From positions 160,001-224,000 of the forward strand of contig CAWFGE010000020.1 of assembly GCA_963815195.1 (NCBI GenBank): DNA of 64,000 bases. Reading direction: 5' to 3'. This document shows positions 1 through 64,000 of this stretch, piece by piece; the stretch's first letter is position 1, and each line of letters opens with the position of its first letter. The notes under the pieces are model-generated. The model searched no databases and was not told where the DNA came from. It worked only from the letters and a program-made list of their open reading frames with translations. Both the position numbers and the translations under genes were made by a program. Source of the stretch: an uncultured Planctomycetaceae bacterium. GTDB lineage: Bacteria; Planctomycetota; Planctomycetia; Planctomycetales; Planctomycetaceae.

Positions 1-8
1 CGGGCAGC

Positions 9-2408
9 GTGAACGATCAGCCGGCCGACTCCCAAAAGATCCGCAAAGGGGAAAAGCGGTTTCACGAAGTCGGCTGCACGGCCTGTCACGCTCCACGAGA
101 CGGGGCGGTGCTGAAAGACTCCGTGTCGGTGCCCTTGGGCGAACTCTCCCAGAAATACACCGTGCCCAGCCTGACGCAGTTTTTGCTCGACCCGCTCAAA
201 GTCCGCCCCTCCGCCCGGATGCCGGCCCCGAACTTAAACAAAAATGAAACCGAAGAACTCGTGAGCTATTTGCTCCAAGACCTTGCCGGCTTCGTCGCGC
301 CCGAAATCGCCAACCTGCCGAAGGTCCCCTACCGTTACTACGAAGGCAACTGGTCGAACCTGCCGGATTTTGAAACGCTCAAGCCGAAGACCGCGAAACA
401 AGGCCCGGCCTTCAGTGCCAGCGTCACCGAGCGGGACAACAATTTCGGATTGGTGTTCGATGCATGGTTTCTGGTCCCCGCCACCGGGGATTATACATTC
501 GAAATCACCTCCGACGACGGCAGCGAACTTTTGGCGGACCAGAAGCGAGTGGTCCTCAACGATGGCGCGCACCCGGCCCAATCCCAGCAGGGAAAAACGC
601 ACCTCGAAAAAGGCCCGCACCAGATCACGGTGCGATACTTCCAAGCCGGCGGCCCGTTTGAGCTTCACGTCAAAATGGGCGGCCCCGGTCTTCCGCTCCA
701 GCCGCTGGGACCGCTCGTCGCCGCGAGCCGGGAGGAACTTCTCAAAAAAGCGGCGACCAAACCGGACAAAGACAAAGAAGAACCGCGGTTCGTGATCGAT
801 CCCCAACTCGTCAAACAAGGCCGGGGGCTGTTTGCCAGCTTGGGATGTGCCTCGTGTCACGGGCTCAAGGAAAACAATCAACGGATCCAAACCGCCGCAG
901 CGACTCGTCATCTGGCGAAACCGCTTCACGAACTCACGGGCACCGGCGGTTGTCTCGCGGCAAAAGCCGAATCGCACGCGCCGTTTTTCTCCTTGAGCCA
1001 GACTCAGCGGGATGCGATTTCCCGGGCTTTGGCCGAACTGCGAGCCACTCCCAACGTCCAACCGAAACCGGAGAATCAAATCGCCGCCACCATGCTGCGG
1101 TTCAACTGTTATGCCTGCCACGAGCGAAACAAGATCGGCGGCGTGCCGCAGGCTCGCAACGAACTGTTCCAAACCACGCAAAAAGAAATGGGCGATGAAG
1201 GCCGGATTCCGCCCGCGCTCGACGGCGTGGGAGCCAAGCTGACGACGAACTGGCTCAAAAAGATTTTCGCCGAGGGCGCGGCCGATCGGCCTTACATGCT
1301 GACGAGGATGCCTAAGTTCGGCCAGCAGAACGTCGGCCATTTGCAAACCCTCGTCGAAAACGTGGACACCATCGAGCCCGTGGAGATTCCCACGATCGAC
1401 ATGCCGCTCCGCCGCATCAAATCCGTCGGCCGCTCGATGTGCGGCGACGAGGTCTTCGGCTGCATCAAATGCCACACCTTCAAAGGCGAACGGGCCTTGG
1501 GCGTCCAATCGATCGACATGTCGATCATGACAAACAGGCTCAAGCACGATTGGTTCCACCGGTATCTCGTCAAGCCCTCGGCATTTCGGCCCGGCACCCG
1601 CATGCCCACCGCCTGGCCCCAGGGCCGAAGCACGCTCCGCGATGTGCTCGACGGCGACCCGCACAAACAAATCGAAGCGATCTGGCTGTATCTGTCCGAC
1701 GGCGGCAACGCCCGCCCGCCGCAGGGTTTGAACCGCCAGGCGATCGTTCTCGCTGCGGACAAGAACGCGGTGATCTATCGCAACTTTATCCAAGGCGCGG
1801 GGCCGCGGGCGATCGGCGTCGCGTACCCCGAAAAAGTCAACCTCGCCTTCGACGCCAACGAAATGCGGCTGGCTCTCATTTGGCAAAACAAGTTCATCGA
1901 CGCCTCCAAACATTGGGTGGGCCGCGGTCCGGGTTATCAAGTCCCCTTGGGCGATCAGGTGCTGAAACTTTGGGACGGCCCCGCGTTCGCCCGCCTCGAT
2001 TCCCCCACTGCCGCCTGGCCGACTCAATCCGCCAAAGAGATGGGCTACAAGTTTCGCGGCTATCGGCTCACCAAGGACAACCGCCCCACGTTTCTGTATG
2101 AGTTTGACAACATCGCGATCGAAGATTTCCCCACGGGGGAAGCGACCGGGCCTTTGCTCACGCTGAAGCGAGCTCTCACGCTCAAGCAAAATTCGTCCGA
2201 TGCGGAAAACCTCTTTTTCCGGGCCGCGGTGGGATCCAAGATCGAAGAAGTTTCCAGCCGGACTTACCGCATCAACGATGACTACCAGGTGCGGATTCCT
2301 TCGGATGAGGAGCCGATCATCGTCAAGATCAACGCCCATCAGGAACTCCGCGTCCCGGTTCACTGGAACGACGGCCGGGCGAAGATCGTGCAGGAAATTG
2401 TCTGGTAA
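9..2408 (+). CDS. Multiheme c-type cytochrome with PA14 domain (5' end probably outside the window)
   Basis: Four CxxCH motifs (CTACH, CASCH, CYACH, CIKCH), associated RMP motifs, and a PA14-like segment (DNNFGLVF...SDDGS...YFQAGG). Confidence 0.85.
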   Translation: MNDQPADSQKIRKGEKRFHEVGCTACHAPRDGAVLKDSVSVPLGELSQKYTVPSLTQFLLDPLKVRPSARMPAPNLNKNETEELVSYLLQDLAGFVAPEIANLPKVPYRYYEGNWSNLPDFETLKPKTAKQGPAFSASVTERDNNFGLVFDAWFLVPATGDYTFEITSDDGSELLADQKRVVLNDGAHPAQSQQGKTHLEKGPHQITVRYFQAGGPFELHVKMGGPGLPLQPLGPLVAASREELLKKAATKPDKDKEEPRFVIDPQLVKQGRGLFASLGCASCHGLKENNQRIQTAAATRHLAKPLHELTGTGGCLAAKAESHAPFFSLSQTQRDAISRALAELRATPNVQPKPENQIAATMLRFNCYACHERNKIGGVPQARNELFQTTQKEMGDEGRIPPALDGVGAKLTTNWLKKIFAEGAADRPYMLTRMPKFGQQNVGHLQTLVENVDTIEPVEIPTIDMPLRRIKSVGRSMCGDEVFGCIKCHTFKGERALGVQSIDMSIMTNRLKHDWFHRYLVKPSAFRPGTRMPTAWPQGRSTLRDVLDGDPHKQIEAIWLYLSDGGNARPPQGLNRQAIVLAADKNAVIYRNFIQGAGPRAIGVAYPEKVNLAFDANEMRLALIWQNKFIDASKHWVGRGPGYQVPLGDQVLKLWDGPAFARLDSPTAAWPTQSAKEMGYKFRGYRLTKDNRPTFLYEFDNIAIEDFPTGEATGPLLTLKRALTLKQNSSDAENLFFRAAVGSKIEEVSSRTYRINDDYQVRIPSDEEPIIVKINAHQELRVPVHWNDGRAKIVQEIVW

Positions 2409-2465
2409 ACGCGTTAGAATGTTGGAGTGGATGTTTCCCGGATTCCTAAATGAGAGCCGGTTCCC

Positions 2466-4814
2466 ATGATTCGCAATGTGTTCCTTGTCGCCCTGTTGTT
2501 CGGCCTGCCCGCGGGGGTCCTTGGTGAAGATGCTCCCGATGTGGACGCATTGATCGCCGACTTGAAGAATTCGGATTTGGAAACCCGGCGGGACGCGGCG
2601 TATGCGCTCGCGGCCCTCGGTGCAAAGGCCAAACCCGCGGTCGCCGCGCTCACGACGGCCTTGGACGACCGGGATGAGCAGGTTTGGTTTCAATCGGTGA
2701 TGGCTCTCGCCCGGATTGGTCCGGACGCGGAGCCTGCGATCGGCCGGTTGATGAACGATCTTGGCAACCGCAGCGCGCAGCGGCGATACCGCTCGGCTTA
2801 CGCGCTCGGCATGATCGGACTTAAATCGCTGCCGTCTGTGAGGAACGCCCTTATGGATTCTTCTTCGAGCGTCCGGGCCTCCGCCGCGGAAGCCATTGGC
2901 TGGATGGGCGAGAAAGGCAGCCCCGCGGTGCCCGATCTGATCTGCCTGTTGGGGGACGAGCGAAGCAGCGTCGCCGAAGAAGCCGCCGGCGCCCTGGCCC
3001 GCATCGGCCCGTCCGCCGAGCCGAGCTTGTCCGATGCTTTGGTTCTCAACGACCCCGTGGTGCGGGCGAACGCGGCCGCCGCGCTCAAGCCGCTTCCCGA
3101 TCTCTCGCCGGAGACGGTTCGCCGGCTCAAGTTGCTGGCCGCCGATGATGAAACGCCCTTGGTCCGCGCAAATGCGCTTGCCGCGTTGTCCTCGTCCAAA
3201 GTGCCCGCCGAGGAACTGTTGCCGTTGATCGCGTCGGCTCTCGGCGACGACGCGGAGTTTGTGCGGGAGTCGGCTTTGATCGCGGTGCGAAGAATCGGCC
3301 GCACGTCGAACGCCGTGGTCCCGCTGTTGGTCGGGATGCTCAAAAGCGACGACGCCAAATCGCGGAGGTCCGCCGCGACCGCCTTGGGACAGATGGGATC
3401 CAATGCCCAGTCCGCCGTGCCCGATTTGATCGCCGCGATTCCCCGCTCGCCCGACGAAGCCGACGAGATATTAAAAACCCTGGGCAAGGTCGGCTCGCCC
3501 GCCGTGCCCGCGCTGCTCAAAGCCGCCCGGGAGGAAACGATCTCGCCGGGACAACTGGCCGTCGCCATGTCCGGGATGGGTCCGCGGGCCGTGAATCCAT
3601 TGATCCAATCGCTGAAAAGCGAGTCCCCCGTGGTGCGAAGCGCGGCGGCCGAGTCTTTGGGCAACATCCGCACATCCGCGGCCGCCGCTCTCGAACCTTT
3701 AAAAGCCTCGCTCAAAGATGAATCCCCAGAAGTCCGCGCTGCGGCCGCGAAGTCGCTGGGCCAGTTCGGCGACAACGCCAAGCCCGCCATCGAAAAACTT
3801 TCCCCGTTGATGAAAGACAAGAACGCCGAAGTCCGGGCGAATGCTTTGCTGGCCTTGGCGGAGATCGGATTGGACGCCGAGAAGCTTACCCCGCTCGTCT
3901 CGGCAGGATTGAAGGATGCCGAGATCTCGGTGCGGATTCGGGCGATGGACGCGTTGGCGGGAATGGAAAGTCCCAGCGACGTGTTCCTGCCGGATTTGGT
4001 CAAAGGGTTAAAGGACGAGAATCCGAACTATCGCAAGAGCGCCGCGAAGGCGCTCGGAAGTCTCGTCCCGCCCGCGAAAGCCGCCGTCCCCGATTTGGCG
4101 AACGCTTTAAGCGATCCCGACGCCGAGGTGCGAAAGTCGGCGGCCGAATCGTTGGGCCGGATGGGATCGGGCGCCATCGCCGCGGTGGAACCGTTGACCG
4201 GACTCTTCCAAGATCCCGCGGAACCGGTGCTGTTGGCGGCACTCGAATCCGTTTCCCAAATCGCACCCGCGGCAAAGGCGGTCCGCCCGAAACTCGCTCC
4301 GCTTTTGGGCCATAAACAACCGGCCGTTCGATTGGCGGCCCTCAAATGCCTGGTGAAGGTCGAGAAGGAATCGTCCGTGCTGGTGCCGGCGCTGACGCAA
4401 TCGCTCAAGGATGACGATTGGACCGTCCGCAAAGAAGCGGCGTTCTCTTTGGGCAAACTGGGACCGGACGCCAAGTCCGCCGTGCCCACATTGTTCGCCT
4501 TGTTGGACAGCGAGCAGGATCAAGATGCGGCCCGCGGCGCGCTTCGCGAGATTGATGCGGTCGATCCGGATGCTCTGCCGATTTTGCTCGAAGCCCTCAA
4601 GACCGGCGAAGGCCGCAAGCGGTTTTATGCGGTGTTCTTCCTGAAAAAACTCGGCCCCGCCGCGAAGGCGGCGCTCCCCGAACTCAAACGGCTGCAAAAT
4701 GACGACAGCGGCCGCTTCCGCCGGTTCCTCGACGATGCCGTCCGCGACATCGAAGCCGCCCCGGATAAGGAAACCACCGCGGCCATCGCGGAAAAACCAC
4801 CCCGGGAGGAATGA
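2466..4814 (+). CDS. Secreted HEAT/PBS-lyase repeat protein
   Basis: Signal peptide, then many 'VRxxAAxALGxxGxxAxxAVPxL' repeats. Confidence 0.9.
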   Translation: MIRNVFLVALLFGLPAGVLGEDAPDVDALIADLKNSDLETRRDAAYALAALGAKAKPAVAALTTALDDRDEQVWFQSVMALARIGPDAEPAIGRLMNDLGNRSAQRRYRSAYALGMIGLKSLPSVRNALMDSSSSVRASAAEAIGWMGEKGSPAVPDLICLLGDERSSVAEEAAGALARIGPSAEPSLSDALVLNDPVVRANAAAALKPLPDLSPETVRRLKLLAADDETPLVRANALAALSSSKVPAEELLPLIASALGDDAEFVRESALIAVRRIGRTSNAVVPLLVGMLKSDDAKSRRSAATALGQMGSNAQSAVPDLIAAIPRSPDEADEILKTLGKVGSPAVPALLKAAREETISPGQLAVAMSGMGPRAVNPLIQSLKSESPVVRSAAAESLGNIRTSAAAALEPLKASLKDESPEVRAAAAKSLGQFGDNAKPAIEKLSPLMKDKNAEVRANALLALAEIGLDAEKLTPLVSAGLKDAEISVRIRAMDALAGMESPSDVFLPDLVKGLKDENPNYRKSAAKALGSLVPPAKAAVPDLANALSDPDAEVRKSAAESLGRMGSGAIAAVEPLTGLFQDPAEPVLLAALESVSQIAPAAKAVRPKLAPLLGHKQPAVRLAALKCLVKVEKESSVLVPALTQSLKDDDWTVRKEAAFSLGKLGPDAKSAVPTLFALLDSEQDQDAARGALREIDAVDPDALPILLEALKTGEGRKRFYAVFFLKKLGPAAKAALPELKRLQNDDSGRFRRFLDDAVRDIEAAPDKETTAAIAEKPPREE

Positions 4815-4820
4815 GGAATA

Positions 4821-4962
4821 GACCACGAAACACATGGAGGGAAGAGGGACCACGAAACACACGAAAGACACGAAAAAGGCCCATTGCTTGTCTTCCTCAA
4901 TCAGTTTTTGCCAATCCTTTCGCATCGCCCACACCCGGAATTTTTTCGTGTGTTTCGTGGTC
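4821..4962. repeat. Short-repeat palindromic intergenic element (CACGAAA units)
   Basis: GACCACGAAACAC at 4821 and 4848 and ACACGAAAGACACGAAAAA to about 4878; inverted arm TTTTTTCGTGTGTTTCGTGGTC at 4941-4962. Confidence 0.75.
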
Positions 4963-5169
4963 CCCCTTCTTCCGAAGTTACTGAAATTGTAAGTCGAAAG
5001 CGGAGGGGTGGCTGGGGCGCACAGGATTGTTCCGCGGAAAAAGGGATTAGAGACCTGGGGCCGTGTGAGGTTTTTCTCCCCCCGGCCATAGCCCCAGAAT
5101 TCGCAATTCAAGCGTCATTCCTAGGCGAATTTGCGCCCCAGCCACCCAAACGCTTACAGTGTGTAGAAG

Positions 5170-6672
5170 TCATAATCCGCTGCGGACGGCGGGCATGTTG
5201 TCCGCGAAGGGGGCGCCGTTACGCTTGAGTTCCGCAATCGCGGCTTCGCGCATGTGTTTGAGTTGGCTTTGAAACGCCGGCTTCACGGCGAGATTGTCGA
5301 GTTCGTTCGGATCTTTTTTGAGGTCGTAAAGCTCCTCGAGATCGTTTTCGATCAACGGCCGCACGTATTTGTATTGGCCTTCGCGGAGCATGACGTACCA
5401 AGGTGTCGCCGAGTGCCACGCCGCTTCGCCTTTGGGAATGGGGTTGGTGTCCGAGCCGTATTTCTGGCCGGTCGCGGTGAGCAGCATCGGATAAGGCCAA
5501 TCGGCACCGGGGTTTTTTAAGAGCGGCGTCAAATCGTGGCCGTGCATTTTCCACGGGAGTTCCACGCCGGCGAAGCGGAAGATTGTGGGCACCAAATCCA
5601 CGCCGCCCACGGGCGTCTTGCAGACAGCTCCTTGGGGAATCTTTCCGGGGAAGCTGATAATCATCGGCGAGCGGATGTTGGAATCGTACCCCGCGACCTT
5701 GTGCCGATACCCATGCTGACCCCAGGCAAAGCCTTGGTCGGACGTAAAGATAATCAGCGTGTTTTCCCGTTGGCCGGATTCGTCGAGCGACTTCAAAACT
5801 TTGTCGATGCCCTCATCGATCGCCCGCACGCCTTGATGATACTGCCGGACCCAGGACGTCAACGTGCGGTTCTGCCACATGGGGGTGTCGTTTTCGCCCT
5901 TCTTCCAGAAGTCGACGGTCTGCGCCCAATCCGGCTTGCCGGGCCGGGGCGGGAAGATGTCGGCGGGCGTGGGAACTTCGATGCCCGGGTACAGCGACTT
6001 GTGCCGATCCGCCGGGGTATAGGGGCTGTGGACCGCTCCGTAACAGAGCCAGAGATACCAGGGCTTGTCCTGGTCGCGGCCGTTGCCTTTGATGAAATCC
6101 GTCGCCCAGTCGGTGTATTGGTCGGTCGAGTAGCGTTTGAGCATTTTCGTCTCGCCGCCCTGATAAGTAATCGGCTGGTCGTAGTAATAATGCTGGCTGG
6201 TTTCGGGATGTTTGGGGCGGTTCCAGACGATCTGAAAATCCCAATCCCGCCCGTAGCCGGTATCGACGCCCGTGTGCCATTTGCCGATCTGGGCGGTGAA
6301 GTAGCCGTTCTTGCGAAACACGCTCGGCCAGAACCGGCACTTTTCGGGATCGTAGGCGCTGCCTGGATATTCGCCTTCCATCCGCATCGACTCCACGCCG
6401 AACTGATGATGCCCCGTGAGCAGCGTCGCCCGCGAAGGCATGCACCACGTGCCGATGTAAGCGTATTCAAACCGCACCCCTTCGCGGGCCAGCCGGTCGA
6501 TCGTCGGCGTCTTCGCCCAAGGGTAGGCTTGGGGATAGCAGCTCACCGTGCGGTAGGAATGGTCGTCGGTGTAGATGAACAGGATGTTCGGCCGCTTGTC
6601 CGCCGCCTGCGCTTTTGCGGCGTTCCCCAGAACCGCGAACCAAACCAAGACCCACACAGAAAATCGCAACAT
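5170..6672 (-). CDS. Sulfatase (formylglycine-dependent)
   Basis: RPNILFIYTDD, CMPSRATLLTG (CxPxR), GKWH, SDQG, ELYDL motifs; signal peptide. Confidence 0.95.
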   Translation of the reverse strand: MLRFSVWVLVWFAVLGNAAKAQAADKRPNILFIYTDDHSYRTVSCYPQAYPWAKTPTIDRLAREGVRFEYAYIGTWCMPSRATLLTGHHQFGVESMRMEGEYPGSAYDPEKCRFWPSVFRKNGYFTAQIGKWHTGVDTGYGRDWDFQIVWNRPKHPETSQHYYYDQPITYQGGETKMLKRYSTDQYTDWATDFIKGNGRDQDKPWYLWLCYGAVHSPYTPADRHKSLYPGIEVPTPADIFPPRPGKPDWAQTVDFWKKGENDTPMWQNRTLTSWVRQYHQGVRAIDEGIDKVLKSLDESGQRENTLIIFTSDQGFAWGQHGYRHKVAGYDSNIRSPMIISFPGKIPQGAVCKTPVGGVDLVPTIFRFAGVELPWKMHGHDLTPLLKNPGADWPYPMLLTATGQKYGSDTNPIPKGEAAWHSATPWYVMLREGQYKYVRPLIENDLEELYDLKKDPNELDNLAVKPAFQSQLKHMREAAIAELKRNGAPFADNMPAVRSGL

Positions 6673-6752
6673 GATCGCCTCGCCGCTTTAAGGAAGACTT
6701 AGAAACTTCTCCCCCATTCTGCCGCGGGTTCCGCGCGATCACAAGCGACCTG

Positions 6753-8081
6753 TTAGCCGACGAGTTCGCGGATGGGCCGCGGGCCGTCGGGCATAATCGT
6801 CACCGGCCGCTCGCGGACATCGCGGACGTAGCTGTGCGGATCGATGCCCATCAGGTGATAAATCGTGGCCAAAATGTCGCGATAATCGACCGGGCGGTCC
6901 TCGGCGTACGCGGCCGTCTTGTCGGTGGAACCGATGACCTGTCCCGCGGGCACGCCGCCCCCGGCAATCAGCGCCGATTGCACGGGAGCCCAGTGGTCGC
7001 GGCCGGCGCTTTTGTTAATCTTCGGCGTGCGGCCGAACTCGCCCCAGACAACGAGCGTCACGTCTTTGTCCAAGCCTCGCTCGTAAAGGTCCTCGATCAG
7101 CGAGGCGATGCCGGCGTCGAAGGTGGGAAGGTGCTTTTTCAGATGGTTGAAATTGTTGCCGTGGGTGTCCCAGAAACCATACGCCACGGTGACCACGCGC
7201 ACGCCGGCTTCGACGAGCCGGCGGGCTTGGAGGAGCTGCTCGTTCCACAGTGGGGCCCCGTCGCCCAGATGCTTGGACGTGCCGTTTTTGTACTTTTCGC
7301 GGACTTTGGCGTCCTCGCGGGACAGGTCCAAGGCTTCGACAACTTGTGAGGACGTGAGCACCTTAAACGCTTTGCGGTAGCTTTCATCCACATCGGCGAG
7401 CACGCCGGCGTCGGCCGACTGGCGGAACGTGTTCAAGGAATCCAAAAGTTTTTGGCGTTTGTCGAACTGGGCGCGTTCAACATAGCGGAGCTTCATGCTG
7501 GCGATGTCTTCGCCGTCGGCCCGGACCTGATGATATTTGCTGCCCAGATACCCCGCGCCGGTGCTGTTGTAGGGGCGGTGCTGCATCGTGGGGAACAAAT
7601 CCACGAACGGCGGCACGGTGGGCTTCGTCGGGCCTTTGACCTTGGCGATCACCGATCCGAAATTCGGATAGCCTTCCCGCTCGGTGTCGCGCATGGATTG
7701 GCCCACGAGACTTTGAAAGCTGGAATGCTCGTCCCGCTGGCCGACGACCGAGCGAATGATCGAGCAGCGGTCCATCACCTGGGCGAGGCGGGGCAGCTTT
7801 TCGCTGATCTGAATCCCGGGCACGCTCGTGGGGATCGGCAGAAACTCGCCGCGAATCTCCGGGGCTGCCTCGGGCTTCAAATCGAACGTGTCCTGGTGGG
7901 AAATCCCTCCGGAGAGGTACACCATGATGACGGCTTTATGCTTGGACCCGCCGGCCGCTTCCTCGGCGGCCAGCAGTTGCGGCAGAGTCAACCCACCGAC
8001 CGCGAGGGTGCCGGCTTGGAGAAACGTCCGCCGATCGAGGCCGTCACAGTAACGATATTTCGCACCAGGGAGGGAAAGCAT
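6753..8081 (-). CDS. DUF1501 family protein
   Basis: Tat-like RRTFLQ, GGISHQDTFDLKP, ARRLVEAGV, WDTH, GEFGRTP, GRDHW. Confidence 0.93.
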   Translation of the reverse strand: MLSLPGAKYRYCDGLDRRTFLQAGTLAVGGLTLPQLLAAEEAAGGSKHKAVIMVYLSGGISHQDTFDLKPEAAPEIRGEFLPIPTSVPGIQISEKLPRLAQVMDRCSIIRSVVGQRDEHSSFQSLVGQSMRDTEREGYPNFGSVIAKVKGPTKPTVPPFVDLFPTMQHRPYNSTGAGYLGSKYHQVRADGEDIASMKLRYVERAQFDKRQKLLDSLNTFRQSADAGVLADVDESYRKAFKVLTSSQVVEALDLSREDAKVREKYKNGTSKHLGDGAPLWNEQLLQARRLVEAGVRVVTVAYGFWDTHGNNFNHLKKHLPTFDAGIASLIEDLYERGLDKDVTLVVWGEFGRTPKINKSAGRDHWAPVQSALIAGGGVPAGQVIGSTDKTAAYAEDRPVDYRDILATIYHLMGIDPHSYVRDVRERPVTIMPDGPRPIRELVG

Positions 8082-8184
8082 GGCAGGGTCTTTCGAGTGA
8101 ACGTTGGGGTCTCGATCCTATCGACACGGCAGGAGCTACATTTTACCTAACTTCCCCGCGGCCGGGCAATCGTCGCCTTCAAAA

Positions 8185-8346
8185 TCTGGCTCTTCCGGCG
8201 AATCGGGGGGCGGACGCTGATGATCTTTTTGTGCGATGATCAACCACCGATTTCACCTCCCTTTGGGCCCTTTGGGGAGGTGAAAGAGCGCGGACAAGAA
8301 ATGTTTTAGCACCGTCGTCGTTCCGCCTGATGATCCAGAAGAACCA
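8185..8346. repeat. ~165-nt rod-shaped dispersed element, copy A (candidate ncRNA or MITE)
   Basis: Reverse-complement homologue of about 32216-32366. Ends are self-complementary (TGGCTCTTCCGG / CCAGAAGAACCA) and there is a central hairpin TTTCACCTCCC...GGGAGGTGAAA. Confidence 0.8.
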
Positions 8347-8596
8347 AAATTTTTGCGCAAGTTTCGCGGCGGTGCGCATTGTTATTTGTAGGAACCCTGC
8401 CCGCGGGGGTTGGCCGGGCTGATGCGGGCAATTTTGGTTAATCCTTAAAATTCCCCCAAATTTATTTCGATAAAGGTCGGCTGCGGTTATAAAATAGGAA
8501 AAAACGGCCCGGACAACCGCTGCGCCGGCTGTGAGAAGATAACTGTTTGAAATTTCACTAGAATCCACTCTGCCGTCCCGAATCTGGGAGTTATCC

Positions 8597-11405
8597 ATGT
8601 CAAGTTCTTGGACCCACCGAATGCCCTGGCACGGAGCCATGTTGTTGGCTGTGTTGGGGTTAGCACCGCTGTTTGCCGCGGGGTGCGCCGCTCCCGTGAG
8701 CCGATCCCAGGATGGGGAATCGCATCGCCCGCTGGACATCTCGGCCTACGAAGAGCCGGGCGGCGAAACTTACCTCGCGGTCTCGGTGAAGCTGCCGGAT
8801 TTGCCGCGCGGTGAAATCTCCCGGCACGACCATGTGCTGTTGGTGGACACCTCCGCGAGCCAGGTCGGCGAGCATCGGCAGCAGGCTCTTGCCGTGGCGA
8901 AAGCCTTTGTGGATTCGCTTCCTGCTGGGCATCGCGTGGCCGTGTATGCGGTCGATCTGCAAACTCAGGCGTTGACGGAGGGCTTTGTGCCGGTTCGCGG
9001 GACGGAATCCCAAGCCGCGCTGGCCAAGCTCGATCGCCGGCTGCCGTTGGGGGCAACGAATCTCGCCGGGGCTCTCCACCGGGCGCTTTCGGACGTGGAA
9101 AACGGCGAATCCTCGTCGATTCTCTACATCGGCGACGGCATGAGCGCTGCGAACCTGCTGCCGGCGGAAGAATTAGACGAACTGGCGAAAACGCTCCGCG
9201 ACCGCAAGCTGCCCGTGCACAGTTACGCGGTCGGGCCTGCGCACCGACTTGCAACTGCTCGGAGCGCTGGGTCAGCAGACCGGCGGCTATGTGCAATTCG
9301 ACATGGCGAGCGAGCAACTCGACGCCCCCAGCCGCGTCGGGGAGCAACTCGCCAACGCGGTGACGGCTCCGATTTATTATCCGAAGAGCATCGCTGTCGA
9401 GCCGGCGGACTTGAAGGTGCTGCCGAACGCGGCGCTGCCGCTGCGGACGGACCGCTCGACGGTGTATCTCGGCAAAGGCCGCTTGACCGGCGGCGTGACC
9501 GTTCGCGTGGCGGGCGAGGGCCTGGCGGAAACGCTGTCCGTGCCCCGGTCCGGCTTTGAAACCGGTCAGACATTCCTCCGCAACCAATATCAACAGGCCG
9601 AGAAGTCCGACGGCCTGAGCGTGGCTTATGCCGGGAACCGCCTGTTGCGGACGGCTCAGGCGGGGTTTGACAATCAACTCGCCGCGATGGTCTCCGCGGG
9701 CGAACGGGCGGTCGCCATGCACCAATTCGATCAGGCCGAGGAAATCGGGCTGGCGATCAAAGACGCCGATCCGAACAACGCGGGTGCCCAAATGCTGTTG
9801 GGGGCCGCCCGCAAAGGCAAGGCCCGCACGCGGACTGTCGCGTTTCAGAACCAGCCGAGCCTGCTGGACGATCCCGCGGTTCAACAACAACTCGGCCAGC
9901 CCGCCGGTATCGATCAAACCCTGCCGCCGGCCGGTCAAAGTCTGATTCCCAATGTCGTGCAGGCACAAAATATCCGGACCCAGCAACTCACGCTGGAAGT
10001 CAACCAGGCGATCGAAGAAGCCGACAACTTGTTCCGCACGGCACCGGACGAAGCATTGGAAACCCTCAAGTTCGAATTGGGCGCCGTGCAGGATGCCACC
10101 GACATCATCCCCGAAGCCCGCGCTCAACTGCTCCGCCGGTTGCAGTCGAAGCAGTTGGAGATGCAAACCCGCAAGCGGCTGGTCGAGCAAAACCAGATCT
10201 CCCTCGCCGAGCGGCAGGCGGCGATCGAAGCCCAACAGCGGCTGATCGATCTCGCCGGCGAGGAGGAACTGGAACTCGAGCGGCTGATCGACAAGGTGCG
10301 GGCCCTGATGGAAGAAGGCTACCATGGCAACGACGACGCCTTTTTGGAAGCGGAAGCCGTCGCGAATGCCGCCGTCGATTTGCAGCCCGGCGAAGGCACA
10401 TCCTCGGCCGCGCTGTTTACGTCCGAAGCCGCTTTGCAGTTGAACCGGGCCTTTCGGCTGCGGGCTCTGCGGGCGGACAAGTTTCTGGAAGTGCTGTATC
10501 AAGTCGAACTCTCCCACGTGCCCTTCCCGGACGAGCCGCCCGTCCTTTGGCCGCCGGCTCCGGTGTGGAGGGCCTTGACGGAGCGCCGGAAAAAGTGGGC
10601 CTCGGTCGATTTGCACAAAAACAGCCCCGCCGAGGAAAAAATCCAAGCCGCGCTCATCAATCCGCGGGGCGTGGACATCGAGTTCATCGAAACGCCGCTG
10701 AAAGACGCGATGGAGTTCATCGGCGATGCCAACGACATCACGATCATCATCGACGAGCAGGCCCTCACCGAGGAAGGCGTGGCCATCGATGAGCCGATCA
10801 ACAAGATTCTCTCCGGGATCACGCTGCGAAGCGCCCTCAAAATCATCCTGGAACCCTTGGGCCTGACCTACATCATCGACGATGAAGTCATGAAGATCAC
10901 CACGATCATTGCCGCGGACGAAAAACTCACCACGCGGGTCTACCCGGTGGGCGACTTGGTCATTCCGGTATTGAGCGGGCCGATGGCCTCGATGATGTTG
11001 GGGGGAGGCATGGGAGGCATGGGCGGCATGGGAGGCATGAGCGGTATGGGAGGTATGATGGGAGGCGGGATGGGAGGAGGAATGGGAGGCGGAATGGGAA
11101 TGGGAGGAATGGGCGGCATGGGAGGCGGAATGGGCATGTTCAACATCGCCCCCCAGCCCATGCCCCAACCTCAGAAAGCGAAAGCCCCGAACGCCAAGGC
11201 TGGTGCCCAAAATGGCCAGGCCGCACCTCGCGGGCGGCGGGCGGCCGATCCCGAAATGGAAAACCTTTTGAACCGGATCCTGGATCAAACCTCGTCCCAA
11301 ACCGCTCCGGAAGACTTCCAACCGCAGTGGTTCGCCCAGATCCAAGACGGCGGCTTCCGCCTGGACAACAAAGCCGTCGAAGCCCTGAAAAAAAAAGTGA
11401 CGTAA
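8597..11405 (+). CDS. VWA-domain lipoprotein with C-terminal STN/secretin-N-like domain and Gly/Met-rich tract; one extra base near 9238 splits it
   Basis: Lipobox-like FAAGC, MIDAS DTSAS, YIGDG. Frames join as YAVGP|RTDLQLLG. Later IEFIETPLKD...ITLRSAL...VYPVGDLV segment. Confidence 0.8.
11000..11138 (+). repeat. Coding low-complexity GGM repeat
   Basis: Tandem GGAGGCATG/GGCGGCATG-type units encoding GGMGGMGGM. Confidence 0.85.
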
Positions 11406-12937
11406 AACCCGAAGATGCGAAGCCTGCCCAACCTGGGCAAACTTCAAAACCCGATCCGAAACGGAGCCCGTCCGAAAAGGCCGGCTCCGTTTCTGCTGCG
11501 CCCCAGGCCGAAAAACCCGCCGAACCGGAACTGCCTTTGGATCTCTCCGCCGGCACGCCCGACGAAATCTGGCAGGACTACTTCAAAAAGCGTAAGCCGA
11601 AGCCTTCCGCCGTTCGAGGCATCGTGCTCAAGCTGCACAACGCCAAACAGCACGACCACGTGATTGCCTGCATCGGGGCGGCCCTCGTCAACAATCAGGC
11701 CCAGCCTTGGATGTACGAAGTCCTGGCCCTCAGCATGGAAATCGCCGGCTATCCCAAGGAAGACGTCGAGCGGGCGATTTATTCCGCGGTCGACCTGTCC
11801 GGTTTGAACTTTCAAAACGTGATGATGTCGGCTGCGTATCTCACCCGCTTCGATCGCCAAGAGGCCGCGCTCCATATGTACCGCCAGGCGTCCCGCGTCG
11901 CGAAAACCCGGCCCGAACCTTACGTCATGGGCCTTAAGCTCGCCCGCAGGCTGAACGACTACGATGCCATCCAATGGGGAATCTCGGGCGTGTTGATGTA
12001 TGCTTGGACCAAGGACCATAACGCCCTGCACAAACAGGCTGAGGACATGGCCCTCGTCGCCGAAGAGGAACTCCGCAAAGCCGGCCGCCGAGACGAAGCC
12101 GACGCCATGCGGACGGCCCTCGTCCAGGCGAAGCAGCGGGACTTAACGTTGCGTCTCACCTGGAACGGCGTGGGGGATTTGGATTTGCTCGTGGAAGAAC
12201 CCCCCGGCTCGGTGTGTTCCTTCGAGAATCCGCAAACCATAGGCGGCGGCGCTTTGGTGCACGACGGCTACGGCCCCGAACAGGAAAACTGCTACGAGCA
12301 ATACGTCTGCGCCTTCGGGATGCCGGGAACTTACCGCGTTCGCATTCGGCACATGTTCGGCGAAGTCGTGGGCAAGCGGGCGAAACTGACCATCGTCCGC
12401 TACCAGGGCACCGAACGCGAAACCAAACGGGAGCTGACCGTGAAATTGGCGGAAGACGACCAGGTGATCCGCCTGTCTCTGGAGCACGGCCGCCGCGAGG
12501 AACTGGCCGATGTGTCGCCCGCGTCCCGAATCCGCTCGACCGCGCCTCGCCGCCGGAGCCTGCTGCAAATGGTCGGGCGATTGGATGCCGAGTCCCGCCG
12601 GGCCGCCCAAGAGTTCGGCACCTCCCGCGAGAACGTCGGATACCAGCCCCTCATCACCACGCTCTCCGAAGGCGTGACGTTGAGCGCGCTCGCGGTGGTC
12701 TCCGGCGACCGCCGCTACGTCCGCCTCACCACCGTGCCGAATTTTTCGAACATCACCGACGTGTTCACCTTTAGCTTCACCGGCGGCGGTGGCGGAGGCG
12801 GCGCTGGCGGCGGTGGAATTGGAGGCGGCGGAGTCCAAGGCGGCGGCGGAATTGGAGGCGGCGGAGTCCAGGGCGGGGGCGTTGGAGGCGGCGCGTTTCA
12901 GGGCGGAGTCCAAGGCGGCGGCCTGGGCGCATTTTAA
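11397..12937 (+). CDS. TPR-like / secretin-C-like protein with Gly-rich tail; start uncertain, possibly a -1 frame continuation of the VWA gene
   Basis: Helical TPR-like region, 'LTWNGVGDLDLLVEEP' beta domain, and C-terminal 'YQPLITTLSEGVTL...VSGDRRYVRL'. No ATG before 11711. Confidence 0.7.
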
Positions 12938-13831
12938 GAACCGGCCTGAACGTTCTCGCGCATCCAGTGGAGATACTGTTTCGCGTAACCGTCGAGATTC
13001 TCGATCGCTCCGCCTCCCCGGATGGGCGAGCACATTTCGTAATTGGCGATCCCGTCGAACCCGCCGTCCGACAGCCCCTCAAAGAACGCCCGGTAATCGA
13101 TGAAACCTTCGCCGAACTTCACCGCTTTGACCAGGTCGGGCTCCTGCCGGGCGTAATTGACGAGCGCCGGCTGGTAGCGAAACCGCGGAATCCGCACGTA
13201 ATCGGCATTGGTGGTGATTACCGTGTGCGGGGCCATTTTGCGGGCGGCCTCGTAGAGATCCTCGCCCCGCAGCGCCGGCGACCAGGCATCGAAGCCCGCT
13301 TTGCAGTTTGGCCGGTTTACTTCATCGAGCAGATCCAAAAGCTCGTCGGTGTGCACCGCCAGGTCGTGATGGTTCTGAATCGCAATCGTCACGCCGAAGT
13401 CCGCCGCCCGGTCGCAGATTTCCTGCGCGGCTTGGACGACGTTCTTCCAAGCCGCCGGCCGGCCGGCATCGTCCCGGTCATACGCCGTGAAGATGCGGAC
13501 CACGGAGCAGTCGAGCGCTGCCGCCATCCCCGCCAGGGATTGGGCGTATTGGATCTGCATTTCCAGATACGGCACTTCGGCCGCAGCGATCTGCGCAAAA
13601 TCCGTGTAACCGCCGATGACAAAGCAGGCAAGGCCGTGCTGCTTGAGTTGATTCCGAATCGCCGCCAGATCGTCGGCCGCGACATCCAAGGGCGAAAGAT
13701 GCGGCCGCTTCCCCGCAAGCATCACGCCCGCATATCCCAACTCGGCCGCCTTCGCCAGAAACGCCGAAAGTCCCAACCGCTCCTGCCCCCAATAGCCCGG
13801 CGTAGCTCACGGAAAACAAGCTCAGTCTCAT
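12934..13831 (-). CDS. Sugar-phosphate isomerase/epimerase (xylose-isomerase-like TIM barrel); frameshift near 13797
   Basis: MRLSLFSVSYAG|YWGQERLGL join; IQNHHD, GFDAW, GEGFIDY, YEMC motifs. Confidence 0.85.
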
Positions 13832-13856
13832 CGCGGTGCCTCAGTGGGATTCATAT

Positions 13857-13934
13857 GAGCGGCACGGCGCTAGCCGCCGGCCGAGTATAGAGCACGCACA
13901 CTAACGCAGACCGGCGGCTAGCGCCGCGCCGCTC
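13857..13934. repeat. REP-like inverted pair
   Basis: GAGCGGCACGGCGCTAGCCGCCGG ... CCGGCGGCTAGCGCCGCGCCGCTC. Confidence 0.8.
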
Positions 13935-13990
13935 ATTTTCCAGGCTTATGGGACAGTCTCGTAGTAATAATCCATCCTCCAACCTCATTC

Positions 13991-15989
13991 TCATTTGCTC
14001 TTAATCGTTGAAGCGGGCTGCCAGTCTCGCATCGACCGGATGACGCGAATGCGATCGCCGGCTCCCAGTTTTTCGTAAACCTGTTTGGTCCACGCATAGG
14101 CTTCGGGAATCCCGCCGACAAAGGTGATCGAACGGGGATAGGCGAGGGCCAGGTTGTGGGGCAGATCGCCCGTGCGGAGGACGCCCAGGAACGTCGGCGT
14201 GGCGTTGTCTTCGTGGCTCGCCGGCGGATCGGCGAGCACGATTTCGCGGATGTCCGGATCCAACAGGCCCGCATAAATCGCGAGCGCGGCCGTGTCGCCG
14301 TCGCCGTAAACGGCCATCCCGCCGGTCACGGATTCTTTCCGAATGATCTTCGCGGCCGCGAGCAGATCGCTGACCTGGCGCTCGGCCAAAGTCTCCCCCA
14401 AAAGCGGATACGTCCGCCGGGCCGTCCACAGATAGCCGGGGCCGACGGAGTTGGCTCCCGTGTTTCGCACTTCGACCGCCGCGGTGGCGAGATCTGTGGA
14501 AACCGCCGGCCGCGACGAACCGCCCCCCGCGAAGGTGCTCCGCGCATCGGGCTGGACGGCGAACAGCAGCGTCGGCTCCGGCCATTGGCCTTTGTCGGGC
14601 CGTTTCGTTTTGACGGCAAGCTGCATTCCGTCATAAGTATCCAACACATACGTGGCATTCGTGCTGCCGCGGGAACTGCCGTCCGGCCGGAAGTCCCGAA
14701 GCCGCGGCGGTTCACCGGAAACCGTTTGCCGAAACGTGATCTCCTTGAGTCGTTTGAACGCCGCCTTCTGATGGGACAGCCACGCGGCTTTGCCGGAAAT
14801 CTCCGGCAGCTTCGGCCGCTGGATTAGCAGTTTGTCGATCTGTTTCATCTCATCGTGCTCGGGCAGCTTGCCGCCGAAGACCAGGAGATTTTCCGCGGGT
14901 TCCACGTAATCGGTGACATCATCGGTCACCGGCGTGGGATCGTGTTTCAGATGCGTGTTGAACCAGGTAAAAATCGCCCGGCGGAGCTTCGGCGTATAGC
15001 CGTGGGGCGTCAGGTCTTCGACGAGATCGAAATGTTCCTCCTTCCCGAGCGCGGCATACTGCCGGCGGATGCGGTACGCCACATCGCGGTAGCCTTTGGG
15101 CCGCCACAAAATATCCTCGGCCCCGGAAGCCATCAGGAACGCGCGGGCGCGATCAACGCCCCCAGGTCCGGCCAGCACCAGCGGTAGTAATTGATCCAGA
15201 ACGCGCAATCGCAGTGGCCGTCGGTCGCGCGGTCGGCGACGACTTGCTCGATGCTCCCGGACTGGCACACCGGCACGACGACTTTCAAACGCTCGTCCGC
15301 AGCGCCCAGGCACCAGGAAATCACGCCGCCCCCGCTGAGGCCCGTGACGCCCATGCGGTCGGCATCGACATCCGGCCGCGTTTCCAGATAATCCAACGCC
15401 CGCATCGCGTTCCAGACCTCCGCACCGGCGGGCGTATAGCCTCGGCTCTGCCAGTCCCAGCGCTCCTCGCGATACGTGCCATGATGAAATCCCTGCGACT
15501 CGCCCAACTGGATCGGATCGAGCACCAGCGCGACATAACCATGCTCCGCGAACCAGCGGGGATGCGCCTGATATCCGGCGCGATCTTCCCGAGCGAGTGG
15601 CCGCACAAATACAGCACCGCCGGCAACCGCTCGGAAACTTTCGCGGGGCGATACAGGTTCCCGATGACGTACGCTCCGGGCACGCATTGGAAGTGAACCT
15701 TCTCCACCACATAATTCCCGCGCTCGAGCTTTCCGGTCACCGTGGCTTCGAGCGGCGTGCGCGGCGGCAACGGCGACAGGCCGATCATCTCCCGCCATTG
15801 CTCCCGCCGTTTTGCCTGGGTGGCTTTCCACTCCTCGGGCGAAAGGGGCACCGCCAGCGAGGCCCGCGAGATTTGTTTCGCCTCCTGCCGGGCCGAACCG
15901 TAAAGCGTGATCGGCTCGTCCGCAAACGCCGGCAGCGAAAGTCCGCAGAGCACACCCACGAGCAAACCGCGATAATATGGCAGCATCAT
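13991..15989 (-). CDS. Acetylxylan-esterase-like alpha/beta hydrolase; frameshifts near 15580 and 15148
   Basis: Signal peptide, YVVEKVHFQ, LYLCGH, nucleophile motif GVTGLSGGG, GHCDC, LIAP|RAFL, spread over three ORF fragments. Confidence 0.85.
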
Positions 15990-16087
15990 GGCCTCCCAAG
16001 CCGCATGAAGTTCGTATCAATGGAGCTACGGAGGAGTATACCACCAACTGTCGCAATTGACGAACGCGGCCGGGCAGAGTGGCGAGG

Positions 16088-17191
16088 TCACGGATGTTTG
16101 ATGACCGTGACCGAACCATCGGTGCCGTGGAGTTCCACCTCGCATTCTGGGAGCGCATCCACCAGTTCCCGGGCGGCTTTGACATCGATCTGGCCCTTGT
16201 CAAACTGCACGGTTCGCAGGCCGCTTATTCCCGAGAGATGTTTAAGGCCCGGCCCTTCAACGCCATTCCCATTGAGCGACAGCCGCTTCAGGTTTTTTAA
16301 CGCCGCCACATCTTTCAGCCCGGCGTCGGTGAACGTCTTGCAGTAGCGCAGATTCAATGATTCCAGCCCCGTCAAATCGCCAAGGGCGGACAGGCCGGCG
16401 TCCGTAATCTTCGCGTTGACCAAGGCCAGCGACGTGAGCTTGTGAAACGCATCGAGAGACGCGAGGCCTTTGTCCGTGATGTTGTCGGCGTCGAACTCCA
16501 ACACGGTCAGATGAGAGGCGAGCGGGGTGATCGATTCCAGATCGTCGTCGGCGAGCGGAGTGCCGTGAAGGTTCAAGGATTCAAGCTTCGACAGTCCGCC
16601 CAAGGTCGTCAGTTCCTTGGGCCGCAGCTTCGGAGCTTCCAACGACAGCCGGCGGAGTTGGGCGAGCCGGCCCAAGTCCTTGAGGCCCGACGCGGTGATC
16701 GAGTTGTGAATGATTTTGAGGGTCTCCAGCTTCGGCAGCTTTGCGAGCACATCGAGGCCCGACCCGTCGAGCGGGAGATGGGACAAGTTGAGTTCCTCAA
16801 TCGCCGGGCACGTGGCAAGGTGCGCGAGCCCTTTGTCGGTGACGGAACAGCGAATCAAATCCAACTGCTTCAGGCGCGCGTGACCCGCGAGCGCCCGCAT
16901 CGCCTCGTCGCCAAATCCCTTGGACTCGATCACGATGACCTTCTCCAAGTCGGGAAAGTCCTTGACCGGCTGAAACGCTTCGGACGGAGCGGACAGCGAG
17001 TAGAACTCCGCCCGGACGATGTTCCCCTTCGCGTCTCGGCCGAGGCGGCCGCCGGCTTTTGTGATCTGCTCCGCGGGATCGCCGGCGGTGGGCGACGATT
17101 CTTCCGTTCCCCCACCGCATCCGACGGCCAAACCGAGGAGGAACCAAACGCAGCCAAGCCGCCCAAAAGTTATGCAAGCTGTCCGGATCAT
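16088..17191 (-). CDS. Leucine-rich repeat lipoprotein
   Basis: Lipobox LAVGC; repeated LxxLxLxxxxITDxGL units. Confidence 0.88.
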   Translation of the reverse strand: MIRTACITFGRLGCVWFLLGLAVGCGGGTEESSPTAGDPAEQITKAGGRLGRDAKGNIVRAEFYSLSAPSEAFQPVKDFPDLEKVIVIESKGFGDEAMRALAGHARLKQLDLIRCSVTDKGLAHLATCPAIEELNLSHLPLDGSGLDVLAKLPKLETLKIIHNSITASGLKDLGRLAQLRRLSLEAPKLRPKELTTLGGLSKLESLNLHGTPLADDDLESITPLASHLTVLEFDADNITDKGLASLDAFHKLTSLALVNAKITDAGLSALGDLTGLESLNLRYCKTFTDAGLKDVAALKNLKRLSLNGNGVEGPGLKHLSGISGLRTVQFDKGQIDVKAARELVDALPECEVELHGTDGSVTVIKHP

Positions 17192-17326
17192 GGCATGTCT
17201 CAATCTGGGGGCAAGTGTGCTCATCAACCGGCACGCGCACGTCCGCTTCATCGAAAGACAGGGGAAATCACAAAAACCGGAGCGAGCACCCTGCAGCTCC
17301 TAAACCCAACGGCTGACGCGATCATG

Positions 17327-17785
17327 CTATTGCTTGTCGAGCTCATCTTTTTTCGACGTCAGCGCAAAGTCCGCTTTCTCGGTTCCGTCGGCGAAGACTT
17401 CAACCGTCAGCGTCGAAGCCGAATTGTAACGGGCGGGGATCGGATCGGTGAATAGGAAGGCGTCATCCGTTTGAGCCTCCGGCGGCGGGGGCGTGGAAAT
17501 GGAAACGCGATGTTGCCCGACGACGGCCCCCGAATCGCCCGACGCGACGAACTCCAACGTGTATCGCCCGTCGGCATCGGTCTTGCCAAACGAGCCGCCG
17601 CCGGTGTTTTTGGATTCGACAGCGGGCTGGAAGGTGACCGAGACGTTCGCGAGCGGTTTCCCATCCATCGTCACCCGCCCCGACACCGGAGCGGTCGGCA
17701 CATCGTCCCCGCCGCAGCCCGAGAACACGAGAAGCATCGGCAAAGCGAATGCCGTGAAGAGGAACTTCAATGAAAAAGCAGCCAC
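17327..17785 (-). CDS. Carboxypeptidase-regulatory-like domain lipoprotein (DUF1559 partner)
   Basis: FSGCG lipobox, VSGRVTMDGKPL, TDADGRY, IPARYN, DFAL. Confidence 0.88.
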   Translation of the reverse strand: MAAFSLKFLFTAFALPMLLVFSGCGGDDVPTAPVSGRVTMDGKPLANVSVTFQPAVESKNTGGGSFGKTDADGRYTLEFVASGDSGAVVGQHRVSISTPPPPEAQTDDAFLFTDPIPARYNSASTLTVEVFADGTEKADFALTSKKDELDKQ

Positions 17786-17892
17786 GGCTTAACCCCCGTA
17801 GAATGAATGCGAATGAATGACGAGAATCACTCCGCATGCCGAGTTCCGCGAAGCGAAACCCGGGCGGAGAGTGATGAAAGCGAAGAGGCGAT

Positions 17893-18831
17893 CTAAAACT
17901 GCCCGACGACTTCGTTGCCGCCGACCGTGGCCAGGTTCCCCAGGATATTTGTGTTGATGTTCACACTGATAAACCGCACGGAGCCGTCGCCGAGGGCGAA
18001 CTGGATCCCCCCCACGTGAAAACTACCCCAACCGCGTTTGCAGGCATCGGCGCCGCCCGTCCCGCCTATGCTCACGCAGCGGTCGTAATCGGCGATCAGC
18101 GTCCGCGGCTGATTGTACGTGACGTCGGAGGAATTGTAGGAGGTGTAGCTGTAGGCCCAGAACGTCCCCCGCCGCGGATGCGTTTGCGTGTGATATTCGC
18201 CGATCACCAGCGTGTTGGAAGGACCGTCCGTAATATCTCTCATGCTTTCGGGACCCAATTTGTAAGGATTGCCGATGGCATGCAGAACTCCTTTCCAACT
18301 GCCGACAAGGGAGCCTTGCCCGCTGTCAAACCATCGTCCATTGGAATCGGTTTTTCCGCCCACGCCGCGGTAGGAACTCATGCGGTAAAGCAAGCCGCTC
18401 CCCGGTCCGCTTTCGGGCTTCATCACCTGGCCGGCGTTGACGTCCGAGGGGCAATTCTGCACCGCCAGATTTGTCTGGCGAACGGCCTGGTTCGCGGAGT
18501 CCTCGTTGTAGCGGTTGAAATTGTACTGCTTATACAGCGGGGCCTGATCCATAAACGGCAGGATGGAAATTGCCCAGTTGGTCCCGCTTTTCGTCCCACA
18601 GCAGGATCCCAAAGTGACTTTGCCGGGCGGGAACGACTGATAGTTGTCGTGATAGTTGTGCAGCGCCAGCACTAACTGCTTCAGGTTGTTTTTGCACTGG
18701 CTCCGCCGGGCGGCTTCCCGGGCTTGCTGGACCGCCGGCAGAAGCAAGGCAATCAAGATCGCAATGATCGCGATCACCACGAGCAGCTCGATCAACGTAA
18801 ACCCGCTGCGTTTCCACCTTCGATTGAACAT
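17893..18831 (-). CDS. DUF1559 prepilin-type N-terminal cleavage protein
   Basis: [14 protein letters not shown]...[21 protein letters not shown] and C-terminal H-x9-DG motif ([14 protein letters not shown]). Confidence 0.95.
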
Positions 18832-19047
18832 CTCGAACGCCCTCCACAAAAAGAATCGAGCAGTCCCAAACAACCGCTCCCGGAAATAATACAAAACGAA
18901 AGCATCAACCCAACAAATACAGTCGCCCGACACGAGTCGCGCCGGTCGAAATGGGATGCGGATATTGATATGGATTGTGGAAACAGGAATCGAAATCAGA
19001 AGTTGGCGAGAGAAGCGCCAGTTTCTGTCAAAACGAACGCAATGAAA

Positions 19048-19087
19048 AATGAGAGTTGATCTTGATTATTGAGATAAAAATCTCGAT
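19048..19087. promoter_or_regulatory. Tandem palindromic operator candidates (Fur-box-like)
   Basis: ATTGAGATAAAAATCTCGAT (19068-19087) preceded by the similar AATGAGAGTTGATCTTGATT, in an AT-rich patch between divergent DUF1559 genes. Confidence 0.4.
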
Positions 19088-19848
19088 CGTCAAGACATGA
19101 CATCTAATGACATCTGAGGCTGAGGGTTCTCCCCTGCTGATGCGACGGGAAAACCTCACGCGGGTTTTGTTCTTCGAGCGAGCAAGCGGGCGACAGCGCT
19201 GAGCCCAGGTTGCTCGCCCGAACGAGTTGGTCGGGCTTTTCGCCCCGCAGCCGCCTCCCAAAATGATTTCGCCGGGGCGGAAACGACCGATCGTTGTCGT
19301 GATCGTTGTACATCATCGCCTCCGGCTGCGCCCGGCAGGTGTTTGCAAGCCGCTCCAGGACCTAACGCTTGCCGCGGTTGCACCACGTCTTCTGCCCGCG
19401 AAAACCGGCTTCGGGACATCATCCGATTCTGATGCGCGAATCCCGCCATTCCCCTTGTTCTGTAGGCTTTGCGCTTCATCAATTCTTCACAGTTAACTCA
19501 TCAAACTCGAGTAGCAATCTCGATTTCACCGGCTACACTGGCATGAATAGAAGGCCCCAAGCGGCCTCGTTCCCGAGAACTCATTCCCTGAGACGAGCCG
19601 TGAATCCGACCGGCTGCCGTCCCCGCTTGAACCATAGCGAACGTGTAGGAACGCTTATCGAACAACGTTTGGTTCTGCCCTCCCGAGTGCAGATCCCCTC
19701 CATCGGGCCATCGAAATTGCGTTGAGCACTGTCTCACGATGCTGACACTTTCCTCTCCATCGGGTCAATTTCCGTGGAGATTCTGCGCTCAACGTGCGCT
19801 CCGCCATACCCTTTTTTCCGTTTTACGCTTTCAAAGGAACAAGGAACC

Positions 19849-20799
19849 ATGTCCGCGAGACCTCGTCCCGCCAAACGCATTGGCTTTACCCTGATTGAGC
19901 TGTTGGTGGTGATTGCCATTATCGCCATCTTGATCGCCCTCTTGTTGCCCGCAGTTCAGCAGGCCCGCGAAGCGGCCCGCCGCGCGAGTTGCAAAAACAA
20001 TCTGAAGAACATCGGTTTGGCTCTGCACAACTACCACCAGACCTTTAACGTGCTCCCGTTCGGGTTCGACGCCCGTGAGGCCTTGTGGACCGCGATGCTG
20101 CTCCCGCAAATCGAGCAAGGCAACGTCTACAGAACCTTGATTTTTCAGGAAGGCGGCGCGGGCAACTGGGATTCTGATGGCTCCCCCAACGAAGCCGCCG
20201 CCGGAACGCTGATGTCGATCTATATCTGCCCGAGCATGGCCATGCAGCCGCAGCGCGACAACAACGGCATTCCCCACCGGGCCGCGGCCAGCTACCGCGC
20301 CTGTGCCGGCTCCAACATCTATTCGGATGATGCGAGCACGATTCCCGCCGGTGCGCCGTCCGGGGCGATGTCCTTGGAGCAAGTTCCTCTCAACGGGATG
20401 TTCTACGGGTGCAGCAGCATCCGCTTCCGCGATGTCACCGACGGATTGACCAACACCATCATGCTCGGCGAAACCTACACCGACACCTATAGCAAGGACG
20501 GCCAGCAAATGGACGTCTGGATTGTCGGCTCTCCGCAAACAGGAGGCTGGAACCCCGGCGGAAAAGGCGGCACCGAATACAGCGAAGGCCTGGGCTCCAC
20601 CGGCCCGAAAATCAACAGCCGGCTCGATCCGACAGCAGACGGCCATATTATGGAAATGGCCTTCGGAAGCTACCACGTCGGCGGCGCCCATTTTACCTTG
20701 GGCGACGGCTCCGTGCGGTTCATCTCCGAAAACATCAACCTCAACACCTACCACGCCCTCGGCTCGCGAAGGGGCGGCGAAGTGATCGGCGAATTCTAA
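19849..20799 (+). CDS. DUF1559 prepilin-type protein
   Basis: [45 protein letters not shown]. Confidence 0.95.
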
Positions 20800-20816
20800 G
20801 ACTCAAACCGTCAAGG

Positions 20817-20843
20817 CGAGCGGGAGGCGTAAGCCTCCCGGTT
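20817..20843. repeat. Single REP-like palindrome
   Basis: GAGCGGGAGGCGTAAGCCTCCCGG hairpin just after the stop codon; same GAGC-stem-CGG shape as the 13857 and 23511 elements. Confidence 0.5.
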
Positions 20844-20938
20844 ACGCGGAACAACCCCAAACTCCACAAAGCCGGGCGGCGGCCGCCTTCCGCGATTCCT
20901 CAATACAGCTTACTTTAATTCTCATCGGAACGACTCTT

Positions 20939-21418
20939 ATGAAAAACTTGCTTTTCTTTCTTTGCGGCTGCCTGGCGGCCGTGATGTTCGCGGGATGCAA
21001 CACGTCTCCGCAGATGAATTATGATTCCGTCAATTTGGTGCAGGTCTCGGGCACCGTGCTTTTGGATGGAAAACCGCTGCCCCACGCCGTCGTCGTGTTT
21101 GAAAGTTCCAAGGGCCAATTCTCCGCTGGCGTGACCAACGCCAGCGGCCGCTATACCCTGCGGTTCGATTCCCAAGTCAGCGGCGTGACGCCCGGCGAAA
21201 AAACCGTCCGCATCAGCACCGCCCGGAAAATCACCGGCGTCAATACCGAAGACGGCGCGGAAGAAGCCCCGGCCGGCGAAGGCTCCGAGGAATCGGGCGA
21301 GAGCGCCAAACCTTCCCAAGAATTGGTGCCCGAGAAATACAACAAAGAATCGGAACTCAAACGCACCGTCAAACCCGACGAATCCCAAACCTTCGACTTC
21401 GATTTGAAGTCGGCCTAA
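20939..21418 (+). CDS. Carboxypeptidase-regulatory-like domain lipoprotein
   Basis: FAGC lipobox, VSGTVLLDGKPL, TNASGRY, VPEKYN, FDFDL. Confidence 0.9.
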   Translation: MKNLLFFLCGCLAAVMFAGCNTSPQMNYDSVNLVQVSGTVLLDGKPLPHAVVVFESSKGQFSAGVTNASGRYTLRFDSQVSGVTPGEKTVRISTARKITGVNTEDGAEEAPAGEGSEESGESAKPSQELVPEKYNKESELKRTVKPDESQTFDFDLKSA

Positions 21419-21435
21419 TCCGCTCGTCCAAGGGC

Positions 21436-21486
21436 AAAAAACGGGGGCCCGAAAACGTCGATTTTCGGGCCCCCGATTTATTTTTT
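21436..21486. terminator. Bidirectional intrinsic terminator
   Basis: 14-bp stem CGGGGGCCCGAAAA/TTTTCGGGCCCCCG with an A-run before and T-rich tail after, between convergent genes. Confidence 0.85.
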
Positions 21487-21505
21487 GCAGTGCGAAAAGC
21501 GCGGG

Positions 21506-23255
21506 TTACTTCCGCATTTCGCTGACGTTCACAAACAGAACGCCGTTGTCGTCGGGAATGGTGTAGCTCCCGCTGATCGGCAGATACTTTTTCAAGGCTT
21601 CGAACGGCGGCAGCTTGCTGAGGGCGTTCTTGACCTCTTCGGGAACGTCCTCGGTCGCCTGTTTCAGGTTGCCTTTGCGAAGCTGCTCGTAGAGGAGCTT
21701 CATCTGCTCGTCCGTTTGCTGAAAGCTCAGCATCGACGTTTTTTCGGGAAACGTCTTGGCGAGTTGGCGGTAATCCGCGGATTCGGCGAGCGGTTTCTGC
21801 GTGCGGTCGCCGCGGAGCACCTGCTCGAGCAGCGGAATGTCGGTGGTGATCATCAACGAATCGTTGAACACGCAAATCGCGGCCTTGGTATCGGCGTTGC
21901 CGGTGTCGAATTCCACGATGGTCTCGCCGCGGAAGTTGCGGGTCTCGGCAGGGACGCCTTGAGTTTTGAGGATCTTGGCGATGAAGTCCCGCGTCTTCTT
22001 GGCGTCGCGGACGCCGACGGACACGAGCAGCCTGGGAACTTGTTGTTTCTCGAAGTCTTCCACCCCCTGGTTGACGACATAAATCCGTCCGTTGAGCTGA
22101 TCGAGAATGTCTTTCTTGATGTGGATTCCCGGTCCGCCCTGCCGCTGGGCCAGGTCGTCGATCATCCGCTCCAACGCCCCGGCCCCTTGGAAGGTATCGA
22201 CCAGGGTTTCCACGGCGTCGTAGGCTCCGTTCGCGTCCCAGTTGGCCGCCATGTAAGCCTGGGTTTTTTCGCCGACCCATTTGGGCGGGGTCAAATCCGC
22301 GGGCGGGAAATGGAACATGTTCAACAGGCCCTGCGGAGGCTGATCGACGTACAACATGGTCTTGGAGACGCCTTCGAAATCCGTCGACGGCCATGTCGCC
22401 CGCCCCGCCCATTCCGCGAAAGTCATTGAGGCCCAACAGCGGCAGAAAGCCCAAGGCCATCGCGGCTTTCGGGTTGCCTTCCGCGCCGGCGGTCACGGCG
22501 GCTCTCAAGGCTTCGATGGGATTGACGAACCATTGATAAATCGGCTCGCGATTGTCCGTCTTGCACTTCTCCATGATGGATTTGAAAACGCGGTTGTCGG
22601 CGAACGTCCGCGTGGACTTCCCGCCCCAGAGGGACAAGACCGATTCGAGTGCCGCGACATGCGAGCCGACCACAAGCTGCGTGTCTTTCACGAAGTAACA
22701 GAAGCTCGACTTGATCGGGCCTTTTTCCTCGGCGGCATTGGGCATCGTATACACCACGATGCGGGTCTTTTCGTATTCTTGGACCTTTCGGTCGGCGTTT
22801 TGGGCGTCCATCGCGTCTTCGAGTTTGGCGAGGAGCTTGTCGACCGTGTCTTCGCTTTTTCCGAAGTCCAAAAACGCGACCGCGGCTAATTTTTCCCGGG
22901 GCGGCTTCATCAAGGCGACCGCCACTTCGCCGGTGGGAATCTCCAAGAGATCCTTGACCTTCATCCCGCTCTGGGTCTCGAATTCGCGGGTGGCTTTTTC
23001 GATGACGTCTTCGATTTGTTTGCGAACATCCGCGAACGCGGGATCGGTTAGAATCTTGCTGGCTTGGGTTTTCTGCCAGCGGGCCTTAAATTCCGTCACG
23101 CTGGGAACGCTGAAGTAGACGTAAACATCCGAAGGCAGCACGCGGGCGCTGGGCAGGCTGTCCGCCCGCAACGCGGGTGCCTGCACAAAAGTCGCGGCCA
23201 CGAACGTGAGGAGGGCAAACATGCCGCCCCAGCGAAATGAATGGGCACATCTCAT
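21506..23255 (-). CDS. Secreted DUF3352-like planctomycete protein; frameshift near 22380
   Basis: Signal peptide; two overlapping ORFs join at 'MAVDG|FEGVSKTML'. Confidence 0.7.
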
Positions 23256-23510
23256 GGGATTGGTTGTCCTTCGTCAGAGGGAAAATACGAAGTGCATCAA
23301 GTCGTAAATCGTGTGTGAGAAAGGGATTGCAAAACCCGAATCCGGTCTCGCGGGAAACAAGCGCGCACGTTTTTCGCGGTGCCTCTTCCCGAATACCCCG
23401 GCACGAACGGTCCGGTTTCGGAAATCTTCGCAAAACGGTCGGGCCGTTCCGCATTTGTTCATTCCATGTCAGTCGTTCCCAAAAACTCGGAAAAGGATTT
23501 TCATTTCTTT

Positions 23511-23613
23511 AGAGCCGCAAGAAGTAAGCGGTTTTTTGAATTCAGAGATCGCAAGACCGCTTACTTCGTGCGCGGCTCTCACCGGAGACCGCTTACTTCG
23601 TGCGCGGCTCTCA
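23511..23613. repeat. REP cluster (GAGCCGCGCACGAAGTAAGCGG family)
   Basis: One degenerate forward copy at 23511 and two tandem reverse copies CCGCTTACTTCGTGCGCGGCTCTCA at about 23557 and 23589; the same unit occurs at 27384-27438. Confidence 0.85.
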
Positions 23614-24156
23614 CCGGGCCGCGCGGGAGCCGATGGTCGTCAGGGCCGCCTCGACCTGGTTGCGGGCGTCGCGGGCTTCCAGAATGGTCTGGCGGAACAC
23701 GTTGGGCCGGGGAACTCCCGCGAGCGTCAGGGCCGTGTGCCCGCCCGCATCCAGAACCTTGAGGTCGGCCGCGTGGAAAAACTCCTGGCCGTTGTGTTGC
23801 TCGATTTCGATTCCGGCGACTTGAGCCAGCGGCACTTCCCCGATCAGCCTCGCCCCGATGGAACTCCAGATTTGCATCGAACGATTCGTCAGCACGTAAC
23901 GTTCGCCGAACGCCTTTAACATGAAATATCCGCCCAATCCCCCGAGCGCCGCGAAAGTAATCAACAAAAGATTGATCGGCAACAACACCAGCCCCAGCAA
24001 GGACGCGGGCAACGAGGCGTGGCTCACAAACGGCAAGGGGATCAGCGTCATCATCCGGCCGATGACCTGTCCGGGGAAGTCGGCGGCAATGGAGGGATAG
24101 AGCACCATCACCAGGTTTTCGGGTTCGGTTCGGGGTTGCAACGTGGTTGCGGCCAT
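23611..24156 (-). CDS. Membrane protein with bacterial PH-like domain
   Basis: Hydrophobic N-half followed by 'RYVLTNR...ADLKV...LAGVPRP'. Confidence 0.75.
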   Translation of the reverse strand: MAATTLQPRTEPENLVMVLYPSIAADFPGQVIGRMMTLIPLPFVSHASLPASLLGLVLLPINLLLITFAALGGLGGYFMLKAFGERYVLTNRSMQIWSSIGARLIGEVPLAQVAGIEIEQHNGQEFFHAADLKVLDAGGHTALTLAGVPRPNVFRQTILEARDARNQVEAALTTIGSRAAR

Positions 24157-24269
24157 CGTCGGGAAATCTCCGTGTGTATTCAAAAACGTCTCACAGCCAG
24201 AGTCGGAAAAAGTATGCTAGCCAAGCCACTCCCGGAATGCCAGTGCCCCGGAGCACTTGAGCGGCTGGT

Positions 24270-25727
24270 CTATCGGCCCTTTTTTGCCGGGCCTTCGCCC
24301 AACGAGCGGATCGGCCAGAGGGCCGACGGCGTGTGGGCTTTCTGGAAGAGTTGTTTCGCTTTGGCCACCTGTTCGGGATGCTCGCCGGCGATGTTTTTCG
24401 TTTCGCCGGGGTCGCTGTCCAAATTGTAAAGTTCAATCGGACTGTCCGCGTTTTTCTGAAGGTCGAGTTGCACGGCTTTCCAAGGGCCGAACCGCACCGC
24501 CCGCTTGCCGCCTCGCTCGTGGAACTCCCAGTAGAGGTCATCGTGGTGCTTCTGCTGTTCCGGATGTCCGAGCAGCGTCGGCACGAGGGAAAGGCCGTCG
24601 ATGTCCGCAGGCGGAGTCACCCCGGCCAGATCGCACAACGTCGGCAGGATGTCCCAATGGGCGGAGATCAGATCGGTCTGCGTCCCGGGGGCGATTTTGC
24701 CGGGCCAGCGGGCCAAGAGCACGTTGCGAATTCCGCCTTCGTACACATCCCGCTTGAACCCGCGAAACGGGCCGTTGCTGTCGAAAAACTCCGGATCGTG
24801 CCCGCCTTCCAGGTGCGGACCGTTGTCGGAACTGAGCATGACCAAAGTGTTCTCGTCAATTTTGAGATCCTGGAGCAAATCGAGCAACCGGCCCACGTCT
24901 TCATCCGCGTGCGTCATCATCCCCGCAAAACCCGCGATGGGATTTTTGACCAGGGGTCCCGCGTAATTGCCGACTTTGTCGTCGAACTGGGCAAACTTCT
25001 TGCGGAACGGGGCCACATACTTTTCCGGCGAATGCATCGCCGCGTGCGGAATCGTGACCGGTAAATAACAAAAGAACGGCCCGTCTTGATGTTTTTTGAT
25101 GAACGCGAGCGCCTGGTCCATAATCAGGTCGTGCGAATAGGTCTTGCCGTCCAAGGGGACCTTTTCCAGGTTATGCCACAAGTGGTTCGGGTAATAGTTG
25201 TGGGCCTCGCGCTGGCAGTTGTAGCCGAAGAACTCGTCGAATCCCTGATGCACCGGGTCGCCTTCGGAGCCCGGCGAACCCAGGCCCCACTTGCCGAACG
25301 CCCCGGTGGCGTAGCCCGCTTTTTTCAAAAGCTCCGGCAGCGTGACGGTCTCGGCGGGAATCGGCTGCTGGCCTTCGGGTTTGACTTCCTTGTTCCCGCG
25401 AACGAACGAATGCCCGGTGTGATAGCCCGTCATCAACGAGCACCGCGTCGGCGCGCACACCGTGCTGCCCGAATAGTGCTGCGTGAACTGTTTCCCCTCG
25501 CGGGCCAGGCGGTCGATGTTCGGCGTCTGGAATTTCGTCTGCCCGTAACAGGAGAAATCTCCATACCCGGCATCGTCGAGCAGGATGAACACGAAATTCG
25601 GCTTCGCCCCCTCGGCAAAATCGATCCCCCCCAAGATCAATCCGAGCACGGCCAACAACTGAAAACAACGAATCACAACAAACCTCATCGCTTGAACGAA
25701 CGAAACGCTTCCGACGCATGTTGCCAT
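24270..25727 (-). CDS. Arylsulfatase
   Basis: KPNFVFILLDD, CAPTRCSLMTG, GKWGLG, SDNG, YEGGIR; the true start may be a few codons downstream. Confidence 0.95.
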   Translation of the reverse strand: MATCVGSVSFVQAMRFVVIRCFQLLAVLGLILGGIDFAEGAKPNFVFILLDDAGYGDFSCYGQTKFQTPNIDRLAREGKQFTQHYSGSTVCAPTRCSLMTGYHTGHSFVRGNKEVKPEGQQPIPAETVTLPELLKKAGYATGAFGKWGLGSPGSEGDPVHQGFDEFFGYNCQREAHNYYPNHLWHNLEKVPLDGKTYSHDLIMDQALAFIKKHQDGPFFCYLPVTIPHAAMHSPEKYVAPFRKKFAQFDDKVGNYAGPLVKNPIAGFAGMMTHADEDVGRLLDLLQDLKIDENTLVMLSSDNGPHLEGGHDPEFFDSNGPFRGFKRDVYEGGIRNVLLARWPGKIAPGTQTDLISAHWDILPTLCDLAGVTPPADIDGLSLVPTLLGHPEQQKHHDDLYWEFHERGGKRAVRFGPWKAVQLDLQKNADSPIELYNLDSDPGETKNIAGEHPEQVAKAKQLFQKAHTPSALWPIRSLGEGPAKKGR

Positions 25728-26061
25728 CTTACCACACCGCGCCCGAAGTCGGCGACTCGGCCAAAGCCCGCCCGGAAAAAATGATGCGTTTCCTCCACGC
25801 GCGTTTGCGTCCCTGTGGGAAAAAATCCCGCCAGTGTGTCATTGTTCGTCAGGCCGGAAACTCCAGGAAGTAAACGCCGGGGAGATTTTGGAGATCTCTC
25901 AAAAATCCAGCGCACATGCGCGGATTGAGTATTAGGATTGCTTGAGTTCCCATTGCGTCCATCCGGTCCCGTCGCTGCAGACCGGTGGCGTTTCCGCCGA
26001 GAACTTCGCAGAGGTCGGCCCGCACCGCAATCTCCTTGGACGCACAACCCGACGCCGCTCA

Positions 26062-27355
26062 ATGACCGCTCAAACTTTGCCTTTCCCGGAAACATTGGCC
26101 GTTGACGCGGACCAACTGATCGTCGGGCGCAATGCCGGCTTCGACATTCACGACGACCGCGGATCGCTGGTGTTGTCCGCGGGGGAAACCGTCACCGAGG
26201 AGTTTCTCGATCGGCTCAACGAGCAAAAGCAAACACCGCTCATGCTTCAGCCCGAAGACGCTTTGGCCTTGTGCACGCCCGCCGAAGACGAGACCTTCAT
26301 CCATCTGGACGGCGACGCAACGAGCCGGCTGGAGGCGACCCTCGATCACGGGTGGCTGTTTGTCAGCGACAAAGCGATGTCCCTGCATGAGACGACGGTG
26401 CTGCACGGTTGCTACGCCTACAATCAGAAGACCCGCGAGCAGTTGATGGCGACGCACCGCGAGTCCGCGAAAGCCCTGGCGGACATGATGAAACAAGTCG
26501 CTTCCGGAGCGCAGCCCGCCTACGAGAGCATCGTCACGCTCACCGCCGAGTATCTGACGGCGATGACGAAAGACACGGACAGGGTGGTCTCCGTGGCCGC
26601 GGAGGCCGGGCAGGATCCGCATTTGTCGCGGCAGTGCGTCAACATGGCGGTGTTGGCGATGGCGATGGCGGCGGAAATGGGCTACGGCGAAAATAGCGTG
26701 AGCACGATCGGCATTTGCGGGCTGGTTCACGATTGGGGCATGATCCGCGTGCCGGAGCCGATCCGCAACTCGCCCCGCAAACTCACGGATGAGGAGTTCT
26801 TCGAAATCAAAAAGCACCCCATTTACACGATGGACATGCTCGAGCACATCGAAGGCTTGCCCGGCGTGATTCCCCGCGTCTGCTACCAGGTGCACGAACA
26901 GCCGAACGGCCAAGGCTACCCGCGCGGGCGAAAGCGGGAACGCCTCCACAACTTCTCGCTGATCCTGGGAGCCGCGAGCGCTTTTTCGGCCCTCGTCGCC
27001 AAGCGGCCGCATCGTCCCGCGCTCATGCCGTATGCGGCGATGGAGAGCTTATTCTACATGGTGAAAAACGGCATCCTGGACCGCGAACCGGTCGAGGCCT
27101 TGCTCCAGATCCAGACGCTGTTCCCGATCGGCAGTTACGTGAAGCTCAGCGACGGCACCCTCGCTCAAACCGTCGGCCGGAATGGAAACGATTACGCGTT
27201 GCCCCTCGTCCGCCGCGTCGCGATTGGCGAGTCCGCCGGTGCCCTGAAGCCGGAGATCATCAACCTCCAGAAAGCGGGCCTGACCGTGGAATTGGCCCTG
27301 CCCACGCCCGGCCAAGGCGACATGCCCTGCGCCGGACATGACGCTGTTCTGGTAA
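26062..27355 (+). CDS. HD-GYP domain c-di-GMP phosphodiesterase; probable +1 indel near 27330
   Basis: LVHDWG, KHP, HEQPNGQGYPRG. Likely natural end PDMTLFW* (TAA 27353-27355) lies in the +1 frame just before a REP pair. Confidence 0.82.
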
Positions 27356-27383
27356 CGGGGTTGTCTCGTGACGGACGCAAAAC

Positions 27384-27438
27384 GAGCCGCGCACGAAGTA
27401 AGCGGACTCGAACAGCCGCTTACTTCGTGCGCGGCTCT
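27384..27438. repeat. REP inverted pair
   Basis: GAGCCGCGCACGAAGTAAGCGG-actcgaacag-CCGCTTACTTCGTGCGCGGCTC between convergent genes. Confidence 0.88.
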
Positions 27439-27480
27439 TCGAGAAGTCCCCGAACGTGTCGCGTGCTTGCGAGAACGGGG

Positions 27481-28758
27481 CTACTTCGGATAGGGGGCGA
27501 TTTCGAGATGGCGGTATTCCACGTCGGTCGTCTCATCGTGGCCTTGCAGGCTGATGTGCCCGGCTTTGAGGCGCCGGCCCCGGCGGGGGTTTTCATCCGG
27601 TTTGCGGTCGTCTTCCCAAATGGCGACCGGATAACCATTGACCCACGTCGCAAACCGCGGGCCGGCCGCGACCAGCGTGAGATTGCACCATTCGTGATCT
27701 TTGGACACGACCTCGCGGGGCGCGGCCCGGCGGAAAATCCCCCCGGTGCGGTCGCCGAGGTATTCCTTGGAGTCCTTTGGATTGGCCGCGTTCTGCACCT
27801 GGAGTTCGTAGCCGTTGATAGACTGGCCTTCTTCGCCCGGCAGGCCGCGAAAGAAAATCCCGCTGTTGGAACCGTCGGTTTTGGTCATCGCCTGCGCCTC
27901 GAACACAAAATCGCCCCAGGTGCCGTCGGTTGCCAGAAAGCCCAATCCATCTTTCACATGGATCGCCCCGCTGTCCACGTCAAACTGGCTTTGGGAGCCA
28001 GGCACGACATGCCAACCGCCGAGATCTTTTCCGTTGAAAAGTGGCTTCGTTCCCAAGGGTTTGAGGGCGATGTTCCGGAACTCGATTTTGCCTGCGTTCT
28101 TCTGCAGGCCGATCCGCCCGGACAACCGGACGTGCTCGGATGTGTCGGTGAAGTCGAGAACGTCTTCCTCGCCGAAGCTGGCTTGGATTCGCGGACCCTG
28201 CACCCTGACGTGCACGGGCACCCATTGGTTGTCGTTCAAAAGCGGTTGCGGGACTTTCTTCCGGGCGACGAGGCTGCCGGTGGGAAAGTCCTCGTGGTTT
28301 TCGCAGAGGTTGAGTTCGTAGCAATCCACCTTAGGGTCCTTGGGGTTGGGGATCGTCCGCAAAAACACGCCGCTGTTGCCGTCTTTCGCGAGGCGGTATT
28401 CGCAGCGGAACTCATAATCGGCAAACGGGACATAGGTCATCAGCAAACCGATGTTGCCGGCGTCGGCCGTGATCACGCCGTCCTTCACCGTCCAATTGAC
28501 GGCCTCGGGCTTTCCGGCGTCGTCGGGTTCCCAGCCGAACAGCGTTTTCCCGTCGAACAACTCAATCCAGCCGGCGTCGATTTCCGCTTTCGTGGGCGGA
28601 GCCAGCGGCTTGAAGGCCGGTTGCCTCGGCTGCGGGACCTCGGGATGATTGCCCGCCGATTCCTGCGTCGCCGAACCCGTTTTCGCGGTCTCTTCCGCCG
28701 GCTTGCCTTGGCACCCGATCATCCCGGCCAACAAGACGAATACTACCCATTCCCGCAT
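27481..28758 (-). CDS. Tandem DUF1080 (3-keto-disaccharide hydrolase-like) lipoprotein
   Basis: MIGC lipobox; two copies of LFDGK/LFNGK...NSG.F...YE...G.I.LQ. Confidence 0.9.
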   Translation of the reverse strand: MREWVVFVLLAGMIGCQGKPAEETAKTGSATQESAGNHPEVPQPRQPAFKPLAPPTKAEIDAGWIELFDGKTLFGWEPDDAGKPEAVNWTVKDGVITADAGNIGLLMTYVPFADYEFRCEYRLAKDGNSGVFLRTIPNPKDPKVDCYELNLCENHEDFPTGSLVARKKVPQPLLNDNQWVPVHVRVQGPRIQASFGEEDVLDFTDTSEHVRLSGRIGLQKNAGKIEFRNIALKPLGTKPLFNGKDLGGWHVVPGSQSQFDVDSGAIHVKDGLGFLATDGTWGDFVFEAQAMTKTDGSNSGIFFRGLPGEEGQSINGYELQVQNAANPKDSKEYLGDRTGGIFRRAAPREVVSKDHEWCNLTLVAAGPRFATWVNGYPVAIWEDDRKPDENPRRGRRLKAGHISLQGHDETTDVEYRHLEIAPYPK

Positions 28759-29018
28759 GGTGTTCTCCCTGCCTTTCACTTCTTGATCCTCAAACGGTAA
28801 GGACCATTCGAGAAATAACTGTCTAAATATCAGCCGGAACGCGCTCGTGTCCGGTTCTTCCCATGAACCGGGGCGGACCACCCTGCGGGCGGTGCCCGCC
28901 TGCGGCTAATGAATCGGGCAATTGTTGATCGAGCGATCCTAAGCGAATTCTGTTGAATAACGTTCCACCCGCGACGAAACAAGGGGACCACGGAGAATCC
29001 ACCGCAGTCGTTTCGCGA

Positions 29019-30470
29019 TCAGATGTAGTATTCGATGACGTGCTCTTCCTCGACGGACATGCGGTAATCGCGGCCGGGCTCGGCGGGGACGGATTCTTCC
29101 AGCATGATCTGGGCCACCCGCATCGCCTGGCCGCGAAGCTCCGGGACGGCGGTGGTTTCCCACAGCGTGCCTTTCATCAACGGGCCGATGGCATATAGAA
29201 ACTCCGAAGGCGCGCCTGCGCGGTCGATCACTGCAAAATCCGCCCCGATGTCGATGCCCAGATCCAATTCGTCCGGGCGAATCAGGCCGCGATTGAGCAG
29301 GTTTTGAAACAAAGGCACCTGGGTTCCCGAAAACCCCGCGCACGGCCCCGTGCAGTTGATGATCAGACCGCCCGGCAGCGTGTGCTTCTCGCCGGTGCGG
29401 TCTTCCCAGACCACGCCCGCGTCCTCGCCTTGGTCTTCTAATTGAATGACGTTGCCTTTGACGATGCGGAGCCTGCCTTCGGTGATGGCTTCGGTCAGCC
29501 GCTGGTGAATCGGCTGGGCGATGCGGTGGCGAATGACATTCCACCGGGCCGCATACCGGCTGAGGAACGTCCGCTTCTCCTCCACGGAAAGCCGTTGCCA
29601 GATCCGCTGCGTGAACGGGCGGAGCCGATCCACCAGGAGTCCGGGATTTTCGCCCAACCGCCGGAGCCGCTCGCAATGGTCCTCGAGCAATTCGACGAGC
29701 TGCTCCAAAGGCAGCTCTTCGGGATTCTCGGGAAGGAAGTCGGGATATTCGATGCCGCGGAAGTGCGACTGGGGGACCATGCCGTTGCGGGAGACGGCCA
29801 CCAATCGTCCCGGCCAACCCAGCTCGGACAGCGTGAGAAACACGTCCACCATCGTCAGTCCCGTGCCGAGCACGACGATGTCCTTCCCGGCCGGCGGGAG
29901 CTTCTTTTGCCAGTCCTGCCAGGGGTCGGCACAGTAGACCGCGTGCGAGAACGCTTGGCCCTCCCCGCCGATCGCCGCGGGCGGCTGGTTCCCGGTGGCC
30001 AGCAACACGCGATCCGCACGCCGGCTGGCCCCGCTTTGAAGCAGGACTTCGGCGCGACCGTCTTCCTCGGCGGCGATGTCGGTGACCTCATCTTCGATGA
30101 CCGTGACCGTCGCCGGGTGGTGCTCGTCGATGGGATGCAGATAATTCAATAGCAGCCCGCGCAGATAATCGCCGTACACCCGCCGGGGAGCGAACGTCTC
30201 GCGGAGCTGCGGTTCGGGCAGGTCGCGGTATTCCACCCGCGTTCTGAGCCAATCCAGAAAATGGTCGGGATGATCCGGCACCGCGGACATGTTTCGCGCG
30301 GCGACATTGAGCAAGTGCTCAAGCCGATTCGTCCCGTAAGCCACGCCCCGGCCCAACGGATACCGCGAATTGATGAGCAAAACGTGCAGCGGAGTGTTGC
30401 TCAGCCGGGCCAGGTTGACGGCCGCCATCGTTCCGCTGAATCCTCCGCCGACGATCGCCACCGTTTTCAT
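29019..30470 (-). CDS. FAD/NAD(P)-binding oxidoreductase (FAD-NAD binding_9-like)
   Basis: VAIVGGGFSG, GRGVAY, LLNV, LATG, GTGLTMVD, NCTG, GTLWETTAVPELR. Alternative ATG at 30548. Confidence 0.88.
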   Translation of the reverse strand: MKTVAIVGGGFSGTMAAVNLARLSNTPLHVLLINSRYPLGRGVAYGTNRLEHLLNVAARNMSAVPDHPDHFLDWLRTRVEYRDLPEPQLRETFAPRRVYGDYLRGLLLNYLHPIDEHHPATVTVIEDEVTDIAAEEDGRAEVLLQSGASRRADRVLLATGNQPPAAIGGEGQAFSHAVYCADPWQDWQKKLPPAGKDIVVLGTGLTMVDVFLTLSELGWPGRLVAVSRNGMVPQSHFRGIEYPDFLPENPEELPLEQLVELLEDHCERLRRLGENPGLLVDRLRPFTQRIWQRLSVEEKRTFLSRYAARWNVIRHRIAQPIHQRLTEAITEGRLRIVKGNVIQLEDQGEDAGVVWEDRTGEKHTLPGGLIINCTGPCAGFSGTQVPLFQNLLNRGLIRPDELDLGIDIGADFAVIDRAGAPSEFLYAIGPLMKGTLWETTAVPELRGQAMRVAQIMLEESVPAEPGRDYRMSVEEEHVIEYYI

Positions 30471-30744
30471 CGCCTGCCGTCCTTTGGTCAAATTCGTACG
30501 AGATAAACGGACCGCGCCGGATCGCCGCCGCGTCCCCCTCCAACACATCGAGTGCTCCTATCAAACCACAAACGCGGCGAATTGTTAAGCATCGATCGCC
30601 AAATAACTGTCCTCGGCATTCCAACGAGCTTCGGAATGGGGGCCCGAGCGTCACCGAATTCAAAAAGGGCGCCCGCGGAATCGAACACGACATCCGCGAC
30701 CGCCCGATTTGAGTACGCCCTTGCAGATTTTGCACGAGGTTTCG

Positions 30745-31956
30745 CTAGGGGACGCGAAAATTGAGATCGATGGTTCTGGCGCCTTGGAGGGTATCTTCGG
30801 AGACTTCAAACACCTCCACGTCTTCAATCGTAGGCCGGGGTTCCACAGAGCCGAGGTTGCAGACGCGGACTTCATTGAGTCCCTCGACCGGGCCTTCGCT
30901 TTCCGCCAGTTGATACTTGCCGTTGCGGATGCGGGCGACGGCGGCGGGGGCGTTCGGAACGGTTTTGGAAACAAACGTGATGCTCCCGAAGCCGATGGGT
31001 TTTCCGTCCACGGTGACGGTGCCGCCGACCGCCGCGCGTTTGACCGGGCCGCTGAGGAAGCCGGAGTTCTTGAGCCAATCGGCGAGGCGCTCCTTCCAGG
31101 TGGAGAGCCCGGGCCGGCCGGGGGCCAAGCCCACGCCGTGGGGCCCGTCTTGATAGATGTGCAATTCGGCCGGGACCTTGGCTTTCCGCAGGGCCTGGTA
31201 AAACGCCAGGCTGTTTTCCACGGGGACGCCGGCGTCGGCGCCGGTGTGGAACAAGAAGGTCGGCGGCGTCTCGGCCGTGACTTGCTTTTCGTTCGAAAGA
31301 TTCTCGACGAGTTTCGGATCGGGATTTGGGCCGAGCAAGTTCCGCTTCGACCCCGAATGTCCGAAGGATTCCGTAAAGCTGATGACCGGATAACACAGCA
31401 CGGCAAAATCGGGCCGGCAGCTTTCGCGCTCGATGGGATCGTCGCTGTTCGGGTCGCCCGCGTCGAAATGGGTCGCCACGGTCGAAGCCAGATGCCCGCC
31501 CGCGGAAAACCCCATGATGCCCAAGCGGTGCGGATCGATCTTCCATTCCTTGGCGTGCGCCCGGACGTAGCGCATGGCTCGCTGGGCATCCTGGAGCGGC
31601 GCGGGATGCTGATACCGCCGGCCCAGGCGGTACTTCAAAACAAACCCCGCCACGCCGATGCGATTGAGCCACTTCGCGACCTGATGCCCTTCGTGATCCA
31701 TCGCGAGCGCCCCGTAGCCGCCGCCCGGGCAGATCACAATTCCCGCTCCCGTGGCTTGGGCCTCTTCCGGGAGATACACCCGCAGTTCGGGAATATCCGC
31801 GGGCTCGTTGCCCACCGCTCCGGGGGCTCCGTCCGGCCAAAGCTTCAAAGGCTCGGGCCCTGCCGCCATTCCCATTTGCCCCCACGCCAACACCAACACC
31901 AATCCGCACAGGATTCGAGTTCTCATCGAGAAAGTCCCCAATCGCCAGGAAGACAC
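30745..31956 (-). CDS. Alpha/beta hydrolase (xylan esterase/BD-FAE-like) fused to a carboxypeptidase-regulatory-like domain
   Basis: CPGGGY, GFSAGGHL, HGVG; C-terminal 'VGGTVTVDGKPI...NGKY'. Confidence 0.88.
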   Translation of the reverse strand: MSSWRLGTFSMRTRILCGLVLVLAWGQMGMAAGPEPLKLWPDGAPGAVGNEPADIPELRVYLPEEAQATGAGIVICPGGGYGALAMDHEGHQVAKWLNRIGVAGFVLKYRLGRRYQHPAPLQDAQRAMRYVRAHAKEWKIDPHRLGIMGFSAGGHLASTVATHFDAGDPNSDDPIERESCRPDFAVLCYPVISFTESFGHSGSKRNLLGPNPDPKLVENLSNEKQVTAETPPTFLFHTGADAGVPVENSLAFYQALRKAKVPAELHIYQDGPHGVGLAPGRPGLSTWKERLADWLKNSGFLSGPVKRAAVGGTVTVDGKPIGFGSITFVSKTVPNAPAAVARIRNGKYQLAESEGPVEGLNEVRVCNLGSVEPRPTIEDVEVFEVSEDTLQGARTIDLNFRVP

Positions 31957-32066
31957 GTTTTCACTCCAGCCTCAAACGATCGGCGATCCATTCGCCTTTC
32001 CAGAGTTGTCCCCGAAACGAGGACGATTTCCAAGGGAACAGGGGGAAAGTCCGCGAATTATTTTGT

Positions 32067-32184
32067 GGGCAAAGGCCACAAAGGAGCAAAGGCCACAAAG
32101 GGGCAACGGCCACAAAGGAGCAACGGCCACAAAGGGGCAAAGGCCACAAAGGAGCAACGGCCACAAAGCAGCAACGGCCACAAA
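32067..32184. repeat. 17-bp tandem repeat, about 7 copies
   Basis: Head-to-tail GGCCACAAAGG(A/G)GCAA(A/C) units with no spacers. Confidence 0.92.
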
Positions 32185-32215
32185 TCTTTCACCCGATAAG
32201 GAACGTGAAGAAAAT

Positions 32216-32366
32216 CGGTTCTTCCGGATCATCAGGGGGAACGACGATGGTGTGAAAGAATTTCGTGTCCGCGCTCTTTCACCTCCCCTGGGGGAGGTAA
32301 AATCCGTGGTTGATCATCATACAAACGATCGCAGCGTCCGCCCCCCGATTCGCCGGAAGAGCCAGA
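32216..32366. repeat. Rod-shaped dispersed element, copy B
   Basis: Inverted homologue of 8185-8346; GGTTCTTCCGG...CCGGAAGAGCC closing stem. Confidence 0.8.
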
Positions 32367-32507
32367 AAATCACTTCAACATGGGGACAAAAAGGCGAGCA
32401 GACCAACCTGCGGTCGGTGCCCGCGTAAGCCCCGTGGTTATGTCGAGTCGTTCAAAATCTTAAATGATTTCTGGCGATTCCAAACGCGCAGAATTGCGCA
32501 CGCTGAC

Positions 32508-33344
32508 TTACCGGTCGTTATGGCTGATGAGCAGCGTTCGCTGGTATTCCTGGAACGTGACCTGCCGGGTCGTGTCGCTTTTCAACAGCGATTCCCATTC
32601 GTGGATCAAACTGCGGTCCGTGGAATCGAGCTTCCAATGGATTTGATGCTCGGCCCGCAAATGGATCGGCATTCCAATGCTGGATTCCAGGTCCACCTGC
32701 ACCGGCATCTGCTGATGTGCGCGGAGATGCTCGTTCAATGCCAGCCGGGATTCCGGAGACAGGGCTTGCGGATGAAGCACATAGTTCAACCGGGCGATCC
32801 AGTCGGCGTAGCTCAAATAAAACTCGGCCGTCTTCGGTTCGTCCACCTTCACGCAGTTCACTTTGTATGTCAGATGCGGGCTGGAGCAGACGAGCTTCTG
32901 CTTGGCCGGGTCGAACGATTCGTGGAACTTGGGATCGATCGGGAATTGGAGCTTGGCAATGACGGCGTCGGAGACCGGCGGCTGCCGCTGGAGCAAGCCC
33001 GCGATGTGCTCGGTGGTGACGTTCCGGGCCAGTTTGAGCTTCCGCTTGATTTCATCGAAATGCACCGTCGTGGCCAATCCGCGGGAGGTGCTCAGAATCG
33101 TGAACCGCAGATGAGCCGGCTCGAAAATAATGACTTCGCTTTCCTGCTCGTTCTCCACGTGGTCGTAAACTTTTCCCGCGTGGAACAGCGACAAGCTGCT
33201 TCCGATCATCGCGGGCCGGCCGTTCTGCGCCGTCCCGGCATCGTAAACCCGGGTATAAATCCGAAACTCCTGGGCCGTCAGCGGGCGGCAGGCGAACAAC
33301 AGCAAGGCGAGAGACAGCATCGGAGACAGTCGGCGAAACATCAT
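32508..33344 (-). CDS. Secreted hypothetical protein
   Basis: GGAGG SD before the ATG, signal peptide ending in AQEF, 278-aa ORF. Confidence 0.75.
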   Translation of the reverse strand: MMFRRLSPMLSLALLLFACRPLTAQEFRIYTRVYDAGTAQNGRPAMIGSSLSLFHAGKVYDHVENEQESEVIIFEPAHLRFTILSTSRGLATTVHFDEIKRKLKLARNVTTEHIAGLLQRQPPVSDAVIAKLQFPIDPKFHESFDPAKQKLVCSSPHLTYKVNCVKVDEPKTAEFYLSYADWIARLNYVLHPQALSPESRLALNEHLRAHQQMPVQVDLESSIGMPIHLRAEHQIHWKLDSTDRSLIHEWESLLKSDTTRQVTFQEYQRTLLISHNDR

Positions 33345-33418
33345 GGCGACCTCCTTGTCGCGATTGCGTTTGAGAGAAGAGAGTGCTTGGTGATGTGAGA
33401 GATGACGTGCGTCGTGAG

Positions 33419-34315
33419 TCATGACTTCAGAGGAATAAACCTGCCGCCGGCTTGTTCGCTTTCGCGGGCGGCTAGCAAGAAACGAATGAGGCGGAGCGTG
33501 GTTTCGATCGGCACCGCGGGCCGGCCGGTTTCAAACGCCTCCACGATCGTCCGGCAGAGATTTCGATAGGCGAACCGCGTGGAAACGAGTTCGTGCACGA
33601 CGCCCTGCTCGCAAAAGGCCGTGAATCCATAAGCCCGGCTTCCCGACCGCGATCCCCGCAGGCTTGCCAGCCGGCCGTGGGGGAAAACGGCCGTCACCAG
33701 ATCCACCTCGGGCCGGTGCAGGCACGAGACCTGTTCGCAGTCCGGTCCCATCAAGGCGAACAGCACCTCGGCCGCGTGGATTCCATAATGTAAGAGGCCC
33801 GGATTTTCCTCGGCCCGAATCGCCGGCCCGAAGGTCATCACCCCTTCGACCGCTCCGTATCGCGTCGGCCCGGCGGACAGCATTTGCACCTCTTCGGCAA
33901 ACCGCAGCGCGGAACTGCTCCACACGAGCGTGCCCGTTTTCCTGGCGAGTTCCGCCATTTCCACCGCATCGGCCCACGAAGACGCGAACGGCTTATCGAC
34001 GAACGCCGGCACGCCGGCTTCCAAAAACGGCCGGGCTCCCGCGAGGTGGGCTTCTCCGCAAACGGAAAGGACGAGCACGCCGTCCACCTGGCCCAGCATC
34101 TGCTCCGGGGATTCCACGAGTTCCACGCCGCATTCCGAGAGCGATTTCGCATGCGGGGCGATCCGCTCGGGCGACATCCGCGAGACGCCGGGCGAACCCA
34201 TCACCACCCGCGCACCGGGGACGCATTGATCGCGGCTCACGCCGATCTGGTTCAATCGGCGGGTGAACTCGACGGAGTGCGAGGAATCGAAATCGACCAG
34301 GCCTAAGCGCAACAT
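33419..34315 (-). CDS. Gfo/Idh/MocA family oxidoreductase
   Basis: LGLVDFDSSH, FVDKPF, SSALRF, YGIH. Confidence 0.9.
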   Translation of the reverse strand: MLRLGLVDFDSSHSVEFTRRLNQIGVSRDQCVPGARVVMGSPGVSRMSPERIAPHAKSLSECGVELVESPEQMLGQVDGVLVLSVCGEAHLAGARPFLEAGVPAFVDKPFASSWADAVEMAELARKTGTLVWSSSALRFAEEVQMLSAGPTRYGAVEGVMTFGPAIRAEENPGLLHYGIHAAEVLFALMGPDCEQVSCLHRPEVDLVTAVFPHGRLASLRGSRSGSRAYGFTAFCEQGVVHELVSTRFAYRNLCRTIVEAFETGRPAVPIETTLRLIRFLLAARESEQAGGRFIPLKS

Positions 34316-34634
34316 GGAGCTTTCGCCCGTCCCTCAATGCTAAGCCGCCGCGCAAACAGCGGACCGGCCCCATTCGAGGAGGCTTCACCGAAAGGAATGG
34401 TTTGATCGGAATAAAGTGGAGAGAGGCCGGAAAGATAACCGGGAATCCCAAACGCTGCAACCTGTTTTCCTGACGACTCATCAACTGGACATGCGCTGCC
34501 TGCTCCTGGTAGGGATCGATTTGGCGTGGTTCTCTGCGTAACCGGATGGGCTCTCGGGTCAATTGAGAGGAGGAGGATTGTCAGCGTGTGCTGTGGCAAT
34601 CCATGACGTGTTCCCACATGAATTGGAATTCTCA

Positions 34635-35975
34635 ATGGATGCGTGCAAAGGATTTTGCCTGGGTTTGGTTCTGTGCTGGATGATTTCTCCGTTTCCGGTC
34701 CAGGGCGATTCCGGATGGCGGGGCGATGGGACCGGGCGTTTCCCCGATGCCCAGCCGCCCAAGACCTGGTCGAAGGAGGCGAACGTCGTCTGGAAGACCG
34801 AATTGCCTGGCCGGTCTTATGCTTCGCCGGCGATTTCTCATGAGCGGTTATTTGTGTTGTCGGAACCCTCCACGGTGATTTGCGTGGATCAGCAAACGGG
34901 GGAGATTCTGTGGCAGAAAAAAGCCGGTTATGCCGAGGCTTTGGGCGAACAAAAAACCCGCGAAATCGAGGCCACCCAGAAAAAACTCGACGAGGAGCGG
35001 CGGGAGATCCAGAGCCAGATTCGCGACGTTCAAAAAGCCGACCCGGAGGCGAAGGAACTCTCATCGCTCAAGGAAAAGCAGAAGGCGATCGAAACCCGCT
35101 GGCGGGAGTATGAGCAGCAGTTTCCGAAGGAGCGCCAGGGCGGAGCGGGAAACGCCGCGGCCACGCCGGTGTGCGACGGCAAACGGGTGTATGTCTGCTT
35201 TGGCACGGGCGTCGTCGCCGCGTTTACGGAACAGGGCGAGCGGGTTTGGATCAAGCGTCTGGAGGCCGCGCCCCTGGGCTTCGGCCACAGTGCCTCGCCG
35301 GTGTTGGCGGACGGCAAGTTGATCGTGCATTTCCAGGACTTAACCGCCTTGGATCCCGCCACTGGAAATGAAATCTGGCGAACGAAACTTCCCAACAAGT
35401 ACGGAACGCCCGCGGTGACGCAAATCGCGGGCGAGGATGTCCTCGTCACGCCGTCGGGTGCTCTCGTGGGGGCTTCGAACGGTGCCGTCCTCAAAGACAA
35501 GCTCTTCGACCTTTCGGACAACTCCCCGCTGGTCGAAGATGGCGTGATCTACGCGCACGAGTCGGGCAAAATCAAAGCCTACCGGCTGCCGGGCTCGTTG
35601 GAAAAACCGGTCGACGTGGAACAGATCTGGGAAACCCCCGCAACGCGGGACCAACGGATGACCTCCGCCGCACTCCATAAAGGCCTGCTTTACGGCGGAA
35701 CCCGCAAGGGACTGTTGGATGTCGTCGATGCCAAGACGGGCAAGCTGCTTTACCGCAAGCGGCTCGATCTGGGCGAGTTGTTTTCGAGCGTGAGCGTCGC
35801 CGGGGATCTGGTGTTCGTCAGCGGGCGGAACGGCAAGACGTTGGTACTCGAGCCGGGCGAAGACTATCACGAAATTGGCATCAACCAAACCGACGGCTTC
35901 AGCAGCAATCTTTTGTTTGACGGGCCGCGGATTTATGTCCGCACCGAAAAGTTTTTGTACTGCCTCGGCGAATGA
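34635..35975 (+). CDS. PQQ-like beta-propeller protein with coiled-coil insert
   Basis: GWRGDGTG, WKTELPG, repeated 'D..TG..LW' blades, C-terminal LYCLG. Confidence 0.88.
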   Translation: MDACKGFCLGLVLCWMISPFPVQGDSGWRGDGTGRFPDAQPPKTWSKEANVVWKTELPGRSYASPAISHERLFVLSEPSTVICVDQQTGEILWQKKAGYAEALGEQKTREIEATQKKLDEERREIQSQIRDVQKADPEAKELSSLKEKQKAIETRWREYEQQFPKERQGGAGNAAATPVCDGKRVYVCFGTGVVAAFTEQGERVWIKRLEAAPLGFGHSASPVLADGKLIVHFQDLTALDPATGNEIWRTKLPNKYGTPAVTQIAGEDVLVTPSGALVGASNGAVLKDKLFDLSDNSPLVEDGVIYAHESGKIKAYRLPGSLEKPVDVEQIWETPATRDQRMTSAALHKGLLYGGTRKGLLDVVDAKTGKLLYRKRLDLGELFSSVSVAGDLVFVSGRNGKTLVLEPGEDYHEIGINQTDGFSSNLLFDGPRIYVRTEKFLYCLGE

Positions 35976-36078
35976 CCGCGTCGGCCGTTCTTGCATCTCC
36001 GCCCCCGAACAGCCAACATGAGGAAAGTTCCTGTGTTGGCTGGTTTTCTTTTCGTCCCCCTGGATTAGTTCATCCTGC

Positions 36079-37890
36079 ATGATGAGGCTTTTAAAAGAGC
36101 GGGTCCGCTCCTCTGGCGTCGCGGCCTGGAAATTTCTCGGCGAATGGCTGCTGTTCGGGGTCCTGGCCGTGGCCGCGACCTGGCCGCTCGCGCCGTCGTG
36201 GACCACGCATCTTCCCTTGGGGGCCGACCCGGTGGAGACGGTGACGCTGTTCAACCTGTGGACGCTGTGGTGGAACGTCGACCGGGCGGAAGCCGGGTTT
36301 GAGCATTACTGGGACGCGCCGATTTTTTATCCGACCCCGAAGACGTTTGCCTTCTCCGAACCGCAGCCCACGATGGCGCTGATGACACCCGTGGTTTCGG
36401 CCGGCGGGAGCGAGGCGGCCGCGTACAACCTGTATTTGTGGCTGGGCCTCTCGCTCACCGGCGTGGCGACCGCGCGGCTTCTGCGGCGGTCCACCGGCTC
36501 GCTGTTGGTCAGTTGGACGGGCGGGGCGATGATGGTCCTGCTGCCTTACGTGCATTGGCAGTTGGGCGTGATCCAACTCGTGCCGCTGTTCGGCATCATC
36601 TGGACGATCCACGCCTTGGCCGCGTTCGGGGATTCGCCAAGCGTCCTTCGCAGCCTGGCGCTCGGGACGGCGTTTGCGGTCACGTATTTCCTCTGCAACT
36701 ATTACGGCTTGTTCTTGAGCCTGGTGTTGATTCTGACCGGAGGTTTCCTCTTGGGGCGAAACCTCTGGAACTGGCGAACCTGGCCGCGGCTCCTGCCCGG
36801 GGCGGCGTGGTGTTTGCTGTTGATCGGTCCGATGATCTCCGTGCAGCGGGACGTCTCGAAGCAGCACGATTGGGAACGCCCGCCGGAGTTGATCGAACGC
36901 CTGTCCGCCGAGTGGGGCGACTTCACCGCGACGCCCTGGCAGCAGCTCTTGCCGATCCGCGAATTCGTCGATCCCCGCCGATCCGGTTGGACGCTTTCGC
37001 CGGGCTATCTCAAAATCGGCCTGGCCGTGTTCGGCATCGTCGGCGGACTCTATTATGCCAAGCTCCGGCGGCTGACGTTGTTTTTGACGCTGTTCACCGC
37101 GGTGAGCGTCCTCCTCGCGATGGGGCCGAAGTTCCATTTCGGAGAGGTCACGCCTTACGAGTGGATTCGCCTGTACTATCCCGGCATGGCGATGGCCCGG
37201 AATGTGTATCGGTTCGTCGTGTTCGCCCAAATCGGCGTTGTGTTGCTCGCGGGGATCAGCCTGGATGTTTTCCGCCGGCTGCTCCTGGAACACCGCGGCG
37301 CGGAGGGGATGTCGAAAGGGGAGATGTTCAAGACCGCCGCATGGTGGCGGCAAGGGCTCTCGATTGGCCTGTTGGCCGTGGGCATCCTGGCGGTCCTGGA
37401 AGTTCGGCCCGCACCGCAAGAACTGCTTGAATTGCCCAGCGACGCGGAAAACCAAGGCTGGATCACCTGGGTGAAAACAAACACTTCGCCCGACGCGGTG
37501 CTCGCCTGCGTTCCTTTCCCCAAAGGCGGCAACGCCAAGGCCTATTTCGGCACGGCGGTATGGATGTATTACGGCACCCGGCATCACCGCCCGCTCGTCA
37601 ACGGCTACTCGGGATTTTTTCCCGAGCGGTTTCTTAAGCTCAAGCCGGCGATGGCCGCTTTCCCCTATGCCGACAGCCTGAACCTCCTGGAAGACAGCGG
37701 TGCCCGGTATTGCGTTGTATTCCGCGGCACCATCGGCCGCGCGGAAATCGAACACGATCCCAAAATCGCGAGCCGGCTCAAATGGCGATTCAGCGACGAC
37801 CGCGCAGAAATCGACATCTACGAACTGTTGCCGTCCAGCGGGAAGAAGGAAAAGGTGCATGCGCCGAAGAATTTGAAAATCAAAGCGTAG
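36079..37890 (+). CDS. Polytopic membrane protein, GT-C/YfhO-like glycosyltransferase candidate
   Basis: Many TM segments, WDAPIFYP...AFSE, C-terminal LVNGYSGFFP. Confidence 0.7.
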   Translation: MMRLLKERVRSSGVAAWKFLGEWLLFGVLAVAATWPLAPSWTTHLPLGADPVETVTLFNLWTLWWNVDRAEAGFEHYWDAPIFYPTPKTFAFSEPQPTMALMTPVVSAGGSEAAAYNLYLWLGLSLTGVATARLLRRSTGSLLVSWTGGAMMVLLPYVHWQLGVIQLVPLFGIIWTIHALAAFGDSPSVLRSLALGTAFAVTYFLCNYYGLFLSLVLILTGGFLLGRNLWNWRTWPRLLPGAAWCLLLIGPMISVQRDVSKQHDWERPPELIERLSAEWGDFTATPWQQLLPIREFVDPRRSGWTLSPGYLKIGLAVFGIVGGLYYAKLRRLTLFLTLFTAVSVLLAMGPKFHFGEVTPYEWIRLYYPGMAMARNVYRFVVFAQIGVVLLAGISLDVFRRLLLEHRGAEGMSKGEMFKTAAWWRQGLSIGLLAVGILAVLEVRPAPQELLELPSDAENQGWITWVKTNTSPDAVLACVPFPKGGNAKAYFGTAVWMYYGTRHHRPLVNGYSGFFPERFLKLKPAMAAFPYADSLNLLEDSGARYCVVFRGTIGRAEIEHDPKIASRLKWRFSDDRAEIDIYELLPSSGKKEKVHAPKNLKIKA

Positions 37891-38875
37891 ACGAGTCGCG
37901 GCTGCCTTTCTCCCGATCTCCCGTTTTCCCCCTCTCGTCCGAATGCCGCAACCGGACGCCGAGGATCAACAGCAGCCCCAGCATCACGGGCTGAAGGTCG
38001 GATTGCTCGATCATCCGCAAGCCTTCATCAAGCACGGTGACCAGGAGCACGCCGACGATGGAGCCCCATACCGAACCGAAGCCGCCGTCCACGCGGGTCC
38101 CGCCCAGGACGACGGCCACGATGACTTGCAGCTCCAACCCCATTTGCCAACTGGCCGACACCGAACCTTCGCGGGCCGTGCCCAGAATCGCGGCCACGAA
38201 CGCGCACATTCCCATGAGCCCATACACCTGGAACAGCCGCAAGTCCACGCGGATTCCCGCGTAGCGCGCTGCGATGCGGTTTCCGCCGATCATCAAGATC
38301 TCTCGCCGCCAGCGGGACCAATAAAACCACGCCCCCGCCGCGAGCAGCAATCCGCAGGCGGTAACGATCGCGCCGGGAAACTCGCCGAACCAGGTGTATT
38401 CGGGCAGCCCGGCCCAGGCTGGGACATTGTTGAACACGTCGGACTCCTGGCTTTCGCGGACGACGTAGCACAGTCCGCGATAGAAAAACAGCGTGCCCAA
38501 AGTGGCGATGATCGGGGGAATGTCCATCCGGGCAATGAGCGTCCCGTTGAACGCACCGAGCACGATCGCGATCAACAATCCGAAGGGCACCGCGGTGAGC
38601 CAGAAACTCGGGCCGCCGTCGAACGTGGACATCACGCAGGCGATCAGCGCGGTCATCGAGCCGACGGACAGGTCGATCCCCGCCGTCATCAACACCGCGG
38701 TCATGCCGAAGGCCAACACCAACAGCGGCGCGGCTTGCGTGAGCACATCCTCCCAATAAAGCCTTAGGCCGAACGCGAAATCGGCCGGCGAATCGAAGCG
38801 GATCCCGCTCCAGGGCAGAAACCCGGCGAACACGGCCACCAAGAGCAGGGGCAACACGGCCTGGCGAAACTTCAT
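37880..38875 (-). CDS. Sugar ABC transporter permease (RbsC-like)
   Basis: GIDLSVGS, IPPIIATLG, GGN..AARYAGI, ELQVIVAVVLGG. Confidence 0.9.
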   Translation of the reverse strand: MKFRQAVLPLLLVAVFAGFLPWSGIRFDSPADFAFGLRLYWEDVLTQAAPLLVLAFGMTAVLMTAGIDLSVGSMTALIACVMSTFDGGPSFWLTAVPFGLLIAIVLGAFNGTLIARMDIPPIIATLGTLFFYRGLCYVVRESQESDVFNNVPAWAGLPEYTWFGEFPGAIVTACGLLLAAGAWFYWSRWRREILMIGGNRIAARYAGIRVDLRLFQVYGLMGMCAFVAAILGTAREGSVSASWQMGLELQVIVAVVLGGTRVDGGFGSVWGSIVGVLLVTVLDEGLRMIEQSDLQPVMLGLLLILGVRLRHSDERGKTGDREKGSRDSSTL

Positions 38876-39819
38876 CGCAGCTCTTCCATCAACTTTCGCT
38901 TCCGGTGCAGCGCGCAGTCCAGCCCGATGACCGCGAGAATCAACGCCCCCTGCACCGCGATTTGCCAATACTCGCTAATCCCCGCGTAGAGAATCGCCTT
39001 GACGATAAAGTACAGCAGGCAACCGCCCAACAGCGTGCCCAGGTAGCTGCCTTCGCCGCCGAAGATATTCGTCCCGCCCAGCACCACGGCCCCGATCACT
39101 TGCAGCTCGAAATTCTGAGCGATGCGGTTGGGTTCGATCGTCAGCCCTTTGGTGACGAAAATCAACGCCCCGAGGCCCAAAAACAATCCGCTCGTCAGAA
39201 AGGCGGATTGCTTGATGCCGCGGGGATCGAGCCCTTTCAATCGGCACGCCTCTTCGGAATTTCCCGCCGCGAGCCACAGCCGAGGATGCTTGCCGGCACA
39301 TTCCAAAAGAATCGCGGCCGCGACGCCGGCGAGCAAAATCCACCCCGCCCAGCCGATGCCCGGCGTGCGGAAGCCTTCATGAGGAATCGAGAATTGCCCG
39401 GAGAATTCCGCATCGTGCCAGTGCGCGAGCACCAGCGCGAACCCCCGGTAGAATTTGAACATGCCCAGCGTCACGATGATCGCGGGGATCGAGAGCCAGC
39501 GGATCAACCAGCCGTTGAACGAAGACAACACGACCGCCGTGAGCCAGCAGCCCGCGAAGCATACCGCGGGTGGGAAGCCCCGTTCAAACAGGATCCCGAA
39601 CACGGTCCCGCACATCACCACGATGGACCCGATGGAAAGATCGATGCCGCCGGTATAAACGATTCCCGTCAATCCCAAGCCCGCCAGCAACAACGGAGCG
39701 GCCCCCGCGGGGAACTGCGACATCTCGGCGGCGAAGCTCGTGTTCGGCGTAAACCAGGTGTAGCCGAAGATGTAACCCACGAGCAGCAAGTTCCCCACCG
39801 CCAAACACACCAGCCGCAA
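38872..39819 (-). CDS. Sugar ABC transporter permease (probable true ATG at 39878 with an indel)
   Basis: GGIDLSIGS, GNSEEACRLKG, ELQVIGAVVLGG; 4-nt overlap with the next permease. Confidence 0.88.
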   Translation of the reverse strand: MRLVCLAVGNLLLVGYIFGYTWFTPNTSFAAEMSQFPAGAAPLLLAGLGLTGIVYTGGIDLSIGSIVVMCGTVFGILFERGFPPAVCFAGCWLTAVVLSSFNGWLIRWLSIPAIIVTLGMFKFYRGFALVLAHWHDAEFSGQFSIPHEGFRTPGIGWAGWILLAGVAAAILLECAGKHPRLWLAAGNSEEACRLKGLDPRGIKQSAFLTSGLFLGLGALIFVTKGLTIEPNRIAQNFELQVIGAVVLGGTNIFGGEGSYLGTLLGGCLLYFIVKAILYAGISEYWQIAVQGALILAVIGLDCALHRKRKLMEELR

Positions 39820-39921
39820 CCGGAGCCCGGGGCAATCCGAAAAAATGGCGAGGCAGTCGATCGGGCGGCGGCGGACATGATAAAAGAGAGGGGCTCAAAA
39901 AAATCCAGATGGAAGCCGCCG

Positions 39922-40767
39922 CTACGACGCGGCTTCAATGTTTGCACCGGCGAACTCTCGGATGATTTTGGCGACCCGATGCGGGTGCGTCCAGTGTGGG
40001 ACGAGGCCGGAGTCTTGCAGCCATTCCACGCGGCAGTTCGCGAGCGACTGCTGGAGTTCCTGTTGCCGTTGTTGCAAAAGCTTGCCTTGGCCCTCGGTTT
40101 CCAGGCACAGGACTGGCGCGGCGATCTTCGCCAGCCGATGTTCGAGCCGGACCTTCCGCAGCGGCGCGATTCGCTGGGCGACGGTCCGCACCGGCACACG
40201 GCCCGCGATCTGTTGAAAGAGAATCCAGCGGTTCAAATCGAAGGGCGGAAACCAGTGCCGATGATTCGCCGCGAACACCGCCCGCCAACCGGGAATCTGT
40301 TGCATCGTCCGCTTCGATCGCTTCGCCGCCGAGAGCAGAATGCGCTCGAGAAGTTTGAAACTCCGCCGGGCGTAGGCGCCTTGCAGGACCGCTCCGCGGA
40401 AGCGTTTCGTCTCGGCATCGGCCGACATCGCCGCCAGCGCCACCCAGCCGCCGAACCCCGTGCCGTAAAGCATGACCGGCTCGTGCTCAAGTTGATCGGC
40501 GACCGCGAAAAGCTGCTGCACCTCCGGCACGGTTTGCGGGTCGTCCCGGTTCGCCGCGGCGGGGTTTTTCTCAGGCAGTGGATCATAAAGCACACAGCGA
40601 AACTCCTCCCGCAACAGCCACGCGAGCAGGCGAAACAATTCGCTCGTGCCTTCCAGTCCGCCCAGAAAATACAACGCCGGCCCCGCGCCGATGGATTGGC
40701 CGGTGATCGAACCCGCCGGCCCCGCGACTTCCCAAGGCGCCGCGTCCTGCTCGAAGGATTCAAACAC
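39922..40767 (-). CDS. Alpha/beta-fold hydrolase-like protein (N-terminus probably extends across an indel near 40800)
   Basis: GAGPALYFLGGLEG, LYGTGFGG at the nucleophile elbow (Gly in place of Ser), C-terminal PHWTHP. Confidence 0.7.
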   Translation of the reverse strand: MFESFEQDAAPWEVAGPAGSITGQSIGAGPALYFLGGLEGTSELFRLLAWLLREEFRCVLYDPLPEKNPAAANRDDPQTVPEVQQLFAVADQLEHEPVMLYGTGFGGWVALAAMSADAETKRFRGAVLQGAYARRSFKLLERILLSAAKRSKRTMQQIPGWRAVFAANHRHWFPPFDLNRWILFQQIAGRVPVRTVAQRIAPLRKVRLEHRLAKIAAPVLCLETEGQGKLLQQRQQELQQSLANCRVEWLQDSGLVPHWTHPHRVAKIIREFAGANIEAAS

Positions 40768-40955
40768 CTCGGCCGTGGACAGGGGCGTCGGGCACGGCTC
40801 CCCCGATTCGGCGCAAGCGTCTCCGGCGAGTCATGTGGGGGATTGGTTGGAAAATCCACGAATCGAACCACCTCGATGACAACCGGATGAAACAGAGGAT
40901 TGCCGCGGCAAGTTTCATCCTAGTCGCCGCGCCGCGAACATGCCAGCGGTTCCGA

Positions 40956-41675
40956 TTAGCGGGAACTCAGATCCCGGCCCACGTTTTCGTCGGCTTCGCG
41001 GATCACTTCGTACGCCGACAGGCTGTCGGGAGCGGCTCGCAGTTCCTCCAGAAAGTCTGGCAGCCGCAGAATCCGGCCGATGCGGGCCAAGACGTGCAAA
41101 TGCGTCCGCGAATCCCGGCAGGCGACCAGCAGGAACAGGTCCGTCAAACCGCCCGTGTTGCTGCCGAAGGGAATCCCGCCCAGCGTCCGCCCGAAGGCAA
41201 TCAGCGATTGGCCGAGCACGTCCGGCAGCGGGTTTCGCGGGTGGGGAATGGCGATGCCCCGCTCGTCCGCGGTGCTCATCACGTCTTCCCGCTCCTGCAC
41301 GGCTTTAAGCACCGTCGCCGGCTCCCAGATTTGCCAGGTCCGGCCCGCAACTTCAATCAGGTTCTCCAGCACCGACCGCTTGGTCCGCCCCGCGAGCGGG
41401 ACTTGCACCAGGTCCGGCTGAAGCAAACTCGTGACGGGAACCTCGGCATCGAGTTCCGTCGACTGTTGGAACTCCTCCACCGCTTCGAGTTGTTGATCGG
41501 TGAAGGCCCGCATCTCCTGCTCGAGCCAATGCGTGATCTCCGTCGGGTGAAACTGCCATTCTCCGCCGACCTTGCGGCCGGGAATCCGGCCCCGATTGAC
41601 GAGTTTTTCAATCTCGCGGCGATCCCGGCCGAGTTGACGGGCGAGTTCATCGAGGGTGTAAGATTCATGCGACAT
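40956..41675 (-). CDS. PTS EIIA (Ntr/fructose-type) domain with N-terminal excisionase-like HTH
   Basis: GRIPGRKVGGEWQF HTH; REDVMSTA...GIAIPH; HLHVLARI. Confidence 0.9.
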   Translation of the reverse strand: MSHESYTLDELARQLGRDRREIEKLVNRGRIPGRKVGGEWQFHPTEITHWLEQEMRAFTDQQLEAVEEFQQSTELDAEVPVTSLLQPDLVQVPLAGRTKRSVLENLIEVAGRTWQIWEPATVLKAVQEREDVMSTADERGIAIPHPRNPLPDVLGQSLIAFGRTLGGIPFGSNTGGLTDLFLLVACRDSRTHLHVLARIGRILRLPDFLEELRAAPDSLSAYEVIREADENVGRDLSSR

Positions 41676-41891
41676 GACGTGTTCCGTGTCAGGCGGACGC
41701 GCAGGCAGGTGCGGCTGAGGGAGGAAGTCGGTGAGCTATTTGGGGGTTGGGGTCGGGCGGGTCTCTCGTCCCTTCAGTGTAACACCTGGAACGAAAAATC
41801 AACAGTCACCCAAAAACAAAAGGCCAGGACACGATCGGTGTCCCGGCCGGAATTCATCCCGGGCCATTTTGTTGAATATCGAGCGTCCGCC

Positions 41892-42066
41892 AAAATCCGA
41901 AATCCGAATCTCGAAATCCGAAACAAATCTCAATGACCGAAAGTCTCAAATTCAAAACTTCGTAAGGCGAACTTTCCAGCAACGCAGAGCGTTTTTGGGA
42001 GGTTTGGAGCGTTGGAACTTCGGGTTTTGAATTTGGTTCGAATTTCGGATTTCGTGCTTTGGATTT
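41892..42066. repeat. Heptamer-repeat palindromic element (AAATCCG family)
   Basis: AAATCCGAAATCCGAATCTCGAAATCCGAAACAAATC...TTCAAAAC on the left and inverted GTTTTGAATTTGGTTCGAATTTCGGATTTCGTGCTTTGGATTT on the right. Confidence 0.8.
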
Positions 42067-43007
42067 CAGCGCGAAGCGGGGCAAGGCGGCAGCAGGTTTT
42101 CGAACCGCGACCGGCATTGGGCGAGGAGTTGATCGTAGTCCGATTTCCAAAGCTCTTCGGACCAGATCGCGATTTCGAAGGGGCCGCGGTATCCGTTGTC
42201 GAGGAAGGCGTGCGTGATGTCGGCCAGCGGGATCTCGCCGTCGCCGATCAAGCTCCTGTCGTATTCGGAGGTGGGCGGGCGGTGCCAATCGTTAAGCTGC
42301 ACGGTGGCGACCAGCGGCGCGATCTCGGCGATTCGCTCGAGCAACCGGGGCTCCCGCCAGAGGTGGTACACGTCGAAGGCCATGCCCACCATGTCGTGAT
42401 CGCAGGCGTCGATCACGTCGAGCGTGTCGTCGATCGAGGTGAGGAAGGTCCAGTCATTTGAGAACATCCGCTGCATGGGCTGCACGGCGAGCTTGACGCC
42501 CAACTCGCCGGCGAGATCGCCCAGTTCGTTCAAGGCGCTCACAAACAGTCGGCGGGCGTGGGTCAGAATGTGCCCCGACAATCCGCCGCTGAGCATCACG
42601 ACGCAATCCGCGTTCAAGGCCCCGGCGATTTCCAACGTCTCGCGGGCGTCGCGCACGGCTTCCGTGTAAGCATAGCCGTTTTGCCCGGTGAAACATCCCG
42701 CCCAGGACACGCTCGACACGGACATCCGCATGTCGCGGACCAAGTCCACGGCCCGCTCGGCACCGAACTCGTCGAGCTTCGGCCGCCAGATGCCCATCGT
42801 ACGGACGCCCGCGTCCAAGTAGCCCAGCACATCCTCCAAAAACGACCAGCGGTAAGTCGTCACCTCGTTCACCGCCAAGAGCGAATGCAGGGGAGGATTC
42901 TCGGGGCGGGAACCGCGCGGGTAGGGGCTCCCGAGCGATTGCCGCAACAGCGGACTGGAACCAAATAGCCAGGGAGACTCGTGAGGCGAAGGATAAGCTT
43001 CGGGCAC
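42066..43007 (-). CDS. Sugar-phosphate isomerase/epimerase TIM-barrel protein
   Basis: AVNEVTTYRW, FDVYH, VQLND, GDGEIP, FEI. Confidence 0.85.
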   Translation of the reverse strand: MPEAYPSPHESPWLFGSSPLLRQSLGSPYPRGSRPENPPLHSLLAVNEVTTYRWSFLEDVLGYLDAGVRTMGIWRPKLDEFGAERAVDLVRDMRMSVSSVSWAGCFTGQNGYAYTEAVRDARETLEIAGALNADCVVMLSGGLSGHILTHARRLFVSALNELGDLAGELGVKLAVQPMQRMFSNDWTFLTSIDDTLDVIDACDHDMVGMAFDVYHLWREPRLLERIAEIAPLVATVQLNDWHRPPTSEYDRSLIGDGEIPLADITHAFLDNGYRGPFEIAIWSEELWKSDYDQLLAQCRSRFENLLPPCPASR

Positions 43008-43141
43008 GTGGATCGCTTTCTGTTATATGGAATCATCCCGGACGGGATGGGGTCATTGGAAATCCGACGGCAAATTGCGAACTCGGAACTGTAACGAACG
43101 CCGTCAGGGAAGCAAGAGAGAAATGAGAAAAAATGAACTCT

Positions 43142-43203
43142 GTTCATCTCGCCCGGCGGAGTTCGGGGAAGGGAAACCCCTCGAAACTCCGCGGGTGGAT
43201 GAA
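43142..43203. other. Long intergenic hairpin
   Basis: TTCATC..CCCG(G)CGGAGTT...AACTCCGCGGG..GATGAA just downstream of the DUF3500 gene. Confidence 0.55.
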
Positions 43204-43225
43204 TGACAGGCCGCGAGAAACGCGT

Positions 43226-44275
43226 TTAACCCTTCGTCGAGATTTCGACCGCAGGATCGTCCGAAATGTTGACCCACACGTGCACGTGGGGATTGCCGCG
43301 GAAGTGCCAGACGAACGCCGGGCCTTCGAGCCGCCAGGTGTCCCAGACCTTGTCGTCGCCGACGTCGTCGGATTCGTAGAAGGCGATGTGGCATTTGTCC
43401 AAGCCGCCCTGCGATTTGAGGCAGGCGAGCACTTCGTCCCGGTCGTTGGTGCGATAGGGTTCGATCAGCGTTTTTAGCACGCCTTGGACATGGGCCTGCT
43501 GATCTTTCGACAGCTCCGACACGGGGATGCCGTCGAATTGTTTGCCGCTTTTGCGGAATTGGACGGCGGCTTCGTCGGGCGCATTCAAGATCAGGGCCTC
43601 TTTGCGCTGTTTGCCGTCGAGCATCTCGTAGAGCTTGTTCGCGGCGAGCGCCTGATGCCAATACACGTTGCCCGGATGATCGGGCGCTTCGTTGAAGCCC
43701 CGGGCGGCGTGTCCGTAGAAGATCGGACCGCCGAAGGCCGTGTGCTCGACGCTATTGCCGTCGCAGCGAATCGTCAAGTGCCGGCCGGTCATCACGAACT
43801 CGAACTGATCGGTGCCCGGTTCGCCGAAGAGGGCGATCGCTTGTCGTTTGCCGTAGCCGCCGGCATCGTCGCGGAGCTGCTGTTTGAGGCGGTCGTGCCA
43901 TTCCGGATTGTAAAGCGCCCAGAAGAGGGCTTCGATAATGTCCTGCTGTTCGCCGGTGAAAAAACCGGACATCAGCGTGGGTTTGGTGATCGTCCAGTTG
44001 TTGCTGACGTGGAGGCGGAGGATGTGGCCGTCCTGCTTGTGGTCCCAGGGGAAATGGATTTGCTGTTTTTGCTCGGGGGTCAGCGTGTCGTAAAGTTTTT
44101 TGACGAGGGTTTCCGACTTGGGAGATTTTGGCTTGTCTTCTTTGGCTCGGACGATGGAAGGAAGAGACGCGGCCGACACCGCGGCCGCCGTGGCGCCGAC
44201 GGCCTGCACGAAATGCCGCCGAGTCAACGCCGGGGATTCGCAATCGGGACAACGAACGTCGCGTTCCATCTCCAT
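43226..44275 (-). CDS. DUF3500 family protein with Tat signal
   Basis: TRRHFVQ, LFGEP, TGRHLTIRCDG, FGGPIFYGH, WRLEGP, FRGNPHVH. Confidence 0.85.
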   Translation of the reverse strand: MEMERDVRCPDCESPALTRRHFVQAVGATAAAVSAASLPSIVRAKEDKPKSPKSETLVKKLYDTLTPEQKQQIHFPWDHKQDGHILRLHVSNNWTITKPTLMSGFFTGEQQDIIEALFWALYNPEWHDRLKQQLRDDAGGYGKRQAIALFGEPGTDQFEFVMTGRHLTIRCDGNSVEHTAFGGPIFYGHAARGFNEAPDHPGNVYWHQALAANKLYEMLDGKQRKEALILNAPDEAAVQFRKSGKQFDGIPVSELSKDQQAHVQGVLKTLIEPYRTNDRDEVLACLKSQGGLDKCHIAFYESDDVGDDKVWDTWRLEGPAFVWHFRGNPHVHVWVNISDDPAVEISTKG

Positions 44276-44429
44276 CTCCTTTGTGCCAAAACAAACGGAG
44301 AGAAAACGGAGCCAATACCAACTGGCTCCCCTCCCCCCAGGAACAACGGCTACAGTATGCGCACAGTCAATTCAAAAACGCAACGCATGATTTCGAAGAT
44401 TCCAAGATCTCGCCATTTGCCGGGCAAGC

Positions 44430-45897
44430 TTAACCGGATTTCCTCGATCGGGATTTGAGGAAATCCTCCAATAAACGCAACGTCAAATAGACGAACGCAC
44501 AAAAACCCGTCACGCCCAACGAGCGGGGAATGGCCACGTCGGACTGGGCGAACTTCGGTCCGAAAAGCTCTTCCCATCCCCATTGCAAATGCACCAGCCA
44601 TAACCCGCTGCCCGCGGCCATGCAGGCGACGACTGCCCGCGGCGAATATGACTTCGCGTAAAGGCCGATCATCAAGGGCACGAACAATCCCACGAGCACC
44701 AGTTCGTATGCGGATTCGAGCAAGGAATAGGCGCTTTGTCCTTGGTAGGCGGTGATTAAACTCGCCACCGCCACGAACAGCACGCAGCCGCGGTTGAGCG
44801 CGAGCGAACCCGCCTCGGTACGGGCCAGCGGTTTCAGAAGATTTTGAGCCATCACGCTCGCGGGCGAGAGGATCGCGCTGTCGATCGTCGAAAGCACGGC
44901 CGACAACAGCGCGACCAGAAACACGATCGCCAAGGCCGGGCTGAGAAACGACTGTGCCAAAGCCGGCAGGATCGCCTCTTCAACATCCGCCGGGAATTTG
45001 ACGTGGGCCAAAAGTCCCAAGGCGACGGGAATCATGCCGAAAATCAAATACACCACGCCGGCGATGTAGCAGGCGTAACGGGCGACGTTGGCGGATTTGG
45101 CCGCGAAGATCCGCTGCATCAAATCCTGCCCCGGCAGATTGCCCAAGGCTCCGACGGCGAACACGCCCAACCAGCCCACGAACGATCTCAGATCGTCCAG
45201 CGGGATCGGCTGCAAATGCCCCGGCGAGGCTTCCTCAAACACCCGCGCGACTCCGCTCACCGCGCTTCCATCGCCCCATTCGGAGAAAGCGCTCACGCCC
45301 AAAACGATTAAACCCACGAGCACGAGCGAAATCTGAATTCCATCCGTGAGCGCCACCGACCACATCCCGCCCAAGAACGTATACATCGTCCCCACCACCG
45401 CGACGATCAACAGGCCCCACTGCGGATCGAGGCCAAAGCACAATTCGAGCATCCCCGCCAAGGCGACGAATTGGGCGGCGATCCAGCCGAAGTAGCTGGG
45501 CACCAAAATGATCGCCGAGAGAATCTCCGCCGTCCGGCCGAATTTCAGGCGAAAGAAATCGCAGATCGTCAAGAGCCCCAACGACCACAGCGGCCGGGCG
45601 ACAAAGGCCCCGGCCAGAATCAAACACACCCCCGCGCCCCACGGATCGAGCGCCGCCATCTGCAGGCCCTTTCGTGCGCACGGCATCGGTCGCCGCGAGC
45701 ATCGTGCCCGCCCCGAACCACGTCGCCAGAAGCGTCATCCAGGACAACGACAAAGGCAGCCGCCGGCCCGCGACCAGAAAGTCCTCCGTCGAATGCACTT
45801 TCCGCTGGGCGGCCCAACCGACGGCGTACATCACCACGACATAAAGCACGCACGTCAGGCCCAGCCAGAACTGCATCTCAGGCGAAAATCTCGGCAT
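44430..45897 (-). CDS. Sodium:solute symporter (SLC5/SSS family); frameshift near 45670
   Basis: [47 protein letters not shown]. Confidence 0.9.
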
Positions 45898-45908
45898 GGT
45901 CCTGGGAC

Positions 45909-46238
45909 CTACAGATAATCTTCGCGGACGGGATGGAAGATGTCGAAGGCTTTGACGAGGCCCTCGAGCGCGACGACGCGGTGCGCCACGCCGCCGGGGA
46001 TGCGATACATATCGCCGGGCCCCAGCACGCGGTCCTCATCGCCCACGAAAAAATGGGCCCGGCCTTCGATCAAGATCCCCACCTGCTCGTGCGGGTGCGA
46101 ATGCTTTTCCACAACGGCCCCGGGCTGAAATTCGACGAGGCTCATCATCATCTCTTGGCAGGCCGCCGTTTCAATCTGCACGCCGGGAAAAATGGCATGC
46201 CGGCTGCAATCGGACGGCTCCACGAAATATTCGGACAT
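45909..46238 (-). CDS. Cupin domain protein
   Basis: HSHPHEQ...IPGGVAH, DIFHPVREDY. Confidence 0.9.
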   Translation of the reverse strand: MSEYFVEPSDCSRHAIFPGVQIETAACQEMMMSLVEFQPGAVVEKHSHPHEQVGILIEGRAHFFVGDEDRVLGPGDMYRIPGGVAHRVVALEGLVKAFDIFHPVREDYL

Positions 46239-46249
46239 ATTCGATTCCT

Positions 46250-47617
46250 TTACCTTTTTTCCCGGCGGCGGAAAATCTCTCCGCCGAAATAGCCGGCCTC
46301 GCCCGCGAGGGCTTCTTCCAAACGCAGCAAATGATTGTACTTCGCCAGCCGTTCGCTGCGAGCCACCGAGCCGACTTTGATCTGCCCCGCTCCGGTGGCC
46401 ACGACGAGGTCGGCAATCGTCGCGTCTTCCGTTTCGCCACTGCGGGCGGAGACGACAGGCCAGAACCCGGCATCGAAGGCGAGCCGCATTGTCTCCAGCG
46501 TTTCCCAAAGCGTGCCGATTTGATTGGGTTTGATCAATACGCTGTTCCCGGCCCCTTCCGCAATCCCGCGGCGGAGCCTTGCCGAATTGGTGGCGAACAA
46601 ATCGTCCCCGATCAACTGCACCCGGTCGCCCAGCCGCTCGGTGAGCAGCTTCCAACCGTTCCAATCGTCCTCTGCGAGGCCGTCTTCGATGCTGACGAGG
46701 GTCTTCCCATACGTCTTCACCAGATATTCCAAGTACGCGACCATCTCTTCGGAATCCAACCGCCGCTGGCTCGCCGCGAGATGGTAGTTGCCATCCCGAT
46801 AGAAATGCGTGCTGGCGACATCCAACCCCAAGGCGACATCGCTTCCGCCAACGAGTCCGCATTCCTGGATCGCCTGCAGCACGAAATCGATCGCCGATTC
46901 GTTATCCGGGAGCCGCGGGCCGTAGCCGCCTTCATCGCCGACGAGCCGGCCTTCGTAGCCTTCTGACTGCAGCCGCTCGCCGAGCTTCCAATAGATGCTG
47001 ATGATCCAGTCCATCGCCTCGCGGAAGCTCTTGGCACCGCGTGGAATAATCAGATAATCTTGAATGTCCAACTGCCCGCCCGCGTGCAGGCCGCCGGAGA
47101 TCATATTGACCATCGGCAACGGCAAAACGGGCCGGGTCGCTTCCCTCAGCAAGCGAACGCCCGGCGGTGCGGGCCGGGGTTCGATGACGAAAGGCACCCG
47201 CTGCCAGATGTCGCGAAAGTAGCGCACGGGCAATTCATTCTTGGCTTCCGCGGCCGCATACGCCGCCGCCAGCGAGACGCCCAGGATCGCATTCGCTCCC
47301 AGGCGGGATTTGTTCTCGGTGCCGTCGATTTCGCACAGTCGGCGGTCGAGTTCCTGCTGATCTTCCGCATCGAATCCTGAAAGATGTTCCGCAATTTCCC
47401 CGCGGACGTGCGCGACGGCTTTCTGCACGCCCAGGCCCTCGAGGCGGGCCGGGTCGCCGTCGCGAAGCTCCCAGGCCTCGAACCGCCCGGTGCTGGCTCC
47501 GCTGGGCACGATCGCCCGCCCGCACCGCGCACCGCGGCACTCGACTTCCACTTCCAACGTTGGCCGCCCGCGGCTGTCGAACACCTCGCGGGCATGAATC
47601 CGCTCAATTCTCGGCAC
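46250..47617 (-). CDS. eno: Enolase-family protein (divergent paralogue)
   Basis: DSRGRPT, VPSGASTG, LGANAIL, GDEGG, IEDG, GDDLF, LIKPNQIG, RSGETED, RSERLAKYN. Confidence 0.9.
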   Translation of the reverse strand: MPRIERIHAREVFDSRGRPTLEVEVECRGARCGRAIVPSGASTGRFEAWELRDGDPARLEGLGVQKAVAHVRGEIAEHLSGFDAEDQQELDRRLCEIDGTENKSRLGANAILGVSLAAAYAAAEAKNELPVRYFRDIWQRVPFVIEPRPAPPGVRLLREATRPVLPLPMVNMISGGLHAGGQLDIQDYLIIPRGAKSFREAMDWIISIYWKLGERLQSEGYEGRLVGDEGGYGPRLPDNESAIDFVLQAIQECGLVGGSDVALGLDVASTHFYRDGNYHLAASQRRLDSEEMVAYLEYLVKTYGKTLVSIEDGLAEDDWNGWKLLTERLGDRVQLIGDDLFATNSARLRRGIAEGAGNSVLIKPNQIGTLWETLETMRLAFDAGFWPVVSARSGETEDATIADLVVATGAGQIKVGSVARSERLAKYNHLLRLEEALAGEAGYFGGEIFRRREKR

Positions 47618-47839
47618 GGAAATTTGTCCTCGCGCATCGAATAATCAAACCTGAAAACCGGCCCGACATTATGGCCGCTCGGATCGCGGCGAATCAAGCC
47701 CATGCCGCGCCGCGGGATGTCATCGTAAATCTTGAATCGATCGGATATTCTCGTAAGTCAAGCGGGGCGATTCCAGCATGAGTCATCACCGTTAGGAAAG
47801 CATCGCGTCCGGTCCTCGTTCGTTAGCGAAAGCACTTCG

Positions 47840-48826
47840 ATGAAACGCGTGTTGATTGTGGGCGGCGGGTCGATTGGCGAACGGCATCTCAGGTGCTTTC
47901 AGCGGACCGGCCGCGCGGAGGTTTCGCTCTGCGAAATCCGCGAAGAGCTGCGCGGACAACTTGCCGAACGCTATCATCTTCATCAGACCTTTGCGAATCT
48001 CGAAGACGCCTGGGGGCACTCGCTCGATGCGGGCGTGATTTGCACGCCGGCCCATCTGCACGTTTCGATGGCGATGAAGTTCGCGAACCGCGGCATCAAT
48101 GTCTTAATCGAGAAACCGCTCAGCACGACGGAAGATGGCGTTGCGGATCTTATCAAGTCGGCCGCGTCGCAAAACATCGCGGCGGCGGTGGCGTATGTGT
48201 CTCGGCAGCATCCCGGTTTGATCGCCATGAAAGCTGCGATGGACCAATCGCGGTTCGGCCGGCCCGTGCAGGTCGTCATGACCGCGGGGCAGCATTTTCC
48301 GTTCTATCGGCCCGCTTACCGCGAGACGTATTACACCCGGTGGGAAACCGGCGGCGGGGCGATTCAAGATGCCCTCACGCATATGCTCAACGCCGCGGAA
48401 TGGCTCGTGGGGCCGGTGACGAAATTGATCGCCGATGCCGAGCATTGCCTGCTCGCAGGCGTCGACGTGGAAGACACCGTGCACGTGCTCGCCCGGCACG
48501 ACCGCGTGTTGGGTTCGTTCAGTTTGAACCAGCACCAGCCTGCCAATGAAACCACATTGACCGTGATTTGCGAACGGGGCATGCTGCGGCTGGAAAGCCA
48601 TAAAAGCCGCTGGCTCAGTTGCACAGTGCCGAACGAGCCTTGGACGGTCGAAGAAGAGTTTTCCCTCGAACGCGACGATCTCTTTATCGCCCAGGCGAAT
48701 GCGTTTTTGGATCAAATCGAATGCCGCCGCGGACCGGCGTGCTCTTTGGCGGACGGCCTGCAAACGCTGCGGGTGAACCTGGCCGCGCTCGAGTCCTTAA
48801 AAATCGGAACATGGGTGGAATTATGA
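47840..48826 (+). CDS. Gfo/Idh/MocA family oxidoreductase
   Basis: [30 protein letters not shown]. Confidence 0.92.
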
Positions 48827-49615
48827 GCGAACCGACCGTTGCCGAGTTGTTTGACCTCACCGGCCGGGTGGCGTTGATCACGGGCGGTTCCGGTCATTTG
48901 GGGCGATCGATGGCGCGGGCGCTGGCGGAAGCCGGGGCGAGCGTGGTCGTCGCCAGCCGCGCAGGAACGGGCGGAGCAGGTCGTCGCCGATTTGCCTTCG
49001 CCGGGCGGGGCCGAGCATCATGCCGTGGTGATCGACCAATTGGACGAGCATTCGATCCAAACCGGCTTCGACGCCGCTGTCTCGGCCGCGGGAAAGGTGG
49101 ATTTGCTCATCAACAACGGCCAACAAGGGCATGGGCTCGATCTGACGAACGTCACCGCCGAGGCCTTCAATCGCGATTTGCAAAACGCGACCGGGTACTT
49201 TTTGCTGTCCCGCTTGCTGCACGATCATCTGGCGGGCCGCACCGCGCCGGGCGCGATTGTGATGATCGGCTCGATGTACGGCGTCGTGGGGTCCTATCCC
49301 GACGCCTATGCCGGCGTCTGCACCGCCAGCCCCGTCCAGTACCACGCTTTGAAGGGCGGCATCATTCACATGACCCGGCATCTCGCCGTGTATTGGGCCA
49401 AGGACAACGTCCGCGTGAACTGCCTGAGCCCCGGGCCGTTTCCGTCCGAAAAAGCCCCCGGCGAAATGGTCGAGCGCCTCAAAACCAAAAGCCCCACGGG
49501 ACGCATGGGACGGCCGTTTGAACTCAAAGGGGCCTTGATTTTGCTGCTCAGCGACGCGGGGAGTTACATCACCGGCCAAAACCTGCTCGTCGACGGCGGA
49601 TGGACCGCGTGGTAG
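48823..49615 (+). CDS. SDR family oxidoreductase; frameshift near 48960
   Basis: [20 protein letters not shown] (YxxxK), VNCLSPG, VDGG. Confidence 0.9.
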
Positions 49616-49633
49616 CGGTTCATCGAGAAACAG

Positions 49634-49711
49634 CATCTGTAGGGCAGGCTCCTGCCTGCCGATTTGCTGTGGTTCTCTCCCAAGGGCAGGCAGGAGCCTG
49701 CCCTACTCTTC
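49634..49711. repeat. GTAG-family REP doublet (REPIN)
   Basis: GTAGGGCAGGCTCCTGCCTGCC-spacer-GGCAGGCAGGAGCCTGCCCTAC. Confidence 0.9.
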
Positions 49712-49749
49712 TGAATCTCGCGGCAGAGTTTTCCGTCGGCCCAGCGGAC

Positions 49750-50855
49750 CTATTGACTTGGATGCGCCGGAATGACCAGGACGCGGAGGCGGGAGGTTTT
49801 GCCATGCCCTTCCTCCCAGGCCAAAACGACGGGGCCTTTTCCCGCGGGCGCCGCGGCGATCACGGGATCGTTGGCGTGATGGGCGATGACTTCCGCCATT
49901 TGATGCTGGGGCCGCCTGAGCAGCAAATCGCCTCCGTCGCGCGGTGATCCACGTCAGCCAGACTCCGCGGTACGTCGGCCGCGACCCACGGTTGCTCGCC
50001 GGCACCGAGCTTGACTTCCGGATGCCCCGGCAAAGTCGCGAAAACTTCTTTTTGCCGCCGCCAGACCGTGGCGACTTCGCCGGGCTTCACCGCGGCGACG
50101 GCTCCGCCGTCCATCGGGCAATGGTCGAGCCGCCAATGCCCCCGGCCCAAGCGGGACGCTTCGGAGAACGTCCGGCCGCCGTCTTTGGAGGTGCTCAAAT
50201 AAAGATCGCGATTCCCGCCCAGCGAGTTCCGCCACATCACGTAGAGATTTCCTTGGGAATCGAACGTCACACTGGGATGGCAGCACGGGCAGATCGGCCC
50301 TTCAGGGGAACGGTAAACCCTGCGGTTTTCACTCCACGTCTTCCCGCCGTCCGTGGAGCCGGCCCCGTAGACTTCGATTTTCCCGTTCCGCAGATCGTTC
50401 CAGACGCAGTAAAACTTGCCGCCCGGTCCCGCCGCCAGCGCGTGCAGGCCTTCCCGTGCCGATGCGGGAACATCGTTGATCGTCACCGGCCCCTGCCAGC
50501 TTCGGCCGCCTTTAGACCTCCAAGAAAGGAGTTCTCCGTCTTTTCCAATGGCCGATATGACCACATCCTCTTTCCCGGCCGCGATTCGAGGCCCCCGGCG
50601 GTGCCCGAGCATCAACTGCGGAACCGCCGCCACCTGAACGGGTTCGCCAAACCCATGCCCGTGATCCTGTAGCGCAGCGCAATACACCGTTTGCCCGGCC
50701 CCAAACGCCACATAAACGTCCCCGTCCTCCGCGACCGCCGCTTGCGGTTGCCGGGCTTCGCCCGCGTCCTTCGGCACAGCCAACGACACCGGCTCCGCGG
50801 CCCAGGCAATCGAGCAGATGAGCAGACACGGCAGGAAAAGAGCAACTGGTTTCAT
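49750..50855 (-). CDS. BNR/Asp-box (sialidase-like) propeller protein; two indels near 49940-49975
   Basis: STDGGKTW and SKDGGRTF Asp-boxes, CPCCHP, CPMDGG. C-terminus continues in another frame to TAG at 49750. Confidence 0.8.
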
Positions 50856-50870
50856 TGTTTAATTCTCCCA

Positions 50871-51127
50871 GTATCAGTAGGGCAGCCTCCTGCCTGCCGA
50901 TTTGCTGTGATTCTCTCCCTGGGCTACCCCGGGATGGCTTCACGTTCCAGTATCTGAGGGCAGGCTCCTGCCTGCCGATTTGCTGTGATTCTCTCCCAAT
51001 GGCAGGCTGGAGCCTCCCCTACTCTTCTACTCTTCAATTGTCAGTATCTGTAGGGCAGGCTCCTGCCTGCCGATTTGCTGTGATTCTCTCCCAATGGCAG
51101 GCTGGAGCCTGCCCTACTCTTCAATTG
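50871..51127. repeat. Array of three GTAG-family REPIN units (first truncated)
   Basis: Units at about 50871, 50949 and 51043 share GGGCAG.CTCCTGCCTGCCGATTTGCTGTGATTCTCTCCC; same family as 49634. Confidence 0.9.
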
Positions 51128-54100
51128 TCAGTCCGCCGCCGTACGAAGCACCTCGATCGCATTTAATAGCGGCAGTTTTTCCGACGTCGGTTTTCCTTCT
51201 GCAGGGACCAGTTCGATCGTCAGGTCTTTTTCGACCGGGATGTTCTCGAACTCTTGGACCGTGGCCTGGTTCGTGATCGTCAACCCCTCGGCGACGGTTT
51301 TGTCTTGGAGTTTGATGGCGAACTTTCGGCCGGTGTTTTTGGGGTCGGCGAAGTACAGGCGGACTTTATAAATCGCGGGTTTGTCTTTTTCGCTTAAGAG
51401 CGGCAGCGTGCATTTTTTGAGGCCGTTGGCGTAGGAGGTAAACAGCCAAGGCGTTTCGGTGCCTTGCGACTTGGGCGGATTTTTCGCCGAGGTTTTGAAA
51501 GCCGCCGCCGGGGTAGAACTCGGGCCGGATGTCGATATCGACTTCGAGGCCCGTGGCTTTATAGGGTTTGGGCCTGGGGTAGGTGATCCACAACTGGTCG
51601 CGGGCGTCTTTGCGGTCGCCGGGGGCGGCGAGGTTTAACGCCATATGCTCGACCGGGGTGTTGGCTCCGATCGTGCTATAGATCGTCCAAGGCCGGCGGG
51701 CTTCGCGGGGTTCGAGCGTGATCGTGGAAGCGATCGAGAACTGGCACACGCAGCCGGCGCTGGCTTCGGGAATCATCACGAGGCCGTTCGCGGGGATCAT
51801 GTTGATCCAGCAACCCAAGCGATGCCCGGCGAAGTGGCGGGTGCCATCGTCGGCGTCGAGATTATAAAACCCGGTGAAGCCGGAGCGGAACATGAGCATG
51901 CTCGGGCAGCCGGTGAGCATGCCGCAGTGATGGCCGGTCCGCATGATGCTCCAGGGGACTTCCTTGCCGGTGAGCGGGTGCGGGCGGGTCTTGATCGTGC
52001 CGGTGTAAAGGTCGAAGCTCCAAGGCTCGGCGATGATCTGGTCTTCGATGATGATTGGCCGGTGCCGATAGTTCGCATCCTTGGCCCAGAGCTTGTGCCC
52101 GTCTTCCGCCGAGAGGCACACCAGCCGCCGGCGTGAGAAATCGCCGTTCAAGAACTGCTGCCAATAATGCCCGTTGGCGTTGGCTCCGCAGAGGACGAGG
52201 GTGTTGTTGTGATACAGCATGGTGAGTTGCCCGCCGCCGATGCCGATCTCGCTGCAATCGGTCACATCCACCGGCGTCTCCCACAGCTTCTGCCCGGTCC
52301 CGGCATCGAGGGCGACGACGAGGCGGGCGTCGATCCGCTTCATGCGGGCCTCGGCGAGCTTGGCTTCCTCGCCGGTGAGTTGGGCGAGCTCGGATTTGTC
52401 TTCTTCCAAAAGGGCCTGACGTTGTTCGGGGGTCAGCGTGCTGTCGATAAAGCACACCCTCTTCGGTCCCAACGCGATCGTGTGATGCACGATGCTCTTG
52501 CCCTGATAGTTCCACAAGTGTTTGCCGGTTTTGACGTCAATCGCAAACAGCACATCGGTCGCATCTTCAAACCGCCGACCCCGGCGGCGGAGGCGGACTT
52601 CCAATTCCTTGCGGACCGTCGCGGTGCCGAACAGTTTGCCGTCCTGATAGGCCACGTAACCCCATTCGCGGTTTTCCTGGTGGCCCGGCGGCAGTTTGTG
52701 CGAGGCGACGAGCTTTCCGGTCGCGGCGTCGATTTGCTCGACCACATCGCGAACCAGAACGAAGACAAAGTCGTCCGTGCCCACGAGGTTGCCGGGGTTC
52801 TGGTTCTGAAACACGCCGGTGCGGAAGGCTTTCGAGTTGTCACGTTCCCAGAGGAACTGGCCGTTGTAGGCGTCATACGCCATGATCGTGTTATCGCCTT
52901 GCACGATCAGCCGCCCGTTGACAGCGAGAGGGCCGACGGCTCCATCGTGGCGGTTGACCATTTTCCCCGGACCGGGATCGCCGTACCACAAGACGCCAAG
53001 GCCGCCTTTGATGCGGTGGTCTTCGGTGGTGGCGATGTTCCCCGCGTTCGCGTAAAGATGCGTCCATTCGCCCGCGCCGGGAAGTTTTTGACGGGTCAGA
53101 ATGACAAAAGGCCCCGCGGTGCTGATCGTGGAATGATCCATCACCTCGGTCTTGCCCAACCAATCCTTGAGTTGTTGGGCAGTGACTTTTGAGGCAGCGT
53201 TGGCGCCCGCCGCTTTGAGAACGATCTTCCCGCCGCAGGGTTTGAGATGCCGGGCGATCGCGGCGGGCGAACCGGGCGGAGTGCCGGTCATCATTTGTTT
53301 GCCGGCGACGATCAGATTGGCGAAGAAATTGGAATAGGGAATTGCCGAGTAGTCGGCTTGATGGATCGTGACCCGCGAACCATAAAGCCCGGCCGCCATC
53401 AACGCTTTGCGGGCGGCTTCGACTTTCTTGGCGTCGGGTTCGATGCCGTAGATCGTGAGGCTGCTGTTCTGAGCCAAGGCCCGAGCGAGCTCTCCGGTTT
53501 CCGCCCCGACGATCAGACAGAATCCCTGCCGAGTTTTCGCGGCCTCCAACACGCCTTTGGCGACCGCGTCGTAAGCGGCCGGCTGCGGATCGGCTTTGGA
53601 TTCGGCGGGTTTCGTTTGCGTCTTGTTCGCCACGGTCTTCGCGGCATCGGCGAACACCTGGATTTCGCCCTTCGTCGTGCTGACGATCAGGTAGCCATTC
53701 GCCACCGCGAGGCCGCTCGCCGTGCCATCGACTTTCGTGGTCCACACGCGATTGCCGGTGGCGACGTCGAAGGCATCCACGCGATCGGGGCCGCCGGCGA
53801 ACACGAGGTTTCCCGCGAGGATCAACTCCGAATCGCAGGTCGACGGCGACTTCCACGCCACGCCGGTTTCCGCGAGGGCCGCGAGGCTTTTGAGCATCTC
53901 GGCATATTGCTCGCGGATTTTGCCGAGTTCCTTGCTCGGCGTGCGGATCTTGCGGGCCAGATCCTGAACCTGGCCGTCGAGCTTCATCCGCTCCCGGCTG
54001 GCGGCGAGATAGGTTTTGCGGTCGAGCTTCATCACCTGCGTGCCGGTGGCGACGTAGCAGTCGTTGCCGGCGATCGCGATTTGATGGGCATCGATCCAGC

Positions 54101-55029
54101 CGAAGCCCGACTTGCCGGTGTTCTCGTCCAACGCGACATACACGTGCTCGCCGCCGGAATAGAGCTGCCCGTCCGCCAGCACCGCCCGCGTGCCGCCGAC
54201 CACGCCTTCCCGCCGCCAACTGATGGAGGGTTTATGCTTGAGTTCGCCGGTTTTGCGGTCGATCATCGCCGGCAGCGATCGGCCCGAAGGCACGAACAGG
54301 CCGTCTTTGCTGGTCAGCAGATAGCCCTGCGGGGACAGGTCGTCCCGCCCGGCGTCGGCTTCGCTGATGTTGTCCCGCTTCCACACGACTTTCCCGGTCT
54401 TGGCATCGACGGCGTAAACGTAAACGTCCTCGTGCGGGAAAATCCCCGCGCCGAAATAGGCGATGCCATCGGTAATCGTAATCCCCGTCCGCACCGGCCA
54501 GCGGGAGATCATGCTGCCCCGCGCGAGCAGCCATTCCTCGGCGGGACCGGCCCGCAGCTTCCAGGTCAACCGCCCGGTGAGGGCATCCACCGCGTAGGCG
54601 AAGCCGTCGTCCGAACCGAAATACACCTGCCCTTCCCAGACCGTGGGAGCCAGGCGAATCGGCCCGCCGGTGGCAAACGACCAGTGGGCTTTCCCCGTCT
54701 TCAAATCGTAGCAGTGCAGATGATGATCCACCGAAGACCCAAAATACAGCCGGTCCCCCACCACGGCGACTTGGAACGTGTCATCATAGTTCACACGGTG
54801 GCGAAGATGGTGCCCCTCGAACGTCCGCTCGTCCGGCCCGGCCCACGCGGTCTTGGGCGGCGCCGGGGCTTTATAAACCCAGGCCGATTTCAACGGCACC
54901 GCAATCTTCTCCGGCGTAAACCCCTGGCGGGTGCTGTCGTGCCGATACGTCGGCCAATCCTCCGCGCTCGATGCGATTTGTGAAAACAACGGAAACCGCG
55001 ACCAACAACATCAGGGGCACAAATCGCAT
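51128..55029 (-). CDS. Large PQQ-propeller / SAM-methyltransferase-like / PQQ-propeller / malectin-like protein; indels near 54985 and 51462
   Basis: Signal peptide, DWPTYRHD, GFCLIVGAETG...ANLIV...LKPCGG, WTHLYANAGN, HHCG/RLGCW/GCVC, C-terminal 'VRLYFAD...LNAIEV'. Confidence 0.82.
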
Positions 55030-55106
55030 GCGGGGGTTCCTCGATAAAAAATGGCGGGCAAGGGCCGTCGGGCCCATGATTTCGTCCGTTGACTCCAAGC
55101 AGGCTT

Positions 55107-55753
55107 TCAAGGGATCTTCAAGTGCTGGACCCAGGCGGGCGGGCAGGTTGACGAACACCCAACTTCGGCGGACGCGGTGCTGGCTGAGGTAGGGGGTGAT
55201 GATTTCATCGAGCGATCGCATCCGCTGTTTTTCGTCCCGGCGGCCGATGCGCTTGCGGAGCGACCGCACATACATGTATTCAAAATAACTCAAGGTGCCG
55301 CCGGGGGCCAGCAGCTTGAAATAACTCTCGAAAACTTCACGAACCATATTGGGCGAAAAATTGTTCAAGGGCAATCCGGAAATGATGAAATCATAAGGGG
55401 CGTCTGCCGCGAACTCCTGGAGGGGCAGGACGTGCACCTGGGATTGCTCGCGGACCCGTTGGTAATGCGCGGTGCGACCCGAACCGCTCGTTCAACAGCT
55501 CCGCGAAGCTTTCGTTGAGTTCCACCAGATCGAAGCGGTCTTCGGGGCGGAGCAGCTTCACGATGGATCGCGTGACGGCCCCGGTGCCCGGACCGATCTC
55601 CAGAATCCGCTGGGGCGGCGCATCGGGCCGGCGGAGGGTTTTTTTCATGGGCCCCGTCATCGCCGACGCCAAAAACCGGCTGCTCGGCGCAATCGCCCCG
55701 GTCGTCTTAAACCGCTGCCGGAACTCGCGAAAAAACGTCAAATGATCCCGCAC
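55107..55753 (-). CDS. Phospholipid N-methyltransferase-like (PmtA-type) SAM methyltransferase; indels near 55460 and 55140
   Basis: TGAIAPSSRFLA, LEIGPGTG, IISGLP, LAPGG, NLP|PAWV. Confidence 0.82.
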
Positions 55754-55764
55754 GCGATACCTCG

Positions 55765-56727
55765 CTAATCATGGGGCTGACGCCCCACGCTCGCCATTCT
55801 TTCTTCCGCACCCCTTTGGATCTGCTCGATAATATCGAGTCCCACGAGGTCGTTCCATGCCGCGATCAATTTCTGATACACGGGGCCGGGGACCTGTTCG
55901 CCGAGGGCTTCTTCGTTCACGGCGGCCACGGGCATCAGGCAATAGGGCGTCGAGGACGTAAAAGCTTCCGTGGCGGTTCGCAGATCTTCGGGAACCAAAT
56001 CCCTTGTGCGGTAGGGGATTTTCAATTTCGCCGCCAGCTCCCGGACCACGGCCTGGCTGATGCCGCCCAGGCACCGCACCGGCGGCGGGGTGACGATTTC
56101 CCCGCCCAACACCGCGAAGAAATTCCCGGAACTGGTCTCGGTGATTCGGCCGTCTAAATCCAACACGAGTGCGGAAGCTCCGGGTTCAATGGACCGGACT
56201 TCCTGGTCGGCGAGAATCCAATGCAACCGGCTGCGATGCTTGATTCGCGGATCGATGCACTCAGACGGGATTGCCCGCACCGTTGGAATAATGAGATGCT
56301 GCCCCGCGGCGATCTTCTCGGCCCAAAGCTCAAACGGCAGCGGAAACGTATGCACGCAAACCGTGCACGGTTCGCGGTGTTCCATCCTGCCCACATAGGT
56401 CAAATTCGTGCCCGCGGTTGCGAACACAATGATCCCCAAGTCGTGCGAGGCGGGAATCAAAGCCGCGTTGTGCTCCACGACCTTGGCGAGAATCTCCTCA
56501 AGCTCATCCCGCCCCGCAGAGACTGAAAACCCCACCGCAGCGATCGAAGCAAACAACCGCTCCAAATGCTCCGCCACCCGAAACGGTTTTCCGCGAAACG
56601 TGCGAAGCATCTCCGTCACGGAAGCCCCATGCACCACGCCCCTGTCGAAGACATGGAGCGAGGTGTCGGCAATGGGTTTGTATTCGCCATTGATCCAGGC
56701 GATGGGTTCCGGCGTCGAGAGAGACAT
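55765..56727 (-). CDS. Aminotransferase class IV (IlvE/PabC-like)
   Basis: AWINGEY, DRGVVHG, HLERL, IKHRSR, ETSSGNFF, LGGIS, EAFTSST. Confidence 0.92.
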   Translation of the reverse strand: MSLSTPEPIAWINGEYKPIADTSLHVFDRGVVHGASVTEMLRTFRGKPFRVAEHLERLFASIAAVGFSVSAGRDELEEILAKVVEHNAALIPASHDLGIIVFATAGTNLTYVGRMEHREPCTVCVHTFPLPFELWAEKIAAGQHLIIPTVRAIPSECIDPRIKHRSRLHWILADQEVRSIEPGASALVLDLDGRITETSSGNFFAVLGGEIVTPPPVRCLGGISQAVVRELAAKLKIPYRTRDLVPEDLRTATEAFTSSTPYCLMPVAAVNEEALGEQVPGPVYQKLIAAWNDLVGLDIIEQIQRGAEERMASVGRQPHD

Positions 56728-56760
56728 GGAATGCGAAATCAGTTCCGTCATCAAGAAGAA

Positions 56761-57360
56761 TCAATTTTCCGGGAGCGGGATGATGTTCGCCAGCGGGATT
56801 TCCAAACCGGGAAGGCGCGCGGTCGTGTAGGAGTCGTCCGGCCCGAGTTCTGTTTCTGTAAAGCGGCCCTCTTCCAATCGCAACACGAGCAAGCGGTGTT
56901 CGAAGCGGTCCACGATCACGTATTCCCGCACGCCGATCCGCTCGTATTCCGCCCGCTTGTCTTCGTAATCCCGCCTGCGGTCGGCTGCGCCAGGGCTGAC
57001 GGTCTCGAAAACCAAATCCGGGATGCGATGGGGAAAAGCGGGGTGCTCCTCGTCCGTCTGTAAATAAACGGCGAGGTCGGGGAATCGTTCCGTGTTCTCA
57101 TCAATCACCACCCACGACTCTTCATAGACTTTTTCCACGATTCCCGGATGATTCACCTTGTAAATGACGAGCGGATCTCGGAAGAGATTCGTCGTGTCAC
57201 GGTGGCCTTCTCCCGCGGGTGTCATCAGAACCAATCTCCCATCGATGCGTTCAAACTTCCAGGGCTCTTGGAAATCCGCATCGGCAAACTCCTCGTGCGT
57301 GAGCGCCAAGCCTTCATCGTCTTTGGTGAGTGTCAGTTTGGAAGGGTTTGTTTGACGCAT
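56761..57360 (-). CDS. Uma2 family PD-(D/E)XK endonuclease, copy 1
   Basis: ERIDGRL, PDLAV, PDLVFETVSP, DYEDKRAEY, GVREYVIVD, LPGLEI. Confidence 0.93.
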   Translation of the reverse strand: MRQTNPSKLTLTKDDEGLALTHEEFADADFQEPWKFERIDGRLVLMTPAGEGHRDTTNLFRDPLVIYKVNHPGIVEKVYEESWVVIDENTERFPDLAVYLQTDEEHPAFPHRIPDLVFETVSPGAADRRRDYEDKRAEYERIGVREYVIVDRFEHRLLVLRLEEGRFTETELGPDDSYTTARLPGLEIPLANIIPLPEN

Positions 57361-57476
57361 GGGTCTCGTTAGCCTCCGGTTTCGATGCAGGGAGAATCGC
57401 AAAATGTGGAATACGAAACCTAATCCCGCAGGGTGACGTTTCAGTAGTTTTCCGCGCCGATCATCATCCTAAGGAG

Positions 57477-58076
57477 TCAATCTTCCGGGAGGCAGATGAT
57501 GTTCGCCAGCGGGATTTCCAAACCGGGAAGGAGCGCGGTCGTGTAGGAGTCGTCCGGTCCGAGCTGCGTTTCTGTAAACCGGCCCTCTTCCAATCGCAAC
57601 ACGAGCAAGCGGTGTTCGAAGCGGTCCACGATCACGTATTCCCGCACGCCGATCCGCTCGTATTCCGCCCGCTTGTCTTCGTAATCCCGCCGGCGGTCAG
57701 CTTCCGACTGGCTGACGATCTCGAAAATCAAGTCCGGCACGCGCTCGGGAAATGGCGGATGGTCTCTGTCCGTATACAGGTACACGGTGAGATCGGGAAT
57801 GCGTTCGGTGCCATCGTCAATGATCACCCACGACTCCTGGAACACATGCTCGATGATATTGGGGTGGCTATGTTTGTAGACGGCGAGTTGGTCTCGAAAA
57901 GGTTCCGCGGCGGCGTGATGTTCGAATCCCGAGGGCGTCATAACCACCAGCCTCCCCTTAACACGTTCATACCGCGATGGTCCCTGGAAATCCGCATCGG
58001 CAAACTCCTCGTGCGTGAGCGCCAAGCCTTCATCGTCTTTGGTGAGTGTCAGTTTGGAAGGGTCTGTTTGACGCAT
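57477..58076 (-). CDS. Uma2 family endonuclease, copy 2
   Basis: Same motifs, same 600-nt length, same GGAGG leader as copy 1. Confidence 0.93.
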   Translation of the reverse strand: MRQTDPSKLTLTKDDEGLALTHEEFADADFQGPSRYERVKGRLVVMTPSGFEHHAAAEPFRDQLAVYKHSHPNIIEHVFQESWVIIDDGTERIPDLTVYLYTDRDHPPFPERVPDLIFEIVSQSEADRRRDYEDKRAEYERIGVREYVIVDRFEHRLLVLRLEEGRFTETQLGPDDSYTTALLPGLEIPLANIICLPED

Positions 58077-58223
58077 GGGTCTCTTTAGCCTCCGGTGTCG
58101 ATGAAAGGGAACGCGGCCGAAGGGTGATCCGGGATTCGCGAGGGCACTCCAACCAGTGTACCAGAGACGCCCGTCCGCCGCTCTCGTTTTTTTGTCCGCG
58201 CCGATCCGCGGTTCCATCTCGCA

Positions 58224-60308
58224 TCAGGCTTGATCGAGAGCCGCTTTGAGGGCGTCTGTGCCGGCGATCGGGGCCTGGCAGGTGCCGTGCTCGCAGAGGT
58301 AGATCGCGGGCTTCCCGTCATCGGCCGTTTTGCCGGCGAGAAGTTCTTTCACCGCGGGCGAGAGATCTTCATCCGAGATATTCCGCGGCCGGCGGAGGAC
58401 GACTTTGTTCGGCAAGAAGCGACGATAAATTTCCCCGAGCATCGCCTGCGATTCGCCCGCATTCTCGCCGTCGGCCACGACTGCTTCGAGTGGATCGCCC
58501 AGGAGGAATTCCAAGGCGACGAGCGCCTGCCCCGAAGCCGAGGGAATGTTTTTCATTTGGCCGGCGAGCATTTCCAGCGTGCCCACGGCCCGATCTTCCA
58601 GGTCCCGCCGGCCGGTCAATCGGCCGAGTCTTAAGAAGGCCGTCGCCGCCATCGCGTTGCCCGAAGGCGTGGCGTTGTCCTGGCTGTCTTTCTGGCGGAC
58701 GATGAGTTTTTCGTGGTCACTCGCGGTGTAATAAAACCCGCCGGCCTCGGCATCGGCGAAGCGGTCGATCATCTGCTCGGCGAGTTCCAGGGCCGACTCC
58801 AAGTAGCGAGTTTCAAACGTGGCCTGATAGACTTCCGCGAGGCCGTCGAGCAGACAGGCATAATCATCAAGATACGCCGTGAACCGAGCCTGGCCGTCTT
58901 TGAAGCTATGCAAGAGACCGCCGTTCGCGGACCGCATGGAGTTCAGCACGAAATCCGCCGCCCGCGCGGCCGCGTCGGCATAGCGGTCTTCGCCCAAGAC
59001 CTGAGCCGCCATCGCCATCGCGGTGATCATCAGCCCGTTCCAGGAAGTGAGGACTTTCTCGTCCCGGCCCGGATGAACGCGGTTCTCGCGGACCTCGAAC
59101 AGCTTCGCCCGGCACTCCGCGAGCATCGGTTCGAGTTGGTTCTCGTCCATCTCCAACGTCTTCGCGGATTCGGCGAGCGAACGCGGCCGATTGAGAATCG
59201 TCTTTCCTTCCCAATTGCCGCCGGGCGCGACATCGTAACATGTCCCGAAAATCCGAGCCCGGTCCGCCCCCAGGTGCTCTTCAATCTCGGCCGCGGTCCA
59301 TACAAAGAATTTGCCTTCCTCGCCTTCGCTGTCCGCGTCCTGCGTGCTGTAGAAACCGCCGTCCGGCTGCGTCATTTCTCGGAGCACATAATCCAGCGTG
59401 TCGCGGACGACATTTGCATAAGACTCGTCATGCGTGGCTTGATAGGCTTCCAGATACGCGGGCACCAACAGGGCGTTGTCGTAGAGCATTTTTTCGAAGT
59501 GAGGCACCAGCCAGCGGGCATCGGTGGAATACCGATGAAAGCCGCCGCCCAGATGATCGTAAATCCCGCCCCCGGCCATTTTGTCCAGCGTGAAGATCAC
59601 GTGCGCAAGCGCGGGCTCGCTCCCGAACCGCTTCCAGGATCTCAACAGCACCCGCAAGTCGAACGGATGCGGAAACTTCGGCGCCCGGCCGAATCCGCCC
59701 TCGGCCGTGTCGGCGTGCCGTAATAAATGCAGCGCCGCCTGCTCCAAATACTCTTCCGAAAGCGCTTGCCGCCCGCCAGCGCGCTCGGCCTCTTCGACCA
59801 AAGCATTGGTGAGTTGCAGGGCCTGGCCGTCGAGTTGATCGCGTTTATTTTCCCACGCATCCGCGACGGCTTCCAACACCTGCGGAAACCCGGGCCGGCC
59901 GTAAAGCGGCGTCGGCGGCCAATAGGTCCCGCCGAAAAACGGCCAGGCGGCTGGCGTCAAAAACACCGACATCGGCCAACCGCCCTGCCCGGTCAGCGCG
60001 AGCACCGCCTGCATGTAAATCTGATCGAGGTCCGGCCGCTCTTCCCGATCCACTTTGATATTGATGAAGTGCCGATTCATCAGGGCGGCGGTCTCGGCGT
60101 TCTCAAAACTTTCCCGCTCCATCACGTGGCACCAATGGCAGGCGCTGTAGCCGATCGAGAGAAAGATCGGTTTGTCCTGGTCGCGGGCCGCGGCCAGGGC
60201 TTCTTCGCCCCAAGCATACCAGTCCACCGGGTTCAGGGCGTGCTGCAAGAGGTAGGGACTGGTTTCGCGGGTCAACCGATTCGCGGGATGTGGGGAAGAT
60301 TCCGACAT
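58224..60308 (-). CDS. Thioredoxin-domain / glycosidase-like YyaL (SPATA20) family protein
   Basis: [64 protein letters not shown]. Confidence 0.95.
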
Positions 60309-60634
60309 GAGGGCCACCGCCGGGCAAAAGGAGAAAAGGCTGCGTCCACCGAATCCTAGAACCCCGCGGTGCGCGAAACAAGGGGGGACCCCCGATCGCT
60401 GCGAGCGAGAAGACCGCTTAGACAAAGCCATGCCGTTTTCCTTGGATTCTCTCGCACAGGCGCCCCGACCGGGGATAAGACGAGAGGGGAATTGGGGACC
60501 GGGTTTGGTCCACGATTTTTGGCTGGATGCTTTACTGCTTCTTGCCGATTCATTAACATCCGTGGGGCGATGCTCACCTCCCAACTCGCAACTCGGGTGG
60601 GTGTCAATAACGCGCCAGAGAGTATTGAAAACAC

Positions 60635-60709
60635 TGGCGGTGGCTGGGGTCGAACCAGCGTCCATCCGGATAGCGAGCCGGACGCTCTACCGCGCTGAGT
60701 TACGCCGCC
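60635..60709 (-). tRNA. Degenerate tRNA-like gene, identity undetermined (8-nt anticodon loop CTCGCTAT)
   Basis: Minus strand reads GGCGGCG TA ACTC AGCGCGGTA GAGC G TCCGG CTCGCTAT CCGGA TGGAC GCTGG TTCGACC CCAGC CACCGCC A. Full cloverleaf with C6:A67 and A10:C25 mismatches. Confidence 0.8.
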
Positions 60710-60944
60710 CAAGTGTCGTCTTTCTTCTTGATAATCTCTTGTCTCCGCTGTTCCTGTTCAAGCCAGTAGCGACTGAGAAATCGAATCAATGACCCAATTG
60801 GGAGTCCGACCAGAATTCCGTCGTGGCGGCACCAACCAAAAGAATTAAGCCGCCGAGTTCAGCTTGATTACGAGCCATGCCCCTTGGCCAATACCCAACC
60901 GAGGGGCAACTTGTTGGAAAGCAGTTTCGCCGCAAACGTTATTA

Positions 60945-61090
60945 TTCCGTCTCTCAGCTTTCACGTTGACTTCATTGGGCGCTTCATCGAAGTATGGAAA
61001 CAGCGCTGGGCAAAGCCAGCCTTCTGCTTTTGGCTCCTCACGGGAATACCACCACCCGCCGAACTCTTCCCGCAGCCGAGTCAGTTTGCG
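60945..61090 (-). pseudogene. C-terminal remnant of a DUF6717-like small protein
   Basis: Minus frame reads LTRLREEFGGWWYSREEPKAEGWLCPALFPYFDEAPNEVNVKAE with no in-frame start. Family assignment is from memory of the GWLCPAL motif. Confidence 0.6.
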
Positions 61091-61129
61091 CTTAGCCCGT
61101 AACGGTCGGCCGTAAAGTGTCTTTTTTGC

Positions 61130-63493
61130 TCATTTGGCCACGGCATCGCGCCCAAAGAATTGCAGACGCATTGGATTATCCAGCATGGCCTGTTCCACTT
61201 GATCTGGAGACCAAGCACCTTGATGTTGGGAAAACAGGACTCGGCTCCGTAAGGTTTCGCCTTCCAACTCCGGCGGCATGTCGGGCCAGCGGGCAACAAA
61301 GGTGCCCTTCTCCGCGCCTTTGCGGTCCCCCAGCCAGCTTGGGGCCGCGCCCGTCTTGGAGAACCACTCTTTCACCCGGTCCACATCCTGGTGCTTTCCA
61401 GGCGACCAATGATTTTTGTGGAGCTGTTGCCAAAGATTTCTTTGTCCACACTTCGCGGGCTTTGCGTGCAAATCAAGCACGAAACTCCAAACTTTCGCGC
61501 TTGGGAAAACAACCGAATCAGGGGTTCCTTGGCCGGTGGCTTTGAAGTCCCCGCGGGAACATAATCTCTGGCTTCATCCAAATAGAACAACAACTTCGGT
61601 CGCCCCTCGGTCGTTCCGGTGGCGATCATCCAACGATATACCTCGGCGGCGACCGATGCCACCAGAAACTGTTTCTCTTCATCGCTGACCATCGCATTCA
61701 GATAAATCACATTCAACGGCACCTTTCCCGGTTGAACTGGCGCATTAAGAACATCCATATCCAAAGGCACTCCCCCCTCGAAAAGGCTGGCTGAGGGACC
61801 AGAGCCGAATGTGTTCAAGGTGTGCGCGAGTTTTTCCCGCTCTGCTTTCTTGATGAAGAAATTGGCGTCCTCGATCCCGACCGACTCCGGGGAGAGCAAG
61901 GCGGAGAGAATGTCGTTGAGCTTCAGTTCATTCGAGTGTTCGCGGGGCAGCCGTTTCAAGATTTGGAACAGAAAGTTCTGTTGAGATGGCTCTTCTCCCC
62001 CGATGGAAGCCAGGCTCACGAGATTGTTGGCGACGTTGGTCAGCATGCTCTGCTCTTCCTCTTCACGCCGTGCCTCCGATGGCAAGTGTTCCAGGTCCTG
62101 ACTGCCGGGCAGTCGAATCGGATTCAGGCTTAATCGAATCGCGTGCGATGTTCCGGGCGTAAAGATGCGGGTTTCGACCTTTTCGCAAAACTCGCGCGCC
62201 AAACTTCGCCATTGGGCATCCACCGATTCCGGGGCGTGCTGGTTCAAAAATTGAACCAAGTCCCCCTGAGGATCGATCACCAGTGCCGGGATTCCGTTGC
62301 GAACCGCTTCCTCCGCGATGCATTTCGCCATCCAGGTCTTGCCGCTGCCCGCCGCTCCCACGACCGCCACATGAGTTTTGAGAACATCGGGATTCAGCCT
62401 GACAATCTGCCCGCGCTTCCCCAATACAAAGCTGGCCATCGGTTCTAGCGGGTTCAGCTTCCTCGGGTTGGGTGTTGTCCTCACGAGAATCCGGAGCGGT
62501 TTTCGTCGTCTCCTCGCTCTCCGGAATCGGCGTGACGTCCACGGTGGGTTCTTCGGCGGAGAGCGGGGTTTCCGTCCAACCGTGAAGCCGGTCTCCCGCG
62601 TCCTTGGCCCCCAAGCGGCGCTCGCATTCGTTGGCGTTGTTCCATCGGCAGGTGCCGCAAAACTCGGTATTGCCGATCGGCTTTAAGCCTTCCCCGGATT
62701 TCTCATTGTAGCGGACCCATTCCGCCATCGATGCCAATAAATCGTAGACCTCGTGTCGCTTCGCATAGACTTCCTCCCAGCGCATTTCGTGCATCACACG
62801 CTGAGGATGCAAATAAAGCACGGCCACGTCGGGCTTTGTCTGATGCTGATGATGGTGCATCAAGGCATAGGTCGAGACCTGAAACAGGTCGTTCGTCGGT
62901 TGATGAGAGGGCGTCAATTTGTAGTCGAGGATGCGATGGCTCTCCGTTCGCCAATCGAAAAAGACATAATCCAATGCCCCCGTCACATGAACCGGCTCGC
63001 GATTCGGACCGACGTGAAACGTCACATCCACGCGCTTGCGGATGTCTCCGAACAGATTTCGCACGATCTCCGTCGGGGAGAGTTCCAGCGATTTTGCGTA
63101 ATGGATAATTCCCGCCAATTCGCGAACATAAATTGCCAGAGCACGGATGAAAGCCTGCCGAAGAGGAATCGGCTTGGACGCGAGCTTCTCCAGATTTACG
63201 CAGTTGCGGTTGATGAAGATTCTCAGCTTCTCTTCGATTTTGACTTCGCTGTCGCCCTGCCGGACAATGGCGTCCACATCGGACGAGGTGCGGGCGATGT
63301 GATTGAACTTTTCGACCGCTTGATGAAACAGCACCCCGCCCGCCGTGGTTTCCGCATCACCGTCCTTCCAGATTCTGGTGACCCTGGGCGTCGTCAGCTT
63401 CTTTCTTTGGGTCCATTCCGAATCGAAGTAAAGAATTCGGGGACACGAGGCGGCAACGCGAACCTGCGTCACCGTAAAATGCACGGGCAACAT
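61130..63493 (-). CDS. Cas4/AddB-like PD-(D/E)XK nuclease fused to HerA/DUF87-like ATPase; compensating indels near 62420 and 61395
   Basis: CPR ... GALD ... DYK ... QVSTY ... CGTCRWNNANEC; then GAAGSGKT, DPQGD, LFYLDEA, RKFG, TQSP. The total span of 2364 nt is a multiple of 3. Confidence 0.85.
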
Positions 63494-63513
63494 AGCGACC
63501 CCAATTTATCCGC

Positions 63514-64000
63514 TTATTTTTTGAGTTGGAGAAACAGTCCGTCTTCGTATGTGTCGGCGTACAACTTGCCCTTTTCGTGCATCTGAATGGCGACGGTTTT
63601 GATCTGCCGGTGGGCTTCTTCGTGGTCCAGCGTCTGGTTCACGAGATTCCTGAGCACGACCGTGGCGATCGCGCTGGTTGTCAACCCCAGCCGCAAGCCC
63701 AGTTCCCCACGAATGATGGTCTCAATCTTCCCGGAGTCGAGTTGAACCGTGGGGACTTCCGGGGGAGCGTCCCCATCAGTAGGATCGGTTTCCGTGAGCA
63801 GTTCCCGCAAAATGGGTTGCTTTCGGAAGAGATCCTGGCGATGCAGGGATTCAATCACTTCTTCCGCGGTGACTTGCCGAGTCTTTCCCGGCGCAAATTC
63901 GATTTCAAAATCGTTGCTCCGGGCCTGGCCGATGACCATTTCCAAAGCGTCCAGCTTGGCATGGTCCTCGAAATTCATTTTCAAGTGGCGAAACGCATCC
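63514..64000 (-). CDS. C-terminal part of an uncharacterised protein co-oriented with the nuclease-ATPase (5' end outside the window)
   Basis: Frame open to the window edge; stop is 20 nt before the nuclease ATG; the C-terminal ~60 aa look winged-helix-like. Confidence 0.7.
   Translation of the reverse strand, partial: DAFRHLKMNFEDHAKLDALEMVIGQARSNDFEIEFAPGKTRQVTAEEVIESLHRQDLFRKQPILRELLTETDPTDGDAPPEVPTVQLDSGKIETIIRGELGLRLGLTTSAIATVVLRNLVNQTLDHEEAHRQIKTVAIQMHEKGKLYADTYEDGLFLQLKK

Follow-up and report, generated by a model that had tools for sequence, protein, structure and literature searches.

A three-gene planctomycete operon with a predicted nuclease-HerA fusion, and its place among the Orc/CDC6-coupled HerA/FtsK capture systems

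The 64,000-nucleotide stretch analysed here (the window; positions 160001-224000 of contig C20 in G000, a Planctomycetaceae genome of 8.9 Mb in 25 contigs) ends in a group of broken reading frames. An earlier note, made from the letters alone, read them as one Cas4/AddB-type nuclease joined to a HerA-like ATPase and, together with an upstream gene that it called unknown, as a candidate for an undescribed two-gene defence operon. The locus raises the question of what this operon encodes, whether it is intact, and whether it is a new kind of defence system.

Reading frames and domains of the three genes

In the assembly, gene 3 lies on the reverse strand in three pieces (63493-62411, 62415-61387 and 61390-61133) whose frames alternate. 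An intact homologue of 805 aa (P0001) aligned end to end with the three pieces at 76-81% identity, with frame switches near 62411 and 61389. Both breaks were bridged by contigs from a public short-read run (X1; depth below 5), which may represent the source sample or another, near-identical strain, and of which eight of nine contigs are at least 99% identical to the assembly. These contigs supply two bases behind 62411 and one behind 61389, so that gene 3 becomes a single frame of about 788 aa; in all, X1 and the assembly differ at three indel sites against two listed substitutions. The rejoining of the three fragments, as well as the single missing base at the second break, had been foreseen in the earlier note and is confirmed by P0001 and X1. 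Its extra G near 62420 was wrong, and this repair of the first break was rejected, since two bases are missing there relative to X1.

A frame change was found in only one of 30 other orthologue-like genes of the assembly, against three within the ~5.8 kb of the operon; as such changes are otherwise uncommon, those in the operon form a cluster. The cluster, the low depth of X1 and its possible origin from another strain would fit a true pseudogene in the source genome, with the family functional elsewhere. However, the near-identical X1 contigs carry the frame-restoring bases at both breaks of gene 3, which has no in-frame stops and retains every catalytic residue, and we regard decay of this copy as highly improbable. 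The breaks are most likely assembly errors, and the operon copy of the source organism is most likely intact.

Features of the operon and adjacent DNA (window coordinates unless a contig is named)
Feature	Position	Strand	Basis or remark
Degenerate tRNA-like gene, 8-nt anticodon loop	60635-60709	-	~70% similar, with flanks, to tRNA-Met; near low-GC edge
Gene debris	60884..61102	-	Weak match to C-terminal part of DUF6717; X1 lacks one base at 60950
Gene 3, Cas4/AddB-like Fe-S PD-(D/E)XK nuclease fused to HerA/FtsK ATPase (predicted)	61130..63493	-	~788 aa, three frames in assembly
Nuclease domain (aa ~5-295): Cys17 + Cys279/282/290, D175, D190-x-K192, Q205xxxY209	62609..63481	-	PF12705 E 1e-12, weak Cas4 matches
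Acidic, proline-rich linker of variable length	62444..62581	-	Gapped region of alignment A1
HerA/FtsK-clade ATPase	61180..62440	-	PF01935/PF05872, profile matches to solved HerA structures, conservation
HerA motifs	Walker A 62358-62335; Walker B 61590-61570; Arg finger (RK) 61497; sensor Gln (TQSP) 61464		
Break 1	62411..62412		Two bases missing relative to X1 contigs
Break 2	61389..61392		One base missing and one substitution relative to X1 contigs
Gene 2, 3' end	63514..64000	-	779 aa in all; runs past window to G000:C20:225853
Gene 1, tandem winged-helix protein	G000:C20 ~225897-226870		Upstream of gene 2, outside window; frame change near 226,44x

Judged by its sequence, the gene 3 protein is a nuclease-HerA fusion in one chain. 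The Pfam models PDDEXK_1 (N-half), DUF87/HerA (C-half, E 4e-14) and HerA_C were all above cut-off, and solved HerA structures were the top profile matches of the ATPase domain; the nuclease domain had no significant match among PDB sequences. All motifs listed in the earlier note are present, namely CPR...CGTC-x7-C with GALD, DYK and QxxxY in the nuclease, and GAAGSGKT (Walker A), LFYLDEA (Walker B), RKFG and TQSP in the ATPase. In Cas4/AddB nucleases, this 1+3 cysteine layout binds a 4Fe-4S cluster.

A search of longer proteins with the N-half gave 244 relatives. Among the best 120 of these, both domains occur in one chain in 119, in agreement with the single-chain architecture first proposed, and the four cysteines, D175, D190, K192, Q205 and Y209 are invariant (120/120), which supports a predicted active REase fold of the Cas4/AddB type. 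In the same 120 relatives the HerA residues are conserved almost as strictly (Walker A Lys and Walker B Glu 119 each, Arg finger and sensor Gln 118 each). A median of 253 aa separates Walker A from Walker B, a span attributed to an insert of ~250 aa that is probably largely helical, to judge from helix-like conserved blocks in alignment A1.

The upstream gene is no longer unknown. Gene 2, separated from gene 3 by 20 bp, encodes a 779-aa ATPase of the Orc1/Cdc6 clade of AAA+ proteins that folds like TnsC and MuB. Its Walker B 'DQ' is invariant in 38 of 38 sequences, so that its ATPase activity is putative. The middle domain (residues 502-626) has a REase-like order of elements (helix, three strands, helix, strand, helix, strand) and no conserved D/E-x-K; searches of Pfam and PDB with its sequence gave no REase or informative match, and in the Atlas only unnamed clusters were reached, the nearest (score 0.92) being commonest in Cyanobacteriota. 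Residues 707-777 follow the order of a winged helix (wHTH; three helices and a beta-hairpin), the fold searches having covered residues ~20-660. The operon has three genes rather than two, since gene 1 sits 43 bp upstream of gene 2. Gene 1 is fast-evolving (mean column identity 21%), with a variable number of repeats. Complex prediction for gene 2 residues 440-779 with the C-terminal domain of gene 1 scored 0.00, which is no verdict.

Conservation, distribution and genomic setting

Close homologues of gene 3 were found at no fewer than 55 genome loci (L004-L058), mostly in Planctomycetota and Myxococcota, among which kin are not independent. At 48 of the 55 listed loci the neighbourhood could be evaluated, the other seven being without the nuclease half or without enough upstream DNA. 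Gene 2 lies upstream at 47 of these 48 and the C-terminal domain of gene 1 at 46, supporting the tight coupling that the earlier note had proposed. At the one locus that departs from this, L042, the gene 2 homologue is divergent (prob 98.2). No further cluster of flanking genes recurs in more than eight of the 55 listed loci.

A looser association was seen at the 51 metagenome loci anchored on gene 2, where the nuclease-HerA gene comes next in 12 of 28 evaluable cases and gene 1 lies in front of gene 2 in 27 of 45; many of the lone gene 2 copies end short of the terminal domain. At L051 and L109, gene 2 is fused straight to HerA with no nuclease. Distant Orc::HerA chains of ~1050-1110 aa, from the same host family and from Streptomyces, share homology with gene 2 along 540 columns that include the middle domain (prob 99.3). 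In two of three Planctomycete examples they are preceded by a small gene and a DUF559/MTES_1575 REase gene, DUF559/MTES_1575 being the AbiJ-type REase; the one small gene that was compared weakly resembles the gene 1 C-terminus (prob 47). This sister arrangement, in which a nuclease or other gene and then a small gene precede the Orc/Cdc6::HerA chain, was seen at L162:3426-9102, L164:7814-12986, L163:5393-9727 and L059:5678-11158, the last, in Streptomyces, coming after DUF4365 and PDC-M02B genes. At L046/L103 and L095 the order is swapped, with the HerA gene immediately preceding a shorter homologue of gene 2.

The distribution of the operon is patchy, which bears out the accessory status suggested earlier. 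Close gene 3 homologues (48-50% identity) occur in seven of 300 other genomes of the same family, and a sample of 400 from the phylum gave one weak match; gene 2 is present in two of 60 relatives and in none of three same-genus genomes. A HerA domain was matched at E<=1e-20 in 224 of the 300 family genomes. Most of these genomes carry a paralogue of ~820 aa, about 30% identical to the gene 3 HerA, whose neighbours varied at the five loci inspected (L158:7717-10143, L159, L160, L161 and L167); its HerA domain stands at the N-terminus, a long extension makes up the C-terminal part, and it is usually single per genome. At E<=1e-20 it was not found in G000 or in the same-genus genome G636.

Trees of the gene 3 HerA domain and of gene 2 largely follow the lineages of the hosts (Sorangium, Isosphaeraceae, Gemmataceae), a pattern that points to long-term retention more than to fast turnover. 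In the HerA tree the same-family relatives of G000 fall together with records labelled Planctomycetaceae. In this quick tree the window copy, on a long branch, falls in a weakly supported Myxococcota group; in the gene 2 tree it groups mostly with Planctomycetaceae (SH-aLRT 96). The two trees place this copy differently and do not show a recent cross-phylum transfer. When seven family rows, a long-branch row among them, were constrained to a single clade, an AU test returned p 0.03. The HerA tree separates the paralogue and fusion groups without ordering them, as long branches meet. None of 221 pattern matches in viral contigs was a relative, and plasmids gave 11 partial HerA matches, none of them full-length, and no match to gene 2.

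The claim that the region is less GC-rich is confirmed. The operon genes have a GC content of 0.55-0.56 compared with 0.610 +/- 0.023 for 2271 long ORFs, but at third codon positions (GC3) genes 2 and 3 are unremarkable (25th-36th percentile). A region of ~27 kb around the operon is mostly at GC 0.52-0.57 and holds tRNA-Met, two tyrosine integrases, an IS630 remnant and a DDE transposase. The tRNA-like gene that the earlier note had noticed could be located (see table); it is inverted relative to the tRNA-Met at C20:231871, 11 kb away, and may be left over from an integration or be due to an assembly error. Three same-genus genomes have the adjacent thioredoxin-domain gene in common and different upstream DNA in each, so that no clean insertion site can be defined. 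No CRISPR-like repeat array was seen in the window, and the cas1 matches of the genome lie on other contigs, in line with the note.

Several other features of the surroundings were recorded. A tyrosine integrase gene stands on each side of tRNA-Met (L001:12389-15190, i.e. G000:C20 230389-233190), one of them overlapping the 3' end of the tRNA and having an excisionase-like HTH_17 gene upstream. The low-GC region also encodes a glycosyltransferase-9/methyltransferase fusion, a sulfotransferase and a PfkB/cytidylyltransferase protein (L183:365-5722, G000:C20 236365-241722), which suggests a cargo for surface-glycan modification. Within the window are tandemly duplicated Uma2 (putative restriction endonuclease) genes with 81% DNA identity (56761-58217), a methyltransferase-like gene in two overlapping ORFs, probably due to another indel (54871-55753), and a 17-bp tandem repeat of about eight units that is not CRISPR-like (32050-32201).

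When the proteins flanking the 55 listed loci were compared with PADLOC models, 14 of 184 matched at E<=1e-10, a raw count with no control set. Generic proteins such as kinases, cysteine desulfurases and UvrA account for most of these matches, and about four of the 55 loci have a plausible defence neighbour (HsdS, PDC-M56A, a C5 methylase, PDC-S37); the enrichment in defence islands for which the earlier note had proposed to look is thus weak.

Proposed mode of action and competing explanations

We consider it probable that the operon is an accessory system that captures and destroys invading DNA and belongs to the Orc/CDC6-coupled HerA/FtsK capture class. The basis for this reading is the domain content, the intact catalytic motifs, the conservation of the operon and its patchy distribution; from these we infer a defence function and, with it, a set of oligomers, an order of action and a target. 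The tandem winged-helix protein of gene 1 would bind the target DNA, on which the gene 2 protein, related to BrxC, TnsC and MuB, would oligomerise to act as a scaffold or loader, with DNA binding by its dead REase-like domain and its winged-helix domain. Gene 3 would form a HerA hexamer with six tethered Fe-S nucleases on its N-terminal face, and ATP-driven pumping would deliver the DNA to them. As the operon has no methyltransferase, self and non-self may be told apart by the state of the DNA (ends, replicating or transferring DNA), or the system may act by abortive infection.

Several observations count against a defence function: the mostly ordinary neighbourhoods, the lack of a relative in the viral contigs and of a full-length match in plasmids, the lineage-clustered trees, the metagenome loci where gene 3 follows gene 2 in only 12 of 28 cases, the nuclease-less L051 and L109, and the Walker B 'DQ'. 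A more novel alternative is that the operon is not a defence-island cassette but a machine for DNA processing that myxobacteria and planctomycetes have long retained, in which a TnsC/MuB-like ATPase filament, guided by an exchangeable tandem winged-helix adaptor, loads a ring pump with six Fe-S nucleases; we think this rather unlikely. If it were true, the operon would stand for methylation-free, adaptor-programmed DNA destruction or DNA donation, and its motor would share its ancestry with the HerA gene that is nearly core in the host family. A role in mobility or DNA transfer is unlikely. Here a TnsC/MuB-like targeting ATPase would direct a nuclease-pump that cuts and moves DNA, either as a domesticated element or in DNA donation as by the HerA-family TdtA or the Ced proteins. 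The fold of gene 2, the integrases and tRNA-Met near the window copy, flanks that vary between lineages, and CedD as the top NCBIfam match of the HerA piece (far below cut-off) point in that direction, but integrase, relaxase and membrane genes are not conserved beside the homologues, and the viral, plasmid and tree results run against it.

The joining of an AddB/Cas4-type Fe-S nuclease to a HerA motor would equally suit an accessory machine for DNA-end resection or repair, a one-chain analogue of NurA-HerA or AddAB. Lineage-structured retention (e.g. nine Sorangium genomes with partly shared flanks) and the scarcity of defence neighbours are in keeping with such a role, which nevertheless appears quite unlikely for an operon present in only seven of 300 family genomes, with no conserved repair genes nearby and with a fast-evolving winged-helix partner whose variable repeat number is more typical of conflict systems. 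Finally, genes 1 and 2 might be a chromosomal DNA-binding regulator and its ATPase, to which the nuclease-pump is optional. In cyanobacteria the cpc2 promoter is bound by RcaD, whose downstream ATPase is RcaG (PMC2799420), a pair to which genes 1 and 2 may be analogous. The cyanobacterial bias of the Atlas cluster nearest to the gene 2 middle domain and the frequent occurrence of gene 2 without gene 3 in metagenomes agree with this analogy. Gene 3, however, is almost always accompanied by genes 1 and 2, and the best 120 of its 244 relatives all keep the catalytic residues; we regard this reading as very unlikely.

Comparison with known systems

No model of PADLOC or NCBIfam assigns genes 1-3 to a named system, and the earlier note had likewise been unable to name one; genes 1 and 2 are covered by no PADLOC model and gave weak P-loop matches. 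With Cas4/AddB the gene 3 nuclease shares the 1+3 cysteine layout around a PD-(D/E)XK core with QxxxY; a CRISPR Cas4 was rejected on the TIGR00372 score (20 bits, cut-off 65), with cas1 on other contigs and no array in the window. NurA-HerA resembles it in the coupling of nuclease and motor, but the operon of gene 3 has no NurA.

In DndFGH/MADS, too, a REase precedes a C-terminal HerA/FtsK domain in one chain with a winged-helix partner, and the best PADLOC match of gene 3 is Mad8 (E 7e-18), with only the HerA domain matching mad8/DndH. The present operon, however, lacks a DndH scaffold of ~1700 aa and a DndF kinase, as well as genes for phosphorothioate modification or a methylase, and membership was rejected, as no DndF/DndG or mad2-7 partner matches genes 1 and 2. 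The tested anti-phage systems DUF4297-HerA and Sir2-HerA likewise couple a HerA hexamer, such as is predicted for gene 3, to an effector; in the former, according to PMC11291478, which reports defence against phage, DUF4297 is a dsDNA nuclease activated by assembly. Those systems consist of two genes; gene 3, by contrast, has a nuclease of a different family within the HerA chain itself, and its operon adds an Orc/Cdc6 ATPase and a winged-helix gene. Assignment to them was rejected as well (NCBIfam HerA_antiphage 27-28 bits, cut-offs 800-850; no separate DUF4297 or Sir2 effector gene).

The closest match is the class of Orc/CDC6-coupled 'HerA/FtsK capture' systems predicted computationally by Rakesh, Aravind and Krishnan (2024, NAR, PMC10853773, sections 22 and 26), who proposed that invader DNA is captured and cut; PMC12839542 repeats the theme. 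Four features of the class are present outright: an Orc/CDC6 AAA+ ATPase, a predicted active REase-fold nuclease, a HerA with Arg finger and Gln sensor, and the separate, fast-evolving gene with 2-4 wHTH domains that is optional in the class. The others are compatible and none conflicts. Gene 2 probably has the inactive REase-like domain and, after it, the terminal wHTH described for the class, and the likely helical insert of the gene 3 HerA may correspond to the four-helix bundle of the HerA version that lacks FtsK-alpha. As in the class, the same domains recur in several gene arrangements. The differences are that the main text of that paper does not contain the words Cas4, RecB, AddB, planctomyc- or myxo-, and that neighbourhoods of the present family are seldom visibly mobile or defensive. 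The Fe-S nuclease N-terminal to HerA may be the unnamed second REase family of that study. The literature covered, in which most subscription journals were not included, yielded no experimental study of the operon or of the capture class.

With this domain set, the system is not undescribed, contrary to the earlier note, the match being to a class described at the level of computational prediction. Unless its family is already included in the data of the 2024 study, the operon would be a new member of that class; it is not a new kind of system. It is a compact, conserved three-gene version, with intact copies in Sorangium, Zavarzinella and Tundrisphaera, and these copies, together with the natural variants in which the nuclease is absent or the ATPase is fused to the pump, offer good material for studying how DNA targets are chosen by a system that has neither a methylase nor a guide RNA.
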